Of a stretch of DNA of 64,000 nucleotides, positions 1-64,000 are shown one piece after another. The notes under the pieces were generated by a model. It saw nothing but the letters and a program-made list of their open reading frames with translations, searched no databases and was not told the origin of the DNA. The stretch spans positions 34,437-98,436 of the forward strand of contig JAWCDE010000002.1 in NCBI GenBank assembly GCA_038861395.1. Reading direction: 5' to 3'. Position numbers and translations under genes: made by a program. The stretch comes from Thermoproteota archaeon. GTDB taxonomy: Archaea; Thermoproteota; EX4484-205; JAAOZP01. Every line of letters begins with the position of its first letter. Position 1 is the stretch's first letter.

Positions 1-430
1 TAAGCTTAACCTTCCATTCGGGAAACTTTTTCTTCAATATCTCTTCCACTTCCTTAACTGGGGCCGAGCCCTTGTGGGAAATTATAGTTGAAATGACAAC
101 GGCCAATCCAGCGATCTCATCTATCGACCAACCCAGGGTTTTCACGGCAGTCAGGCTTAGCTCATCCTTAAGCGTAACGTAAAACCTTGCTGTTGAGAGC
201 TTGCTTTCATCATCGCTCATGCTGAGCTCGCTTCCATCATCCGAAACAATCTTTATTGTTAATCCCAGTTCTTGGAAACGTGTGTTAAGAAACTTGATTA
301 TTGAAAGGTAACCTGGTCCAAGGTTTTTCTTAAGCTCCCATCCTTTAACTCCAGGAGTCCTATGGCTTTTAAACAATAAGAGCTGCACTGCCCGCGCAAC
401 TTTGCTCCTTATTCTTTCCCCCTGCTCCAA
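1..430 (-). CDS. ScpB-like winged-helix (kite-type) protein, partial (3' end beyond window edge)
   Basis: Not in the ORF track (no ATG, open to position 1). My minus-strand translation from TTG 430 (alt GTG 388) reads LEQGERIRSKVARAVQLLLFKSHRTPGVKGWELKKNLGPGYLSIIKFLNTRFQELGLTIKIVSDDG... The AVQLLLFKS..P pattern and the following L...F/Y...GL.I segment parallel the canonical ScpB at 14431 (VEAALFASGRPL...LIEEYRLRDTSLEIVE). It starts 12 nt after the stop of the kleisin-like gene, in the same frame. Confidence 0.45.
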   Translation of the reverse strand, partial: MEQGERIRSKVARAVQLLLFKSHRTPGVKGWELKKNLGPGYLSIIKFLNTRFQELGLTIKIVSDDGSELSMSDDESKLSTARFYVTLKDELSLTAVKTLGWSIDEIAGLAVVISTIISHKGSAPVKEVEEILKKKFPEWKVKL

Positions 431-442
431 GGCACCCGCCCC

Positions 443-1159
443 TTATATTGGTAGGGCTACGGAATGCTTTTCCACGTCTTTTGGAGTCGTCTTGAAAACC
501 CAGACCTTGTTGGTTAAGGGGTCTTGCATAACTCCTACTAAGCCCTTAGTCATGAGGAAGCTTAAGGCTAATGCTCTGAATACTTTCCTCTTCTCCCCTT
601 CCCCACTTATCAAAATATAATAGTCAACTGGATCCTGGCCCATCTCGTTTAAAATTTTCTCCATCTCGCTTTCGAAATCGGTTTCCTCCATTTTTAGAAG
701 CTCATTGAGCATGTTAATGGCACTAGGCATCGGGATTTCTCCCACCTCGGGCAACAAGTATTCTCTCAGACTAGCCCAGTAGCCATAGGCTGTTCGCATC
801 ACATTCATAGTGGCTTGCTCATTTTCAGCAACCGGTCTGAATGCTTTTAGGAAAGCCCCTGCAAGCCTCTGGCTATCAAGCCCCATGAGCCGTATTTCCA
901 TAAGGAAGGGGTCGAGATAGAGTCTGCTAGCCCTCTTCTTAACATCCTCCTGTTGGAGTAATATTATGTAGATTAATTTCAGCAGAGCAGCCATATTCAT
1001 CACCAGGGTTCTCTCATCCATTTCAAGCAGGCCTTCTCTAAGTCTCCTAAGGTTCTCTTTGACGTCTACGATAAAAGGGTCAATATTTTTCTCAATAACC
1101 TCATCGCAAAGACGAATTATTCTCTCGATCAACTCAACGTATTTGCTGATCGGCGGCAT
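443..1159 (-). CDS. kleisin (ScpA-like) protein, paralog of canonical ScpA
   Basis: 238 aa. The N-terminal helical segment NIDPFIVDVKENLRRL...LVMNMAALLKLIYIILLQ resembles the ScpA N-domain. The C-terminal KRKVFRALALSFLMTKGLVGVMQDPLTNKVWVF matches the kleisin C-terminal winged-helix pattern. It lies directly downstream of an SMC-like ATPase gene. Confidence 0.6.
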   Translation of the reverse strand: MPPISKYVELIERIIRLCDEVIEKNIDPFIVDVKENLRRLREGLLEMDERTLVMNMAALLKLIYIILLQQEDVKKRASRLYLDPFLMEIRLMGLDSQRLAGAFLKAFRPVAENEQATMNVMRTAYGYWASLREYLLPEVGEIPMPSAINMLNELLKMEETDFESEMEKILNEMGQDPVDYYILISGEGEKRKVFRALALSFLMTKGLVGVMQDPLTNKVWVFKTTPKDVEKHSVALPI

Positions 1160-1265
1160 TCAATTCAATCCCTCTAGCCGTGTAACCTGGGTTAATGGAA
1201 TAAATATAAACATAACCTTCAGAAGAGAACTTTATTCCCACTGTTTATAATGAAAAGCCTTATCT

Positions 1266-3047
1266 CTAGCTCTGTTCAACCTCAAGTACTCTCGACTCGT
1301 CTTGAACTTTTTGAACAACTATTATGTGCGCATCTTCGACAGGAGGAGGTGTTCCAGGTGTTATGCATAAGTATGCTACTCCAGGATTCTCTCTAACAAC
1401 TTCAGAGAGTATTTGGAAGAACTTTTTTCTCATGAGCGGGTCCATGTGCACATCTAACTCATCGATCCCCCTGATGCTTGATTTGACTAGTGACTGAAGG
1501 GCCATTAAGAAGGACACTACTGTTGCACTTCTCTCGCCACCGCTCTGAGTGTAGACGTTGAACTCCGTTAAAGGACCTCCCCCGAAGCTTACGAATATCA
1601 CGAGGCCAGCGTTATCAACATCTTCCATATTCACTAAACGTAAGTCACCGGTCCCACCCATGGTTTCCATATTCTTCTTAAAACTCTCGTTGATCTTTTC
1701 AACAACAGCCATCATCTTTCTCCTCCATATCTCCATTCTCTCTTTAAGCTCGTCTTCAGCAGCCATTCTGTTTTCAACGACAACTTTAACCTTCTGCTCA
1801 AGGTCACTATACACCTTAAGGTAATTTTTGTAAAACTCTTCCGCATTCTCTGAAACCGTGCCGAGAGAGGCTATTTGAATAATGCAGTCGTTAATCTTCT
1901 TCTCTATTACATCCGGTGGATCGACTTCTTTTGGCGGCTCGCCTTCAAGCTGACCCTTAACCTCGTTAATCTTCGATTCAATAGATCTTTCCTTCTCCTG
2001 AAGGCGGTGACGTTCAGCCTCCAGCTCTCTCAACCTATACTTTATTACCTCAGCCCTAACATTCAACTTCACGTACTTCCTTATCAACTTGGTTATCTCC
2101 TCGTCGAGCTTACTATACTCGTCGATGAGCCCTTCAACATCAGCCTTGCCTTCCGAGGCTTTGAAGAAAATCCCCTTCAGCTTCATCCTAGCCTTATTAA
2201 GGCTGTTCCAAACTTTCTCAGCCTTCTCGACGTTTCTCGAAGCAATTTTATTGCCTCTGTCAATCCTCTCCTCAATTTTGGAGATCCTCTCCCGGATCCT
2301 CAGTTTCTCGCCGTTAAGCTGGTTGAAAACACTCCACTTAAGAAGCCTGTTTAACTCAGCATGGAGCATCTGCAGCTCTCTTCTCTTAACAAGCTTCTCA
2401 TATTCTGCTCTCCACATCTCAAGGGTCTCACGGGCTTCGTTTAAAAGAGCCTCCACAGCCTTCTCTTCGCTTACGATCTTGCTTAATCTCTCTCTCGAAG
2501 CCTTTATATTATCCCTTAAGCCCGAAAGCCCGATAGCGCCCTCCACTAGCTTAAGCTTCTCAGAAGGGTCTAGTGATGCGAACTCCTCAATCATGTACTG
2601 ATGCATTATTATGAGCATGTTTGAAGGGTCTATTCCGAAAAGTGAAAGTATCTCGTCAACCTCCATCTTCGTAGCAGGATTGTAATTTATCTGGCTCCAA
2701 TATTCTCCGTCTCTCCTTAAATACCTAGTTATAACGAGCTCGTCGGATCTTACGAAGGACACTGGCCTCTTACCGTCAATCCCTGGAGAGTTATCGAATA
2801 TCAGTGTAACTCTAGCAATATCCTCGCCAATCCTTATCAGATCGCTCAGTTTCTCAGCCCTGCCACTGCGCGACTGGCCGAGGCCGACTGAAATCCCCCA
2901 GAGAATCGAAGATTTTCCGGAGCCATTAGGGCCAAGAATAAGATTAAGTCCGGGGCGAATGGTAATCTTACTATAACGATAACTCATGAAGTTCTCTAAA
3001 ATCACCTCTTTCAATCGAAGCCTTTTTTGTTGTTCTACTGTTTCCAC
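1266..3047 (-). CDS. short SMC/Rad50-superfamily ATPase (593 aa) with coiled-coil insert, no hinge or zinc hook seen
   Basis: N-terminal Walker A LILGPNGSGKSSILWG. C-terminal ABC signature QSGGERSATVVSFLMAL and Walker B SSIRGIDELDVHMD. About 300 aa of K/E/L/R-rich heptad-like sequence lies between the head halves. There is no CxxC hook and no globular hinge-like stretch. Confidence 0.75.
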   Translation of the reverse strand: METVEQQKRLRLKEVILENFMSYRYSKITIRPGLNLILGPNGSGKSSILWGISVGLGQSRSGRAEKLSDLIRIGEDIARVTLIFDNSPGIDGKRPVSFVRSDELVITRYLRRDGEYWSQINYNPATKMEVDEILSLFGIDPSNMLIIMHQYMIEEFASLDPSEKLKLVEGAIGLSGLRDNIKASRERLSKIVSEEKAVEALLNEARETLEMWRAEYEKLVKRRELQMLHAELNRLLKWSVFNQLNGEKLRIRERISKIEERIDRGNKIASRNVEKAEKVWNSLNKARMKLKGIFFKASEGKADVEGLIDEYSKLDEEITKLIRKYVKLNVRAEVIKYRLRELEAERHRLQEKERSIESKINEVKGQLEGEPPKEVDPPDVIEKKINDCIIQIASLGTVSENAEEFYKNYLKVYSDLEQKVKVVVENRMAAEDELKERMEIWRRKMMAVVEKINESFKKNMETMGGTGDLRLVNMEDVDNAGLVIFVSFGGGPLTEFNVYTQSGGERSATVVSFLMALQSLVKSSIRGIDELDVHMDPLMRKKFFQILSEVVRENPGVAYLCITPGTPPPVEDAHIIVVQKVQDESRVLEVEQS

Positions 3048-3124
3048 CGATGTCTGGTTTCTTTAGGCTTAGATAAGGATTTTCGCCGACGGAAAATGGT
3101 TAAAAGCTGATTATAAGGCTTAAT

Positions 3125-3829
3125 GTGTGGATGGTTACTGCAGGCAAGATATTCAGGCTCGACGAATACTTGTCTCAAAACGAGCTTGCTCAGAGGCTTA
3201 AGGGGTATAGGGTTGAAACCCCGCTGGAAGGAACTGATTTAACGCTCGTTTCCGAGGTTACTGGCCTTAGGGCCTCTCAAAACATGCTGGAAGGGGTTTT
3301 GAGCAGGGATATTCCTGTAACTTTGAGAAGAAGGGATAAGACGGAAATCGCTATTAAGACCGTTGACTCCGTCTTCAGCTTTGTTTTCCGGAAGAAGAGA
3401 GTTTTCCTCATAGTGTTAGAGAAGAAGCCTGTTGCAAACATGGTTGCCAATATGTTCAGCCAGATAATATTTCTTAAAAGCGGGAAGATAGTTGAGGCAA
3501 GAATCTCCCCGAAGGTTATGCTAGACTACCATAATGCTAATAGTGATGCTGCTAAAGTTGTTTTCTTCGACAATGTTGACATACCTAACATAGAGAAACT
3601 ATCCTTGTACGGGCCTTCGCTAGCGAACACTAGCCTGTTCGCAGAGTATTTGAAGCATGGGGATATATGGTATGTAGTGATTTCCCATCGTAAATCAGGC
3701 TATGTTGCCGGAATCACTAGAGACGGCGTGGTAACTATTTTCAGCAAGGTCGATCCAGCTTCATTCATAAATTTCTCCATTGAGGAGATTATTCCGCTTA
3801 TTGAAGAATCCGAGTCCTCTAAGACGTAG
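3125..3829 (+). CDS. hypothetical protein (234 aa), divergent from the SMC-like operon
   Basis: Long ORF with no competing ORF and no motif I recognise. It shares a 77-bp intergenic region with the SMC-like gene. Confidence 0.5.
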   Translation: MWMVTAGKIFRLDEYLSQNELAQRLKGYRVETPLEGTDLTLVSEVTGLRASQNMLEGVLSRDIPVTLRRRDKTEIAIKTVDSVFSFVFRKKRVFLIVLEKKPVANMVANMFSQIIFLKSGKIVEARISPKVMLDYHNANSDAAKVVFFDNVDIPNIEKLSLYGPSLANTSLFAEYLKHGDIWYVVISHRKSGYVAGITRDGVVTIFSKVDPASFINFSIEEIIPLIEESESSKT

Positions 3830-4409
3830 ATACGAGGGTTTCGTATTCGCTTTCTGTTAGAGCATCAAGCTTCCTCAGGCTTTCAACAAGATTTCTAAAC
3901 TCGAACACATAGTGGAGCTCTACGCCTTTTTTCCTAAACTTTTCGGCAGCGTTCTTACTCTGACACACTATTACCACAGCATCCTCAACGACTCCCCCCT
4001 CCGATACGATCTTATCAACAGCCTTCGATACCTGTCTACCTGTTGAAACAAAGTCGTCTATTATAAGCACTTTATCACCCATCTTGAATAACCCCTCTAC
4101 AGACTTGGCTTTTCCCTCTCTGAGAAGCAACATCGGCTTACCGGTTTTGAGGGAAACGTAGGAGGCATATGGTACTCCGGCTAATGGGACTCCTAGTACA
4201 GAGTTGAACTTCTCAACTCCGACCTCTTTTCTAACAACCTCAACCATCCTCCTTGCAACCCTATTGAAAACCCTGGGATTGCTTAGGACGACTGTTAAAT
4301 CAAGTACGAAAGGTTGTAAAACACCTTCATCCGTTTTCTCAGGCCATATGAGGAACCCTCCTGTCTGAACAAGGCTTTTAGCAACGAGGTCAACTAAGCT
4401 TGTAGACAA
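3819..4409 (-). CDS. phosphoribosyltransferase, orotate-PRTase-like
   Basis: Type I PRTase PRPP-binding motif VLIIDDFVSTGRQV. Length (196 aa) and layout are PyrE-like. Confidence 0.6.
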   Translation of the reverse strand: MSTSLVDLVAKSLVQTGGFLIWPEKTDEGVLQPFVLDLTVVLSNPRVFNRVARRMVEVVRKEVGVEKFNSVLGVPLAGVPYASYVSLKTGKPMLLLREGKAKSVEGLFKMGDKVLIIDDFVSTGRQVSKAVDKIVSEGGVVEDAVVIVCQSKNAAEKFRKKGVELHYVFEFRNLVESLRKLDALTESEYETLVSTS

Positions 4410-5070
4410 AGGGCTTCCCTACTTCGAGTATTGCAAGCTCTGTCTTTAAGCCTTTCTTTTTAACAACCCGCTGAATACCCTTCACGTTTTCCCCATGGCA
4501 GGGGATTATCAGCTTAGATTCAGTATTGCTCACGGATTCGAGAAATGATGCTATACTGGCCTTGGGGTTGAAACCCACTGGAAGGAAAGTGATGTCAGGC
4601 CTCTCCTCCTTAGTTATCTTGCTTAATGTCTTCGATATTAAGGATTGGCCTGTTTGAAACAGCTTACAGCCATTTTCAAGAGTTATCATGTAGGTTACTG
4701 GTGTGGATGCCTCACGGTTTTCACTAGGGTATGATTTTATAACCAGGCCTTCACTCACTAAGAGCTTATTGGGTGCCGCTGGAATAAGCATTTCTTTAGG
4801 TATCTGCGACCGGAGTATTCTGTAGCTTGTCTCGTCTGCGATTATCTTCCCTACCTTCTTCAGACAATGCAGCTCCATTATCACGTTCTCATCGAAACTC
4901 TCCGGCTGCTCGTCTGTTATCAGAACGTAATCTAGTGATTCGACACTACTAACATCTATTTCTGAAGGGTTTGTGAGAAGCCTTTGGGTTTGCGTAACGA
5001 TGTAAACGCAGGAATACTTGTTTAACCTAATCAGCACGACTTCAGATTTACCTGGTTTTATAATGCTCAA
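4390..5070 (-). CDS. metallo-beta-lactamase-fold-like protein with degenerate metal motif
   Basis: Layout resembles UPF0173/MBL proteins (C-terminal IIPCHGENV). The HxHxDH position reads LITDEQPESFD, so catalytic histidines appear lost. Weak call. Confidence 0.35.
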   Translation of the reverse strand: MSIIKPGKSEVVLIRLNKYSCVYIVTQTQRLLTNPSEIDVSSVESLDYVLITDEQPESFDENVIMELHCLKKVGKIIADETSYRILRSQIPKEMLIPAAPNKLLVSEGLVIKSYPSENREASTPVTYMITLENGCKLFQTGQSLISKTLSKITKEERPDITFLPVGFNPKASIASFLESVSNTESKLIIPCHGENVKGIQRVVKKKGLKTELAILEVGKPFVYKLS

Positions 5071-5144
5071 ACCCTCGCTGTTCTATCGAGTTCTTTTTAA
5101 AAAGGCTAATAAGTGTTTCTCATTTTTATAACCATGAAAAGCTC

Positions 5145-6563
5145 TTAGGCTCTTCCAATCTCCTTATGCAACCTCTCGTGAAACACCCTTACCCTACTCC
5201 TCCACTCTCTAAATCCTTCAACAGGGGGATAGTTGATGTACAGCTGCCTGAAATCCTCCATGAGCTGAGCAGTCTTGTTAAGCCTCGCTAGGAACCATGG
5301 TTTACCGATTCCGGCGAAGAATCTAGATGCCTTTTCAGTAATGTTAAGCCTCAGCTTCTCGCCCATGCTTGTCTTCAAAAGGTCTTCGCTCTTAATAAGA
5401 CCCTGGGCCAGACCGTAGTTTATCAACTCGTTGTTCAGACTCTGTAGGAATATCCTGAAGACGTCTAGAGCCGCCTGCTTAGCACCGTATTTACTCATGT
5501 ATTGAGCGTTGAAGTCCCATAACGCAGCCTCGTCTTCACGGCCGTTCTCCAGAGCCTCGGCGATAACCTTGGCAGCAAGAAAACCGCCGGTCATGGATGA
5601 GCCTATGCCACCGCCGTGCACAGGGTTAACCATGAAGGCTGCATCACCCACGGCGATGAAACCATTCCACACTGCTGAGTCTATTGGTCTCCTCGCTGGC
5701 ACTACTCCACCGCCTCTGTGTATGGCCCTCCTGATTTTCCCTTTCAGGCAGGGGAGTTTCTCAACCCATTTCTCGAAAAGAAGCCTGGGGTTAGCAGCGT
5801 TTCTAACAACACCCAGACCAGTGTTTACTCTGTTCTCACCCTCCGGGAAAACCCAGAAATAACCACCTGGAGCATCCTCCATGTCTAAGTATATCGTTGG
5901 TAACGGGGGAGCATTTTCTGTTTCCAATATCTCCCTGTAGCAGACAAGCGTCTCGTCATCGTCAAGCTCCTGGTCGAAGCCAAGGGTCTTGAGGTCTTTA
6001 GAGAGAATTCTAGAACCCCCCGTAGCGTCCACAGTCACTTTAGCATAAACCTCCTCCTTGGAACCATCCTTGAGGTTAAGGAGCCGAACCCCTTTCACAA
6101 ATCCATCTTGTATAATCAGACCGTTAGCATGCGTATCCGACTTGAACTCGCACCCTGAGTCCAGTGCAAGCTTGAGAAGGAATTGACCGAATTCAGCCCT
6201 GTTCAAAGCGTATGCGCTCAATCCTTCAGCCACTATGCTTAGCCGACTCTTCATGTCTGGAGAGTAGATTTCTATCCCAGGGTAAACGGCGAAATAAGAT
6301 TCTCTAGGTAGGCTTAGTCCAAGCCTCTCCACATGATGAGACCCTAAGGCGTCTCCGCAAACCTTGTCGCCAACCCTGTTTGCCGGTAGCCTATCCACCA
6401 GCAGTACTTTAAGCCCTTTTTTCGCCGCCTCCCTAGCCAGCGTTGCACCAGCCACGCCGGAGCCGGCTACGCATACGTCGTACAATCTGGCTTCCGGATT
6501 ACTCGGCAGAATAAAAAAGTTTCCCAATAGCTTTAAAGCGACCTGATTAACTTGGAAAAACAT
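5145..6563 (-). CDS. geranylgeranyl reductase family FAD-dependent oxidoreductase
   Basis: N-terminal dinucleotide-binding motif YDVCVAGSGVAGATLAREAAKKGLKVLLVDR. The size (472 aa) is typical of archaeal digeranylgeranylglycerophospholipid reductases. The true start may be downstream of 6563, because it overlaps the trm1 start. Confidence 0.75.
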   Translation of the reverse strand: MFFQVNQVALKLLGNFFILPSNPEARLYDVCVAGSGVAGATLAREAAKKGLKVLLVDRLPANRVGDKVCGDALGSHHVERLGLSLPRESYFAVYPGIEIYSPDMKSRLSIVAEGLSAYALNRAEFGQFLLKLALDSGCEFKSDTHANGLIIQDGFVKGVRLLNLKDGSKEEVYAKVTVDATGGSRILSKDLKTLGFDQELDDDETLVCYREILETENAPPLPTIYLDMEDAPGGYFWVFPEGENRVNTGLGVVRNAANPRLLFEKWVEKLPCLKGKIRRAIHRGGGVVPARRPIDSAVWNGFIAVGDAAFMVNPVHGGGIGSSMTGGFLAAKVIAEALENGREDEAALWDFNAQYMSKYGAKQAALDVFRIFLQSLNNELINYGLAQGLIKSEDLLKTSMGEKLRLNITEKASRFFAGIGKPWFLARLNKTAQLMEDFRQLYINYPPVEGFREWRSRVRVFHERLHKEIGRA

Positions 6564-7751
6564 GTAGGAAATTTGAAGAGGCTAGATTTTGAAACAGTTA
6601 CGGTTATAGAGGGGAAAGCAGAGATAATCGTGCCAAAACTGGATTACTACAGAGTTTCACCAAACGAATACGTGCCGTCGAAAGCACCAGTATTCTACAA
6701 TCCCTTGATGAAGGAGAATAGGGATTTGACTATTGCCGTCGCAAGCATAATGAGAGGAGAAAACGGCCGCAAGCTTGTTTTCGGCGATTCTATGGCGGGA
6801 GTAGGCGTTAGGTCGATAAGGATACTTTTGGAAGCGGGTTGGGATGAAGCCTATGTGAACGACAATAGTGAGAGAGCTTTTGCAAGCATAGTTTTAAACT
6901 TAGAGAAAAACGGTTTGGTTGAGAGAACGCATGTATCTAAAATCGACGCAAACCTTTTCCACGCGGAACACTCTTCCCCAGGAACCAGGTTTGACATGCT
7001 TGACATAGACCCCTTTGGAACGCCTGTTAGATTCCTGGATACCGGGGTTCGAGCAGTTAAGCATGGAGGCCTCATCAGTATTACTGCCACGGATACAGCC
7101 AACCTCTTTGGAGTCCATAAGAGAGCTGCCAAGATACTCTATGGAGTTAATGTTTTTAAAACAGGGTTCATGAGGGAAATGGGAATCAGGGTTCTGCTCA
7201 AGACTCTTGCAGAAGCTGCTGCTAGAAGCGAGAGGGGGGTCGAGCCTATAGTATCCGTTGCCAGTAGGCATTACGTGAAGATAATTGCAAGAGTTTTAAA
7301 AGGGAGGAAACATGCTTTTCAAGCGGTTTCGAAAATCGGTTTCCTCAGAGTGAGGAGGGTTAACGGCATCTATGAGCCGATGGGCCCAGCAGACCTGTCG
7401 GGGACCCGGGTGGGCGATTCCTGCATTCTGCTGGGCCCCCTGTATTTGGGAGAAGTTTTTTCCAGAAGCTGGGTTGAAAAAATAGCTGTAGAAACAGTTG
7501 AGAAGAACTGGCTGGATGAGAAGATCTCCAAGATCGCTAGCAGCCTTCTCTTAGACGATCAGAAGACTCTGGGAGGAATTGACCTCGTGGGCTTGGCATC
7601 TAGCCTCCGCATAGCCCCTCCAAGCATCAGGACCGTTATTGAAAAACTTTTGGAAAAAGGATTCCAGGCATGCAGAAGCGGTTTTGATGCAAATTGCATA
7701 AGGACTGATGCAGGACTAAACGATTTGGTAAAAATTGTTAAGAGCCTTTGA
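6552..7751 (+). CDS. trm1: tRNA (guanine26-N2)-dimethyltransferase Trm1
   Basis: Trm1 family signature FYNPLMKENRDLTI. SAM-MTase core follows, then a C-terminal domain. 399 aa. Confidence 0.8.
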   Translation: MEKHVGNLKRLDFETVTVIEGKAEIIVPKLDYYRVSPNEYVPSKAPVFYNPLMKENRDLTIAVASIMRGENGRKLVFGDSMAGVGVRSIRILLEAGWDEAYVNDNSERAFASIVLNLEKNGLVERTHVSKIDANLFHAEHSSPGTRFDMLDIDPFGTPVRFLDTGVRAVKHGGLISITATDTANLFGVHKRAAKILYGVNVFKTGFMREMGIRVLLKTLAEAAARSERGVEPIVSVASRHYVKIIARVLKGRKHAFQAVSKIGFLRVRRVNGIYEPMGPADLSGTRVGDSCILLGPLYLGEVFSRSWVEKIAVETVEKNWLDEKISKIASSLLLDDQKTLGGIDLVGLASSLRIAPPSIRTVIEKLLEKGFQACRSGFDANCIRTDAGLNDLVKIVKSL

Positions 7752-8370
7752 AAAATCTTGCAACGAGATAGTATTCAGAACTGCCTTTTCGAGAAGCCTT
7801 CGGCTTAACCCTCTTCACAAATTTAAACATTCTAAATACCTTTCTGTCAACTCTGCGAGCATACTGTCCTTCAAAAATTTTTATAACTAAACAACCGCCT
7901 TTTCTCAAAAGGTCCTTCAAAAGGCTGATTACTCTCTCAACCATTTCTATCTGCCTTGCATGATCTATTTCATAAATGCCTGACATGTTTGGAGAAAGGT
8001 CTGAGAGAACAACGTCAAACTTACCTCCCGATATCCTCATTACTTTGTTCGTGAAGTCCTCGTCGAAAACGTTGAGAACGCATGTTTTAACATTCTCCAA
8101 CTCTAAATCTTCAACGGGCTTTAAGTCCACGCCTAGGACCATTCCCGAGTCTCCAACGTGTTGAGAAGCCACTTGAAGCCACCCGCCTGGAGCACATCCT
8201 ATATCTAGTACATTGTCTCCGGGTTTTATAATCCTGTACTTGCCGATTATTTGTTTGAGCTTGAAAGAGGCTCTGCTACGGTAGCCCTCTTTCTTAGAGA
8301 GGATGAAGTACGGGTCATTTCTCCTCTCGTGCAACCAGCGCCTCTTTGACTTCAACCCCAGTGCCTCCAA
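7738..8370 (-). CDS. rlmE: rRNA 2'-O-methyltransferase RlmE/FtsJ
   Basis: RNDPYFILSKKEGYRSRASFKLKQI, SAM motif LDIGCAPGGWLQV and DVVLSDLSPNMSG. Confidence 0.85.
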   Translation of the reverse strand: MEALGLKSKRRWLHERRNDPYFILSKKEGYRSRASFKLKQIIGKYRIIKPGDNVLDIGCAPGGWLQVASQHVGDSGMVLGVDLKPVEDLELENVKTCVLNVFDEDFTNKVMRISGGKFDVVLSDLSPNMSGIYEIDHARQIEMVERVISLLKDLLRKGGCLVIKIFEGQYARRVDRKVFRMFKFVKRVKPKASRKGSSEYYLVARFFKGS

Positions 8371-8728
8371 GCTCTATCGTGAGCACCCATCTATCTAGCA
8401 ACTCGCAACGCTCCGGGCTTACGACAGAGTCCGAGGCGCAGCCCCTATTGAAGTACTGGCAGGAGAAGCACGGCGAGCCTTTCAGAGAGTCTATCTTCGG
8501 TATTTTCCGGGTTGAGTAAAGCTTGTACGTCCACCTCTCCTTGTGTAAAACTTTCTCTCTCCTTATAAGACCCCACGATTCTAGTTTTAAACATATTCTG
8601 GAGCCTTCTCTACTAGAGATGTTGAGCATCTTGTATAGGTCTGTCTGCACAATACCGTCCTTAGATCGCATTATTATGTTAAGGACCTTGCCCTCTAGCC
8701 TATATCTCCTTGAGGCCTTTCTCACCAC
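8315..8728 (-). CDS. winged-helix DNA-binding protein with C-terminal Cys cluster
   Basis: wHTH-like GIVQTDLYKMLNISSREGSRICLKLESWGLIRRE followed by CFSCQYFNRGC...C. It overlaps the rlmE start by 56 nt. Confidence 0.45.
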   Translation of the reverse strand: MVRKASRRYRLEGKVLNIIMRSKDGIVQTDLYKMLNISSREGSRICLKLESWGLIRREKVLHKERWTYKLYSTRKIPKIDSLKGSPCFSCQYFNRGCASDSVVSPERCELLDRWVLTIELGGTGVEVKEALVAREEK

Positions 8729-8793
8729 CGGAGTTTCACCGTCTTATTAAAAGCGTTTAAAAGCTATAAAGGTTTCTAAGGCTCTATTAAGTT

Positions 8794-9027
8794 TCACCTT
8801 TTACTTGGTTTAAAAAACAGGACATCGCCCTTCTTAAGACCCTTAACCCCCTTTCTTAAAACGATTACTGCATAAGGCTCTTTGACAGGGCCTATTATGT
8901 CGGTAACGTTTCCCACAGGCTTCCTCGAACCGTTTAGGACAGTGGAACCAAGACTAACCAAGCCCTCCAGCTTTACTACGGCGATTCTCCCGCTAACAAC
9001 ATTTTCAACAAGCCCCTTACGCTTCAA
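8794..9027 (-). CDS. gar1: H/ACA RNP component Gar1
   Basis: 77 aa. VGNVTDIIGPVKEPYAVIV matches the archaeal Gar1 core (G.V.D.fGPv..PY). Confidence 0.8.
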   Translation of the reverse strand: MKRKGLVENVVSGRIAVVKLEGLVSLGSTVLNGSRKPVGNVTDIIGPVKEPYAVIVLRKGVKGLKKGDVLFFKPSKR

Positions 9028-9320
9028 CCGCCTACACTCCTAAGGATTCTGCCGATTTCTTGGATAAGGCTTCTCTTACTCAAACCATTACAGAATACGA
9101 CTATCCTGCCCGATTTAGTGTTGCTCATCCTAGGGTAGGTTTTCTCCGATTCTATCATCGTTCTGAAACCAAGCTTGTCGCAAGCCTCTTTAATCCTGAT
9201 TAAACTTGGAGAGCTTACTGCAAGACTCTTAGGGACACGCCTTCCATTTTTACGCGAGAGTTTTGAATCAAAATATTGAGGATAAATTATTACGTAACGA
9301 TCTTTTGAAATCCTCTTCAT
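9024..9320 (-). CDS. srp19: signal recognition particle protein SRP19
   Basis: IIYPQYFDSKLSRKNGRRVPKSLAV is the typical SRP19 N-terminus. 98 aa. Confidence 0.85.
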   Translation of the reverse strand: MKRISKDRYVIIYPQYFDSKLSRKNGRRVPKSLAVSSPSLIRIKEACDKLGFRTMIESEKTYPRMSNTKSGRIVVFCNGLSKRSLIQEIGRILRSVGG

Positions 9321-9706
9321 CCTGTGTGGACCAGCCTAGCGTTAACAACCCCGTCTGCTCCCGGTTTTGAAGTTACTACCGCATTACCCACCTCCGTCTT
9401 TATCACAGCACCTTTAGTTATCACTTTCATTCTGCTAAACTCTCTGCTAGCAGGATTTTCAACAACGTCCAGAATCCTAGCCCTAACAACCCTGTCTTTT
9501 TCAACCGCAACATTAGCGTAAGCAGCTTGGAGGACTCTGATTTTTACACCTCCACCCCTGACCCTGATCTTCTTAGTCTCATCCTCCTCGCCTATCTTCG
9601 TAAGCGTTGGAGGCCGACCCATCTCATACTTACGCTTACTCCTGTAGGGATTCTTCTTACCACCAGTACTCTTCCTCTTAAACAGGTCTCCATGGTATAC
9701 GGACAA
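9317..9706 (-). CDS. rps8e: 30S ribosomal protein S8e (eS8)
   Basis: GDLFKRKSTGGKKNPYRSKRKYEMGRPPT...IRVRGGGVKIRVL. 129 aa. Confidence 0.9.
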   Translation of the reverse strand: MSVYHGDLFKRKSTGGKKNPYRSKRKYEMGRPPTLTKIGEEDETKKIRVRGGGVKIRVLQAAYANVAVEKDRVVRARILDVVENPASREFSRMKVITKGAVIKTEVGNAVVTSKPGADGVVNARLVHTG

Positions 9707-9883
9707 TTCCGTCTTAGTGTTTTGAAATAACCCTTAAAAACTTATTCCTACACGGTCTCATGAGTCTTATGGATCCAGAGAAGGGTCCTGGGGCATCTGT
9801 ACGTAGAAGCACTGCGTATTTGAGGAGCATGCTGGAAAGGTTGAAACCCCAGGGCTTGGAAAAGGTGGTGGAGAGGTTTAAAG

Positions 9884-12800
9884 TTGTATCTCACCAAGAT
9901 TGAGATTAGGAATTTCAAATCTATAGGAGACCGGCAAGTAATAAACCTGAGCAAAGGGCTGACGGTACTGACGGGTAGAAACGGCTCAGGCAAGTGTGTT
10001 GCACCGTGGATGCCCGTGGCCCAGCCTTGGGGAGGTAGACCTATAGAATCTCTTTTCCATGATGCCTGCTCCGACGGCATAAGGATTAGTGAAGAGACTT
10101 CTGAGTACGTGATTCCCCCTCGGAAAGTGATGCTATTAAGTTACCATGGACGCCTAAACAAGTGTTTAGAAACCAGTGTTAGTACTTTTTTCAGAAAGCC
10201 TTACGACGGCTGGTTAGTGAAACTGGTAACGTTATCAGGTAGGATCGTCGAAGTTACTCCAGAGCATAGAGTAGCAGTAGCTTTTAGCACCGGTTTTAAA
10301 TGGGTTGAAGCATCGCTTCTAACGCCGGATAGTAAAATAATGGTTTTTGAAAACGGGGAGATTAGGATTGATGTCTTAGACAAGGTTGTTAAGAAGCGTT
10401 GGGCAGGCATGGTTTACGATCTCTACGTAAGAAACGTTGGGTCATACATTATTGGAGACGGAGTAATAGTTCATAATAGTAATCTAGTTGACGCAATACG
10501 TTTCGCATTAGGAGAGAATAGCCCTAAGCTACTCAGAACTGATAGGCTTTCCTCCTTGGTCAATGATAACGCTGGGAAAGATGCAGAAGCATATGTGAAA
10601 GTAACCATAGATAACAGCGACTCCGTAATCCCCGGCCAAGATAAGATCATTACTGTAGCGAGAAGAATGGGACGTGACGGGGAGAGCACATACTATATCA
10701 ATGGCAGAAGAGCCCCTAGGAATGTTATTGAAGACATAATCTCTACAGCAGGTCTTTCAGCCAGAGGTTATAATATAATTCTTCAAGGAGAAATATCAAG
10801 ACTTGCAGATAAGAATCCGGTGGAGAGGAGAAGGGAGGTTGAGCAGGCGCTTGGCCTAGCCCAGTACGATGAGAAAAAGATGGAGGCCCTTAACAACCTG
10901 CAGCAAGCAGACAATAATCTTAGGGTTGCACAGGCCAGGCTCCAAGAAATAGATAGGAGGATGCTCCAGTTAGAAAGGGAGAGGAACCTCCTTTTGAGAA
11001 GACGGATGCTTGAGAAGGAGATTGAAAAAGTACAGCTTATAATAGATTCTCTCGAGTACTGGAGGCTCATAAATAAGCTTAACGATGTTTCTAAAAGAAT
11101 TGAAGAAAACAATGCTTTAAAAAACAAGCTTGAAACCGAGCTCTCTGCAATACAATCTGAAAGAAAGAAACTTATGGAAAGAACTGAAGAGTTACTGAAG
11201 GCGGCTCCGGCAATCGGCGATTCTGAGAAGATTAGGCTAGAGTACGAGCTTAAAGATTGTGAAAGACAGCTCAACGAATGTTTGAAAAAGACAGAGGAAG
11301 AAAATCTGGAATTAAACACTATTAAAAAAGAACTAGGGAAAGTTAAGAAGAAGAAAAGCAGGATGCAGGGAAAGATTAAACGATTACTAAAAGTTGCAAG
11401 CAGGATGTCGACAAAATATTCTTCCCTCAACAATCTACTCTCTAGGCTCTCAGAAGAAAAGAAGAGAATGCAAGAAATTGAGAGGAGAAGGGTGGAAGAA
11501 GCTTATCAGATCAGAAGCCAATTAGCCATGGTTGAGAAAGAGTTGGAGAAGACACTTGTAGAAGAAAAGAATGCTGAAAGGATGCTAAAAGATATCCTCA
11601 TTCACTATAATAGTGTTAGAAGGAAAATGAGTAGCCTGAATAGGATGAAAAACAGAGAGAGCGCTAGGAGGATCAGATTAATAGAAAAACTGGATGACCT
11701 TGAAAAATCATTGGCGGAGAGAAGAAAAACACTTGACAACACTATTGAAATGCTTAAAGTCCTTACCGAAAGCATGGACGTGTTCAGAATATTCTTCGCG
11801 AAGGCCTCTGGTGCTTTAAGCTATAGGAATAGGAAAGATAAGGGGAGAATGCTAGAGCTTATGAGAAGAATCTTAGAAGAGAAGGGTTTAAGAGTCTATG
11901 GAATTTTAAGGGAAAATCTCTGGTTCCCTGAGGATGTTAAAAAGGCTGTTGAAAGCCTAGCCGGAGAGTGGATGGACTCCGTTCTAGTTGGGAATTCGCT
12001 AGACATGCTTGTGTTAACGAAACTGTTCAGCGGAGAAACTGCTGGCATAAGAGTATTAACGCCTGAAGGAGAAATCTCAAAAAAGGAAGTGCCCCCTAAG
12101 TTTAATGGACGAGGCACCCACCTAATGGATTTGCTTAAGTATCCTAAGGTTATTGAGAAACATGTTTTAAAAATATTCTGGAATAGTGTTTTGGCAAACA
12201 GTGTTGAAGATGCTTTAGCTTTTGTGAAGAACGGTTTTAAAGCAGTAACTCGAGACGGGCAGGTTTTCACAAACGAAGGCGCGTTAATACCAGATGATAG
12301 TGATAAGGAATTTGAAAACATCCTGAAGTTTATGAAAACCTTCACTGGGAAGGTTGGAGAATTGTCTAAGATGATTGAAACAGTAGAGATGCGCATAAAA
12401 CATTCTTTAAGCAGGAAGATTGTGGAGACAACAGAGTTTCGAAACAAGCTTGAAGGCGAGTTGAATGCTATCGACGCATATATGAGTAGGCTGGAGGAAC
12501 AATTGAATATTCTAGCTAATGAATACTTATCGGCCTCTAGGAAACTTAGCCAAGTTTTTAGAGAACGGAATACTGGCAAAAAGCGTTTGCTTGAAAAAGA
12601 GTTGCAAAGACTAAGGTCTTCGATAACTTTGAAAGAAAAGGAGTTGAGGAATATCCGGAAGAAGATAAGCCTGCTTGAAGAAAATATGGAGAAATTAGAT
12701 AATGAAAAAATGCGAGTTAGAAGAAGCTTAATAGAGATTGAGAACATTGTTAATACACTGCGTAGGAGAATCGAGGAGTGTAGGAATGTTGAGGGAGCAT

Positions 12801-13792
12801 TAGCAAGTAGGATTTTTGCGATTAGGAATGAAATGAGAAGCTCCATAGTTTTAGCAAACGGTCTTAGGAATAAAATAGAATTCTTAAAGGCGGAGATAGG
12901 GGAGGAGGTTGGAGTAGAATACGTGGAGAGTAGGGATAAGAGAAGTGAGCTTGTCGAAGCAATACGTAGACTGGATGAAGAAGCTGAGAGATTAAATTCA
13001 GAGATTAATAGGGTTAAAGACGTTGAGAGGAGGCTTCTAGTAGAGAAAGAAGTTAATGAAAGCAAGGTAGAAGAGCTGAGAAACAGAATTCTGGATCAAC
13101 CACTACGGGTGCCAGAGGAAACTAGAGATTCTGCGGAGAGGTACTTAAGCATTCTTAAGAGCGAGCTTGAAAAAGTCCAGGAAGTAAACATGCTCGCTAT
13201 TAAGCAGTATGAACAGGAGATCGATTTTTATAGGAATGCTTTAGAAAGAATTAACGAGCTGGAGGAAGAGAGGAGAAGCATTCAAGAGTTTATGGAGGAA
13301 ATTGAAAGAAAGAAGAGAGAAGCTTTTCTAGAGGGTTTGAGCAAAATAAACAGTTATTTCTCAACGTTTTTCAACAAGATGACCGGCGGAGAAGGCTGGC
13401 TTCAACCCGAGGACCCTGATAATCCTCTAGAAACAGGTTTGAACGTCTACGTTAAGTTCCCGGGAAAGGAGGCTAGAGTAATAAGTGGAGTAAGCGGGGG
13501 GGAGAAGTCAGTTGCAGCACTCTGCCTAATCTTTGCGATGCAGAAACTTTTCCCGGCAGCATTCTACATTTTCGACGAGCCAGATGCGCATTTAGATTAC
13601 GTCAACATCGATAAGATGACTGACCTCCTTAAGGAAGTCTCTAAGGAGAGTCAGATCATAGTAATATCACTCAGGGATGTTGTCGTCAGCAAGGCGGATA
13701 AGGTTATAGGAGTATACGTTAAGAAGGGATCGTCAAGATTCATGGAGATGCCGGGCGAGAAGGCTCTGGAGGAGATAGCTGTTGCCGGATGA
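9884..13792 (+). CDS. smc: chromosome segregation ATPase SMC, intein-containing precursor (1302 aa; 1141 aa extein)
   Basis: TTG start, MYLTKIEIRNFKSIG. Walker A is split as GRNGSGK / intein / SNLVDAIRFALGE. Long coiled coils and a hinge-like middle segment are present. C-terminal signature SGVSGGEKSVAALCLIFA and Walker B FYIFDEPDAHLD. scpA and scpB follow. Confidence 0.92.
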   Translation: MYLTKIEIRNFKSIGDRQVINLSKGLTVLTGRNGSGKCVAPWMPVAQPWGGRPIESLFHDACSDGIRISEETSEYVIPPRKVMLLSYHGRLNKCLETSVSTFFRKPYDGWLVKLVTLSGRIVEVTPEHRVAVAFSTGFKWVEASLLTPDSKIMVFENGEIRIDVLDKVVKKRWAGMVYDLYVRNVGSYIIGDGVIVHNSNLVDAIRFALGENSPKLLRTDRLSSLVNDNAGKDAEAYVKVTIDNSDSVIPGQDKIITVARRMGRDGESTYYINGRRAPRNVIEDIISTAGLSARGYNIILQGEISRLADKNPVERRREVEQALGLAQYDEKKMEALNNLQQADNNLRVAQARLQEIDRRMLQLERERNLLLRRRMLEKEIEKVQLIIDSLEYWRLINKLNDVSKRIEENNALKNKLETELSAIQSERKKLMERTEELLKAAPAIGDSEKIRLEYELKDCERQLNECLKKTEEENLELNTIKKELGKVKKKKSRMQGKIKRLLKVASRMSTKYSSLNNLLSRLSEEKKRMQEIERRRVEEAYQIRSQLAMVEKELEKTLVEEKNAERMLKDILIHYNSVRRKMSSLNRMKNRESARRIRLIEKLDDLEKSLAERRKTLDNTIEMLKVLTESMDVFRIFFAKASGALSYRNRKDKGRMLELMRRILEEKGLRVYGILRENLWFPEDVKKAVESLAGEWMDSVLVGNSLDMLVLTKLFSGETAGIRVLTPEGEISKKEVPPKFNGRGTHLMDLLKYPKVIEKHVLKIFWNSVLANSVEDALAFVKNGFKAVTRDGQVFTNEGALIPDDSDKEFENILKFMKTFTGKVGELSKMIETVEMRIKHSLSRKIVETTEFRNKLEGELNAIDAYMSRLEEQLNILANEYLSASRKLSQVFRERNTGKKRLLEKELQRLRSSITLKEKELRNIRKKISLLEENMEKLDNEKMRVRRSLIEIENIVNTLRRRIEECRNVEGALASRIFAIRNEMRSSIVLANGLRNKIEFLKAEIGEEVGVEYVESRDKRSELVEAIRRLDEEAERLNSEINRVKDVERRLLVEKEVNESKVEELRNRILDQPLRVPEETRDSAERYLSILKSELEKVQEVNMLAIKQYEQEIDFYRNALERINELEEERRSIQEFMEEIERKKREAFLEGLSKINSYFSTFFNKMTGGEGWLQPEDPDNPLETGLNVYVKFPGKEARVISGVSGGEKSVAALCLIFAMQKLFPAAFYIFDEPDAHLDYVNIDKMTDLLKEVSKESQIIVISLRDVVVSKADKVIGVYVKKGSSRFMEMPGEKALEEIAVAG
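9995..10477 (+). other. mini-intein (161 aa) in the SMC Walker A loop
   Basis: It begins with Cys (TGT 9995) directly after GSGK. Block B is EVTPEHRV, block F-like is VYDLYVRNVGSYIIGDG, and it ends VIVHN (AAT 10475-10477). The +1 residue is Ser of SNLVDAI. No homing-endonuclease-sized insert is present. Confidence 0.85.
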
Positions 13793-14456
13793 AGCTCAGG
13801 AAGCATCTGAAGTAATATTCGACTTAATAAGGCTCAGGAGAGTTAATCCATGGGATATTAAAATATCAAGTGTCTTGAAGCAGTTATCTAAGGAGCTTCG
13901 TGAAAAAGGCTATATGCAATTCACCCTTTCAGGACTACTATTATTAGCGTCTTCCGTAATCTACCTGAGGAAGACAGAGACCCTTCTACATATCGAGCCC
14001 GAGGAGGAGGAAGATTTTGGGGGGGTCGAGGAAGTTCCGGACGTTTCCTTAGAAGCGCTTGATAAAATAAGCCCTTCAAATATTCCCCTTAGACCTTCGC
14101 AGCCCGTTATAGATCTTGAGCAACTGGTTAAAGCACTCCTTCGCATAGTGGAGAAAGAATACTCTAAGAAGCCTGTTGAAGAAGAGCCTTTGCCACCAAT
14201 AGTCCCCCAGCAAGACGAGTTCATGAGAAACATCGAGAAAATGGTCGAGGAGTTTAAGAAGAGCCTTTTCGAGCAGATAGTTAGCCAAGGCAGGGTTCCT
14301 TTGAGAAGCCTGCTTGAAGGAAAACAGCCCCTTGAAGTAGCTAGAACATTCATACTTATACTCTTCGTACTGTCTGAGCCCGGTTTCGATGTTGTTTTCG
14401 AAAACGATGAATGCTACATAGTGACAGAGGATGGTTTCGAAGGAATCGGAGTATAA
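13782..14456 (+). CDS. scpA: segregation and condensation protein A (kleisin)
   Basis: Overlaps the smc stop by 11 nt. N-terminus FDLIRLRRVNPWDIKISSVLKQL...LLLLASSVIYLRK, then an acidic linker. The C-terminal WH is PLEVARTFILILFVLSEPGFDVVFE. Confidence 0.85.
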   Translation: MPDEAQEASEVIFDLIRLRRVNPWDIKISSVLKQLSKELREKGYMQFTLSGLLLLASSVIYLRKTETLLHIEPEEEEDFGGVEEVPDVSLEALDKISPSNIPLRPSQPVIDLEQLVKALLRIVEKEYSKKPVEEEPLPPIVPQQDEFMRNIEKMVEEFKKSLFEQIVSQGRVPLRSLLEGKQPLEVARTFILILFVLSEPGFDVVFENDECYIVTEDGFEGIGV

Positions 14457-14991
14457 AAAGAGGGTTGAGGCAGCACTGTTCGCGTCGGGCAGACCATTGA
14501 ACCTTTTACAACTCAAGTCTGCAGCAGGAGTTAGAAAGGTTGAGAAGGTTGAGAAAGCATTGAGAGAGTTGATTGAAGAATATAGGTTGAGAGATACAAG
14601 TCTTGAAATAGTTGAGATAGGCCGTGAAAACTACATGCTTAGAGTAAAGCCCGAGTATGTTAACTGCGTTAAAAAGCTGGGGGTAAAGCCTATGATCAGC
14701 AGAGCTGGTTTGAAAACTCTGACTCTGATAGGTTTAAAACAGCCGATTGCCCAGTCTAAGATTGTTGCCTTAAGGGGGACGCATGCTTACAAGCAGATCC
14801 GGAAGCTGGTTGAAATGGGGCTTGTCGAAGCAGGCAGGAGTGGAAGAAGCAGGCTACTAAGCCTTACTCCCACTGGTTTAAGCATTTTCGGTGCGCGTAA
14901 TGATGAGGAGCTTAAACAAGCCTTAAGAAGCCGCTTGCAACCAGTGCCTTCTCATGAGCAGAATAGGGAGAATACAGGACAGGTTGAGTAG
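14431..14991 (+). CDS. scpB: segregation and condensation protein B
   Basis: VEAALFASGRPLNLLQLKS and tandem WH pattern. It is the third gene of the smc operon. Confidence 0.85.
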   Translation: MVSKESEYKKRVEAALFASGRPLNLLQLKSAAGVRKVEKVEKALRELIEEYRLRDTSLEIVEIGRENYMLRVKPEYVNCVKKLGVKPMISRAGLKTLTLIGLKQPIAQSKIVALRGTHAYKQIRKLVEMGLVEAGRSGRSRLLSLTPTGLSIFGARNDEELKQALRSRLQPVPSHEQNRENTGQVE

Positions 14992-16000
14992 AACAGGCAT
15001 AGACCTTCTGGCCTTAAGAGAACAGGGAAACATAATATATGCTATTGACTGGGATAAGCCTCTTTCAGGAGTTCTCCTAATACCGAGAAGCGGTGAAGCT
15101 AAGCTTCTGACTAGTCCGCTTGAAAGCGTTAACCTCCCTTCTTCACTAAATGGTGTTAAGGTGGTTAAAGTAGAGAGAGGCGAGAGGCTTCTTAAAGGCT
15201 TTTTGAGAGAAGTGGGAAGAGGCCTCAAATACATTGAGTTCGACTCCATAGATATGGGTGATGCCCTGAAGCTGGAGGAGGAGCTTGGCGTCTTAGTAAA
15301 AACCCGGAGCAAGATTGTAAGCGAGATGCGTATGGTGAAAGATCGTTATGAGATCGAAAAGCTGAAGAAGGCTGCTGAAATAGCGAGTTCAACAGTTGGA
15401 GAAGTGCTTGAAGGCTTGAGGGAGGGGGTCTCTGAAGTCGAATCCGCTTACCAGTATAATTGTACTATTGTACTGAAGGGTGCTTTAAAACCGGCTTTCG
15501 AAACCATAGTGGCTTTCGGAGAAGACTCGTCAAACCCCCATTTCACTCCATCCTCCCGAAGACTACGGAGAGGGGACGTCGTGCTAGTTGACGCTGGAGC
15601 AGATTATTTGAACTATAAGAGTGATTTGACGAGAACTATAGTGTTTAAAGGGGAGGTGGAGAAGAACACGATTAGAGAAATGATTGAAGCAGTTGAGGAG
15701 GCTAAGAAGGCTGCTGAAGGAAAGGCCTTTCCAGGAGTTAAGGTTTGTGAAATAGATGAACGTGCATGCGAAGTGCTTTCGGAATATGGTTTCGACAAAT
15801 ATTTTGCGCACGGGCTTGGGCACGGTGTTGGAATTGATATTCATGAACCTCCTAGTATTGCTCCTTTAAGCAATGAAGAGCTTAAGGAGGGCAACGTTAT
15901 AACCATAGAACCAGGGGTCTACGTACCGGGAGTTGGCGGAGTGAGGATTGAGGATACCTATCTCATAACCGATTCTGGGCCTGTAAAACTCACGTTTTAA
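14954..16000 (+). CDS. M24 family Xaa-Pro aminopeptidase/prolidase
   Basis: Metal-ligand motifs DVVLVDAGADY, HGLGHGVGIDIHEPP and TIEPGVY...GGVRIED. Confidence 0.85.
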   Translation: MSRIGRIQDRLSRTGIDLLALREQGNIIYAIDWDKPLSGVLLIPRSGEAKLLTSPLESVNLPSSLNGVKVVKVERGERLLKGFLREVGRGLKYIEFDSIDMGDALKLEEELGVLVKTRSKIVSEMRMVKDRYEIEKLKKAAEIASSTVGEVLEGLREGVSEVESAYQYNCTIVLKGALKPAFETIVAFGEDSSNPHFTPSSRRLRRGDVVLVDAGADYLNYKSDLTRTIVFKGEVEKNTIREMIEAVEEAKKAAEGKAFPGVKVCEIDERACEVLSEYGFDKYFAHGLGHGVGIDIHEPPSIAPLSNEELKEGNVITIEPGVYVPGVGGVRIEDTYLITDSGPVKLTF

Positions 16001-16800
16001 AGGCCGAATTTCCTCTTTCTCTTCTGGTACGTTCTTATAGCTCTTAGAAGGTCTATCTTCCTGAACTCGGGCCAGTACACATCTATGAAAACGAGCTCGC
16101 TGTAGGCCGACTGCCAGAGAAGAAAATTGCTAAGCCTTTCCTCTCCGGATGTCCTAATTATCAGATCGGGGTCTGGTTCTGGAAGATGAGCAGTATAGAG
16201 CCTGTTTGAAATAGTTTCCTCATTTATTTCTTCGGGATCCAGCAGTTTTCTCGAAACATCGTATGCAATGCTCTTAACCGCATCCACTATTTCAGCCCTG
16301 CCTCCATATGCGAAGGCGATGTTCAAGAAGTGTGATGAGTATTTCTCAGTGTCTTTCTCAATTTTCTCCACGTATTGCATTATGTCGGGCGGAATAAGGT
16401 CTCTTCTGCCGATTACCTTGAAGCGAGTCTGGTTCTCGTGAAGAACCCCATTATTCATTATTTCTACGAGCTTATCCTTAAATAAGTTTAGTAATAATTG
16501 AATCTCCTCGGACGACCTCTTAAGATTTTCTGTAGACAGAACATAGAGTGTGAGAATCTTTATTCCAAGCTCATGACACCATTTAATAACCTCGTCAACC
16601 TTCTTGGCACCAAAAACATGTCCAAGCGATTTATCTAGGCCCTTTAGCTCAGCCCACCTTCTATTACCATCCATGATTATACCTATGTGGTTTGGCATAG
16701 GCAGCTGGCTGACTTGCTTAAGCAGGCTTCTCTCATACAGCCAGATTGAGAGCCTGCTTCTCGAAATCCTTAATGCAATGCTCCCCAGGAATTTTCGCAT
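15997..16800 (-). CDS. uppS: cis-prenyltransferase (undecaprenyl diphosphate synthase family)
   Basis: HIGIIMDGNRRWA and RTSGEERLSNFLLWQSAYSEL. Confidence 0.9.
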   Translation of the reverse strand: MRKFLGSIALRISRSRLSIWLYERSLLKQVSQLPMPNHIGIIMDGNRRWAELKGLDKSLGHVFGAKKVDEVIKWCHELGIKILTLYVLSTENLKRSSEEIQLLLNLFKDKLVEIMNNGVLHENQTRFKVIGRRDLIPPDIMQYVEKIEKDTEKYSSHFLNIAFAYGGRAEIVDAVKSIAYDVSRKLLDPEEINEETISNRLYTAHLPEPDPDLIIRTSGEERLSNFLLWQSAYSELVFIDVYWPEFRKIDLLRAIRTYQKRKRKFGL

Positions 16801-16806
16801 CTGCCC

Positions 16807-17919
16807 TCATTCTTCAACGATGGCTATTTTAAACGTTTTCGAAAGAAAAAGGAGGAATCTTGTAATAAGAAATACAAGAATGTTAACGGAGTACATTAAA
16901 ACTAGCGTGAGTACGCTTACGTATAGCAGAATCCTAAGGTCAAAAGAGGGAATGGATGCAGCTATCCCCAGAGTCTTGATCAATGGAACCAGGGACATAA
17001 GGTTTACCAGTATCGATAGGGAATCGCGAATGCTTGGGATTTTAAACGGATACTTCAACGAGCCGCTTATCAGTATTAGCGCAACTCCTAGGAGAAAGAT
17101 ATCAACTACTTGTGCAATAAACCTCCCTAGAAGAACCATAAACGCCTCATTCTTCTCCATAAAGTAGCCGATGGAAATAGTAAAGAGGACGAGTGCAATT
17201 CCTGTAAATAAAAACAACGTTTTAAAAACCAGCATCATCGGCGGTAGGTTTTCACCGTATATTTGCTTCAGAGCTGAAGAAATCCATTTATCCAAGTCCA
17301 GACCTTTCATTAATATTGCTATTCCAACTATGCTCCAGAAGATTGTGTTAACTTCTTGATATGGTCTGAAATAGCTTAGAATAGTTAAAGATGTTATTAA
17401 TAAGCCTCCAAGCCCAAGAACCCATCTTTTGAACCTTGGGTCAGTGAAAAGCATTTTCAAATACCTTCCGAAAACTATGTATGATTCTTCAATGGCACGA
17501 CTCTGTTTAACAATTACCCTCCTCACCCCTGCTAAGGGGAGTCTAGCCTTTAAAACCGGCTCTATGTCTTCCTCTCCGAAGCCGTCGGTAACGACATATA
17601 CTTCTGAAGGAGGAAACGATTTTGCAACATTCATTATTTCTCCAATCGCTTTCCGAGAGGCTCCTAGCCCCCCATCTTTTAAACCGCTGACAACACAGAC
17701 CTCTGTTAAATAGCCCGGTCTTGAAAAATCCTCTGCAAGCCTTACGGAGGCGAACATAGCGTTTAAGTCAGCTTCTTCAGGATCGGAAAGGGCGAGTTTT
17801 TCAGCTGCTTTCAAAACGTTTTCCCTACCTATTATAGGCGTCTCTAAGCCGGTTTTTCTACCTATGTCATCATCCAGGTCCACGCATATGATTAGGACTC
17901 TTTTCGCACCTTCCTCCAA
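16807..17919 (-). CDS. integral membrane protein, DUF373-like
   Basis: Soluble N-terminal domain VLIICVDLDDDIGRKTG followed by about 6-7 hydrophobic helices. The family name is from memory. Confidence 0.5.
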   Translation of the reverse strand: MEEGAKRVLIICVDLDDDIGRKTGLETPIIGRENVLKAAEKLALSDPEEADLNAMFASVRLAEDFSRPGYLTEVCVVSGLKDGGLGASRKAIGEIMNVAKSFPPSEVYVVTDGFGEEDIEPVLKARLPLAGVRRVIVKQSRAIEESYIVFGRYLKMLFTDPRFKRWVLGLGGLLITSLTILSYFRPYQEVNTIFWSIVGIAILMKGLDLDKWISSALKQIYGENLPPMMLVFKTLFLFTGIALVLFTISIGYFMEKNEAFMVLLGRFIAQVVDIFLLGVALILISGSLKYPFKIPSIRDSLSILVNLMSLVPLIKTLGIAASIPSFDLRILLYVSVLTLVLMYSVNILVFLITRFLLFLSKTFKIAIVEE

Positions 17920-17992
17920 TATGTTCCTGAAAATTTTAATAGTACTCTCATTATTAAAAATTTTCGTATGTATAAAAGTCTAAAACTCCAGG

Positions 17993-18874
17993 TTATCTCC
18001 CTGGAAGCTGGCTGCCCTGTGCTTCTATTAGAGCCTTAAACTCTTCCCAATCCAAGGTTTCGCCACGCTTAAGCTTCTCCTGAGCGTCTAGAGCAAGCTT
18101 ACTCTTTATTGCCTCTTCTATTTTTAGGCGCTTAGCCTGCTCTTCTTGAAGCATCAATATGCGTCTCATCTTAGCGAGGTAGGATTTAGCATCTATCTCA
18201 ACCATTTTCATAAAAAGCTCGTCCTTCTTTTTCCTCGCCTCCTCTATTTCAGCGTCGAGCCTTGATAACTCGTCTCTTTTAATCCTCCTCTCCTCCAGCA
18301 ACTCCTTAATCTTGGCATGGTAAAGATTTGATGTTTCAACAAGCTTTGCTTTCTCACTATTCTTCTGGATAATCATCGACTTTATTTCTTCAATCTTATT
18401 CTCAAAATCCTCCATCTTCTTCCTCATGCTGATGATCGACTCCACTTCCCGCAGCAGCATCCTTGCTCTTTCGATTTCTCTAACCAGCTCAGCCTCCTCC
18501 TTAGGATCCAGATGTTCTGTCGCCAGTCTCCATTCAAGCTTCGATAGTTGCGCCCTAGCCTCCCTCTCGCTTATCCTAATCTTCTTAGAGCGGCCTTTAA
18601 CAACAACCCTCTTTCGCTCGATCTCATCCCTAAGGTTTTTCTCAGAAACCCTTAGCTGAGCTATATCCTCCTTAATCTTCTTAATTTGCTGGTTGATATC
18701 GTTCCTCTTAGCCATGTTCTCGTCTATTTGCTTAGTTATTTCAATAATCTCCCCCTTAAGCCGTTTTCTCCTGTCAATAAGCTCCTTAAGCTTCTCCTTC
18801 TGCCTCCTGAGTTCTCCTTCAATCTGCTTAGCGTAATCCCCGGCTAAGCTCTCAGCTTCTTGGTATGCCGGCAA
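17993..18874 (-). CDS. archaeal coiled-coil protein (COG1340-like)
   Basis: 293 aa, almost entirely K/E/R/L heptad sequence. Size and composition are typical of the conserved archaeal coiled-coil family. Confidence 0.55.
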   Translation of the reverse strand: MPAYQEAESLAGDYAKQIEGELRRQKEKLKELIDRRKRLKGEIIEITKQIDENMAKRNDINQQIKKIKEDIAQLRVSEKNLRDEIERKRVVVKGRSKKIRISEREARAQLSKLEWRLATEHLDPKEEAELVREIERARMLLREVESIISMRKKMEDFENKIEEIKSMIIQKNSEKAKLVETSNLYHAKIKELLEERRIKRDELSRLDAEIEEARKKKDELFMKMVEIDAKSYLAKMRRILMLQEEQAKRLKIEEAIKSKLALDAQEKLKRGETLDWEEFKALIEAQGSQLPGR

Positions 18875-18931
18875 ATCATTGAGGGTTTTACATGATGGTT
18901 TAATAAATTTTCCGGTAGTTGGAAATCGGTT

Positions 18932-19705
18932 TTAAATGGCCTGTTCTTGTGCAAACTCTTCACCAGTTCCAAGGATTCTAGTGATCTGTGAATACACTTC
19001 TACGAAACCTTCCATCGTTACTGCTGAGACAGGTATCGGCTTGTTCAAGCTGCTCAAAATGGGAAGTGTTTTCGAAAGCTCCTGTCCTAGTTTCAGCTTC
19101 TCGCTCCTGTAAGATTTGCTAATAGCTTCGTATAGCGTTAGCGGATTAGAGTACCATTCGCTAATTCTCTTAACCAGGCGAGGCTCTGCAATGTCCACTT
19201 TGTTGATCACGTTTAGCTGAGGGATAGCGAGCGAGGCGTAGACAGATATGCTTAAGTATAATGAAGCTAGAAAGCTGAGTGGCTCAAGCATGATCGCATA
19301 GTCGAAGAGGTATATTACCATCCTGGGACCTTCTAAAAAGTGTTCTGAGAAGACTCTTCCAACGGGTCTGAAGGCGAACAATTCTATCTGTCCTGGAGTA
19401 TCCACGATAGCAATCTCATAGCCCATTGTTTCAATCTCCTCGCTAATCTCGTGCACTTTCACTGCTATCAGGTCTGAAGCAACCGTGAGTGCACTATTAG
19501 GTCCTAGCCCAAGGTCTCTCATAAGCTTCTCAGTACTAACGTAAGTTCTAACGTCGAAGTCAGCAGTATAAGGTAGGTTTACGACACCAGGGTCTAGGTT
19601 AATTCTTGCAACGTCAACGCCCTTACTTTCAATCCATTCGGAAAAGTTTTTTACGAAGGTCGTTTTACCACTTCCTGCAGTACCTATTAAGAAGATGGCT
19701 TTCAT
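18932..19705 (-). CDS. GPN-loop GTPase
   Basis: P-loop GTAGSGKTT and the diagnostic GLGPNSAL (GPN) motif. 257 aa. Confidence 0.85.
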   Translation of the reverse strand: MKAIFLIGTAGSGKTTFVKNFSEWIESKGVDVARINLDPGVVNLPYTADFDVRTYVSTEKLMRDLGLGPNSALTVASDLIAVKVHEISEEIETMGYEIAIVDTPGQIELFAFRPVGRVFSEHFLEGPRMVIYLFDYAIMLEPLSFLASLYLSISVYASLAIPQLNVINKVDIAEPRLVKRISEWYSNPLTLYEAISKSYRSEKLKLGQELSKTLPILSSLNKPIPVSAVTMEGFVEVYSQITRILGTGEEFAQEQAI

Positions 19706-21015
19706 AGAATTATCTTCTCCTTAATCCTAGATTCAACGCTTATTCCGTGCAGGGGAAGACCCTCTGCTCTACTCAACGTTTCGAGATATCTAGCAGTCTT
19801 CATCAAGTATTTTAGAGAAAAATGCTGGTATGAAACTATTCTGAGATAATCCAGTATTGTTACACCGCCTCTGACTCTTGCATACCCGCCTGTTGGAAGA
19901 ATGTGATTGCTCCCGGAAACGTAGTCTCCAACCGCTGGCGGCGACGATCCTCCGAGGAAAACGGTGCCGGCCGTCGTGATCCTATTGAACAACTTAGTTG
20001 GATTTTTAACCTGCAGAGAAATATGCTCAGGAGCTAGAAGGTTGCATTTCTCCAAGCCTTCTTCAATAGATTTGACTAAGTATATGTTTATCCTAGTTTT
20101 CAAGCTGTATTTCTTCGAAATCTCCCCGAATATTTTCTCAACGAGCTCAGCTAGGTCTTTTGAATCGGTTATTAAGGCTATGAAGGAGTCGGGGGAGTGC
20201 TCAGCCTGAGCAGCTAGATCCAGAGCCACGGATTTTGGGTCTGCACTAGAATCCGCTAGGACAACGAGTTCAGACGGCCCTGCTGGAACATCTATCGAAA
20301 CACCATAGCTGTTTGCAATCATCTTCGCTAAGGTAACGAACTTATTTCCTGGGCCAATTATTTTCTCAACCCTCGGAATAGTTTCAGTACCAAAGGTTAA
20401 GGCACCGACGCCAGCAACCATGTTACACCGGTAAACTCTTCTTAAGCCCATTAGCTTAGCAGCATATAGAATCGCCGGGTTCACAGAACCATCCTCTCGG
20501 GGAGGAGTTAAAACATGGATTTCCTTAACGCCAACCAAGACAGCCGGATAAGCAGCCATAACTATAGTTGAAACATACATAGCCCTTCCTCCGGGGACGA
20601 GTATTCCGATTTTTTCAAGCGGATAGAAACGCATAAAGTATTTTAAACCTCCTTCACTAAGCATTTTTGTAGAGAGCATTCCCATCTGTAAGCCAACCAC
20701 CTTCCTAATTCTACTCATCATGAATAACACTGCTTTTTTAACATCATTCGACAAATACTTTTCAGACTCTTCTAACTCGTCTTGTCTAACCATAAGCCTG
20801 TCTTTTGAAAGCTTAACGTTATCGAAAGGCTTGGGGCGAGAAGTATAGTCTAAGAGCGCTTCGTCTCCCCTCTTTTTAACATCAAGCATTATCTGCTCTA
20901 CGTAACGCCTCTCATCATCACTTATATTGAAGGGGCTAAAACGGCTAGTCGAATTACTCATTTGACAATAGGCTTTTAAAAGTGCTTGTCTTTTAAAAGT
21001 TACTAATGATATCAT
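19702..21015 (-). CDS. hisD: histidinol dehydrogenase
   Basis: PAGPSELVVLAD, AQAEHSPDS and GDYVSGSNHILPTGG. The start may be an internal Met (MSNSTSRF). Confidence 0.85.
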   Translation of the reverse strand: MISLVTFKRQALLKAYCQMSNSTSRFSPFNISDDERRYVEQIMLDVKKRGDEALLDYTSRPKPFDNVKLSKDRLMVRQDELEESEKYLSNDVKKAVLFMMSRIRKVVGLQMGMLSTKMLSEGGLKYFMRFYPLEKIGILVPGGRAMYVSTIVMAAYPAVLVGVKEIHVLTPPREDGSVNPAILYAAKLMGLRRVYRCNMVAGVGALTFGTETIPRVEKIIGPGNKFVTLAKMIANSYGVSIDVPAGPSELVVLADSSADPKSVALDLAAQAEHSPDSFIALITDSKDLAELVEKIFGEISKKYSLKTRINIYLVKSIEEGLEKCNLLAPEHISLQVKNPTKLFNRITTAGTVFLGGSSPPAVGDYVSGSNHILPTGGYARVRGGVTILDYLRIVSYQHFSLKYLMKTARYLETLSRAEGLPLHGISVESRIKEKIIL

Positions 21016-21068
21016 TACGGTAAATAAACTATTAACGCGATAGGGAATGAGCAGCTATTTAATGTGGA

Positions 21069-21317
21069 TTACTCTCCTTCAGACTTCTTGCCAAGCCACC
21101 ATTTTACGACTTCCCTTCTCTGTCTTTTCTTCTTCTCTTCATCGCTTTCCATTACCGATTTAAGAAATCTTTCCCTAGTAGTCTTAAGTTCTTCAAACTC
21201 GTAGACTCTTCCACAAGCTTTACAGACGTAAAGCTTGGTGTTTAGTTCATACCTAAGTTCCCCACCGCAATCCGGACAGTAGTAGACGGGCAATCTGTTA
21301 TTGTTGAGCAATATCAT
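21069..21317 (-). CDS. small zinc-ribbon protein
   Basis: CPDCGG...CKACG ribbon plus a basic/acidic tail. 82 aa. Confidence 0.5.
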   Translation of the reverse strand: MILLNNNRLPVYYCPDCGGELRYELNTKLYVCKACGRVYEFEELKTTRERFLKSVMESDEEKKKRQRREVVKWWLGKKSEGE

Positions 21318-21388
21318 GTTTAAACTTTTCGTACAAACTTACGGATTGGAAAAACACACTAAATACCCGTTTAACGGTGAAAAACGTA

Positions 21389-21496
21389 TGGGGTCGCCGG
21401 GATTTGAACCCAGGTCGCCAGCGCCCCTAGCCAGCTACTGCTTCAGGCTGGTATCCTAGACCAAGATGCCCGGTTCAACCCCTAGACGACGACCCC
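21389..21496 (-). tRNA. tRNA-Phe (anticodon GAA) with two intron-like inserts (D-loop and 37/38)
   Basis: Minus strand: acceptor GGGGTCG/CGACCCC with discriminator A. T-arm CTGGG-TTCAAAT-CCCGG. Anticodon arm CCAGC-CTGAAG[17 nt]C-GCTGG. D-arm GTCT-AG[17 nt]TTGGTCTA-GGAT. Removing about 21465..21481 and about 21424..21440 gives a 74-nt cloverleaf with A14, G18G19, A21, U33 and G37. No CCA is encoded. Intron borders are approximate. Confidence 0.75.
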
Positions 21497-21521
21497 TTGT
21501 TTTTCCTGACTGCTCAAGCTG

Positions 21522-21529
21522 TTTAAAAA
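21522..21529 (-). promoter_or_regulatory. TATA box for the tRNA gene
   Basis: Minus strand AAAGTTTTTAAAC. The TATA element lies about 26-30 nt upstream of tRNA position 1 (21496). Confidence 0.5.
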
Positions 21530-21639
21530 CTTTGTTCCAATGCCGATCATCCACTGACTGTTGCTCAAGATTAACAGATGCCTGAACTCGTCAATTTCGA
21601 CACTAATTGATTGCACTTCAAGCGCCAGCACATTAAGAT

Positions 21640-21714
21640 GGAAACGGTGAGGGTGGGGGGAATGCCCTCAGAGATTAGAATCAAACCATACAGAGGGCGT
21701 CCCTCACCGTTTCC
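21640..21714 (-). ncRNA. long perfect hairpin, candidate small structured RNA (function unknown)
   Basis: The 14-bp perfect inverted repeat GGAAACGGTGAGGG (21640..21653) / CCCTCACCGTTTCC (21701..21714) encloses a second 6-bp stem GCCCTC (21664..21669) / GAGGGC (21693..21698). A strong TATA-like element sits about 22-25 nt upstream on the minus strand. Strand and extent are uncertain. Confidence 0.3.
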
Positions 21715-21732
21715 CCCAGGTCAGACGTAGGC

Positions 21733-21745
21733 TATTTATATAAAT
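21733..21745 (-). promoter_or_regulatory. TATA-like element upstream of the hairpin
   Basis: ATTTATATAAATA lies immediately after the rpoP stop codon. It is at promoter distance from the GGGGGAAACGG hairpin 5' end on the minus strand. Confidence 0.35.
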
Positions 21746-21746
21746 C

Positions 21747-21899
21747 TTACTCTGCAACGATTTGTTTAACTACATTTTTCGAACGAGACTTTTTCAATAT
21801 TCTGAAACCGCAATAGGGACATCTAACGCCCCCTCTAAACTCTAACAAATCCTTCTCGTTAAGAACTCTGTTGCAAGATAAGCATTGAAACTCCGGCAT
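21747..21899 (-). CDS. rpoP: DNA-directed RNA polymerase subunit P (Rpo12/RpoP)
   Basis: Absent from the ORF track (50 aa). My translation is MPEFQCLSCNRVLNEKDLLEFRGGVRCPYCGFRILKKSRSKNVVKQIVAE. The CxxC...GVRCPYCGxRIL zinc ribbon is diagnostic of RpoP/Rpb12. Confidence 0.85.
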   Translation of the reverse strand: MPEFQCLSCNRVLNEKDLLEFRGGVRCPYCGFRILKKSRSKNVVKQIVAE

Positions 21900-22009
21900 C
21901 ACTCTTTTACCTTTAAGCAGGGTTTAAAAACATTACTCATTCACTCAACTCTCCCCCTTACATTTTTACAACCGGAATTTAAAATAAGCATTAACCCTTC
22001 TTCAGAGAC

Positions 22010-23023
22010 ATGCTGGAAAACACTTTATACCCAGAAAAGCTGTGGTTAAGAAAGGAGGAGTATAACAGAATATGGATACTCTTGGAAATGTTCATGGAAA
22101 GCATTACCCCTCTATCCATGTTAGTAATAGTATCTGGCGAGACGGGTAGCGGTAAGACAACGCTTGTTAAAAAGATTATGCTAGATGCAACATCTACGTG
22201 GAGAAATCTTAGAGCAATTTATTTAGATGCTGAGTCTGGTGATCGCCACGGCCTTTTTGCATTATTACAAAAAGCGCGGAATCTAAACGGATATTCGGCT
22301 GTAGAGATTCTACGTATCTTAGAGAATAGTGAAAACAACAAGTTTTTAATAGTAATAGATAATGCTGAAAGCATTGTAGATAAGAGGTTTGTCCAAGATC
22401 TTTCAAAGATTGGCGAGGGGTTTCCCAAAGGAGGTTTCTTCCTATTAGTTATCTTCGGTTCGAAAACTATTCCATTTAGTGTTTTAAATATGTCTCCACC
22501 TTCATACCCCATTTATTTCAGCTCTTATGATCCTAGTGAAATTCGGATGATACTAAATAGTTTTCTTAGTAAGATCGAAAACAGCTCTATGAATGATGAA
22601 GCTTTAGATATGATAGGTACGGCATCCGGAGGCGATGCGAGTCTCGCATTATCAATTCTTAAACTGGCTTTAAGCATCTCCGGTGGCAAACCCATTTGCA
22701 AAAAACAAGTCTTAGAAGCCTTAAGAAAAATATCTGAAAACCCTTTCATTCGCAATATTGACAGGGTTAATGATCCCCATGCTAAAGTTATTCTTAAAGT
22801 GCTTTCACAATATCCCCAAGGTGTATGTTTAAGGAGGCTTTTCGAGGAATACAGTAGAACCTGCACAGATAATAGAGTAAAACCACTTAAGTATACACAG
22901 TTATGGAAGAAGATCAGAATTTTAGAAAGGAAGATGCTTCTAGACTTCCAAGTAGTTAATCTTAAAAGGGGAAGGACAAGTATAGTGAGGGCAAGTTGTC
23001 TGAATGGAGAGACAGCCTTATAA
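22010..23023 (+). CDS. Orc1/Cdc6-like AAA+ protein with degenerate catalytic motifs
   Basis: Walker A SGETGSGKTT. The Walker B position reads FLIVIDNAE (Asn where the catalytic Glu is expected). IYFSSYDPSEIRMILNSFL matches the Orc1 box F.pY...el..IL. The sensor-2 position reads GGDASLALSILKLA (canonical GDAR). A C-terminal winged-helix-like region is present. 337 aa, shorter than typical Orc1/Cdc6. Confidence 0.65.
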   Translation: MLENTLYPEKLWLRKEEYNRIWILLEMFMESITPLSMLVIVSGETGSGKTTLVKKIMLDATSTWRNLRAIYLDAESGDRHGLFALLQKARNLNGYSAVEILRILENSENNKFLIVIDNAESIVDKRFVQDLSKIGEGFPKGGFFLLVIFGSKTIPFSVLNMSPPSYPIYFSSYDPSEIRMILNSFLSKIENSSMNDEALDMIGTASGGDASLALSILKLALSISGGKPICKKQVLEALRKISENPFIRNIDRVNDPHAKVILKVLSQYPQGVCLRRLFEEYSRTCTDNRVKPLKYTQLWKKIRILERKMLLDFQVVNLKRGRTSIVRASCLNGETAL

Positions 23024-23388
23024 AACTGTTTGAAGAGCTATCAAATTCCGTAAGCACTTCCAGAATATTTTGGAAACTGCTTAAGAATGGGGAGATGAGT
23101 ATTTCTCAGATAATAAGGCAAACTGGTTTAAACCATAAGATAGTGAGAAAAAGCTTAGAAGAAATGATCGCTAAAGGATTTGTAAGAGGGAAATCCTTTG
23201 GAAGAATGAAGATCTATTTTTTGAACAGAGATAATTGTAGTATCAGAGTATTGCTCAGTCTTTTAAGTACGCCTCCTCCGGACTTCTCCTCTAAGGATAA
23301 TCGAGTTGTAGAGTTCTCTCAAACGGGCATCGCTCAGTCTGTTGAGGACCCTGGCTCTGAAGTTATCGTCTTCCGAAAGGAATCTTAG
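22996..23388 (+). CDS. small winged-helix (ArsR/TrmB-like) DNA-binding protein
   Basis: wHTH MSISQIIRQTGLNHKIVRKSLEEMIAKGFVRGK. Its start overlaps the orc1-like stop. The last 126 nt overlap the convergent rfcL 3' end. Confidence 0.5.
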   Translation: MSEWRDSLIKLFEELSNSVSTSRIFWKLLKNGEMSISQIIRQTGLNHKIVRKSLEEMIAKGFVRGKSFGRMKIYFLNRDNCSIRVLLSLLSTPPPDFSSKDNRVVEFSQTGIAQSVEDPGSEVIVFRKES

Positions 23389-24498
23389 GAGGGGGACGAT
23401 TTCCCTCCTGAAAACAGATCTACCTACATGCAACTCTTTTAAGAAGAAAGATTCTAGCTCCCTGATGCTTTTCAAATGTTGAATCCTCTTAAACCTCTCC
23501 TTAATTCTACTCGGAAAGGCAAAGTTGACCTTGTTCTTCTGGGGTATCGTGAGGAAAGCATTGGACAATTTGTGATAGAAAATCGGCAGAAGTCTCCAGG
23601 CGGAGTTTTTAGATATTTGTTTGAGAAGCATGTCTGCCTCAGCCACGTATCTTAATGCTGGGAAGAGCCATTGTTTCGGTGAAAGATGAAGAATGTTTTC
23701 GAAAACCCATTCAAGCAGGTCCTCAGGTTTTTCCTCTGAAGAGGATAATGATAAGGAGGCCCTTTCCAAGGTTGATGCATAAGTTGCTTCTCTCAATATT
23801 TCGAATACGTTTTTCTCAACATTCCTGTAGGACAGTATTTTCTCCGCATCCTCGATGCTAACATCCTCTTGCGCAGAGTATAGAAGCTCCAAATCCTCTA
23901 TAGCGGCTCTCATATCTCCTTCCGAATGCTCTGCAATTATCAATAGCACTTCCTGCCTGCATTTAACGCCCTCTGCCTTACAGATGTCTCTGAGCCTCTT
24001 AACTATGCTCTGGGATCTTATTCGATGTAAAGGAATCATGTAAGCCTTATCCCTTATCTTATAGAGGTGGGGCGCCCACGGGTCATTAGCAGCCATCACA
24101 ATAGGCACTCTGGAGGATTCTATCAGCTCCAGTAGAAAGTTAATTGCATTGGATTCCTCGGCTGAGAGGCCGTCGATCTCATCGAAGAATATTAATACTT
24201 TACTGCTGAAAAGGCTTCTGTTGAAAGCTGCTGGTTTAATAACGTTCTCTAGAAAATCCACCCTTCTCGTCTCGCTCGCATTAGTCTCTATAAGCCTGTA
24301 GTTAAACTTTGAAGCGACTACTTCAACAAGAACGGTCTTCCCCACGCCTGGTGGACCGTGGAGTAATGCTGCTTTTCCACGCTCATCCCATTTTTCAAGC
24401 CAATCGATAAAGTCTTTCTTAGCAGCATCGTTTCCAACTACTTCCTCCAGCGTCTTAGGCCTATACTTCTCAACCCAACTGAGTCGGGGCATGCTCAT
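23263..24498 (-). CDS. rfcL: replication factor C large subunit
   Basis: WVEKYRPKTLEEVVGN, HGPPGVGKT and IFFDEIDGL. 411 aa. It overlaps the rfcS stop. Confidence 0.9.
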   Translation of the reverse strand: MSMPRLSWVEKYRPKTLEEVVGNDAAKKDFIDWLEKWDERGKAALLHGPPGVGKTVLVEVVASKFNYRLIETNASETRRVDFLENVIKPAAFNRSLFSSKVLIFFDEIDGLSAEESNAINFLLELIESSRVPIVMAANDPWAPHLYKIRDKAYMIPLHRIRSQSIVKRLRDICKAEGVKCRQEVLLIIAEHSEGDMRAAIEDLELLYSAQEDVSIEDAEKILSYRNVEKNVFEILREATYASTLERASLSLSSSEEKPEDLLEWVFENILHLSPKQWLFPALRYVAEADMLLKQISKNSAWRLLPIFYHKLSNAFLTIPQKNKVNFAFPSRIKERFKRIQHLKSIRELESFFLKELHVGRSVFRREIVPLLRFLSEDDNFRARVLNRLSDARLRELYNSIILRGEVRRRRT

Positions 24499-25457
24499 TT
24501 CTGAACATCCGTGGCTAAAGCAGCTAATACAGTACTTATCTGGATCTCGGCATCGGCACCCATTGCTACTCGAAAGTTAGCCTCTCCAAGAGCATTAACA
24601 ACCTGGAGCCTCTTTCTCTCATCAATCTCGATAGACATGAGTTCAGAATTCATCTCCCTCAGTATGTCGTTTGCTGACAAGCCGTCGTCGTACAAGAGTT
24701 TTGCAAGCCTCTTTCTCGCCGAGGTAAAATCGCCCTTCAACGCTTCGCTTATCATCTCCCCGACCTCTCTAGGATGGAGAACACCCACTACCTGTTTTAC
24801 ACTCTCCCCAGTGATTTTCTTCAACCCTCCGGCGGCGGACTGCGCTATGTTTATCGCCTTCCTCATATCACCCCTAGCGGCCTTAACTATCTCGTCTACA
24901 GCCTCCTCAGTCCAAGATACGCCCTCCTTCTCTAATACTCTTATAACACCCTCCCTTACGTGTGTTGGACTAAGAGGAGGGAACCTGAATACCGCGCATC
25001 TTGATTGGATGGGCTCAATTATCCCCCATTGATAATTTGCAAGAAGTATGAATCTAGTGACTGAAGCATACCTCTCCATTATTCTCCTTAGGGCCTGTTG
25101 AGCATCCTGCGTCATGTTATCACTCTCGTCTAATATGAGTATCTTGAAGGGGATTTCCGTAGAGGGCCTGCTCCTAGCGAAGTCCTTCACCACCTCCCTT
25201 ATGGTATTTATACCCCTCTCGTCTGAAGCATTGAGCTCCATGAACCTGCCTGCAGTAGAGCCTTGGTAAAGGTCGTTTACAAGAGCTAAAGCAGCAGTAG
25301 TCTTACCAGTACCTGGGGGGCCGACGAAAAGCATGTTTGGAACATTTCCAGACTTTACAAATGCCTTAAGCCTGGTTACAATCTCCTCTCGGTCTATTAT
25401 CTCGTCAAGTGTTTTCGGCCTATACTTCTCGACCCATAGAAGGTCTGATATGCTCAT
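24495..25457 (-). CDS. rfcS: replication factor C small subunit
   Basis: LWVEKYRPKTLDEI, VGPPGTGKTT, ILDESDNMT and the SRC motif QSRCAVFRF. Confidence 0.92.
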   Translation of the reverse strand: MSISDLLWVEKYRPKTLDEIIDREEIVTRLKAFVKSGNVPNMLFVGPPGTGKTTAALALVNDLYQGSTAGRFMELNASDERGINTIREVVKDFARSRPSTEIPFKILILDESDNMTQDAQQALRRIMERYASVTRFILLANYQWGIIEPIQSRCAVFRFPPLSPTHVREGVIRVLEKEGVSWTEEAVDEIVKAARGDMRKAINIAQSAAGGLKKITGESVKQVVGVLHPREVGEMISEALKGDFTSARKRLAKLLYDDGLSANDILREMNSELMSIEIDERKRLQVVNALGEANFRVAMGADAEIQISTVLAALATDVQK

Positions 25458-25516
25458 CGCTACGGAAATGGTGGTTGTTTAAAGTTAAATGTTTCGCTTA
25501 ACAGGCTAATTAAGAG

Positions 25517-26065
25517 TTGGATAGTATAACTAAAGAGCTGCTCAACTGGATTGTTAGGAGAGAGTTGAAAAGAATAAGGTTGAGATATGAGCTTGAAGAA
25601 ACCGTAGTAATCCCCCAGGTTGATTCGAAAAGCATCCGGCTACCCGGGCTGGGCGAGGTAGTTATGGAGAAGGGGAAGGCGATAAGGGTTTACAGGGGGG
25701 TGGCGAACCAGCTGGCGAATTCTGGCTGGGCTAAAATGAGCGAGGAGCATTTAACCGTGAAAGATGTCGCTTCCATGAGGTGGCTTGAATCTTCTGAAGA
25801 AGGACTCATTAAGCTTCCGGATTTCTTTTACCTTAAGGCTGTAAAGATGACTGGGAATAAGGGTGCGAAGAACATTGAGATCCAGAACGATCTGCAGGAA
25901 ATAATAGACATAAGGCTTAGAAAACTGGTTAAACTAGTGTTTTTAAAGGAGGTTCCCGCGAGTTTTCTGGAGAGGCTTCAGCCGGAGGAGTTGCTTCTGT
26001 ACAACCTTCTTAAGGAAACTTTAAACATTTGGCAGAGGGAGTTGATGTATTCGGATGGAGGATAG
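25517..26065 (+). CDS. GINS subunit (Gins23-like)
   Basis: 182 aa immediately upstream of and overlapping mcm, as in crenarchaeal gins23-mcm operons. The C-terminal helical domain carries LQPEELLLYNLLKETLNIW (GINS A-domain-like L.peE..l). The call rests on context plus a weak motif. Confidence 0.55.
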   Translation: MDSITKELLNWIVRRELKRIRLRYELEETVVIPQVDSKSIRLPGLGEVVMEKGKAIRVYRGVANQLANSGWAKMSEEHLTVKDVASMRWLESSEEGLIKLPDFFYLKAVKMTGNKGAKNIEIQNDLQEIIDIRLRKLVKLVFLKEVPASFLERLQPEELLLYNLLKETLNIWQRELMYSDGG

Positions 26066-28118
26066 CAGAGTAAGAGCTAAGACCCCGGTTCAAAGCCTGT
26101 TCCTAGATTTCCTACGAAATTTTAGAGACGAGAATAATGAGAGGAAATACTATGATCAGATAGCAGCCCTCCCCTCTCTCGGAGCATCATCCATCGTCAT
26201 AGATTTCCAAGACATGCTTTCCTATAACCGGGAGATCGTTGAAGAGATCGTTGAAAACCCTTCTGTCTTAGAAGAACTGGGAAGCATCGCCCTATCCATC
26301 TTGAGCAGTCTAGACAGAGACTATGCTTCAAAAATACAGCGGGTTGCTGTAAGGATAAGAGGCCTTGGAAAGAAGATATCGATTAGAGACATAAAGTCCA
26401 GCCTACTGGGGAAGCTAGTATGTTTCGAAGGGGTTGTGGTAAGGGCCTCTGAAATAAAAAGCATACTTGTGAAGGGGGTCTTCCAATGCAAGACTTGCGG
26501 CGGCATATACGAGGAGCCTCAGACAGGCCTCGTTTTAAAACCGCCGCGTTGCGACGTTTGTGGAACGAGCAAACTCTCGAATTTCGAATTACTGCAGGAC
26601 CGTTCTGAGTTCATGGATTACCAGGAGATAAGGGTTCAGGAGAAGCCTGAAGACCTGCCGGCGGGCGTGATGCCCCACAGTATAAATCTTAGGCTTACTG
26701 GAGATTTGACTGATCGAGTAAGGCCTGGGGATAGGGTTCAGATAACTGGAGTAGTAATCGCCACCCCCGACAGACATCCTCTGAAGAATCTTCAATATAC
26801 GACTTTCTCGCTCAGCATCGAGGTGAACTATATTGAAGCCTTAATGCAGGAGCTTGGAGAAGTCACGTTAACGCCTGAAGAAGAGAGGAAGATTATTGAA
26901 ATGAGCAAGGACCCATGGATATACCAGAAGCTGATAAAGTCTATAGCGCCATCCATATACGGTCTCGAAGAGATTAAGGAAGCAATCCTCCTGCAGATGG
27001 TTGGGGGAGTGAGGAGAACCTATCCTGACGGTGTGACCGTCAGGGGAGACATAAACCTGCTTCTAATAGGCGACCCTGGCACAGCTAAAAGCCAGCTTCT
27101 GAAATATGTTCAAAGGATAGCCCCAAGGGGGCTTTACACTTCTGGAAGAGGGGTTACGGCAGCCGGCTTAACAGCCGCGGTTGTCAGAGACAAAACCGGA
27201 AGCTTCACATTGGAGGCTGGTGCGGTAGTCCTTGCCGACAAGGGGATAGCTGCAATAGACGAGTTTGAGAAAATGAAGGCTGAGGACAGGGTTGCGATAC
27301 ACGAGGCGATGGAGCAACAGACAGTGAGCGTGGCGAAAGGAGGGATCGTGGCAACACTAAACGCTAGGACGGCCATACTCGCCGCAGCGAACCCAGTGTA
27401 TGGTAGGTATGACGACAGCCTTAATTTCAGCGAAAACGTTGACCTGCCCCCCACACTGCTCTCCAGGTTCGACCTATATTTCATAATAAAGGATAGGCCT
27501 GATAAAGAGGCGGATGCTAAGCTTTCAGACCATATCTTACAGCTGCACATGGAGGCCTACAACTACGGTGATGAAATCATCCCCCCAGATCTCCTAAGGA
27601 AGTACCTAGCGTATTGCAAGAGAATAGTGCCCAGGCTCACGCCTGAGGCAACTGAGAGGATTAGGAACTTCTTCCTCCAGCTTAGAGGCAGTAGTCAAGA
27701 GGCAAACGCTCCAATACCAATAACACCGAGACATTTAGAATCTCTGATAAGGCTGAGCGTGGCCAGAGCTAGGGTAATGCTAAGGGACGAGGTTACTGTT
27801 GAGGATGCGGAAGTAGCTATAAGACTCATGGATTACAGCCTGCGCACAGCTGGCTTAGATGTTTCAACTGGTAAGGTCGACATCGACATTTTAATGACAG
27901 GAAAATCCAGGAGCAGATGGGAGAAGATGCGGATAATATTGAAGGAAATAGAGAGCCTTGAAGCTGAAACCGGTAAAGCCCTTCTGAGCGAGCTGAGGAA
28001 AAGATGCGAAGAGAAGAAGATTGAACCAGATGAGTTTTACAAGCTCATAGAGCAGATGAGAGAGCAGGGAGTGATAATGTTCCCCGATGAGGAGACCGTT
28101 AGAAGAATAAGGCGTTGA
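26055..28118 (+). CDS. mcm: MCM replicative helicase
   Basis: Zn ribbon CKTCGG...CDVCG, Walker A LLIGDPGTAKSQ, Walker B AAIDEFEKM and arginine finger SRFDLYF. A C-terminal WH is present. 687 aa, no intein. Confidence 0.95.
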   Translation: MEDSRVRAKTPVQSLFLDFLRNFRDENNERKYYDQIAALPSLGASSIVIDFQDMLSYNREIVEEIVENPSVLEELGSIALSILSSLDRDYASKIQRVAVRIRGLGKKISIRDIKSSLLGKLVCFEGVVVRASEIKSILVKGVFQCKTCGGIYEEPQTGLVLKPPRCDVCGTSKLSNFELLQDRSEFMDYQEIRVQEKPEDLPAGVMPHSINLRLTGDLTDRVRPGDRVQITGVVIATPDRHPLKNLQYTTFSLSIEVNYIEALMQELGEVTLTPEEERKIIEMSKDPWIYQKLIKSIAPSIYGLEEIKEAILLQMVGGVRRTYPDGVTVRGDINLLLIGDPGTAKSQLLKYVQRIAPRGLYTSGRGVTAAGLTAAVVRDKTGSFTLEAGAVVLADKGIAAIDEFEKMKAEDRVAIHEAMEQQTVSVAKGGIVATLNARTAILAAANPVYGRYDDSLNFSENVDLPPTLLSRFDLYFIIKDRPDKEADAKLSDHILQLHMEAYNYGDEIIPPDLLRKYLAYCKRIVPRLTPEATERIRNFFLQLRGSSQEANAPIPITPRHLESLIRLSVARARVMLRDEVTVEDAEVAIRLMDYSLRTAGLDVSTGKVDIDILMTGKSRSRWEKMRIILKEIESLEAETGKALLSELRKRCEEKKIEPDEFYKLIEQMREQGVIMFPDEETVRRIRR

Positions 28119-28119
28119 A

Positions 28120-30333
28120 ATGGATTTAGAAGAACTGCCAATAGGAGAAGAGGCTAAGAGGGAGCTTAAGAAGGCTGGTTTTAAAACGCTTTACCCGCCT
28201 CAGGAACAAGCAGTTAAGGCAGGGTTATTCCAAGGGGAAAACCTGCTCTTGGCTGTGCCTACTGCCTCTGGTAAAACTCTGGTTGCACAGCTTGCTGCGA
28301 TATACAAGCTTGAGAAGGAAAGCGGTAAAACCGTGTATTTGGTCCCACTCAGAGCAATAGCTTGGGAGAAATATGTTGATTTCAGCATCCTACGAGGAAT
28401 AGAGGGTTTTAAAGGGAAGAAGATTCGAATAGCTCTAGCAACCGGGGACTACGATTCTAAGGCCGAGGAGCTTGCTGACTACGACGTAATAGTCGCAACA
28501 TACGAGAAGTTCGACTCGATAATTAGGCATAGGCCGAGATGGATAAACGAAGTAAACCTTGTTATTTTTGACGAAATACACTACGTGGATTCTGAAGACC
28601 GGGGCCCCGGCATAGAAACATTAGTATCCTTCACTAAGGCAATCCTGCCCAGGGCCCAGTTGATAGCTTTAAGCGCCACAGTTTCAAACGCTGAGGAGGT
28701 TGCGAAATGGCTTGGTGCAAAATGCATAGTTTCCGAGTGGAGGCCCGTTAACCTTAGGGAAGGGGTTCTCCACGGCTCTAGGATATTTTTCAAAGACGGT
28801 GAAGTCGTTGAGCTGAAGGATGAGTTCGAAGAACCTCTGCACTCGCTGCTCGCCTACTCGCTTAAGGATGGTGGCCAAGCTCTTTTCTTCGTCGAAACGA
28901 GAAAGAAGACAGTATACTTGGCGAGGAAGCTTTCCTCAGTATCTTACCTATTTCTCTCCGAGTCTGAGAGAAAGAGGCTGAAGGAGCTTGCGGGAGAAAT
29001 AAGAGAGAATAGCGAGTCAACGATAATCGGAGAGGATCTTGCGAGTGTTGTTGAAAAGGGAGTTGCCTTCCACCACGCAGGGTTAACTAGTTTCCAGCGT
29101 AGGATGGTCGAGGAAGCGTTTAGAGAACGGTTTTTAAAAGTAATAACAGCAACCCCAACCCTCGCGGCGGGGGTTAACCTTCCCGCAAGAGTTGTCTGCG
29201 TAACCTCGGTTAACAGATTCGACCCTGAAACGCACACGAGCAGCATGATACCCATCATGGAGTACAAGCAGATGGCTGGGAGGGCGGGCAGACCCAAGTA
29301 CGACAGGTTTGGAGAAGCAATCATATACGCTAGGAGCGAGAGAGACATAGACTACCTGATGGCCAAGTATATCGAGTCTACTGCTGAACCAATAGAATCT
29401 AAGCTCGGTCTCGGAACATATTTTTCAACAGCCGTACTCGCGTCGGTTGCCAGTGGGATAGCGGTTGACGTTGAAAGCATTCTCGAAGTATTCAGAAACA
29501 CGCTCTACCATGTTCAGAAAGGGAGGGGGGTTTCAAACAGGGTTAAGAGGGTTCTTAAAATACTTATGGGGGACGGGCTCATAATCAGGAGTAACGGTTT
29601 CCTCGAGGCAACACCTCTGGGGAGGAGGATATCAGAATTATATATTTCACCATCGACTGGCATATTGTTTTTAAACGGTCTAAAGAATAAGCCGCAGTCC
29701 TTCACAGAGGTCAGTGGCCTAAACCTGATATGCGCATCTCCAGACATGAGGCCCAGGTTCAGCGTAACCGACTCAACCGAGAACTTTGTAATTGATTTCG
29801 TAGGAAAACATGAGTCAGAGCTGTATCTCGACATTGAGGATATTAGTCCGATGGAAACCTACAAGACAATGACGGTGCTCTGGATGTGGATAAACGAGTA
29901 TAGCGAGGACGATATTTATCTTAAGCTGGGCGTAGAACCCGGAGACCTTTATGCCTGCAAGGAGACGGCACAGTGGTTAGCATACTCCGCTAAGGAGATA
30001 GCTAGGCTCATCAAAGATTATGATGCTTTAAAGAAGCTTGAGGAGCTTGAGGCTAGAATAGAATACGGCGTTAAGCCAGAGCTATTGGAACTAGTATCTT
30101 CACTCGAAGGCATTGGCAGAGTAAGAGCAAGACGACTATTCAGCCATGGTTTTAAAAAGCTTTCCGACATCGCCTCAGCCAGTGTGAACGAGCTTTCCAG
30201 AATACCGGGGATAGGCCAGAAGCTAGCATTAAGCATAAAGAAGGAAGCCGGAGGCATAATACACAAAGAGGAGTGGGAGAAAAGAAAGGGGGGAGAAAGG
30301 ATTCAAACAAGCCTTGCTGAATTTAACGATTGA
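28120..30333 (+). CDS. hel308: Hel308/Hjm (Ski2-like) DNA helicase
   Basis: AVPTASGKT, FDEIHYV, ALSATVSN, HHAGL and QMAGRAGRP. The C-terminal HhH is GIGRVRARRL. It starts 1 nt after the mcm stop. Confidence 0.92.
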   Translation: MDLEELPIGEEAKRELKKAGFKTLYPPQEQAVKAGLFQGENLLLAVPTASGKTLVAQLAAIYKLEKESGKTVYLVPLRAIAWEKYVDFSILRGIEGFKGKKIRIALATGDYDSKAEELADYDVIVATYEKFDSIIRHRPRWINEVNLVIFDEIHYVDSEDRGPGIETLVSFTKAILPRAQLIALSATVSNAEEVAKWLGAKCIVSEWRPVNLREGVLHGSRIFFKDGEVVELKDEFEEPLHSLLAYSLKDGGQALFFVETRKKTVYLARKLSSVSYLFLSESERKRLKELAGEIRENSESTIIGEDLASVVEKGVAFHHAGLTSFQRRMVEEAFRERFLKVITATPTLAAGVNLPARVVCVTSVNRFDPETHTSSMIPIMEYKQMAGRAGRPKYDRFGEAIIYARSERDIDYLMAKYIESTAEPIESKLGLGTYFSTAVLASVASGIAVDVESILEVFRNTLYHVQKGRGVSNRVKRVLKILMGDGLIIRSNGFLEATPLGRRISELYISPSTGILFLNGLKNKPQSFTEVSGLNLICASPDMRPRFSVTDSTENFVIDFVGKHESELYLDIEDISPMETYKTMTVLWMWINEYSEDDIYLKLGVEPGDLYACKETAQWLAYSAKEIARLIKDYDALKKLEELEARIEYGVKPELLELVSSLEGIGRVRARRLFSHGFKKLSDIASASVNELSRIPGIGQKLALSIKKEAGGIIHKEEWEKRKGGERIQTSLAEFND

Positions 30334-30432
30334 TTTACAATTATCAAGATTAAAAGGTCGAAAATATTGTGGTGAATTATCAATACTTTTTACGAGTAGA
30401 TTAAATAGCCTGTTCCAGTAGAAACCTGGGTA

Positions 30433-31167
30433 ATGGATTGCAGCAAGGTACTAGGTCTGCCAGTTAAAGACATTTATGAGAGGGAAGTTGGAACCCTTGT
30501 TGGCTTTGAGATCGATTCCAGGGGGATGCCCTCCAGTTTCTTCATAATGATGCCAAATGGGAGCTTCCTAAAGGTTGATGGAGAAGCTGTTGAAGCTGGG
30601 AAAGAATACGTGGTTTTGAAAAACTTCTGGAAGATAAAGGCTGAGAGCCTAATAAGAGGGATCGAGATAACTAAAAGGAGAATAGAAGCTCTTGAAAAGC
30701 TCAGGCAAGATCATCAGATACCTACCAACATTTACGATGAGCTTAAGAACGTGTATACGAAGGATATGGTTGAGCTCAACAACAGGGTTGTCGAACTTGT
30801 TTCAGAGCTTAGTAAGGTACAGGAAGAGCTTAAGAGTAGGCTTGACATGTTAACCAGAATAAGATCTATAAACAGGGTTCAGCTTTCCACAGGAGAAGTC
30901 GATGAAATAGGCTACAAGGCTGCGGAAACCATGATAGAATCAAACCTAGACATAACGCTTCTAGAGATAAAGGAGACAGAGTCGATACTAGCCAGGTTGA
31001 AAAACCTGAAACAGAGAGTTTCTCACGAAGCAACCATACCTCAAAGAAGCAACTTTATAGAGCTTTTAAGAGCCATTAACAGCAGTAGGCAGCAGAGCGT
31101 TGACAGCCCGCTTGTCGTCAGGCTTCAGAGCGTTATGCAGAGCCAGCAACAGAAAGAAACACTCTAG
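30433..31167 (+). CDS. cdvA: cell division protein CdvA
   Basis: PRC-barrel-like N-terminus GLPVKDIYEREVGTLVGFEI...KIKAESL. The coiled-coil middle has IPTNIYDELK and STGEVDEIGYKAAETMI. The C-terminal PLVVRLQSV tail resembles the ESCRT-III-binding peptide. It is colinear with Sulfolobus CdvA as I recall it. Confidence 0.8.
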   Translation: MDCSKVLGLPVKDIYEREVGTLVGFEIDSRGMPSSFFIMMPNGSFLKVDGEAVEAGKEYVVLKNFWKIKAESLIRGIEITKRRIEALEKLRQDHQIPTNIYDELKNVYTKDMVELNNRVVELVSELSKVQEELKSRLDMLTRIRSINRVQLSTGEVDEIGYKAAETMIESNLDITLLEIKETESILARLKNLKQRVSHEATIPQRSNFIELLRAINSSRQQSVDSPLVVRLQSVMQSQQQKETL

Positions 31168-31169
31168 TA

Positions 31170-32197
31170 TTACAATCCCTCGGGGCCAAGGTATACGGTG
31201 TCCTCAGCGTCGGGACCAGTGCCAACTATGGTGACTGGCACTCCCGTTTCATCCTGAATCTTCTTGAGGAAATCTATGCATTCTCGGGAGAGAGACTCCC
31301 TCCTCCTGGCTTTGGAGCACTCTGGGAAAAGAACATCCACCTTGGTTACTGCTATCTGCGTAGCTCCATTAACCCTGGCTGCACGTTTAGCCATCTGGAA
31401 ATTGAATGGCGCAGCCCTCCTGAGCCTGCCTGTTACAGTACCCCTTTCCACAAAGCCTCTTTTCTCAGCCTCTTCAGGAGAAAGCTCGTTCTCAAGAGGC
31501 CCTTTGCCTACTCTTGTCACAAAGCTTTTTAGAACAAGCATGACTTCGTCAACCTTTTTCGGACTTACTCCAACTTCGCTGCAGACTGCTGCAGCAGTAG
31601 TGTCCCTCCCAGTTACGTACGGATATGTACCGTGGTAGAGGCTTAGGTAGAAGCCTTGCGTACCCTCTAGGTGAATCGTCTCCCCCCTGTCTAGTGCAGA
31701 GTTAACTTCTTCAGAAGCATCCGTAACATATTTTTTCAGCTCGGGCAGGTCTCTGACGAGCTTTGCCTTCCTAGCAACCCTGTCTATGAGAGCGGGGGAA
31801 ACACCCGTGCCGGTGGTGCCTATGAACTCCCTGAAAAAGTCACTACCCCTGTCAGCATCAATATGCTTCTGCTCGATTACAGAAGCCTTCTCGTCGATGA
31901 ATACTCTTCCCTCGACGCCGAGCGCCTCAACCTCGCTCATAAACACTTTAGGGTCTACGTTAGCCCCAGCACCTATAAGCAGTCTTGTCTCAGGAACCAG
32001 GAATGCACTCGGTACTATTCTAAGCCTGTATGTATTACCCTTGTAAACTACGGTGTGGCCAGCGTTTACAGAACCGACTCTCACAGCTATCTTCGGACGC
32101 TCCTTAAGTGCCAGGAATGCGGCGACTTTTCCTTCTAGGGACCTTCGACCGGTTTTCCCTCGTCGCCGAAGAATCCTGACACTATTACTGTAAGCAT
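31170..32197 (-). CDS. purA: adenylosuccinate synthetase, reading frame interrupted by a 20-nt insert (candidate mRNA intron; alternatively frameshifted pseudogene)
   Basis: ATG 32197 encodes MLTVIVSGFFGDEGK and then hits UAG. The body (31170..32132) encodes GKVAAFLALKERPKIAVRVGSVNAGHTVV...GTTGTGVSP...GTVTGRLRR in the other frame. Removing 20 nt restores GDEGKGK and gives a 335-aa archaeal-type PurA. The ORF-track version (GTG 32084) lacks the P-loop. Confidence 0.8.
32135..32154 (-). other. 20-nt insert in purA with bulge-helix-bulge-like fold (candidate BHB intron)
   Basis: mRNA: GGCGAC G [AGGG](AAA)[ACC]GGUCGAA[GGU][CCCU](AGA)AGGAAAA GUCGCC. It has a 4-bp central helix and a 3-nt bulge closed by a 3-bp helix. 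The second cleavage site lies 2 nt 3' of the helix. An exon-exon helix flanks the motif. The excised segment is equivalent to 32133..32152 because of the flanking A residues. Confidence 0.5.
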
Positions 32198-32228
32198 GCT
32201 AGCTCACACACGGTTTTGAAAACAGGAG

Positions 32229-32240
32229 TATAAAGCTTTT
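32229..32240 (-). promoter_or_regulatory. BRE/TATA-like element upstream of purA
   Basis: Minus strand AAAAGCTTTATA, about 35 nt upstream of ATG 32197. Confidence 0.4.
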
Positions 32241-32283
32241 TCCATATTGTTTTTAAGCCCAGTTTAACTATTAATCGATAGAG

Positions 32284-33012
32284 TTGATGAAGATCAAGTA
32301 TGGATGCTGCGGGTTCCCTCTTTCGATGAGCAGGTATTTTTCAGAATTCAGCCTCGTAGAACTCCAGTCTACCTTCTACAAACTCCCCATGGTCAAGACC
32401 GCGGAGAAATGGAGGAGCCAAGCGTCTGAGGATTTCGAATTCACTCTAAAGGCATGGCAGGGGGTCACACACCCGCCTGAAAGCCCAACTTGGAAAAGGA
32501 GCGGTTTAAGTAAGGGGGAGCTTAAGGACTATGGAAGCTTCAACCCTTCCAGGAAGGTCTTTGAAGCATGGGATAGGACTCTGGAGATTGCTAAGAGCCT
32601 ACGTGCAAGGATAATAGTTTTTCAAACTCCCCCGAGCTTTAATCCTTCTCCGAAGAACATTGACAACATGAAGAAGTTTTTTAAAGAGATAGATAGGGGA
32701 GGAAGGGTTCTCGCCTGGGAGCCTCGTGGAGAATGGTTGGAAAATAAAAGTGTTACAAGAGGCCTATTGGAGAAGCTTGAGTTGACCCATGTGGTAGACC
32801 CGTTTTGGGATCAACCTCTTACTACTGGAATATATTATTTCAGGCTCCACGGTCTTGGGAAAAGGTATAATTACAGTTACGAATACAGCCTTGAGGATTT
32901 GAAAAAGCTCAAGAACCTGATAGAAGGTTTAAAGAGCGCCGAGGAGGTATACGTCTTATTCAACAATAAGAAGATGCTTGATTCTGCGAAGCTGTTTGCT
33001 AGCCTCCTTTGA
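32284..33012 (+). CDS. DUF72 family protein
   Basis: YGCCGFPLSMSRYFSEFSLVELQSTFYKLP resembles the DUF72 N-terminal signature (G.sGW...Y...f..vEiNstFY..P). Confidence 0.6.
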   Translation: MMKIKYGCCGFPLSMSRYFSEFSLVELQSTFYKLPMVKTAEKWRSQASEDFEFTLKAWQGVTHPPESPTWKRSGLSKGELKDYGSFNPSRKVFEAWDRTLEIAKSLRARIIVFQTPPSFNPSPKNIDNMKKFFKEIDRGGRVLAWEPRGEWLENKSVTRGLLEKLELTHVVDPFWDQPLTTGIYYFRLHGLGKRYNYSYEYSLEDLKKLKNLIEGLKSAEEVYVLFNNKKMLDSAKLFASLL

Positions 33013-34411
33013 GCATCGGGGAGAAGGGGTGTATGCATTTTTCTAGGAAAGAGAGATAATCCTGGTTATCCACGGCTTCAACAACGTCTTCGCCGAACCT
33101 CATCTTGCTTTCAGAAAGCGCTCTCATAATATTTTCTGGAAAACCTTTGAGGAACTCGCTTGAAGAAAAGGCTTTCGAAACAATCTCGCTTACATCCCTA
33201 GCCTTTGGTCTCAGTATGGTCCACCACCTCCCGTTTCTCGGAAACGGTTGAACCAACGTCCTCTCATTGCCCAAGTATGTTTCGACAAATATTGGAACGT
33301 TACTGCTGAAATAAGGTGGGCCCATGTGTAGGGTTGCTGCTCTTTTTTCACACTCTTCGAGTATGAAGAGCAATACGACGTTCTTATCCTCGTCGCTCCA
33401 AACCTTATCCATTAAGACCCTGAACTCATTATCCTCCAGAAGCATGCTGAGCCTTGAGAGCAGCCTATACGCCTGCCCCCATAGAATGTCTGGAATATTA
33501 GTCCAAGCCGGCATCGTTATCGAAAACATGTTCAGACCCCTACTCCTCACGATCTCTCTAAGCTCTTCTTTAGAGGCCCGGTACATTGGGTAGAAGAAGC
33601 TGATGGAGGGATTCTTAAGCATCGAGTGCGCAGCATACTGGGCTATGCTGAGGCTCTCTCCGCTCACAGCCGCAGCCACGTTCCTAAGCTCGTCAACAGG
33701 ATCTATCACGCATATTAGACTATCCCTGGCCTTTCTATGCAATTCCTCCTCCCTACCCCTGTATAGCTCTCCTGGATCCAATATTAATGGGGGTTTGAAT
33801 GAAGCCAGTCTTTCCAGAGTCTTCTCGAAACCGCCTAGCGAGTACACTAGTAGTTCAACCAAGAAGCCGCTGAAGCCCCTTGTCTTTATCTCGGCGCCGT
33901 AAACCCCTATGCCTTTAAAGAACTTCTTCAAAAGGCGTGCTTCATCCCTCATATCAGGGCTGAGCTTCTCCTTCACGAACTCTGTATGAAAAACAGTCCT
34001 GTCAGTAGCACTCCTATAGGCTCCTTTCTCAACTCTGTAGCACGGCACTATGTCTACATTGATTCCCTCAATCCTAACGGTTACGTAAGGATGCTCAGCG
34101 AACCTAAGCCTACATTTCTCGGAACCGAAAATCTTCTTAACATTGTCTATCAATACCCTGCCCATCTCCTCCTTCTTCCACTTTATCGGGAATCTTACGA
34201 AAACGTCTGCATCGGTTTCTCCGCTCAACCAAGTATCCTTAGCCACCGAGCCTTCGACAAGCACGTCTACCTCAGGCTCCAGATTCTTTAATTCTTCTCG
34301 GAGCGTTGAAACAACTTTGGAGAGAACATGATTCATGTGATCCCTCTCCTCTGGACTTGGCTTAATCCGCTTTAAAACCTCTTGAACAACCTCTTGCAGG
34401 CTACCTGACAT
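32999..34411 (-). CDS. cca: CCA-adding tRNA nucleotidyltransferase (archaeal class I)
   Basis: Catalytic GSVAKDTWLSGETDADVFV and the RFAEHPYV motif. 470 aa. Confidence 0.88.
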   Translation of the reverse strand: MSGSLQEVVQEVLKRIKPSPEERDHMNHVLSKVVSTLREELKNLEPEVDVLVEGSVAKDTWLSGETDADVFVRFPIKWKKEEMGRVLIDNVKKIFGSEKCRLRFAEHPYVTVRIEGINVDIVPCYRVEKGAYRSATDRTVFHTEFVKEKLSPDMRDEARLLKKFFKGIGVYGAEIKTRGFSGFLVELLVYSLGGFEKTLERLASFKPPLILDPGELYRGREEELHRKARDSLICVIDPVDELRNVAAAVSGESLSIAQYAAHSMLKNPSISFFYPMYRASKEELREIVRSRGLNMFSITMPAWTNIPDILWGQAYRLLSRLSMLLEDNEFRVLMDKVWSDEDKNVVLLFILEECEKRAATLHMGPPYFSSNVPIFVETYLGNERTLVQPFPRNGRWWTILRPKARDVSEIVSKAFSSSEFLKGFPENIMRALSESKMRFGEDVVEAVDNQDYLSFLEKCIHPFSPMLKGG

Positions 34412-34433
34412 AGATTATACTCACCGAGGCCTA

Positions 34434-34985
34434 TTAATCAATTTTTTCCCAGAGAGTCTCGTATATCGGCCCCCTGGGAGTCAAAGTGCTTTTCTTAAGC
34501 CTAAGCCTGCTAGTAGGGCTTTCACCTATGAGAATGTCAGCATTATTCTTGATGAAGAGTACGAGCTTGTCAATATTCACGCGACTCCTAACCCTTGCCA
34601 GAGTAATATGTGGAGAAAACTCTTCGCTCATTCTAAAACCTATGCTGGACAAAGCTTCCGAAACCCTCTTAGCCCTTTCAACAACCTCATCAGTACCCTT
34701 GCTGATTTTTGCGAATACGACTCTGGGTTGGGAGGCTGTTGGAAATGCTCCCAGTCCCCGGAGCTCTATCTCGAGCGGATGCCCTTCAACCCTGGAGAGG
34801 GCTTCGCATATCTTTTCAACCATGCTTTCATGAACCTCCCCTATGAAAAAGATGGTTATGTGGAGAATCCTAGTATCGACAAGTTTCAAGTCTGCACGCG
34901 TCTCAACCATCCTCCTCTGTATCTCAGATATTCTTCGGCTCAGGTTATCATTTTCAACGTCTAATGAGACGAAGACCCTGACCAT
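34434..34985 (-). CDS. thpR: RNA 2',3'-cyclic phosphodiesterase / 2'-5' RNA ligase (2H family)
   Basis: Two HxT motifs, LHITIFFIG and PHITLAR. 183 aa. Confidence 0.85.
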   Translation of the reverse strand: MVRVFVSLDVENDNLSRRISEIQRRMVETRADLKLVDTRILHITIFFIGEVHESMVEKICEALSRVEGHPLEIELRGLGAFPTASQPRVVFAKISKGTDEVVERAKRVSEALSSIGFRMSEEFSPHITLARVRSRVNIDKLVLFIKNNADILIGESPTSRLRLKKSTLTPRGPIYETLWEKID

Positions 34986-35021
34986 TCCCTACCAGTTTAA
35001 GGAGACGATTTATATACCTTA

Positions 35022-35597
35022 TTGCCATCTCAGAGATTGTTGAAACACCTGATACTCATAGCAGGAATGCCGGGCTCTGGGAAAACCACCGTCGCCAAGA
35101 TAATGGGCGAGGAGGGTTTACCAGTCGTGTCCATGGGGGATGCAGTTAGAGAAGAGGCTGAGGCACGTGGAATAGGCAAGAGCATAGTTGAAATGAGTAG
35201 GTTCATGGTTGAGCTGAGGAGGGAGCTTGGTGAAAACGCGGTTGCAATGCTTGCCGATAAGAAGATGGAGAAGATAGAGAGCAACGTTATAATTGTAGAC
35301 GGTGTTAGGTCCCTGAAAGAAGTTGAATACTTCAAGTCGAAAGGCTACTCTGTAACCAAGGTAGGCATATTATCGCCTGCAGAACTAAGATACCGCAGGC
35401 TTTCAAACAGGAATAGGCCGGACGATTCTAGAATACTTGAGGAGCTTGAGAAAAGAGACATGGTTGAGATCTCGGTTGGAGTAGGGGGAGTAATCGCTTT
35501 AAGCGATGTCTATGTGTTGAACGAGGGAAGTTTAGAAGACCTTAGAAAAAACACCTTGGAAAAACTACAGAGCATCCTCTCTAGAAAATCTCAATAG
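35022..35597 (+). CDS. P-loop nucleotide kinase-like protein (UPF0200/dephospho-CoA-kinase-like)
   Basis: LILIAGMPGSGKTTVAKIM...PVVSMGDAVREEA. The true start is probably a few codons downstream. Confidence 0.6.
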   Translation: MPSQRLLKHLILIAGMPGSGKTTVAKIMGEEGLPVVSMGDAVREEAEARGIGKSIVEMSRFMVELRRELGENAVAMLADKKMEKIESNVIIVDGVRSLKEVEYFKSKGYSVTKVGILSPAELRYRRLSNRNRPDDSRILEELEKRDMVEISVGVGGVIALSDVYVLNEGSLEDLRKNTLEKLQSILSRKSQ

Positions 35598-36507
35598 ACA
35601 TGAAGTCTTCAGCAACCTGAACGTTGTCGAAGAATTTCCTAGCCTGCTCCAATAGGGCTGAGGCATCGCCGTACCTAGAGCTTATGTGAGTCAACAAGAG
35701 TTTTTTAACACCCGCCTTGGCAGCAAGTTTAGCAGCCTCCACGCATGTTGAGTGTTGCAACTCGTCTGCTTCACTACCCATTGTCTCGTCGAAAGTAGCT
35801 TCGTGGATCAAAATATCAGCATCACGACAGAATTCTTCAAAGCCGGGAGTACTCCCCATATCACCCGTGTAAACTATCTTAACCCCGGGCCTAGGAGGAC
35901 CAACAACTTCCTCGGGCTTAATGATCCTACCGTTTTCAAGCCTAACAGGCTCTCCCCTGATAAGCATACTTCTCAAAGGCCCCGGTTTAATACCAAGTTC
36001 CTCAGCCTTCTCCGCGTTGAATTTTCCAGGCCTATCGTCTTCTTTAAAGCAATACGCGTAGGATTCTACTGAATGCTTCACACGGTATGAATAAACCTTA
36101 TAATTCCTACCTGATGCGACAATACTACTCCCCTCAAACTCCTGAATCTCAAGTGGGAAAGAAGGCTTGTAGAATATCATTGGCAAGCAGGATTCTATAA
36201 ATTGTTTAAGCCCTCTTGGGCTGAAGATTTTAAGAGGAGTTCTCCTGTTTTGAAGAGTCATCGTCATCAACATCCCGGGAAGCCCTAGAACGTGGTCTCC
36301 ATGCATGTGAGTTATGAATATGTTTGAAACCTTCTCCATGCTTAGGCCAGCCGTCATTAATTGTCTCTGAGCTCCTTCCCCGCAGTCGAACAATAGTATC
36401 TCGCCTCTCCACCACAGGGCTATGCAGGGATGGCTTCTACTGACCGTAGGGACTGCTGCGGACGTGCCCAACATGAAAAGCCTTCCGAAAGGCTGTTTTT
36501 TCACCAA
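35581..36507 (-). CDS. rnz: ribonuclease Z (tRNA 3' endonuclease)
   Basis: MBL motif ITHMHGDHVLGLPG with an exosite-containing layout. 308 aa. Confidence 0.88.
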   Translation of the reverse strand: MVKKQPFGRLFMLGTSAAVPTVSRSHPCIALWWRGEILLFDCGEGAQRQLMTAGLSMEKVSNIFITHMHGDHVLGLPGMLMTMTLQNRRTPLKIFSPRGLKQFIESCLPMIFYKPSFPLEIQEFEGSSIVASGRNYKVYSYRVKHSVESYAYCFKEDDRPGKFNAEKAEELGIKPGPLRSMLIRGEPVRLENGRIIKPEEVVGPPRPGVKIVYTGDMGSTPGFEEFCRDADILIHEATFDETMGSEADELQHSTCVEAAKLAAKAGVKKLLLTHISSRYGDASALLEQARKFFDNVQVAEDFMSIEIF

Positions 36508-37526
36508 TTCCTCGCCACCAGTAGTTTCCTAGTAAGACTTGCATGAACCTCTATAAAATATGTTTCCATAATCCTGAGGCCGTTTGATTCCATAAAGCTC
36601 TCCACAGGCATTCCGCTGGGAGCGAGGAAGACAATCCAACCGTTTTTACGAAGCACTCTAGAAGCACTTTTTATGAAACCTTCATAAACCTTCAGAGACT
36701 CTGAGCCGTGCGTCGAAGCCCTCCTCCCATAAGGCGGATCCGTAACAATAGCATCGACATTTCTGAAAGGCATGTATCTCGCATCCCCAAGTACTTGGCA
36801 GACACTAAAGGCTTTGAACCATTTATAGTTTTTGAGCGAAGGATACGCCATCGCAGGGTCGATCTCTAACCCAACTGGTATTGTTTGAAGCTCATGCGCC
36901 TCAACCAGTATCGTCCCAGTGCCCGAGAATGGATCTAACACTATACTTCCCTTTTTAACCCTTGCAAGATTAAGCATTGCCCTAGCAAGCTCCACTTTTA
37001 AGCTAGAGGGGTGGAAGAAAGGCTTAGTACCGCCGCTTCTCGAAAGAACTCTGCGTCTGTCACTTGAGCAAACCTTCCTGCCAACTATGAGAAAATCTTC
37101 TGAAGCGACTACTTCAAAAATACTATTAGGGTTTTCCAAATCTACCATTAGCCCAGCGCTCTTAGCATTACTGTTCAGTTCTTTTTCGAGAACGTTAGCT
37201 TCCTCTGGAGAAATACTTCCCCGGACTCTTCTCACCCTAAAAGCAATGCTTCCACGACTGGTTCTTGAAACTGAGCGGATTATCTCATTGCCAGAAACAT
37301 CCTTCTCCAACACGCAAATCTCTTCACATAGAAAATGCGAGAAAACAAGCCTCCTAAATGCTCTTGAAGCGAGCTCTAACGGTGCCTCAAACCTATATAC
37401 TTGGGTGAAGGATTTAAGAATATTCCTGGGAACACCTTCTGCTTCAAAGGCTCCCTCGAGCTCAGCGTAGGGGAGCTTCTCATGCTCCCCGGAGACGAGT
37501 GCGAAAAGCCTCGTCCATTCTTGCAC
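36501..37526 (-). CDS. tRNA (guanine10-N2)-methyltransferase, THUMP domain (Trm-G10/Trm11-like)
   Basis: N-terminal THUMP-like region plus a SAM MTase with LDPFSGTGT and VTDPPYG. Confidence 0.75.
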   Translation of the reverse strand: MQEWTRLFALVSGEHEKLPYAELEGAFEAEGVPRNILKSFTQVYRFEAPLELASRAFRRLVFSHFLCEEICVLEKDVSGNEIIRSVSRTSRGSIAFRVRRVRGSISPEEANVLEKELNSNAKSAGLMVDLENPNSIFEVVASEDFLIVGRKVCSSDRRRVLSRSGGTKPFFHPSSLKVELARAMLNLARVKKGSIVLDPFSGTGTILVEAHELQTIPVGLEIDPAMAYPSLKNYKWFKAFSVCQVLGDARYMPFRNVDAIVTDPPYGRRASTHGSESLKVYEGFIKSASRVLRKNGWIVFLAPSGMPVESFMESNGLRIMETYFIEVHASLTRKLLVARNW

Positions 37527-37531
37527 GCCGC

Positions 37532-38413
37532 TCAGAGCCAGTTCTTCTCCCTGAGTGCCCTAACTATTTCCTCGGCCACTGAAATATTAGAGTACTGGTT
37601 TTCAATAGTGTCGGATGATATAATGATTGAAGCCCCTGCATTCTTTATTTTATCGTACGCGTTACCGACGAACAGGCCGTGGACGCATGCAACAGATACC
37701 TGTGACGCACCCTTCGCTTTCAAAAGCTTCATCGCCTCAACGATGGTCCCGCCTGTGCTTATTATGTCGTCTATCAGAATAGCTTTCCCGCCAGCAGGAT
37801 TAAGCTCGCCCTCGGTGGAAGAGATTCCACCCGTCTCCTTATCCCTGAACTTCTCAACCCAGCCGAAACCCCCTTTAATCATCTCGGCAAGCCTCCGGGC
37901 TCTTGCAGCAGCATTCTTATCAGGTGCAACCACATAAGCATTCTCAAACCCATTCTCAAGATAGAATTTCGCGAAGGAACGGGTCACGTCTATCACAATC
38001 CTGTTCTTAAACCCTTGGATAGCTGACTCGCTGTGCGGCTCGACTAATGCAACACGGTCAGCACCAGCAGCCTCTATCATCTTAGCAACCAAGTGTGCGG
38101 AAGCAGCTTCACCGGGTAGGAAAACCTTGTCCTGACGGGCGTACGCCATATAAGGGATAACGACTGAAGCAACTCTACCACCATTAGCTTTGAAAGCAGA
38201 TATTAACTGCAGCAATATTATTAGGTTCCTATCCTGTGGAGGAGATAGGGACTGGATTATTAACGCATCCACATCCTTAACGTCACCAAGCAGCCTAACG
38301 TAAACCTCGCCGTCTGGAAACTCCTTAGTATAAACGTTAATCTTCTCCAAGCCCAAAAGTGAACAGATTCTTTCTCCCAGACCCATACTGGCGGGACCGA
38401 TTATTACTTTCAA
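37532..38413 (-). CDS. prs: ribose-phosphate pyrophosphokinase
   Basis: FPDGEVYVRL, ARQDKVF and PRPP loop ILIDDIISTGGT. Confidence 0.9.
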   Translation of the reverse strand: MKVIIGPASMGLGERICSLLGLEKINVYTKEFPDGEVYVRLLGDVKDVDALIIQSLSPPQDRNLIILLQLISAFKANGGRVASVVIPYMAYARQDKVFLPGEAASAHLVAKMIEAAGADRVALVEPHSESAIQGFKNRIVIDVTRSFAKFYLENGFENAYVVAPDKNAAARARRLAEMIKGGFGWVEKFRDKETGGISSTEGELNPAGGKAILIDDIISTGGTIVEAMKLLKAKGASQVSVACVHGLFVGNAYDKIKNAGASIIISSDTIENQYSNISVAEEIVRALREKNWL

Positions 38414-39042
38414 GATGCACAGGAAATTAAACAGGGCTTTTTAAACTCTTCCTATCAGTATTCGTAAAGTAAAAGCTTATCAAAAATCAGAAAAAACGGT
38501 TTCTAGAGCATTATCGTTAATGGCTTGTGTTTAAGCTGTAATAAGTTTATGATGCAGAAGGTATGCAGTTATGTGACAATTAAGAATTTACCCCAAACTG
38601 AATCAACAGATTAAAACCAAGTGCAACTGTAATTTTAACCCTATCAATATTTTCTGTTTACAGTTATTGGAAGATTAGACTTAGTAGAAGAAAAAGATTT
38701 TGGCGACTTATAAGAAAAAATCCGCTGCGTATGAGAAGGCTTAACATATTGCACTAAATCGATTTGAAGATAATTCAAAGTTGCATAATATTTAAAAACA
38801 GTTATAAAAATTAGATACCTTAAGTTAATGATAACATTTAAGGCACAGTGTTTTAACTTCTAATTGAAAACAATGGTAGCGGTTTATATTTCTATTAGAA
38901 AAATGTCGCAATTAGACATTTCTCCATAATGGAGACTATTTAAATATTACTTTTCAAAAACAATTTTAAAAATTGTTCCAGAATACTAGAACGCAATATA
39001 TATAGTGCTCTTAGTAGCGGAAGACGGAGGTGGTAGGAAGAG

Positions 39043-39492
39043 TTGAGACTAGGAAAAATAACCAGTCTAATGACAGTAATAACATGCGTACTCGTTACAG
39101 TAGCAATCGCCACCGTATATGTTTATGCTGCAAGTTATGCCTGGGTTTATGTTAGGGATTACGTTCCTCCACCACTAACCGGAGCATATCCATACGCAGG
39201 CTTGCGTGTAGTGCGACCTTCAGATGGGAAAACTTTCTTTTCTGGCGGTTCTTGTACTGGTACAGACCCAATATTAAAACACCCGTATTACCCGGGAGTA
39301 GGACAGTTCATTACCTATTCATGGACCCCAAGCTTTACGAAAGTAGAATATCGGGTTACAATTTACAAAGTAGAGGGATACTCATGTACTCCCGTTTGCA
39401 TCCTACGTCCATGCGGTTGGATGTGGCCTGATGGAAGATATGGCGGTTCTTATGCGTATTCAGGCTATGTAGAGGGAGGGTACGTTAAATAA
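39043..39492 (+). CDS. small exported/membrane-anchored Tyr/Gly/Pro/Trp/Cys-rich protein
   Basis: TTG start 10 nt after the SD-like GGAGGTGG (39026..39033). N-terminal hydrophobic helix ITSLMTVITCVLVTVAIATVYVYA. The mature part has 5 Cys and many Y/G/P/W. No homolog recognised. Confidence 0.55.
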   Translation: MRLGKITSLMTVITCVLVTVAIATVYVYAASYAWVYVRDYVPPPLTGAYPYAGLRVVRPSDGKTFFSGGSCTGTDPILKHPYYPGVGQFITYSWTPSFTKVEYRVTIYKVEGYSCTPVCILRPCGWMWPDGRYGGSYAYSGYVEGGYVK

Positions 39493-40701
39493 TTGAAATA
39501 TGCTCTAAAAAAGTTTTACTCTTTTTTAACTCTTTTCATCTTTTCCTCTTTAATTATTAAACCTACTTATGCGTCACCCCCATGGTTGACCGTAGGGTTT
39601 TATGCAAAGTATAGCCTAAGGCTTGCCGATTTCCAGCCCATAATAAGCCTTGAGGACCCTCATAATCCGGAATTTAGCTATTTTGGCATGTTTGGAAACG
39701 GATCCTTTCTTTGGAAGGTTGAAAAGATTGAAAACAATGTTGCCCTGATAAAGGTGAATTTCAGCATAGTAGGATTTGATTTCAGCGAAGGCCCGATGGA
39801 GAGAAAGGTGGAGCTCTCGCGCTCGTTTCATATCTTGGTTGACGTAAACAGCAGGTTCATATTGAACACGAGTAGCACTGACCCACTCTACTTTCCTTAT
39901 TGGATTCCCATTGGAACTAAAGAAGGGGAAGAACTTTTCATAGGGCATCAAGAGCTTGAAAATACTTGGCTCGTCGGAAAGTTTTACCGTTGCGGTATGG
40001 ATATAGATACTGGTCTAAAAAGGTTTCATGGAAACGATATTTTATTTTTCACCACATATAATATGACTAGGGTTTACATGGGGTATCTCCCGTTTTTTGA
40101 CGGGTTCTATGATAGAGAATCCGGGATACTTATCGCACTCCTTGGCACTGAGCAACTATCCTTAAAGTTCCTTAATATTTGGATAAGTGATTCTATGAAG
40201 AAAATGGTGTTAGATGAAATTGGGGTAGAGCCAGTTAGTAGTATTGCTTATAACAATTCCTCTATTAACCAGATGGTAACACCGAGCATTTCGATTGTAG
40301 GCATTGTAGTGCCGCCGGAAGTCGATGTTGGAAAAGAATTTGAATTAAGCTTGATACTCTTCAACAATGGCACTGTAAGCACAGGGGATTTGAGGGTTTT
40401 ATTATCGCCATTGGATGGAAGCTTTAAAACGCTATCTGATAGGGAAGTTTTAGTGAAAAGCATTAACCCTTTAGGAAATATAGAGGTAAAGTGGAGGCTT
40501 AAACTTCAATCTGAGGGCGGGTGTCGTTTAAGATTAATCATCCTAAAGGACAATATCACGCTCTTGCAGAAAGAGCTTGTAATTAAAGGCAGGCATCCTC
40601 AGTTCGGAGGAGTTGAGTTGTTCGCAACAGTTCTAATTATTCTTATACTCGTCCTAGCACTATTAGTAGCCCTGTTAAAGAGGAGAAAAAGAAATGTTTA
40701 A
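39493..40701 (+). CDS. exported protein with C-terminal membrane anchor and CARDB/NEW3-like beta domain
   Basis: Signal-like N-terminus FLTLFIFSSLIIKPTYA. VPPEVDVGKEFELSLILFNNGTVSTGDLRV resembles CARDB-type domains. C-terminal TM LFATVLIILILVLALLVALL plus KRRKRN. Confidence 0.6.
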   Translation: MKYALKKFYSFLTLFIFSSLIIKPTYASPPWLTVGFYAKYSLRLADFQPIISLEDPHNPEFSYFGMFGNGSFLWKVEKIENNVALIKVNFSIVGFDFSEGPMERKVELSRSFHILVDVNSRFILNTSSTDPLYFPYWIPIGTKEGEELFIGHQELENTWLVGKFYRCGMDIDTGLKRFHGNDILFFTTYNMTRVYMGYLPFFDGFYDRESGILIALLGTEQLSLKFLNIWISDSMKKMVLDEIGVEPVSSIAYNNSSINQMVTPSISIVGIVVPPEVDVGKEFELSLILFNNGTVSTGDLRVLLSPLDGSFKTLSDREVLVKSINPLGNIEVKWRLKLQSEGGCRLRLIILKDNITLLQKELVIKGRHPQFGGVELFATVLIILILVLALLVALLKRRKRNV

Positions 40702-41494
40702 GGCCTTGTTTCTCACGCAAATCAAGAGCCTGATACGATTCCCATATTTAGAGATCATGCTTCTAATACTCGTGTTCGAAACAAGCGGGTACGGTACTAT
40801 GTGGGAAATTGCCTATATTGCAAACTTTTCTAGCAATGAAATGGAACCTTGTATAATAGAGTTTGCAAATGGAATGTTGTGTCATTATGTTAGCTGCCGG
40901 ATAAGAGTTATATACTCGATTGTTGCCTTCTTCTCATCAATCTTATCTTATTTGATAATTTCGCATTTTAGGGATATAGGTTTTCTGAAGACAGAATTTT
41001 CTCTCCCGGTTAAACGGAGCCATATATATTTCTCAAAGTTTTTAGCTTCATGCCTTACTTTGTTTACAATCACAGCGTCTTCTGTCTTTCTCTCCATAAT
41101 ACTTAACTGTTTTAATGTGTTCCGGTTTTTGAACCCGGTTTCTATATTTTTTGGAATTCTTATCGTTTTAATCGAAGCTTTTCTTATTGCTTTCTTCACT
41201 TCATCCATAGCAATTTTATTAGCTTTCATAGTGAAATGGCCGGGTTTTGCGCTTATTACCTCAGTCTCCCTGTTATACTCATTTGAATTCATATCTACGA
41301 ATTTCAGACTCATTCCGATTTTTCCAGAGGGATTGCTAATTTTTGAAGATAGAGCATTAATACTACTCAAAGAAGGTGTTTATTTAACGCTTAACCCCTA
41401 TTCATTGGAGCCCCTATTTCCCTCTTTGCTTATATCGATTCTGGCGTTTCTCTCAGGTTACTACTACGTGACTAGGAGGCTTCAGGTATCATGA
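40694..41494 (+). CDS. polytopic membrane protein, ABC-2-type permease-like
   Basis: About 6 hydrophobic helices. It overlaps neighbours in an operon that contains an ABC ATPase. Confidence 0.5.
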   Translation: MFKALFLTQIKSLIRFPYLEIMLLILVFETSGYGTMWEIAYIANFSSNEMEPCIIEFANGMLCHYVSCRIRVIYSIVAFFSSILSYLIISHFRDIGFLKTEFSLPVKRSHIYFSKFLASCLTLFTITASSVFLSIILNCFNVFRFLNPVSIFFGILIVLIEAFLIAFFTSSIAILLAFIVKWPGFALITSVSLLYSFEFISTNFRLIPIFPEGLLIFEDRALILLKEGVYLTLNPYSLEPLFPSLLISILAFLSGYYYVTRRLQVS

Positions 41495-41997
41495 AGTCTC
41501 TGGTGAGAATAGGCTCCATACTGATCGCCCTTTCTTTAGGTACTTTACTAGGACGTTTAATATTGAATGTTAATTCAACTTATCATGACATTCCTGTAGA
41601 TTTTTCAAATTCGAGATATGTTGCCTTCATTACCTATTTGCATAATAGGGAAACGGAACTTTTAATGGATTTGAAGAAAAACGCAAAAACAAATCTTATT
41701 GTTATGAATCAAGCGCAAATACAGGATTTATTAACTAATAATGAAATTTCATACTCTGCTTGCTTTAATTTAACTGGAGGTGGCATAAGTAAGGATTTTG
41801 GAAGAATCGAGCAGGGAATTTACATCTTTGCGTTTTGGTCTGAAGATGAGAATCAGGTAGTAAGATTCCAAGTGGTTCAAAAAGGGTTTGAGCTCGACTT
41901 AGTTTACTTCAACATACTACTGATATTGCTCGGGTCATTTCTGCTTTTGATTCCATTTTTCAAACGTATTATTCCGAGGAGGATATTGAATGAGTAA
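41491..41997 (+). CDS. bitopic membrane protein (N- and C-terminal TM helices)
   Basis: Hydrophobic IGSILIALSLGTLLG at the N-terminus and ILLILLGSFLLLIPFF at the C-terminus. It overlaps both flanking genes. Confidence 0.45.
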   Translation: MKSLVRIGSILIALSLGTLLGRLILNVNSTYHDIPVDFSNSRYVAFITYLHNRETELLMDLKKNAKTNLIVMNQAQIQDLLTNNEISYSACFNLTGGGISKDFGRIEQGIYIFAFWSEDENQVVRFQVVQKGFELDLVYFNILLILLGSFLLLIPFFKRIIPRRILNE

Positions 41998-42904
41998 CAT
42001 CATAAGCATAAGAAACTTGACAAAGAACTATGGGAAACTGAGAGCACTAGACAATATTTCTCTCAATATTCCTGAAGGTATAGTAGCACTAATTGGCCCC
42101 AATGGCTCGGGGAAAACCACTTTAATAAATATCATTATAGGCCTCGTTAAGCCGGATGCAGGAGAAATCACCGTATTTGGTTTTGATCCTTGGAGAAACG
42201 GCCACTTAGTAAGAAGATTAGTCAACGTGCTGCATGAAAAACCCAGTTTTCCAAAATGGTTCACAGGATTAGAATACTTACTTTACGCAGCAGACCTATA
42301 TGGTTTGTCAAATCCTAGAGATAGAATCTATGAAGTCGCCTCATGGCTAAACATTGGGAACGATTTGAACAGACGCGTAGGAGAATACTCCGCCGGGATG
42401 GTTCAGCGTTTAGGCTTAGCTCAGGTTCTGCTTAACGAGCCTAGGCTTATAATTCTCGACGAGCCTACTGCAAACCTAGATCCAGCAGGGAGAATGGAAG
42501 TGCTAAATCTAGTTAGAAGATTGAAGAAAGATAAAAAGGTGAGCTTCATTCTTTCCTCACATATTCTGCCAGAGCTGGGAAGAGTTTGCGATTTTCTGGT
42601 ATTGCTTCACTACGGCAAGCTTCTCCTAGCGTCAGATGTAGAAAACCTCTTATCTATCCAACCTTCCATCGAATATAAGATTATCAGTAATGATAATCGG
42701 CTTTTGTTCGATATAGGGACGAAGGCCGGTTTAAACATGGAGTTATGTGAAGACAGCGTAGTATTAAAAGCCGTGGACCCAGATGGTTTGATTAACATCT
42801 TGCGTCTTGCAAGCAACTCTGGTTTAACGATAAGATACGTAGAACCAGAGAAGAACATTATCGAAGCCATATACTTTTCAATTCTAAAAGGGGAAAGCGG
42901 CTGA
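41990..42904 (+). CDS. ABC transporter ATP-binding protein
   Basis: Walker A GPNGSGKTT, signature YSAGMVQRLGLAQ and Walker B LIILDEPTANLD. Confidence 0.9.
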   Translation: MSNIISIRNLTKNYGKLRALDNISLNIPEGIVALIGPNGSGKTTLINIIIGLVKPDAGEITVFGFDPWRNGHLVRRLVNVLHEKPSFPKWFTGLEYLLYAADLYGLSNPRDRIYEVASWLNIGNDLNRRVGEYSAGMVQRLGLAQVLLNEPRLIILDEPTANLDPAGRMEVLNLVRRLKKDKKVSFILSSHILPELGRVCDFLVLLHYGKLLLASDVENLLSIQPSIEYKIISNDNRLLFDIGTKAGLNMELCEDSVVLKAVDPDGLINILRLASNSGLTIRYVEPEKNIIEAIYFSILKGESG

Positions 42905-42951
42905 CGTGCTTCAGAATATATGACTACAATGAAAAAGGTGGGTGGACCTCA

Positions 42952-43173
42952 TCACCATACCAGAAGAAGTAGCCCCACTTGCCTCCGCAACCCGGCTTTC
43001 CTTCTACAGTACCATCCTGCAGGCAGCGGATTATTCCTATGCCCGTAGCTGCTTTTCCATGGATATTGTCCAATAGGCCATCCACCTAAATAAACTGTCC
43101 TACCATCCTCGAGCTTGGCCACACCGACCAAGAATCCGTTGGGTAAGAAGCAGCTATTACCGTATCCCGCCAC
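42952..43173 (-). CDS. possible small W/Y/G-rich protein (weak)
   Basis: 73-aa ORF (GTG start) convergent on the ABC operon. GGWPIGQYPWKSSYGH loosely echoes CGWMWPDGRYGGSYAY at the C-terminus of the 149-aa protein. No other support. Confidence 0.2.
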   Translation of the reverse strand: MAGYGNSCFLPNGFLVGVAKLEDGRTVYLGGWPIGQYPWKSSYGHRNNPLPAGWYCRRKAGLRRQVGLLLLVW

Positions 43174-43367
43174 ACTAACCGCCTTCTTACCTTATCATTA
43201 ATCTCCTACAGGGAACAGTTTTTCAATAATTTATTAAACCGTTAACGGGTGGAACAAAGACAGACATTATGAACGGGAAATAAAGCCTGAAAAGATATGA
43301 GAAAAAGGATTGTAACAAAATTGTAGACTGTCACAAAATTTATATAGAGCTTAGAGAGAATCAAGCC

Positions 43368-44054
43368 GTGATGAAGGAAGACGATGGGAGAAAACGATTC
43401 CTACGCTACGGTGTATTCGAAATTGTGCTCGCTGCCTTGTGTGCTGGCCTAACTATTTTCCTTACGGTTTACAAGGTCGTTTTCGCCTTCCCAATACTTC
43501 CATACCTTAAGTTTGAGCTCGCCGAGATACCGGTTGTAATGGCTTTTCTAGTTGCTGGGCCTTTCTCCGGACTACTTTCTTCAGTAATATACTGGATTAT
43601 TCTTACGATGGTTGGCGAGTGGACGCCCATAGGACCCCTTATGAAATTTCTGGCAGTTGCTTCTACGATTCTAGGCCTATGGGCAGGCTTCATTTTAAGC
43701 AAGAGGATTAAGAAGAACACTAACATCTTGCTACCGATGACTCTAAGCACTGTTCTGGCTATAGTTGCTAGGGTAGTTATTACATCGTTGATGAATTTCC
43801 TAGTGCTCTGGTGGCTTTTCCCTTTCTTTTTAAACGATGCTGCCAAATACCTTAAGGCAACTATCGGTTTTCAAGCAGATTCGCCTTACGCGGTATTGCT
43901 GATGACACTAGTATTCACGGCAGTTTTCAATATTTTACACTCCTTCTTCTCCATAATTCCCTCCTACTATCTTGTTAAAGCCGTTGTAAGATCCACAGGT
44001 CTGAAGGGATGCTGGTTCCAGCGAATATTTTTAGAAGCCCGTAGGGGCTCCTGA
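43368..44054 (+). CDS. ECF-transporter S-component-like membrane protein
   Basis: Six hydrophobic helices. KFELAEIPVVMAFLVAGPFSG resembles the substrate-capture S-component motif (fD..eiPv.la....Gp..G). A TATA-like TTTATATA lies about 25 nt upstream. Confidence 0.5.
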   Translation: MMKEDDGRKRFLRYGVFEIVLAALCAGLTIFLTVYKVVFAFPILPYLKFELAEIPVVMAFLVAGPFSGLLSSVIYWIILTMVGEWTPIGPLMKFLAVASTILGLWAGFILSKRIKKNTNILLPMTLSTVLAIVARVVITSLMNFLVLWWLFPFFLNDAAKYLKATIGFQADSPYAVLLMTLVFTAVFNILHSFFSIIPSYYLVKAVVRSTGLKGCWFQRIFLEARRGS

Positions 44055-44087
44055 CAGCAAACCATTTAAACCAGGATTATTTGATAC

Positions 44088-44333
44088 TTGCTCATGGCTG
44101 AGCTGGATGCTTCCAAGCTTCCAGGAGACGCTCAGAAGGAGCTTAGAGAGTTCCTTGAGAAGAAGCTTTCCTCTAAGGCTGGGGGAGACGGGGGGAGGAT
44201 CGTCTTCGAAAACGTTTCGAACACTAGGCTTAGGAAGGCCGTCAGATGGTTTCTCTGCAGGAAGGAACTGAGCAGCGAGTATAGAGTCTTATCGGACAAG
44301 AAGAAACTGACTGTAAGAAAGAGAAAGAGCTAG
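44088..44333 (+). CDS. small basic protein with resemblance to eukaryotic ribosomal protein L22e
   Basis: 81 aa. ELDASKLPGD...LREFLEKKLSSKAGGDGGRIV...SNTRLRKAVRWFLCRKELSSEYRVL parallels human eL22 (from memory): [11 protein letters not shown]...[23 protein letters not shown]...[25 protein letters not shown]. Unverified. Confidence 0.4.
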   Translation: MLMAELDASKLPGDAQKELREFLEKKLSSKAGGDGGRIVFENVSNTRLRKAVRWFLCRKELSSEYRVLSDKKKLTVRKRKS

Positions 44334-45676
44334 AGCGTGTAAGTTGAATACAGGGATCTCTCGGATATTTCTCCAGCGAAGCTGTGTAGCATTAGCTTCC
44401 TGACAGTGTCGTTGTCAAACCCGTGGCCTAGGAGCCAGCCTAGTTTAACATAAGCTACTTCGCTAAGCATGTCTTCACAATACACTACTCCCAGCTTCGC
44501 CATTATCCTGGCGTTCCTGTAGACGTACGGGTTTACTCTTCCGAATACGCACTGGGTAGTCATCGCGAATAAAACCCCTTCCTCTATACCTCTCTGGATG
44601 CTGCGAACCCATGACAAGTTCCTGTCCAGAGGCTCTGTTGGAACATGGCCCATGCCCGTTCCCTCTATCACTATTCCTCTGTACTCTTTGTCTATAAGGA
44701 AGTCAATAATCTCGGGGCTTGAGCCCGGATATGCCTTGACTAGCGCGGTCTTAGGTTCAAAAACGTCGTCTACATCGGGAGGGTCTTTGCTCCTAGGCCT
44801 ATAGTTATTGGCTACCATTTCAATCCTGCCTTCTGGCCAAACTTTTGCAAGAGGCGGGGAATTGATTGGCTTGAATGCGTCTCTCCGAGTAGAATGCATC
44901 TTCCTAACTCTTGTCCCCCTTATCAAGTAATTGAAAGTATCACCGGATTCGGCGTGCATACAGACAACGACCTCCCCGAGGTTTGCTTTAGTAGCAGCGT
45001 GGAGACCGCACATTATGTTCATATCGGAGTCTCTCGAACCCCTGTCGCTAGACCTCTGCGAGCCGACGAGTACAACGGGAGCGTTTAATCCTCTCAGCAT
45101 GAAGGAGAGTGCTGCGGAAGTATAGTGCATCGTATCGGTCCCATGAAGGATCAGAACCCCAGCATCGCCTTGGCTGAGGCTCTCAGCAACCTTCCTAGCT
45201 ATGGCTGACCATTCTTTATGCGTCATGTCTTCCGATGCTAATCCGAAAAGCCTCTCGACATTTCTCAAATACGCTATTTTCAAAGCCTCCGGAACGTTGT
45301 AGAATATTTCCTCGGGCGTGAACAACATTGAAACACCCCCTGTGTAATAGTCTATTCTAGCGCTTATAGTGCCTCCAGTTGAGAATATTGAGACTGGGGG
45401 CAGGCTTTCATCCTGCTTAACTTTTTCAAGCGTCTTGAATTTCCCAAGCTCTACAGAACCCTCCAGTTTCACGATTTCGCCATTATCTATCTTGAAACCA
45501 ACATTGTAACCGTTATCAAGCTTTATTACGAGAGTGTCGCCACCGCCGAAATCCACTTCTTCTCTGGGAAGGAGTATTCCTTCGACCGTGATATCTCTCC
45601 GCTTAAGCAAGACCCTGTCTCCGGGCCTAATGCCCTTCTCTAAAAGAGTTCTCTCAACCCTCTCGGAATACGGCAT
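44330..45676 (-). CDS. gatD: Glu-tRNA(Gln) amidotransferase subunit D
   Basis: Asparaginase-like motifs FSTGGTISA and ILHGTDTMHYTSAA. It lies upstream of and adjacent to gatE. 448 aa. Confidence 0.9.
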   Translation of the reverse strand: MPYSERVERTLLEKGIRPGDRVLLKRRDITVEGILLPREEVDFGGGDTLVIKLDNGYNVGFKIDNGEIVKLEGSVELGKFKTLEKVKQDESLPPVSIFSTGGTISARIDYYTGGVSMLFTPEEIFYNVPEALKIAYLRNVERLFGLASEDMTHKEWSAIARKVAESLSQGDAGVLILHGTDTMHYTSAALSFMLRGLNAPVVLVGSQRSSDRGSRDSDMNIMCGLHAATKANLGEVVVCMHAESGDTFNYLIRGTRVRKMHSTRRDAFKPINSPPLAKVWPEGRIEMVANNYRPRSKDPPDVDDVFEPKTALVKAYPGSSPEIIDFLIDKEYRGIVIEGTGMGHVPTEPLDRNLSWVRSIQRGIEEGVLFAMTTQCVFGRVNPYVYRNARIMAKLGVVYCEDMLSEVAYVKLGWLLGHGFDNDTVRKLMLHSFAGEISERSLYSTYTL

Positions 45677-45677
45677 T

Positions 45678-47546
45678 CTACTCCAGCCTCCTCTTGACCT
45701 CTTCCTCGATTATTCTGTATATCGTTGAACCTTCAGCAAGCCCTCTGAACTTTTCCATCATCCTACCCATGAGCATCTTAACAGATCCCATGCCTTTCTC
45801 TTTAACGTGAGAAAGGTTTTCCTCGATGAGCCTCTTAGCCTCAGCCCTTATCTCATCTTCACCGATCCTTCTATGCCTAAGCTCTTCGTAAACCTCGTTT
45901 AAACTCATACCCTTGTCAGCGAAGAGGATAAGAGCCTCTTGAATCATCTCTCGGGGGAGATCACTGGGAAAGGTTCTTAAGAGCGGAATGAGCTCCTCGT
46001 CGCTGTATTCTCTTCCACCCTCCCTCCTCAAATATGGAAGAGTGTTTAATAAGAAGGATGCTAAAGCTAACGGTGTTAAATTAGACTCTTTAACGACTTT
46101 CTCGAAAACAGTTAGGTAATGCGACCTGACTAATTGCTGAGCCATATGGCTACTTAGACCCATTGCCTCAAGCTCCCTAACCTTCTCCCGGGGCTTCTTT
46201 GGAAGTATTCTCCTTATTCTCTCAAGCCTATCCGTTGAAATCGGTATGGGAGGTATGTCCGTCTCAGGGTACATTCTAGCTGAACCCGGGAGCGGCCTCA
46301 GGTAATCGGTGTTACCGTCTTCAAGCGCCCTCCTGGTTTCGGAGGGTACGCCCTCGAATGCTTGAATCATTCTTCTATAGACTGCTTTCAACGAAGCCTC
46401 CACTCTTCCAGGCTCGCCGACAGCGATGACTGCAGCATCATTATCTGAAAGCTCAAGGATTTCACATACCTTCTTGACTTCTGCTTCAGATATTTCGTAG
46501 CCTGGAAGCTCATCTGTGTGAATGATTCCTTGTAAGCCGCCCCAGACCCTAGCGTAGTCGGCAAGCTCTGTTCCAAACCTTCTCCCAGGCTGGAGCTCCA
46601 TGCCCAGCAACCCTTTAAAGCCCGGAGCCTTCAAACCATAAACAACTTCACCCCTTGACAATGCTTTAGAAATCATTCTTGAAGCAGTGTTTTTGAAAAC
46701 ACTCGTCAAATCAATCGGATTGTATACTAAACTTTTTGGAGAAAGCCTTTCCCTCAGAATATCCTTGAGTTTAATCAGGTTCGTCTGCCTCATGACTTCT
46801 CTCCTAATTATCTCCGGTATCAGCTTCAGGTTCTGAACACCCTTGATCTCCTGCCTTGCACCGCCCTCAATGCTTATGTTAATGTCCTGTCTTATTGTTC
46901 CAAGTCCTCTCATAACCTTCCCAGTCATCCTTAACGCTAACCCGACTTCTTCAGCAGCCTCGAGGGCTTGCGAAGGGCTCTTTATATCAGGCTCAGTAGC
47001 TATCTCCACCAGAGGAATACTAAGCCTATCAAGCCTGTACTCCGCGGATTCCCTACCGCTTTCAACTATGAATGCAGACTCCTCCTCGAGGCAGAGGCTC
47101 TTCAATCTTACAGGACCCTCGCTTGTTTCAATAATCGAATCATTGTTTCCCAATGCTATTAGGAGTGTTCTCTGAAAGCCTGATGTATTGCTCCCATCTA
47201 TCACGGTCTTCCTCATCACCCTAGCCTCGTCGACAACAGTCATGTTGAAGTAGAGGGCGATCTCAAGCGCAGCATCCAGTATACCATCATCAATCATATG
47301 AGGGGGCTCTTCATCAAGCTCAACGAGACAGTTAAACGAATCGTCAATATGATAGGTGAACAGTCTACTTCTAGAAGCTTCAGCAAGTGCGGCAGGGTCT
47401 AGTTCACCGAGTTCACTCGCAGAAGCCCTAAGCCTTCTTATCACTCTACCTGAAGGCTCTCTTGAAGACTCTGAAGGACAGTTGCAGAAAAGCTTGTGGA
47501 ATGCTAGGCGCTGGTGAAACTCTAAGCCTACTTTCAGAGAGTTCAA
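45678..47546 (-). CDS. gatE: Glu-tRNA(Gln) amidotransferase subunit E
   Basis: N-terminus LKVGLEFHQRL. GatB/E core and C-terminal YqeY-like tail. 622 aa. Confidence 0.9.
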   Translation of the reverse strand: MNSLKVGLEFHQRLAFHKLFCNCPSESSREPSGRVIRRLRASASELGELDPAALAEASRSRLFTYHIDDSFNCLVELDEEPPHMIDDGILDAALEIALYFNMTVVDEARVMRKTVIDGSNTSGFQRTLLIALGNNDSIIETSEGPVRLKSLCLEEESAFIVESGRESAEYRLDRLSIPLVEIATEPDIKSPSQALEAAEEVGLALRMTGKVMRGLGTIRQDINISIEGGARQEIKGVQNLKLIPEIIRREVMRQTNLIKLKDILRERLSPKSLVYNPIDLTSVFKNTASRMISKALSRGEVVYGLKAPGFKGLLGMELQPGRRFGTELADYARVWGGLQGIIHTDELPGYEISEAEVKKVCEILELSDNDAAVIAVGEPGRVEASLKAVYRRMIQAFEGVPSETRRALEDGNTDYLRPLPGSARMYPETDIPPIPISTDRLERIRRILPKKPREKVRELEAMGLSSHMAQQLVRSHYLTVFEKVVKESNLTPLALASFLLNTLPYLRREGGREYSDEELIPLLRTFPSDLPREMIQEALILFADKGMSLNEVYEELRHRRIGEDEIRAEAKRLIEENLSHVKEKGMGSVKMLMGRMMEKFRGLAEGSTIYRIIEEEVKRRLE

Positions 47547-47619
47547 CCCAGCTAGAATATTTATAGAGGTATTTTAACCTTAAAGCAAATTTTTTACTTA
47601 TATTTAGCGCTGCTATAGT

Positions 47620-48183
47620 TTAGAGGATTCCTAGTCTACTCTTTATTAGCGCCACGTCCTTTTCCAGTGTAGTTAACCTTCTATCAATCATGGATTTTAA
47701 GTCTTCCCTAAGGTCATCAATCTTTGTACCTAAATTATCTATTTTCACCCCAAGGACGTCTATTTTTTCAATCACAATATCCTGCTTCTCAAGCATCTGG
47801 TCCATCTTACCCAGCATCACATCCTGCTTCTCAAGCATCTGGCCCTGCCTGCCGAGCATTCCTAAGCCTATTTCAACTATTTTTCCAAGCTGGACTGTTG
47901 TAAATTCGCTTCGAAAAACCTCTATGCTTTTCACCGGTCCCTCGTATTCCTCGAACTTCATGCTGGAAACCTCTGCCTCCTTCGGCGCTAATTCCCTGAC
48001 CTTCTCCACGAACATTTTAACCTCCTTCTCACCTCCTTCATACAAGGCTTCAACGCAATCCGCATCAACGTTCCTAGCTTGGAACCCCGTAAGGTTTGAT
48101 TCACTCGCCAGGTTTAGCAGGAAAAGCCTGTAGCCAACATCCTGAACCCTCGAACCCCTGATCAGAACCCTTCCCTTGCCCAA
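47620..48183 (-). CDS. acylphosphatase-like domain protein with repetitive coiled-coil tail
   Basis: N-terminus RVLIRGSRVQDVGYRLFLLN...GFQARNV...VEALYEG matches the acylphosphatase-like fold pattern. The C-terminal half consists of 14-residue repeats (QMLEKQDVMLGKMD / QMLEKQDIVIEKID ...). Confidence 0.6.
   Translation of the reverse strand: MGKGRVLIRGSRVQDVGYRLFLLNLASESNLTGFQARNVDADCVEALYEGGEKEVKMFVEKVRELAPKEAEVSSMKFEEYEGPVKSIEVFRSEFTTVQLGKIVEIGLGMLGRQGQMLEKQDVMLGKMDQMLEKQDIVIEKIDVLGVKIDNLGTKIDDLREDLKSMIDRRLTTLEKDVALIKSRLGIL
47779..47842. repeat. 22-bp perfect direct repeat, 42-bp period, inside the coiled-coil coding region
   Basis: ATCCTGCTTCTCAAGCATCTGG occurs at 47779..47800 and again at 47821..47842. 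Confidence 0.9.
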
Positions 48184-48448
48184 TTACCTCTAAGATTAGT
48201 ATGGCGACAGCTTAAAAGCGTAACTATTAACCATGGTTGAATTATAAGGATGTAAAAGATACTTGTCAAATAAAAATGATGAAAAATTTGGCAACTATAT
48301 TTCCCGTCTTGTTGCTGAAGAAACATTTCAACATCCTCTTTAGGATAATTCATAGTGGCGAATGCCCCCGATTTTTAATTCTAAGATACGCTCCAGATTT
48401 CAACTGAGCTCTGCTTTCGAATGTTTCCAACTTTTCAGCATCCATCAT

Positions 48449-50047
48449 TCAAAGATTTTTAACCATGTATGTGCCGTCGAAGGAATAGCCTAGCCTCCTA
48501 TAGTACTCTCTGACCCCGACTGCTGAAATCACAAGCATTTTTCTAGCACCGTTTTCAGCAGCAATGTTTTCAGCTTCTTCCATAAGCCTGGTTCCTAGGC
48601 CCCTGTGCTGCCAGGAATCTGACCACCTTGCTCCAAGGGGTATTGCCCTTCCAAGGGCTTTCAGCTCCCTCACTATCATGGATGGGGCCTCGTTTACTTC
48701 TTTTCGATGAGCACGAGGAGAAGGCTTTCTAAGCCTAAGGTATGCTAGTAGAACATCGTTCTCCAGATCCTCAAAGCTCAAAAAATACTCTATTCCTCCA
48801 GAGGCTTCGTATTTTCTTACTACAAGTTCAACATTTCTCGGGTCGACTTTGACCTTTGAAAAACCGGCTTCCCTGCATCTTACGCATCTGCATTTTAACC
48901 CCCATGACTCCAGAATGTTGTGAGCCAATTCTCTTAGATTGCTCTTCTTAACCCCTGCTGCAATCGCGTGCGCAGGGATATCTCTCTGAACTCTCATCAC
49001 CCTCACCCACGGCGGGGTTATTTCAAGAATTTTAGCAACGAGTCCCGCAGCCTCCTCATCCTCTAGAGGTTTGTAACCCCCCTTCTTCCAGGCCTCGTAT
49101 AGTTTAGTCCCCTCAACGACGAGGGTAGGATATATTTTTATCATATCTGGCCTAAACTTCACGTCAAAATACAGTTTTCTAAAATCTTCCAAAGAGTCTT
49201 CAACGCTCATACCCGGTAGCCCGGGCATCATGTGCGCAACTATTTTCAATCCAGCGTCCTTGGCGATTCTAAACGCTTTTACAGTGTCCTCAACCCTATG
49301 ACCCCTCTCAACCTTTTCAAGAACATCGTCTCTAAGCGTTTGCACACCTATCTCAACCCTAGTGACACCCATGCTAAGCATGTTATCAACATGTTTCTCT
49401 CTACAATAATCGGGCCTAGTCTCAACGGTTAAGCCTACGCATCTGATGTCTGACGACTCGTTAAGCCTGTGGGCCTCTTCCAGCGATTTAGAAATAAAAC
49501 TGTTCAAAGCGTCGAAACACCCCTTGACGAAAGCCCTCTGGTAGTCGAGCGGCGCCGCTGGAAAGGTTCCTCCCATTATTATCAGCTCAGCCTTCTGGAC
49601 AAAATGCCCAGTAGCCTCCAGCTGCCTAATCCTCTCCGAAACCTGTTTAAACGGGTCATAGTTATTCCTAATGGCTCTCATCGCAGCAGGCTCAAGACCA
49701 GTATAGCTCTGCGGAGTACTCACTGATGGCCCTCCCGGGCAGTAGAGGCATCTTCCATGGGGGCAGGGCATGGGCATGGCCATGGCAGCGATAACCACGA
49801 CTCCCGAGAGGCTTCTCGCAGGCTTAACCGTCAGAATACTCCTAAGCTTCTCCCTAAGCTCCTTTGGAGCACTTGTGAGAACATCGCTATTAGAGGGAAC
49901 CGTGGGAAGCCCAAACCTTGAGGAGACGGTTAGTTTAACCCTGTGAACCACCTTACTGTCAACATTCTTCTCGGAAGCAAGGATTCTAGCTATCTCCCTG
50001 CAGGCAGTCCAGTAGTCCTCCACTTTAACCTCCTCGCTCAGCCTCAT
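48449..50047 (-). CDS. elp3: Elp3 family radical-SAM/GNAT tRNA-modification enzyme
   Basis: Radical SAM cluster CPHGRCLYCPGG and C-terminal GNAT QHRGLGTRLMEEAE. 532 aa. Confidence 0.9.
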   Translation of the reverse strand: MRLSEEVKVEDYWTACREIARILASEKNVDSKVVHRVKLTVSSRFGLPTVPSNSDVLTSAPKELREKLRSILTVKPARSLSGVVVIAAMAMPMPCPHGRCLYCPGGPSVSTPQSYTGLEPAAMRAIRNNYDPFKQVSERIRQLEATGHFVQKAELIIMGGTFPAAPLDYQRAFVKGCFDALNSFISKSLEEAHRLNESSDIRCVGLTVETRPDYCREKHVDNMLSMGVTRVEIGVQTLRDDVLEKVERGHRVEDTVKAFRIAKDAGLKIVAHMMPGLPGMSVEDSLEDFRKLYFDVKFRPDMIKIYPTLVVEGTKLYEAWKKGGYKPLEDEEAAGLVAKILEITPPWVRVMRVQRDIPAHAIAAGVKKSNLRELAHNILESWGLKCRCVRCREAGFSKVKVDPRNVELVVRKYEASGGIEYFLSFEDLENDVLLAYLRLRKPSPRAHRKEVNEAPSMIVRELKALGRAIPLGARWSDSWQHRGLGTRLMEEAENIAAENGARKMLVISAVGVREYYRRLGYSFDGTYMVKNL

Positions 50048-51068
50048 TCTAACCTCTCGCTCAACTCGGGAGAAGACTCAAAGCTTATTAAATTTGAACA
50101 GAATTAGAAGCATCTGCCTATAAATGCTCAGGCAACTGCTGCAGAAAACCCTGCTCCCTAGATTCTCCTATCATTATTCTGCAGAATCATAATCCTTAGG
50201 ACTTGAACAGGGAACATTCTTATTAAGCCGGTTTCTGCACGCTTACTGGAGTATTTCTGCTCCGAGCTGTTCACTCTTTAGATTCTATGCACCCTGGAAA
50301 GGATTTAGCCAAGCCTTCTCAACATGGTCTTGAAAAGCTTGCGAGAGAAGGATTTCTCAGGCTTCAGAGGATTATGATAATGCTTAATAAGCTTGCAGAC
50401 TGCTTAAAAACAAGAAGCAATGTAAAAAGCTCGATTCAGAGAATTAGAAACATTTTTACACACGCATCTGCTTCCAAATCTGGCCAGGAGCCCTATTTAA
50501 AACAACCCTCCTACGATAAATACTCCTAACCCTCCTACGCGGAGTATCCGGAGGATGCTCCTTCTTCTCCAATTTAGGGGTAAGGCTACGAACTTTCCCC
50601 GCCAGGGTAATATTTCCGTGGGTTACCATCCTTTTAACACCCCTACATTACGATTCTACAGAAAAACAATCTTGCTTTTAAATATTCCTCTTATGCTTCA
50701 CGATGGTTTTATTCTAGTCGCCAGTTCCTGTATTAATACTTGCTGCAGTGTTTCTAAAAATTTTAAACGCTTAAATATCATTCTACGATTACTATTTGAC
50801 ATAATAGATGCCAATTGAAGACCATGCGAATATTCATACTGATATGGAGAGAATTCTTGAGGCGATAATCCAGGCTAAGCTTATCTACGCCGTTACACCT
50901 AAGCTGCCTACTTACAGGAAGGTTTTGTTCGTAATACGTCCGAGAAGCCCTCCCAGGGGTTATTCGCTCTGGGTTAAGGAGTCTTACGAGGCCTATAGGA
51001 GAAATCATGTTTAAAGCCTGAGTTTAGAGGAAAAGTTAATACTTACTTTTCGCATCCGATGAGAAGAG

Positions 51069-52073
51069 TTGGAAGAGTATTTAAGCCTCGTAGAGACGCC
51101 GGCTGGGCTGATAGTCTTTAAGGGTGAGGAAGCCATTCCATACGTCTTTAAGGATGTTGAAGAAGCAGTAAGCTATTATAATGGTGAGATAGTTCGTGGC
51201 GTTGCGTCTTTCCTGAGAAAGTGGAAGGGGAGGAGCATACTTGTCGAAAGAAGGAGTGCTATTAAGACTTTATCATCGATAGGTTTGAAACCCATTGTGC
51301 AAGAACCGTTGGATAAGGCTGTTAAGCTCAGGTCAAATTTTGAAGCCATTCTTAAAATCCTCGGTTTAAACATGGATGAGTATAGGAATTTCATGTTGAC
51401 TGTTGCGGATAGGATTACGCGAGACAGGATCAACGAATTAGCTAAACGTAAGGATTTGGATATAGTTATGGCGTTGCAAAGCTACGATGAGCTCGTTAAG
51501 ATCATGAACGTAATTCAAGATAGGATACTGGTATGGGTTAAGGAACGAGCTCCGAGCCTTTTAGAGGAGAATAAGGATTTTGAGAAAGTTATTGAACTAA
51601 TATATTCTCAGAGCTCTAAGCCAGATTATGTTAGGAAGATGGCGGAGCTCTACTTGAAGAGCAGGGAGTGTAGAAACACGGTGGAGAAGCAGGTAGGAGA
51701 TCTTATGGAGGAGACTGCTCCAAACGTTGCAGCAGTAATAGGGCCCATTTTAGGGGCGAGGATGATTTCCAAAGTCGGTTCGTTAGCCAGGCTTGCAAGC
51801 CTGCCTGCTTCAACGATCCAGATACTGGGGGCTGAGAAGGCGCTCTTCAGAGCGTTGAGAAAGAGGGGAAGGCCTCCTAAGCACGGTATAATATTTCAAC
51901 ACCCATGGGTACACGGCTCGCCTAGGAAGATAAGGGGGAAGATAGCTAGGTTACTGGCTAGCAGGATAGCCGTGGCTGCGAGAGTAGACTATTTCTCAGG
52001 AAGGTTCGTGGGAGACGAGCTTAAGAGGGATGTGGAGAATAGGATTAAGAATCTAAGGGGTGAAGCTGAGTGA
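51069..52073 (+). CDS. nop5: C/D box RNP protein Nop5 (Nop56/58)
   Basis: NOP domain GAEKALFRALRKRGRPPKHGIIFQHP. TTG start. It overlaps the fibrillarin start. Confidence 0.88.
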   Translation: MEEYLSLVETPAGLIVFKGEEAIPYVFKDVEEAVSYYNGEIVRGVASFLRKWKGRSILVERRSAIKTLSSIGLKPIVQEPLDKAVKLRSNFEAILKILGLNMDEYRNFMLTVADRITRDRINELAKRKDLDIVMALQSYDELVKIMNVIQDRILVWVKERAPSLLEENKDFEKVIELIYSQSSKPDYVRKMAELYLKSRECRNTVEKQVGDLMEETAPNVAAVIGPILGARMISKVGSLARLASLPASTIQILGAEKALFRALRKRGRPPKHGIIFQHPWVHGSPRKIRGKIARLLASRIAVAARVDYFSGRFVGDELKRDVENRIKNLRGEAE

Positions 52074-52753
52074 AGCCAAAGGAGGTTTTCAAGGGAGTTT
52101 ACGAGGTTGAGGACGAGGAGGGTAAACACATAGCTACTTTAAGCATAGCACCCGGGTCTCTCGTATATGGAGAGAAGATAATCAGGATTGGCGGCGCCGA
52201 GTACAGGGTGTGGAATCCCTACAGGAGTAAGATAGCTGCAGCCATCCTCAAGGGCTTGAAAAACTTCTTCCTAGAGCCCGGTTGGAGAATACTTTACCTT
52301 GGAGCTGCCTCAGGCACTACGGTGAGTCATGTTTCAGACATCGTTGGGTTGGAGGGCGTTGTCTATGCTGTCGAGGTTGCTCATAGGCCTTTCAGAGACT
52401 TCCTTGAAAAAGTCTCGGAGAAGAGGAGGAATATCGTACCCATCTTGGCCGATGCTAGAAGTGTTTTCGAATACGGCTGGTTGCTCCAGGAAATCGACGC
52501 CGTCTACTGCGACATTGCTCAGCCTGATGAAGTAGACATTGCTGTGACGAATGCTGATGCCTTCCTCAGGAGTAAAGGTTTTCTCGCGATAGCTCTTAAA
52601 GCCGGTAGCGTAGACTCCACGAAAAAGGCTAGCGAAACCTTCAGGAATGAGGAAGCCAGGCTTGAAGCAACTGGAAGGTATAGGATTGAGGAGGTTGTAG
52701 ACATAGAGCCCTACGCCATGATGCACGAGCTCATAGTCTCCAGGAAAATCTAG
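52070..52753 (+). CDS. flpA: fibrillarin-like rRNA/tRNA 2'-O-methyltransferase
   Basis: YRVWNPYRSKIAAAI and YLGAASGTTVSHVSDIV. 227 aa. Confidence 0.92.
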   Translation: MKPKEVFKGVYEVEDEEGKHIATLSIAPGSLVYGEKIIRIGGAEYRVWNPYRSKIAAAILKGLKNFFLEPGWRILYLGAASGTTVSHVSDIVGLEGVVYAVEVAHRPFRDFLEKVSEKRRNIVPILADARSVFEYGWLLQEIDAVYCDIAQPDEVDIAVTNADAFLRSKGFLAIALKAGSVDSTKKASETFRNEEARLEATGRYRIEEVVDIEPYAMMHELIVSRKI

Positions 52754-53430
52754 AGGAAGCTCTTAATACTCTCCTGGCTCAGGCGCGTCCTGATCTTCTG
52801 CACAGTGCCCCAGCTCATCCTCAAGAAGCTCTCGCTTCTCTGAGAATCGAGAAGCTGTTTTACGAGCCTGATTGTATCCGGGTCTCCGGGGTATCCGGAG
52901 CACTCTGGCAATCCGGCTCTTATAAGTATTCTTTTAACAGCCTTGTCCCTCTCGACCTTGGCTATGATGCTGGCAGCTCCAACAAGCGGGTTCGACTCGT
53001 CCAAGTAGTTCCTGACTATGAGCTCCCCCTTGAAACCCGGCGCGTGTTTAAGTATCGCGTTTTCAAACCTTTTGCAATCCCTGTCTACGGAGTCCACGTA
53101 GAAAGTCCCGCGACGATGCTTGGCAAGAATACTTCCTATAAGCATGGCCTCTATCTCGTTAAGGCTCACGCCCTTATTCCTAAGCACGTCTATGCGGCTG
53201 GCGCTAATCCTCCTGACCTCAACCACCTTAGAAATCCTTTTCACGCGGGATGCGATTATTACTCTTCTCTTAGGGCTGAGCGTTTTAGAATCTTTAACGC
53301 CTGCTTCAACGAGACGAGGAATCGTCTTCTCATCCACGCCTGTCATCGCCACGACGAGGGGACCTATTACGCATCCCCTTCCAGCCTCGTCGACACCTGC
53401 TACAAGCACCATTTCAATACGCTCTTGCAA
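52750..53430 (-). CDS. rnhB: ribonuclease HII
   Basis: VAGVDEAGRGCVIGPLVVA and DSKTLSPKRR. Confidence 0.9.
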   Translation of the reverse strand: MQERIEMVLVAGVDEAGRGCVIGPLVVAMTGVDEKTIPRLVEAGVKDSKTLSPKRRVIIASRVKRISKVVEVRRISASRIDVLRNKGVSLNEIEAMLIGSILAKHRRGTFYVDSVDRDCKRFENAILKHAPGFKGELIVRNYLDESNPLVGAASIIAKVERDKAVKRILIRAGLPECSGYPGDPDTIRLVKQLLDSQRSESFLRMSWGTVQKIRTRLSQESIKSFL

Positions 53431-54862
53431 AGTAAACGACTTTAGAAGCTTGTTTACCGCATCTCACGCAGTTTGAGAAGACAGGCTTTTCTTCGAATGG
53501 GATCAGCCTTATGGATGCGCCCGTCTCCTCTTTGACGGCGTCGTCGCACTCCCTGGAGCCGCACCAGCACGCTTCAACCATCATCCCCCTTGAAACCATG
53601 TCGGCCAGCTCGCTCATCGTTTTAGCCCTACCAGTTTTCTCCGCCATCATGTTTTTAGCCTTCTCGTAAAGGATTCTCTGAATATCCTCTAAAAGTCTTA
53701 CTATCGCATCCTCTAATTCCGGATCCCTTATCCTCGTCCTCTCACACCTATCCCTCCGGAAAAGCGTGAGCATGCCCTCGTCCAAATCCCTCGGTCCAAC
53801 TTCTACTCTTACTGGAACGCCTTTAAGCTCCCAATCGTTATACTTCCATCCCGGGGTATAGTCTTCCCTCAGGTCAGCCTGGGCGGTGATTCCCCTCTTC
53901 AAAAGCCTCTCCTCAACCTCCTTGCATTTCGAGAATATTCTTTTCTTCTCCTCCTCGCTGTAGAATATTGGTATTATCACTGCCTGCAGTGGCGCTACCC
54001 TAGGGGGTAGCACGAGACCCCTGTCGTCGCCATGCACCATGACCACAGCCCCTATCAGCCTCGTGGAAACACCCCAAGAAGTCTGCCAAACATAGTTGTT
54101 CGAGCCATCCTTGTCTAAGAAAGTTATTCCAAAAGCCTTGGAGAAGTTTTGGCCTAGGAAGTGGGAAGTACCTGCTTGAAGCGCCCTGCCGTCTGGCATT
54201 AATGCTTCCAGCGTGAAGGTTGCTTCAGCGCCTGCGAATTTCTCCCACTCGGTCTTTGAACCCTCTAATACAGGTATTGCTAAGCATTCTTCGACAAACC
54301 TCTTATAGATCCTGAGGATTTCAAGAGCCTGCTGCAATGCCTCATCCCCCGTAGCGTGAGCAGTATGCCCCTCCTGCCACAGGAACTCGGTGTTTCTTAG
54401 AAAAGGCTTCGTAGACTTTATCTCCCACCTAACTATGTTGCACCACTGGTTAAGCTTAAGGGGCAGGTCCCTCCAGCTCCTTATCCACTTAGCGTACATC
54501 TCGTACATTATAGTCTCTGAAGTGGGCCTTATCGCCAGCCTCTCGGATAGAGGCTCGTCGCCACCCTGAGTAACCCAAGCAACCTCCGGCGTAAATCCTT
54601 TGAAGTGCTCAGCTTCCTTTTTGAGCAGCCTCTCCGGTATGAGAAGCGGGAAGTAAGCGTTTCTCACACCTATTTTCTTGAACTCAGCGTCCAGTATGCT
54701 CATTATCTTCTCCCATAAAGCGTAGGCGAGCTCCCTGAAGATTATGCAACCGTGTACTGGAGCGTAGTCGGCTAGGCCTGATTTCGTGACTAGCTGACTG
54801 TACCATTCTGAGAAATCCTCGTTTTTTCTAACTGTTAAGCCTAGTTCGTGCTTAACGGCCAA
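53414..54862 (-). CDS. proS: prolyl-tRNA synthetase (archaeal/eukaryotic type)
   Basis: Class II core FLRNTEFLWQEGHTAH and GTSHFLGQNFSKAF. The C-terminal Zn-binding domain ends in Y. 482 aa. Confidence 0.9.
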   Translation of the reverse strand: MAVKHELGLTVRKNEDFSEWYSQLVTKSGLADYAPVHGCIIFRELAYALWEKIMSILDAEFKKIGVRNAYFPLLIPERLLKKEAEHFKGFTPEVAWVTQGGDEPLSERLAIRPTSETIMYEMYAKWIRSWRDLPLKLNQWCNIVRWEIKSTKPFLRNTEFLWQEGHTAHATGDEALQQALEILRIYKRFVEECLAIPVLEGSKTEWEKFAGAEATFTLEALMPDGRALQAGTSHFLGQNFSKAFGITFLDKDGSNNYVWQTSWGVSTRLIGAVVMVHGDDRGLVLPPRVAPLQAVIIPIFYSEEEKKRIFSKCKEVEERLLKRGITAQADLREDYTPGWKYNDWELKGVPVRVEVGPRDLDEGMLTLFRRDRCERTRIRDPELEDAIVRLLEDIQRILYEKAKNMMAEKTGRAKTMSELADMVSRGMMVEACWCGSRECDDAVKEETGASIRLIPFEEKPVFSNCVRCGKQASKVVYFARAY

Positions 54863-54952
54863 CCCGCGGCTGAATGGGGCTTTTCTTTTTTAAAAATGTT
54901 GTGGCTTGAAAAAAGCTAAATATTAGGCTTATGATTGTAAAAATAGGAAAAC

Positions 54953-55231
54953 ATGGCTAAGAAGAGGAAATCCAGGGGAAGGTCTAAGGGAGGAAAGGGC
55001 AGGTCTGAGTACGTCAGTTGTACCAATTGCGGGAGCAGAATCCCTGTTGATAAAGCTATAAAGGCAACTAAAAGAGTCTCCTACGTCGACCCCACCCTGG
55101 CGAGAGAGCTCAAGAAGTCGGGCACTTTCATCCCCAGAATTAGCGTCACCAAGTATTACTGTGTCTCATGCGCTGTTCACGCAGGCATAGTAAGGGTAAG
55201 GTCTAGAGAAGAGAGGAAGGTGGTTGAGTAA
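54953..55231 (+). CDS. rps26e: 30S ribosomal protein S26e (eS26)
   Basis: RKSRGRSKGGKGRSEYVSCTNCGSRIPVDKAIK...YCVSCAVHAGIVRVRS. Confidence 0.9.
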   Translation: MAKKRKSRGRSKGGKGRSEYVSCTNCGSRIPVDKAIKATKRVSYVDPTLARELKKSGTFIPRISVTKYYCVSCAVHAGIVRVRSREERKVVE

Positions 55232-55599
55232 TGGCCTATGAGAGGCTTGTCGAAAAGCTTACGAAGGAAAACCTCTGGCTGTATATTTTGACGATGCTGA
55301 GGGAGAAGCCTATGTACGGCTATGAGATAGCGGGGAAGCTGAGGAGTGATTTCAAAATCCCCATAGCGACGATAACCGCCTACGTCGTTCTCTACAAGAT
55401 GGAGAGGGAGGGGCTTGTTGAGAGGAGCGTCGAGCCGGAGGCGAGGGGAGGCAGGATAAACGTGAGGAAGGTTTACTACAAGCAGACGGAGAAGGGAAGG
55501 AATACTCTCGAGAAGGGGATAGAGTATATTAAGAGCATTCTCCAGACCCTGGAGGGGGCTGGAAAGAGTGGTTCTGGGGAGCCTCAGAAAGAAGAGTGA
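55231..55599 (+). CDS. PadR family transcriptional regulator
   Basis: LWLYILTMLREKPMYGYEIAGKL...YVVLYKMEREGLVE. Its ATG overlaps the S26e TAA. Confidence 0.8.
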   Translation: MAYERLVEKLTKENLWLYILTMLREKPMYGYEIAGKLRSDFKIPIATITAYVVLYKMEREGLVERSVEPEARGGRINVRKVYYKQTEKGRNTLEKGIEYIKSILQTLEGAGKSGSGEPQKEE

Positions 55600-56173
55600 G
55601 AAGGTTTTCTCAAGGCTGGGCGGGCTCCTAGCCCCCGTGATAACCCCGACGGGACTAACTATTCTAGGCTTGCTCTCCGCGGTGGTTGCAGCATTCTTCT
55701 ACTCCTATAGGCACTTGTTCCTAGCCGGTGTGGCAATACTGGTCTCAGGCTTATTCGACGTTCTAGACGGCGTTGTAGCGAGGATAACGAAGAGGATCAG
55801 TGGGTTCGGCGGGACGCTGGACGCTTTAGTAGACAGGTATACGGAGTTCTTCTACGTGCTGGGGCCCGCGCTGGGAGGCTATATCGACTGGCCTCTCGCC
55901 TACGTTGCGATGTTCAGCATAATAGCATCCAGCTACGTCAGGGCTAGGGCTGAGAGCGTCGGCCAGATGAAGGATGCTTCCGTAGGCATTCTGGAGAGGG
56001 TTGAGAAGATCCTCATAATATCCGTCGCAACGTTCTTAAACCCGTTCTTCAACTGGGCGATAACTTTCTCGATGATCCTCCTCATAGTATTCGGCCAGAT
56101 AACTGTTCTCCAAAGGCTCTACGCAACATGGAGGTTCTGGGCTGCGAAAAAGCCTGCTCAAACGCTGATTTAA
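55568..56173 (+). CDS. CDP-alcohol phosphatidyltransferase family protein
   Basis: Motif DVLDGVVARITKRISGFGGTLDALVDR (D-G-x2-A-R-x8-G-x3-D-x3-D) with multiple TM helices. Confidence 0.85.
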   Translation: MVLGSLRKKSEKVFSRLGGLLAPVITPTGLTILGLLSAVVAAFFYSYRHLFLAGVAILVSGLFDVLDGVVARITKRISGFGGTLDALVDRYTEFFYVLGPALGGYIDWPLAYVAMFSIIASSYVRARAESVGQMKDASVGILERVEKILIISVATFLNPFFNWAITFSMILLIVFGQITVLQRLYATWRFWAAKKPAQTLI

Positions 56174-56232
56174 ACCGCTTGCTTTTTCAAAGCCTAATGT
56201 TTTTATAATTATCGACTGTAAGTAGAACTGGC

Positions 56233-56442
56233 TTGGGGAAAGTGGATAAGGGTGTTAACTGCAGCGTAGAGGGCTGTCAGAACAAGGCTGCGAGGTCGAT
56301 AGCTTTCAAAAAGGCTAGTGAAGCAGGGCTCAAGTTGAGCAAGGAGTCTAGGAGAGCATACTTGTGCGAGAACCATTATAGGGAGCTTAAGAAGGCTAGG
56401 AGGAGCATAGACAGGGTTGAGAGGATGAGGTGGAAGCCTTGA
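56233..56442 (+). CDS. small basic Cys/His protein translationally coupled to thrS
   Basis: 69 aa. CSVEGC...CENH is a possible zinc knuckle. Its TGA overlaps a TTG start of thrS (TTGA at 56439..56442). Confidence 0.45.
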   Translation: MGKVDKGVNCSVEGCQNKAARSIAFKKASEAGLKLSKESRRAYLCENHYRELKKARRSIDRVERMRWKP

Positions 56443-58343
56443 GAATCCTCCTCATGCACTGCAAGGAGTTCGAGTACAGCGTTAGGGATAAGGCTGTTGA
56501 GAACGCTGAGGCGCTCGATGAATCAAATAGAGGGGGAAGGTTTGAAAACGTCCTGGTCTCCTTCACTACGATTGAGCGGGAAGACGCTAAGAATCCTGAA
56601 GAGGTTGCGGAACAGGCCAGTAGGGAGATAATCGACGTGCTTCATACGGTGAAGGCTGAACGCGTTCTCATATACCCCTACGCCCATCTTTCAAGCGACT
56701 TGGCCGGGGTGAGCGATGCGATAAGCATCTTGAGGAAGACCCATGGCAAGCTCCTGGAGAAGGGGGTTGAAGCACATAGAGCAGCATTCGGCTGGTATAA
56801 ATCCTTCACGCTCACGAACCTCGGCCACGCTCTCGCAGAGCTTTCAAGAAGCATAAGACCTGGGGCCTTTGAGAAGCCTGTTGAGAAGAAGGAGAAGTTC
56901 CACAGGTTCATAATCATGGATGAGGAAGGTGTTGAATACGAGGTTTACAGGAGCAATTGGAGAAGCTGCCAAGCCTTCAACAAGCCCGGTGGGAGAACGA
57001 TGCTGCTTAAAAAATTCGTGGAGAACGAGCTTGAAGAGAAGGCTGGAAGGGGGGAGGAGCCCAGCCACATCGTCAACATGAGGAAGCTTGAGCTCGTCGA
57101 CTACTGTCCTGAGAGCGACGCTGGCAATATGAAATGGTACCCTAACGGCATGCTTTTGAAGGATCTTATTATGGATTATGCTTTCAAGAATATTGCTTTG
57201 CCCTGGGGGGCGATGAAGATGCAGAACCCCCTGCTATACAGGACTGACGTCGAGGCGATAAGGCAGCTTCAGGGAGAGTTTCACGAGAGGGATTACAGGG
57301 TTGAGGATGGACTCGTGTTAAGGTTTGCAAGCGACCCCGGCGCGTTCCCATTCGTGCAGAAGACAGTGTTCACGTATAGGAACATGCCTTTCAAAGTGTA
57401 TGAGGAGGCAATATGCTTCAGGAAGGAGCAGAAGGGGGAGCTCACTGGGTTGATGAGGGTTAGAAACTTCTGGATGACCGACATGCATGCTTTCTGCATG
57501 AGCGAGGAGCAGGCTTGGGACGAGTACTATGGTTTAAGCGTAATGTTCGGAAGGCTCATGGACAGTGTTATAGCAGGCGGCAACTGGGTTCTGGGCTTCG
57601 AGGTCGTGGAGGAGTATTACGAGAAGTATAAGGAGCTCTTCAGGAGGATAATTAGAGAGCTCAAGACGCCGGCTTTCTTCAAGCTCATGAGGGAGATGAC
57701 TCACTACTACGCTTTCAAGAACGAGTTTCAAGCAATATTCCCCAACGGCGAGAACCTTCAGATATCGACCGTCCAATGGGATGTGAAGAACGGCGAGAGG
57801 TTCAACATATGCTACTACGACAGCGACGGCACTAGGAAGCCCGTGCCCATAATAATACACGCATCATCATTCGGAAGCGTTGAAAGAGCTGTCGCAGCAA
57901 TACTCGAGAACGCTGCCTGGAGGGTTTCGCAGGGCAGGCCCCCAATGCTTCCGGTATGGCTGTCCCCGGAGCAGGTTAGGCTAATACCCGTTAACGTCCA
58001 GAGGCACATGGCTGGTTGCTTAAGGGTTGCGGAGAGGCTTGAGAAAGAGGGGGCTAGAGTCGGGATTGACGATAGGGATTTAACTGTCTCCAAGAGGGTT
58101 GCAGAGGCTAAGACGCATTGGATACCTTTCATCATAGTCTACGGCGACAGGGAGCTGGAGACCAGTATGCTTAAGATAGTTGTGAGGGAAGAGTCCACGC
58201 TTGAAAAAGATCATGTGGAAGAGATGAGCCTGGAGGATTTCGCAGCCTACTTCAGGAAGAAGGTTGAGAACATGCCTACGAGGCCGCTTTACACGCCTAG
58301 GGAGCTGAGCAAGAGGGTCAGCTTCGTCCCCATGAGGTCTTAG
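56430..58343 (+). CDS. thrS: threonyl-tRNA synthetase with archaeal-type N-terminal editing domain
   Basis: N-terminus RILLMHCKEFEY (archaeal editing domain), class II core and C-terminal anticodon-binding domain. The likely start is TTG 56439 rather than GTG 56430. Confidence 0.9.
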   Translation: MEALRILLMHCKEFEYSVRDKAVENAEALDESNRGGRFENVLVSFTTIEREDAKNPEEVAEQASREIIDVLHTVKAERVLIYPYAHLSSDLAGVSDAISILRKTHGKLLEKGVEAHRAAFGWYKSFTLTNLGHALAELSRSIRPGAFEKPVEKKEKFHRFIIMDEEGVEYEVYRSNWRSCQAFNKPGGRTMLLKKFVENELEEKAGRGEEPSHIVNMRKLELVDYCPESDAGNMKWYPNGMLLKDLIMDYAFKNIALPWGAMKMQNPLLYRTDVEAIRQLQGEFHERDYRVEDGLVLRFASDPGAFPFVQKTVFTYRNMPFKVYEEAICFRKEQKGELTGLMRVRNFWMTDMHAFCMSEEQAWDEYYGLSVMFGRLMDSVIAGGNWVLGFEVVEEYYEKYKELFRRIIRELKTPAFFKLMREMTHYYAFKNEFQAIFPNGENLQISTVQWDVKNGERFNICYYDSDGTRKPVPIIIHASSFGSVERAVAAILENAAWRVSQGRPPMLPVWLSPEQVRLIPVNVQRHMAGCLRVAERLEKEGARVGIDDRDLTVSKRVAEAKTHWIPFIIVYGDRELETSMLKIVVREESTLEKDHVEEMSLEDFAAYFRKKVENMPTRPLYTPRELSKRVSFVPMRS

Positions 58344-58423
58344 AGAAGGCTGAGTATCGCTCCGGCGACCATGCTGGTTAGGAAGAGTATTAAAAGGATT
58401 ATTGCCACAGCCTTCTTGTTCAA

Positions 58424-59209
58424 CTACACCTTCCCCCCTGTGAAGTACTTGTGTATCCTTAGAAGCTGGATGGTTAATCCTATGACTATGAAGAGCCCTA
58501 CGAGGCCTGTTGCAAAATTCTCCCATACATATCTGCCCGCGGAGGCAGATGCCTGCATGAGCTGCATTATCGAAACAGGGATCTCCAAGATGATTAGAGC
58601 GATTATAACGTAGAAGAGGGGTTTCAGAACCATCAGGAGGCCTATCGCGGAGAACACGGATAATAAGCCTATTACTACGCCGAAAACTGTTGCAACCAAG
58701 GGATCGTCGCTCGGCAGGGGCGGTGGCAAAACCGGTTTGACAAACCCTGTGAACACCATCGCAGCAATGCAGAAGTTCCAGGCAGCCCATATTATCAGCA
58801 TGAGCGCAGCCATGGGGACGCCTTCAAGCTGGTAGCCCTCGAAGCTGAAGAAGTCCTTTCTAGAGTAGGACTGTGCTTTAACGCTCTGCATCCTCTGCCT
58901 CAGCCTCATTCTCGCAACCTCCAGGTTGAAGCCGCAGTTGGGGCAGAACTTCAAATCCTCCCTAACCGGCGTGTTGCAGTTAGGACACTTCTTTAAAACA
59001 ACAGTTCTAACAGGCGGGGGCTTTGCTGCAGCAGGTCTGCGAGGCGCCTTCTCAACTGGCGCATAATCTTCTAAGACTGCTCTTTCAGCACGTCTGCCAG
59101 GCTCCTCAGACACCCTGGCCTTCGGCAAGCGTAGCCCGCAGAGGCTGCAGAAATCGTCGTCTAAGCCAACTGTGGCCCCGCACCTGGGGCATGTTCTCTC
59201 CTGGCTCAA
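58424..59209 (-). CDS. double zinc-ribbon membrane protein
   Basis: CPRCG...CSLCG and CPNCN...CPNCG ribbons, a Pro/Ala-rich linker and a C-terminal 4-helix hydrophobic domain. Confidence 0.65.
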   Translation of the reverse strand: MSQERTCPRCGATVGLDDDFCSLCGLRLPKARVSEEPGRRAERAVLEDYAPVEKAPRRPAAAKPPPVRTVVLKKCPNCNTPVREDLKFCPNCGFNLEVARMRLRQRMQSVKAQSYSRKDFFSFEGYQLEGVPMAALMLIIWAAWNFCIAAMVFTGFVKPVLPPPLPSDDPLVATVFGVVIGLLSVFSAIGLLMVLKPLFYVIIALIILEIPVSIMQLMQASASAGRYVWENFATGLVGLFIVIGLTIQLLRIHKYFTGGKV

Positions 59210-59325
59210 GACGGTTATTTTGGCTCCGGGACGGTTAAAAAGGTTTCCTCTTAAACATAGAGCACTCTAGCTCGGGAATGTTTGAATGAGAAAGAAAAAA
59301 GGGGAGAAAAAAGAGTTTAAGCGTT

Positions 59326-62300
59326 CTACTTGGGTGCTGCAGGTGCTCCGAAGAGCTGCGGAAGCCTCTTACGCCTGTAGATGTGGTACTCGTGTATCAC
59401 TATCGCCAGCACCAGCACGATGATGATGACCATCACTATCAGCAGCAGGAACTGCGCCAGACTCATGCCAACGCCGAATAGCTCCATGAACACGTCTACA
59501 CCAAGCTCCTCAGTAACGTTTCTGTTCAGGTTGACATCCCTGGAAGCAGACCACTCGCCGTACTTGGCTTCAACAGTGTAGCTTCCAGCCGGAAGCTCTA
59601 CGCTAGCCATGCCTGCCTTATCCGTCATCCTTGCCACGACTTCCACCTCTCCCTTCTTCACTCTGACACTGGCGCCTTCCAACGCCTGGCCTTGAGCACC
59701 CTTCACTCTTACTGCAAGCAGGTACACGTTCTTCGCAGTCAGCGGCTGAGGCGCGCTAGACGACACGACGAGTTGAGGCAGCTCAAGCTTTGTCCCTAGC
59801 CAAGTGGCGTCTACATCGTATGTTCCAGCAGGTATCCGGCTTGCAGTTACTGCTCCCGTCGCATCAGTCACTCCAAGCTTCACTCCTTTGATTTCCACCG
59901 GTATTCCAACTAGAGGCGTTCCTCTTTCAGACAGTAGTGTGAGCTTCACATCGTACACTGGCAGGGTTATCACTGAGTACAGGTCTTTGACCGTGGCTGT
60001 TGTCCTAGCCTTCGTAGTGTACAGGCTCTCCCATTCTGCTTCAACCATGTAGCTCGTCCCAGACATGAGCGGCACCTTCTCCAAGACTCCTGTGGAGCCC
60101 TCCACCTTGACGTCGAGCCTCCAGCTGATGCCTCTCGCAGGATCCCTGTAGCTTGCAACAGCCTTCACACCGCTCAGAGGCCTGCCCTCCGCGTCCCTGA
60201 ACTCAATCCTGAGGTCTTTAATAGTCTTCAACTCATACTTCTTGGATTGCGCCGTGCTCGTGTCGGCAGTGCCAACAGCAAGGTCGGGCCTTATACCCAG
60301 GTATATGTACTGGTACTGAGCCTCTGCCGTGAAGCTGTTGAACACTACCTCAGCCTGATACGGTCCTTTCACGTCGCATCCCTGAGGCTTGTAGTAGACT
60401 ATCACGTAGTACTTGCCGTAGAACCTCGCTAAATCAGTCTTGCCACCGTAGGTCACTGTCTGAATGTTCCTGTCTCCAATCGGCTGAGGCGGATTGTTTA
60501 CTGACATGTTCCAGCGTGGGTTGACTGCCTCGCCGGTGAGCGTCTGGTTCTCGTCAACCCAGTACCATCCCTTCAACAGGTTGAAGCCTACGAAGACTCT
60601 GTCTCCTGGAGCAAGGTATAGGCTCGGCGTCTGCGGAGCCTTGTTGGCTCCAACGTAGAGCGTTGCAGCATTGCCCTCCCTGTCTGTTAACGCTGCAGTA
60701 GCGTTGCCTCCTGTGTACGCGTCGACGACGTAGACCCAGGCTTTCTCAATCGGCCTACCGTCCTCGGTCACTATCGAGACCTTCAGCAGAGCCGTCCAGT
60801 TGAGAGAGCATGTTCCGGATTCCCATGGAATCGCCCGGAGGACTCCTCCTACTTCCTCCTCTCCTGCGGTCAGTCTCACTGTTATGAACTGCGGGTCGTC
60901 TATCCTAAGCTCGCTGTAGCTGACTCCCCTGGTGAGGTTCTCAGCCCTAACCGTCATGTTGTAGATGCCCCAGATCAGCCTCCTCCCGAGGCTTGATTTG
61001 AGGAGCAGCACGTAGTAGTCTGGACCAGGCTCATTGGGCACTGTCGGCGTGTAGTCGGATAGCAGAGACTCTCTTCCACGAATCGACTCCCTCTCACCGT
61101 CCCTGCGCACGTATATCGGTTCCCTCACCACAGTCACCTTCTGGTTGGGCAGCCCGATGCCGAACACGTTTCTCACAACTATCTTGAGGTCGTTGACGGG
61201 CAGGTGCACGTGGGCGAGAGCGTAGCAGCCCACAGCGTCTTCACCAACCCTTCCCTGGTAGTCTCCTCCAACCAGCAGCCCTACTCCGCCGTATGGGTCA
61301 GCCGGGTCGCGCGTCGTCGTGTTCAGCGAGACGCATCCCGTCGCCTTCCAAACGTCGGTAGCCGGGTTAACCCTGCCGGTGGCGTTCATCGCATAGGGCT
61401 CCCACGTGCAGTACTTAACCTCCTCGAGCGTGGCCACCATTCTCACGATGTCCTCCTCAGGAATACCCGGTGTCTCGCCGGGTATCGTGGTGAAGTTCGC
61501 GTAGACAGGTGTTCCGAAGAGCGGAGTTGTCGTTGCCCCCATTATTACGCTGTAGTTCCAGACAGGGATCTTAACGGTGAACCTACCGTCGTTTCCTGTG
61601 ACACCACTGACGATGAACAGCTGGCTGCTGAAGTAAGGCGAGTTAGCAGGATCCAGCGGGTCTAGCGTAATGTCCTCCAATGCGAACGGGTCGATTGCGC
61701 GCTCCGGACCCCATTGCAACTGTACAACCGCGGGGTCGAAGGAGAGTTGACCCTTCGTATTGTTCAGCTCTAAGAACACTGTTGGAGCAGTCTCGTAGGC
61801 AAGGTGTTTCGCAGGCCAGTAGCTGAGGTTGAGGCCGGCCCAGAACACTGCAACCCTCACGTTGGGTATTCCGAATTCATCAGCCTTCTCTATCGGGCTG
61901 TTGGAAGCGTAGAACACGTACGGGTATACGGAGGTGGTCAACGGGTTCTCAGTGCTTTCATACGGGTTGTTCAAGACTGTCGACTCGTTGTAAACTAGGA
62001 CACCCTTCCAGTAGACCAGCATCCTGTAGGAGGGCTTTGACTCTTTTACTTCCCATGGCCCGTATACTCCTCCAGCGCTCCTGCCTATCAAGTACCTGCT
62101 CTGCTGCGGGTAGAACGGAGCATCATTGCCCGTCACCACATTGTACACGTCTGGGTCCCTTCCTTCTCTCGAAGCATTCACCGAGTGTATCGTAACCCTG
62201 CCGTTGGTGCTCTGGTTCACCCTAACCAGGTAAGCGTTGTAAGTAGAGTACGTCGGGTCCACCTGCTGCTTGCTGAACAGTTCCCCATCCTCCCAAGGCT

Positions 62301-64000
62301 CTGCTAGGATGAAGGCTGAGCTCTCCGCAAGGTCCAGAGAGGCTCCGCAAGCATCCTTCAGAGCGATAACAGGGTCGTAAACATACGTCCTCAGCCTGTA
62401 CGGCTTGGCCTGAGTATAGCAGTCGTCCAGAGTTATCTTGCCCCAGTAAAGCGTAGCGTTAGCGTCTACGCTCCTGAAGCCACTGCCTACGGCCTCGCTA
62501 ACAGTGCTGCTCACGTTGACGTGGACCCAGTAGTCTTTAGCGGGCAGGAAGCCCCATTCAGGAAGGCTGCCGGAGGTTACTTTAACCTGCGGAGTAGCAT
62601 AGTATATCTTGCCCTCTTCACTTATCCTGTCGATTATCTCCCATCCCGCTGGGAACATCGCATTGTAGAAATTCGTCAAACTATCCATTATCTGGCGCAC
62701 CTGCCTCTCCTCCAAGCCTGCTTCAAGCAGGGCGCTGACATCGCTCTCCGAGAACACTCTCACGTAGACGTTGACGAGCGTGAAAGTGTCCTCGAAGTTC
62801 CTAGGCTCTATCGTAAGGTTGTAGAGCTTGAAGTACAGGTTTATGTTCCTCATGTTCCCGTCGAGCTTGATCGGCGCCTCCGGGTCGAGATCCCTCTCAA
62901 CACCCAGGTCGTCGACCAGCGTGACCCTGTAAGGCTTCATGAAGCTCATCTGCCAGCCTACGATGAAGTCGCTGTAATTACCCTTGGGCGCCTTAACAAT
63001 CTCAACCTTGCCGTTCGTAACAGCCTTGGGGCCGATGAGGCCTAGGCTGGGGTGCTTGAAGTAGAACGGCACCCAGGATATGTCGTCCTTCAGCTTGCCG
63101 CATGCGTCGAAGATCACGTGGAAGCCAAGCTCGTATATGGCGAGCGAGAAGTTATACTGGCAGCCGCCGTAAGGCGGTTGCGCAGCACAGCAATCCGGCC
63201 TCAGATGAGGCCCGTCGGTAACAGTGTCCAATACTAGAACGCCCTCGTACCATATCTTGAAGTCAGTCCAGCCGACTTCCCTGGTGGGAAGCCAGCCTTG
63301 GCCTCCGAAGCCTCCCGCTGCGCCACCGGATTGACTCATGGCTTCCCAGAAATCCTGGAAGTCTGTGCCAGCGATGCCGTAGGGGTCGAGCCTATCGTAG
63401 GTCACTGCCTCGGGGCCGACGTAGTACTTCATGTCAGGGAGGATTAGGAAGCCGTTTACACCCCACCACCAGACTGTCAAAGGCTCGCCTGACCTTGTGG
63501 CCCTGGTTGCGGGGAGCCATATCTGGGCTGCGAACTGTGTTGGCTGCTGGGGTAGCTCAGCCTGGCTCCAGAAGCTGACGCTCACCCAGGTCATCATGCA
63601 TTCAAGCGTCGGGTTTGCGAGAGCATCCACGTCTAATCCTCCTGGGTTAACCACAACGTCATCCGGTACCCAAGGCGAACCGTCGCCAGCCTCTTGCAAC
63701 TCGTCTACACCGTCTGTGAGGCTCAGGTTGTAGAAGCTCATGTGAACAGTGCTGAAGTGCCACTCAACGCCCACTGTCAGGTTTATCCAACCCGTCACCG
63801 GGATGGGGTACCTGAGCAAGTATCTTCCCGGGGCGACTCTCATGCCGGGTATTGAGTAGCCCTTCTTAGAACCGCTGTCGAAAGCGTAGACCTCTGCATC
63901 CATCGTCCACCAATTTTGGCCATTGCAGTCAGTTAGGTAGAGCAGTACCCATCTCACACTGGCCTCAACCAAGTGCGTTGCGTTAGGCGCTAAGTCACCA
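59326..64000 (-). CDS. very large surface (S-layer-like) glycoprotein candidate, N-terminus beyond window edge
   Basis: The frame stays open upstream of the TTG at 63972 to the window end. More than 20 N-x-S/T sequons are present. C-terminal repeated carboxypeptidase-regulatory-like beta domains include GTPLVGIPVEIKG...TDATGAVTASRIPAGTYDV and GQALEGASVRVKKG...TDKAGMASVELPAGSYTV. There is a C-terminal TM anchor FLLLIVMVIIIVLVLAIVI followed by RRKR. Confidence 0.75.
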   Translation of the reverse strand, partial: GDLAPNATHLVEASVRWVLLYLTDCNGQNWWTMDAEVYAFDSGSKKGYSIPGMRVAPGRYLLRYPIPVTGWINLTVGVEWHFSTVHMSFYNLSLTDGVDELQEAGDGSPWVPDDVVVNPGGLDVDALANPTLECMMTWVSVSFWSQAELPQQPTQFAAQIWLPATRATRSGEPLTVWWWGVNGFLILPDMKYYVGPEAVTYDRLDPYGIAGTDFQDFWEAMSQSGGAAGGFGGQGWLPTREVGWTDFKIWYEGVLVLDTVTDGPHLRPDCCAAQPPYGGCQYNFSLAIYELGFHVIFDACGKLKDDISWVPFYFKHPSLGLIGPKAVTNGKVEIVKAPKGNYSDFIVGWQMSFMKPYRVTLVDDLGVERDLDPEAPIKLDGNMRNINLYFKLYNLTIEPRNFEDTFTLVNVYVRVFSESDVSALLEAGLEERQVRQIMDSLTNFYNAMFPAGWEIIDRISEEGKIYYATPQVKVTSGSLPEWGFLPAKDYWVHVNVSSTVSEAVGSGFRSVDANATLYWGKITLDDCYTQAKPYRLRTYVYDPVIALKDACGASLDLAESSAFILAEPWEDGELFSKQQVDPTYSTYNAYLVRVNQSTNGRVTIHSVNASREGRDPDVYNVVTGNDAPFYPQQSRYLIGRSAGGVYGPWEVKESKPSYRMLVYWKGVLVYNESTVLNNPYESTENPLTTSVYPYVFYASNSPIEKADEFGIPNVRVAVFWAGLNLSYWPAKHLAYETAPTVFLELNNTKGQLSFDPAVVQLQWGPERAIDPFALEDITLDPLDPANSPYFSSQLFIVSGVTGNDGRFTVKIPVWNYSVIMGATTTPLFGTPVYANFTTIPGETPGIPEEDIVRMVATLEEVKYCTWEPYAMNATGRVNPATDVWKATGCVSLNTTTRDPADPYGGVGLLVGGDYQGRVGEDAVGCYALAHVHLPVNDLKIVVRNVFGIGLPNQKVTVVREPIYVRRDGERESIRGRESLLSDYTPTVPNEPGPDYYVLLLKSSLGRRLIWGIYNMTVRAENLTRGVSYSELRIDDPQFITVRLTAGEEEVGGVLRAIPWESGTCSLNWTALLKVSIVTEDGRPIEKAWVYVVDAYTGGNATAALTDREGNAATLYVGANKAPQTPSLYLAPGDRVFVGFNLLKGWYWVDENQTLTGEAVNPRWNMSVNNPPQPIGDRNIQTVTYGGKTDLARFYGKYYVIVYYKPQGCDVKGPYQAEVVFNSFTAEAQYQYIYLGIRPDLAVGTADTSTAQSKKYELKTIKDLRIEFRDAEGRPLSGVKAVASYRDPARGISWRLDVKVEGSTGVLEKVPLMSGTSYMVEAEWESLYTTKARTTATVKDLYSVITLPVYDVKLTLLSERGTPLVGIPVEIKGVKLGVTDATGAVTASRIPAGTYDVDATWLGTKLELPQLVVSSSAPQPLTAKNVYLLAVRVKGAQGQALEGASVRVKKGEVEVVARMTDKAGMASVELPAGSYTVEAKYGEWSASRDVNLNRNVTEELGVDVFMELFGVGMSLAQFLLLIVMVIIIVLVLAIVIHEYHIYRRKRLPQLFGAPAAPK

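Follow-up and report, generated by a model that had tools for sequence, protein, structure and literature searches.

Many TACK and Asgard archaea keep a second SMC complex beside Smc-ScpAB, according to the portions of two studies drawn on here (Yoshinaga & Inagaki 2021, PMC8665677; van Hooff et al., preprint, bioRxiv 10.1101/2024.01.07.573240). The SMC5/6-related SMCs of archaea belong mostly to TACK genomes and often occur alongside a canonical SMC (PMC8665677), and the operons described for them carry three genes, for an SMC5/6-related SMC, a kleisin related to Nse4 and a kite resembling Nse1/3 (bioRxiv 10.1101/2024.01.07.573240). From the trees of Yoshinaga & Inagaki the coiled-coil columns had been taken out beforehand (PMC8665677), and Table S3 of van Hooff et al. 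contains many TACK genomes with the kleisin and the kite but without an SMC5/6-related SMC (bioRxiv 10.1101/2024.01.07.573240). A second three-gene set of the kind analyzed here has therefore already been described bioinformatically; the original prediction for this DNA missed that the complex is an SMC5/6-related archaeal complex present in the literature. Here, we compare these systems with a locus at the left end of a 64,000-nucleotide stretch of archaeal DNA, referred to as the window.

RESULTS

Three genes encode an SMC-type ATPase, a kleisin and a kite. The original prediction described three co-directional genes, and all three are present, on the minus strand (Table 1). The third gene begins 12 nt past the stop codon of the 238-aa gene and is cut by the left edge of the window; its complete 183-aa product was read from identical public contigs (GCA_038863655.1 and others; L001:10730-11281). 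Because the ATPase, the 238-aa protein and the 183-aa protein have many conserved homologues (1926, 166 and 501 matches, respectively), their open reading frames represent real genes and not chance.

Table 1. Positions of the small three-gene set, its divergent neighbor and the canonical set in the window
Feature	Position	Strand	Description
Kite gene, Nse1/Nse3-like	1..430	-	TTG start at 430; first 143 codons of 183; runs ~120 nt past left edge
Kleisin gene, Nse4-type	443..1159	-	238 aa; N-terminal helical domain; flexible linker 134-144; C-terminal winged helix ~159-223
ATPase gene, SMC5/6-type	1266..3047	-	593 aa; GTG start; short-armed, hinge-less; N-head ~1-175; arm ~176-435 with Pro-rich break 367-379; C-head ~436-593
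Intergenic region, divergent	3048..3124	.	77 bp; between ATPase gene and 234-aa gene
234-aa protein gene	3125..3829	+	Conserved divergent neighbor of ATPase gene
Canonical condensin-type set	9884..14991	+	7 kb from small set
Smc	9884-13792	+	1302 aa; SMC_hinge match; 161-aa intein at residues 38-198
ScpA candidate	13782-14456	+	224 aa
ScpB	14431-14991	+	TIGR00281 score 102.7 (curated cutoff 89.2)

The ATPase carries the Walker A motif GPNGSGKSS, the signature QSGGERS and the Walker B/D-loop IDELDVHMD, as originally proposed, and is matched by Pfam SMC_N at 1.9e-28. SMC5 was the top PDB sequence match of the full-length protein (phmmer, 6.8e-27). A profile of the C-terminal head only scored SMC5 at 116/98 bits, SMC6 at 68 bits and archaeal Smc at 60 bits; a profile of the N-terminal head only scored SMC2/5/6 at ~85 bits, Smc at 68 bits and Rad50 at 46 bits, showing no preference for SMC5/6 over SMC2. 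Features that the ATPase shares with SMC5 in alignment are QSGGERS, the MDP.N motif of the D-loop and an H-loop region with "ITP". As judged from its sequence, the protein is an SMC-type ATPase and not a Rad50, RecN or RecF, and the label "SMC5/6-related" is applied to it on the basis of profile scores together with the identity of the partner proteins.

The head halves are separated by an EKRQLA-rich region of ~260 aa, which agrees with the coiled coil of about 300 aa expected there and gives arms of ~125 residues per strand (~18 nm). As anticipated, neither a hinge nor a hook was found: Pfam SMC_hinge had no match in the ATPase or in any of the best 120 of its 1926 homologues, which are 460 to 680 aa long, and the only cysteines are residues 388 and 561, so the protein has no CxxC hook. 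The homologues vary in length only at the arm apex (~residue 303), which is also their least conserved part; there, the extra residues of the longer homologues consist of heptad-like sequence only. The arms terminate in a poorly conserved loop that is neither a hinge nor a zinc hook.

For the 238-aa protein, the family profile (A3) matched the Nse4 proteins of human (EID3/NSE4, 5.5e-7) and yeast (2e-6 to 6e-6), compared with E ~0.02 at best for the N- and C-terminal domains of ScpA, and Pfam Nse4_C was matched by 32 of the 89 family members (best 7e-9). The top Foldseek matches of an AF2 model (pLDDT 84) were all kleisins, namely, Nse4 (2e-3), the ScpA C-WHD, RAD21 and condensin kleisins. These profile and model data identify the protein as an Nse4-type kleisin, consistent with the kleisin originally predicted.

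The third protein had been predicted to be ScpB-like. Its AF2 model (pLDDT 85.7) contains two winged-helix (WH) domains in tandem, and Foldseek gave only four PDB matches at E<=1e-3, all of them Nse3/MAGE-G1 and Nse1 chains; MukE and ScpB scored below Nse1/Nse3, with ScpB at ranks 34 and 45. Comparison with the window's own ScpB by hhalign gave no match, and neither this protein nor the 238-aa protein had an ScpA or ScpB match in Pfam. The kite fold thus stands while the likeness to ScpB does not, and the protein is a tandem winged-helix kite that is Nse1/Nse3-like rather than ScpB-like.

The small set is distinct from the canonical Smc-ScpAB. The canonical set expected nearby was also recovered. 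The intein of Smc sits in the P-loop, and its removal leaves the predicted 1141 aa. Smc and ScpB were confirmed, whereas ScpA is a candidate: it lies between the two, Pfam matches it weakly at the N terminus (E 0.09), and hhalign shows weak similarity (E 1.4e-4) to the kleisin family of the small set. Both sets share the SMC, kleisin and kite logic and the gene order; however, the small set has a hinge-less ATPase half as long and a kite without detectable sequence similarity to ScpB. With the 593-aa ATPase scoring 190 bits against TIGR02169 (cutoff 729), no hinge and no ScpA or ScpB Pfam matches, identity of the small set with canonical Smc-ScpAB is ruled out, and the original reading of a paralogous SMC-kleisin-kite machine, separate from the housekeeping complex, is upheld.

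The three genes are co-conserved in housekeeping neighborhoods. Of 80 related genome loci, 75 have the kleisin gene next to the kite gene. Among the 66 loci with sufficient upstream sequence, which come from Bathyarchaeia, Nitrososphaeria and Brockarchaeota genomes, the ATPase gene is directly upstream of the pair and co-directional in 58, as the original prediction required. In close relatives the ATPase gene is ~2 kb away from the pair and at times inverted, and two loci have no ATPase gene within 5 kb upstream of the kleisin-kite pair. The kite is encoded in at least 472 genome stretches of a collection holding one genome per species, and identity among its organism-labelled matches ranges from 88% in Brockarchaeota down to ~47% in Bathyarchaeia.

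The original prediction suggested that a Toprim/JetD-like or other effector gene might lie left of the window. Inspection of that region in identical contigs revealed instead a convergent gene for an Lhr helicase of 956 aa, ~120 bp past the kite gene; no nuclease or other effector follows the kite gene, and no effector domain was recognized among the neighboring genes. A convergent Lhr gene lies directly downstream of the set in 25 of 81 compared loci from several classes, and genes for NusA and RNA polymerase subunits A and B lie downstream in 27 to 28 Bathyarchaeia loci. The GC content of the set is the same as that of its flanks. The three-gene set behaves like vertically inherited core genes in housekeeping neighborhoods.

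On the other side of the ATPase gene, the divergent 77-bp region, which may function as a promoter, and the 234-aa gene are as first described. Of 80 related loci, 28 encode a full-length homologue of the 234-aa protein (42 to 52% identity) upstream of the ATPase gene and in divergent orientation; the median distance is 229 bp. The protein had no match in Pfam, NCBIfam or PADLOC or by PDB profile, and it is a candidate for a fourth partner or a co-regulated gene.

DISCUSSION

Because the locus combines an SMC5-like C-terminal head, an Nse4 kleisin, an Nse1/Nse3 kite and a conserved operon with no nuclease, we equate it with the SMC5/6-related complex already described. We assign a probability of about 0.8 to the reading, based on sequence and analogy, that the trio forms this second SMC complex and would work in chromosome maintenance as a compact clamp or tether for DNA, gated by ATP. 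The outcomes named beforehand as counting against a paralogous SMC complex, namely, placement of the ATPase with Rad50, RecN or RecF, lack of kleisin or winged-helix folds and lack of co-conservation, were not observed.

It is very unlikely that the set is a defense system against plasmids or viruses, like Wadjet/MksBEFG or Lamassu, in which an SMC-like sensor of foreign DNA triggers or performs restriction. The best PADLOC matches of the ATPase were mad3 (1e-25) and LmuB (1e-22, 79 bits), Lamassu systems typically have SMC-like ATPases with short arms, and SMC5/6 of eukaryotes is itself a silencer of episomal viral DNA (abstract of PMC9458440). However, these PADLOC matches represent generic ABC/SMC-head similarity; JetC was weak (31 bits), JetA, JetB and JetD gave no match, and the kleisin and kite had none in PADLOC. 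The kleisin is Nse4-type and not MukF/JetA-type, the kite resembles Nse1/3 above MukE, and the position past the left edge is occupied by Lhr rather than an effector. The wide occurrence, graded identity, RNA polymerase, NusA and Lhr neighbors and flank-like GC content of the set also argue against defense, and the MksBEF/Wadjet analogy of the original prediction was abandoned. A role as a chromatin or domain organizer, shaping chromosome compartments and not acting in repair, either like coalescin/ASRP (ClsN, Sph1/2), as also suggested originally, or as a second condensin, is unlikely. Such a role would fit the retention of an SMC-superfamily ATPase beside canonical Smc-ScpAB and the adjoining RNA polymerase operon in many Bathyarchaeia, but the ATPase scored 47.6 bits against NF045487 (cutoff 300) and has no CxxC zinc hook, and ASRP genes have no consistent flanking gene set among genomes (PMC9389158). 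Hinge-less arms of this length are also ill-suited to long-range bridging or loop extrusion, and all three proteins indicate SMC5/6, not condensin.

Family-model scores weigh against the view that the ATPase is a Rad50-, RecN- or RecF-type repair ATPase followed by two unrelated genes for small DNA-binding proteins. Rad50 models gave <=63 bits (cutoffs, 700 to 1087), RecN 29 (cutoff, 408) and RecF 46 (cutoff, 172); the ATPase was also far below the arcadin-4 model cutoff in this search. The coiled coil is short, as in RecN, and the DNA-repair helicase Lhr recurs as a neighbor, yet head profiles place SMC proteins far above Rad50, there is neither a zinc hook nor an Mre11 neighbor, and the downstream genes clearly encode an Nse4-type kleisin and a kite tightly co-conserved with the ATPase. 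This identity is largely refuted, and we consider it scarcely credible.

[quoted passage not shown] The single kite would form a dimer placed mid-kleisin. If the complex works like the Smc5/6-DNA clamp of known structure, the kite/kleisin module would clamp DNA atop the engaged heads, and ATP hydrolysis would release or reset the clamped DNA. Since the arms have only ~125 residues per strand and end in a poorly conserved loop, a compact ATP-gated clamp or tether appears likelier than a long-range loop extruder. Chromosome maintenance, through repair or replication-stress handling, is the most likely role, and not defense; analogy and the Lhr neighbor suggest such a genome maintenance function. 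The analysis establishes which proteins the three genes encode, that the ATPase lacks a hinge, that the operon is conserved and that its neighbors are housekeeping genes; stoichiometry, DNA clamping and cellular role are proposals.

We also propose, tentatively and at less than even odds, that a hinge-less ATPase of ~600 aa with ~18 nm arms is the basis of the SMC5/6-type complex across Bathyarchaeia, Nitrososphaeria, Methanomethylicia and Brockarchaeota, forming a mini-SMC clamp, perhaps with a ~230-aa fourth subunit and a functional linkage to Lhr. The portions of PMC8665677 and of the van Hooff text and supplements available to us make no mention of an ATPase of ~570 to 680 aa with such arms and no hinge, of the conserved ~230-aa divergent neighbor or of the Lhr linkage. 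If true, this would be a natural "mini-SMC" that lacks a ring closed by a hinge and must clamp DNA through its heads, kleisin and kite, and the lineage behind eukaryotic SMC5/6 either started as a compact clamp or was reduced to one in TACK. It would also offer a minimal system in which to ask which SMC activities require arms and hinge.

With the published archaeal complex, the locus shares the three components, the gene order SMC, kleisin, kite with neighboring kleisin and kite, the TACK lineages Bathyarchaeota, Thaumarchaeota and Verstraetearchaeota, and co-occurrence with Smc, ScpA and ScpB in one genome, seen here on contigs labelled Thermoproteota or Candidatus Brockarchaeota. The short proteins analyzed here are provisionally equated with the published SMC5/6-related clade by profile scores and partner identity. 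In RecN and LmuB, too, a short antiparallel coiled coil interrupts the ABC/SMC-type head, but RecN has no partners, LmuB acts with LmuA/LmuC effectors and JetC with MukF/MukE-like JetA/B and the JetD nuclease, whereas the partners here are Nse4-type and Nse1/3-type, without an effector. Eukaryotic SMC5/6 is a Smc5/Smc6 heterodimer with long arms joined by hinge domains; a full complex of that type is not encoded here, where a single ATPase gene, presumably giving a homodimer, has a ~260-aa arm region and no SMC_hinge match. Nse1 RING, Nse2 SUMO ligase and Nse5/6 loader had no match among the neighboring genes, and the one kite gene encodes two WH domains in 183 aa without a RING domain. What the locus and eukaryotic SMC5/6 share is the SMC5-like C-terminal head, including its D-loop and H-loop features, the Nse4_C-type winged helix of the kleisin and the Nse1/Nse3 (MAGE) tandem-WH fold of the modeled kite.

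Results

The original prediction placed three co-directional genes, an ATPase gene followed by two smaller ORFs, at the left end of the window. This small set was recovered on the minus strand (see the table), with a gap of 106 bp between the ATPase and kleisin genes. An exact-sequence look-up of the 238-amino-acid (aa) protein identified contigs identical to the window in three Thermoproteota MAGs; near-identical proteins carry the database label Candidatus Brockarchaeota. On these contigs the third gene, cut by the left edge, encodes a full-length protein of 183 aa and is followed, after ~120 bp, by a convergent gene for a 956-aa Lhr helicase. The unit therefore comprises exactly three genes and is free of an effector. 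It had been suggested that any nuclease partner would lie beyond the left edge; the identical contigs carry the Lhr helicase gene there, and neither a nuclease nor another effector was found.

Features of the small set, its neighbours and the canonical set (window coordinates; L001, an identical contig extending past the left edge)
Feature	Position	Strand	Basis
Lhr-type helicase, ~956 aa	L001:11404-14274, just left of window	- (on L001); convergent with kite gene	DEAD, Helicase_C, WH_Lhr, DEAD_assoc
Third gene (kite)	TTG start at 430, off left edge	-	12 nt past stop of 238-aa gene
238-aa protein (kleisin)	443..1159	-	ORF
593-aa ATPase	1266..3047	-	GTG start
234-aa protein gene, divergent from ATPase gene	3125-3829	+	no recognisable family
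Canonical Smc-ScpA-ScpB set	9884-14991	+	SMC_hinge in Smc; ScpB model; ScpA by position
Mini-intein of canonical Smc, residues 38-198	9995-10477	+	Cys38 to His-Asn198, then Ser
ScpA candidate, 224 aa	13782-14456	+	position between smc and scpB and weak matches only

The 593-aa ATPase matched Pfam SMC_N (1.9e-28). Its top NCBIfam models were two prokaryotic SMC equivalogs, at 190 and 164 bits far under their cutoffs of 729 and 567, and the Rad50, RecF, RecN, ASRP and arcadin-4 models all scored 63 bits or less. The best match among PDB sequences was SMC5 (6.8e-27), with Pyrococcus Smc and SMC6 ranking behind. In order to strip out coiled-coil similarity, we built head-only family profiles. The C-terminal head profile scored human SMC5 at 116 bits, yeast Smc5 at 98, SMC6 at 68, archaeal Smc at 60 and SMC1/3 at ~40, and the N-terminal head profile placed SMC2, SMC5 and SMC6 level at ~85 bits, followed by archaeal Smc at 68 and Rad50 at 46. 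Elements common to the ATPase and SMC5 in alignment are the QSGGERS signature, the "MDP.N" motif after Walker B and the "ITP" H-loop region. A Rad50/RecN identity was rejected on the low NCBIfam scores and the Rad50 score on the N-terminal head profile, and an ASRP/coalescin identity on the ASRP model score and the lack of a CxxC motif.

Pfam detected no SMC_hinge domain in the ATPase. Its head halves are separated by ~260 residues in which E/K/R/Q/L/A make up a fraction of 0.56, compared with 0.35-0.38 in the heads; this arm region has a Pro-rich break at residues 367-379, and the protein has only two cysteines. When 119 family members were aligned, conservation was lowest at the apex near residue 303, which was also the sole place of large insertions. 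Because the extra length of the 640- to 680-aa homologues consists, at this apex, of heptad-like sequence only, and because the 120 best homologues (460-680 aa) all lack SMC_hinge, the family appears from its sequences to be hinge-less and short-armed throughout, with roughly 125-170 residues per strand. Homologues of ~640 aa occur under the MAG label Nitrososphaerales.

Single-sequence searches with the 238-aa and 183-aa proteins gave no match in Pfam, NCBIfam, PADLOC or PDB, and PDB profile searches with a shallow kleisin alignment and with the kite family profile were likewise empty. Both proteins were resolved only by a deep alignment of the 238-aa family, from an exhaustive profile search that yielded 166 representative relatives of 230-280 aa, and by structure models. 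Over the C-terminal winged helix, the deep profile matched Nse4 of yeast (2e-6 to 6e-6) and human EID3/NSE4 (5.5e-7), compared with an E value of ~0.02 at best for the N- and C-terminal domains of ScpA. Pfam Nse4_C was matched by 32 of 89 family members (best, 7e-9). In the AF2 model (pLDDT 84), a helical N-terminal domain that includes one long helix is joined through a disordered linker (residues 134-144) to a C-terminal winged helix, and the top fold matches of the model were all kleisins (Nse4, the ScpA C-WHD, RAD21 and condensin kleisins). The best of these, Nse4, reached 2e-3 and none reached an E value of ≤1e-3, as expected for a flexible multidomain protein. The proposal that the 238-aa protein is a kleisin was thus supported by the deep-profile match to Nse4, by Nse4_C and by fold.

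The 183-aa protein has 501 homologues, with ~47% identity in Bathyarchaeia. Its AF2 model (pLDDT 85.7) contains two tandem winged-helix domains, and all four Foldseek PDB matches at an E value of ≤1e-3 were Nse3/MAGE-G1 or Nse1 chains, with MukE and ScpB ranking lower. No sequence similarity to the ScpB of the window was found by BLASTP or by hhalign of the kite family. By its modelled fold, this protein is an Nse1/3-type kite, and not the ScpB-like protein proposed from its N terminus.

Since the small set lies 7 kb from the canonical set, both complexes can be compared within one organism. The canonical Smc (1,302 aa) has an SMC_hinge and, in its P-loop, a 161-aa intein that splits the Walker A loop (GRNGSGK / C...VHN / SNLV); the intein has no insert of homing-endonuclease size and matches intein models of Pfam and NCBIfam under their cutoffs only. 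ScpB scored over its curated cutoff. The gene between smc and scpB had no significant match in Pfam or NCBIfam (SMC_ScpA, E value of 0.09, N terminus only) and is presumed to encode a very divergent ScpA. BLASTP gave no match between this candidate and the small-set kleisin; hhalign with the deep kleisin alignment gave an E value of 1.4e-4 over nearly the full length, which is compatible with distant kleisin paralogy.

In a collection scanned at one genome per species, at least 472 stretches encode the kite; the best 80 of these, from Brockarchaeota, Bathyarchaeia and Nitrososphaeria, were compared (loci labelled L). The expected co-conservation of the three genes was observed: kleisin and kite genes stand side by side in 75 of 80 loci, and the ATPase gene lies directly upstream and co-directional in 58 of the 66 loci having at least 2 kb upstream. 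In six loci, all from close relatives with kite identity of 88-95% (L007, L008, L010-L012 and L014; e.g., L007:3452-5277 and L008:3161-5273), the ATPase gene is ~1.8-2.1 kb off, with unrelated ORFs between, and in all of these except L007 it is inverted. Therefore, the ATPase and kleisin-kite genes of this lineage are probably separate transcription units. In two Bathyarchaeota MAGs (L026 and L030), kleisin and kite are present with no ATPase homologue in the 5 kb upstream; the gene is either located elsewhere in the genome or lost.

Of 81 compared loci, 25, from several classes, have a convergent Lhr helicase gene immediately downstream. Its median distance from the kite gene is 102 bp, and the arrangement recurs in Brockarchaeota, Nitrososphaeria and some Bathyarchaeia (e.g., L006-L018, L022, L035, L074 and L082). 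This recurring adjacency may reflect deep synteny or a functional tie to DNA repair. NusA-like KH and RNA polymerase subunit A/B genes are found downstream in 27-28 Bathyarchaeia loci; the head-to-tail-convergent arrangement with these genes is seen in L027, L028, L032, L036-L038, L042-L047 and others. The GC content of the small set is the same as that of its flanks. Given the housekeeping neighbours and the flank-like GC content, the pattern is that of a vertically inherited core system, unlike a defence island.

Full-length homologues of the 234-aa protein, with 42-52% identity across classes and 42 invariant columns, are encoded in 28 of 80 loci, where their genes lie divergently upstream of the ATPase gene at a median distance of 229 bp; examples are L016:2686-3390 (-) and L047:2322-3011 (-). 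The gene is thus a conserved, nonrandom neighbour of the ATPase gene. The protein itself matched nothing in Pfam, NCBIfam or PADLOC, Pfam was empty for all 28 homologues, and the PDB profile search was empty. It may serve as a fourth subunit, or its gene may be co-regulated.

Discussion

The original prediction of an SMC-kleisin-kite complex stands, but as one of SMC5/6 type rather than ScpB-like, coalescin-like or Wadjet-like. The analysis shows what the three proteins are and that the ATPase has no hinge, that the operon is conserved and that its context is one of housekeeping genes. We propose that an ATPase homodimer would be bridged asymmetrically by one kleisin bearing a kite dimer, and that DNA would lie clamped onto the ATP-engaged heads, an arrangement known from solved Smc5/6-DNA structures. 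Arms this short would be better suited to a compact clamp or tether than to extruding loops over long range.

We prefer genome maintenance as the putative cellular role because of the analogy with eukaryotic SMC5/6 and the recurring Lhr neighbour. A defence system is a minority possibility, against which stand the core-type neighbourhood and GC content and the lack of a nuclease or other effector past the window edge; the Wadjet and Lamassu readings were rejected on this lack and on the PADLOC scores of the ATPase (JetC, 31 bits; LmuB, 79 bits, a generic head similarity). A chromatin organiser is likewise a minority possibility. The conserved 234-aa protein and the repeated proximity of Lhr offer concrete leads toward partners and function. 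The archaeal SMC5/6-related complexes are, to our knowledge, experimentally uncharacterised. If the hinge-less, short-armed traits hold, the small set would be a naturally minimal SMC-kleisin-kite machine, compact enough for structural or single-molecule study of the head module on its own. Archaeal complexes of this type bear on how eukaryotes acquired SMC5/6, and the locus is a clean, complete example.

A literature search for a hinge-less or short-armed archaeal SMC5/6 turned up only two evolutionary papers; a paper on Smc/ScpA (PMC7055376) had no bearing on the question. Yoshinaga and Inagaki (PMC8665677) defined "SMC5/6-related aSMC homologs" as a group of 80 sequences, of which 66 derive from TACK archaea (including Bathyarchaeota, Thaumarchaeota, Verstraetearchaeota, Crenarchaeota and Korarchaeota), with co-occurrence of canonical SMC in 44 cases; proteins of 500-1,500 aa were taken and coiled-coil columns dropped before tree building. 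As described by van Hooff et al. (bioRxiv 10.1101/2024.01.07.573240), TACK and Asgard archaea encode two SMC complexes, each from its own operon: a condensin/cohesin-related one, which has an ScpB-like kite, and an SMC5/6-related one, whose kleisin is Nse4-related and whose kite is Nse1/3-like. Kleisin and kite were neighbours in 31 of 31 cases. Their Table S3 lists many TACK genomes as positive for kleisin and kite and negative for the SMC5/6-related SMC; according to the authors, SMC and kleisin counts are under-represented owing to sequence downsampling. The accessible text and supplements of both reports make no mention of a short ATPase or a missing hinge, and the search returned no description of a hinge-less or short-armed archaeal SMC5/6. 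To the extent covered by these sources, whose sets were compared by description rather than accession by accession, this build is an under-reported feature, and it and the two contextual leads, the 234-aa gene and Lhr, are what the locus adds to the known kind. On every point compared, the small set agrees with the SMC5/6-related operon of van Hooff et al.; it therefore belongs to a kind already described, and the locus is a further member of the known SMC5/6-related archaeal complexes.
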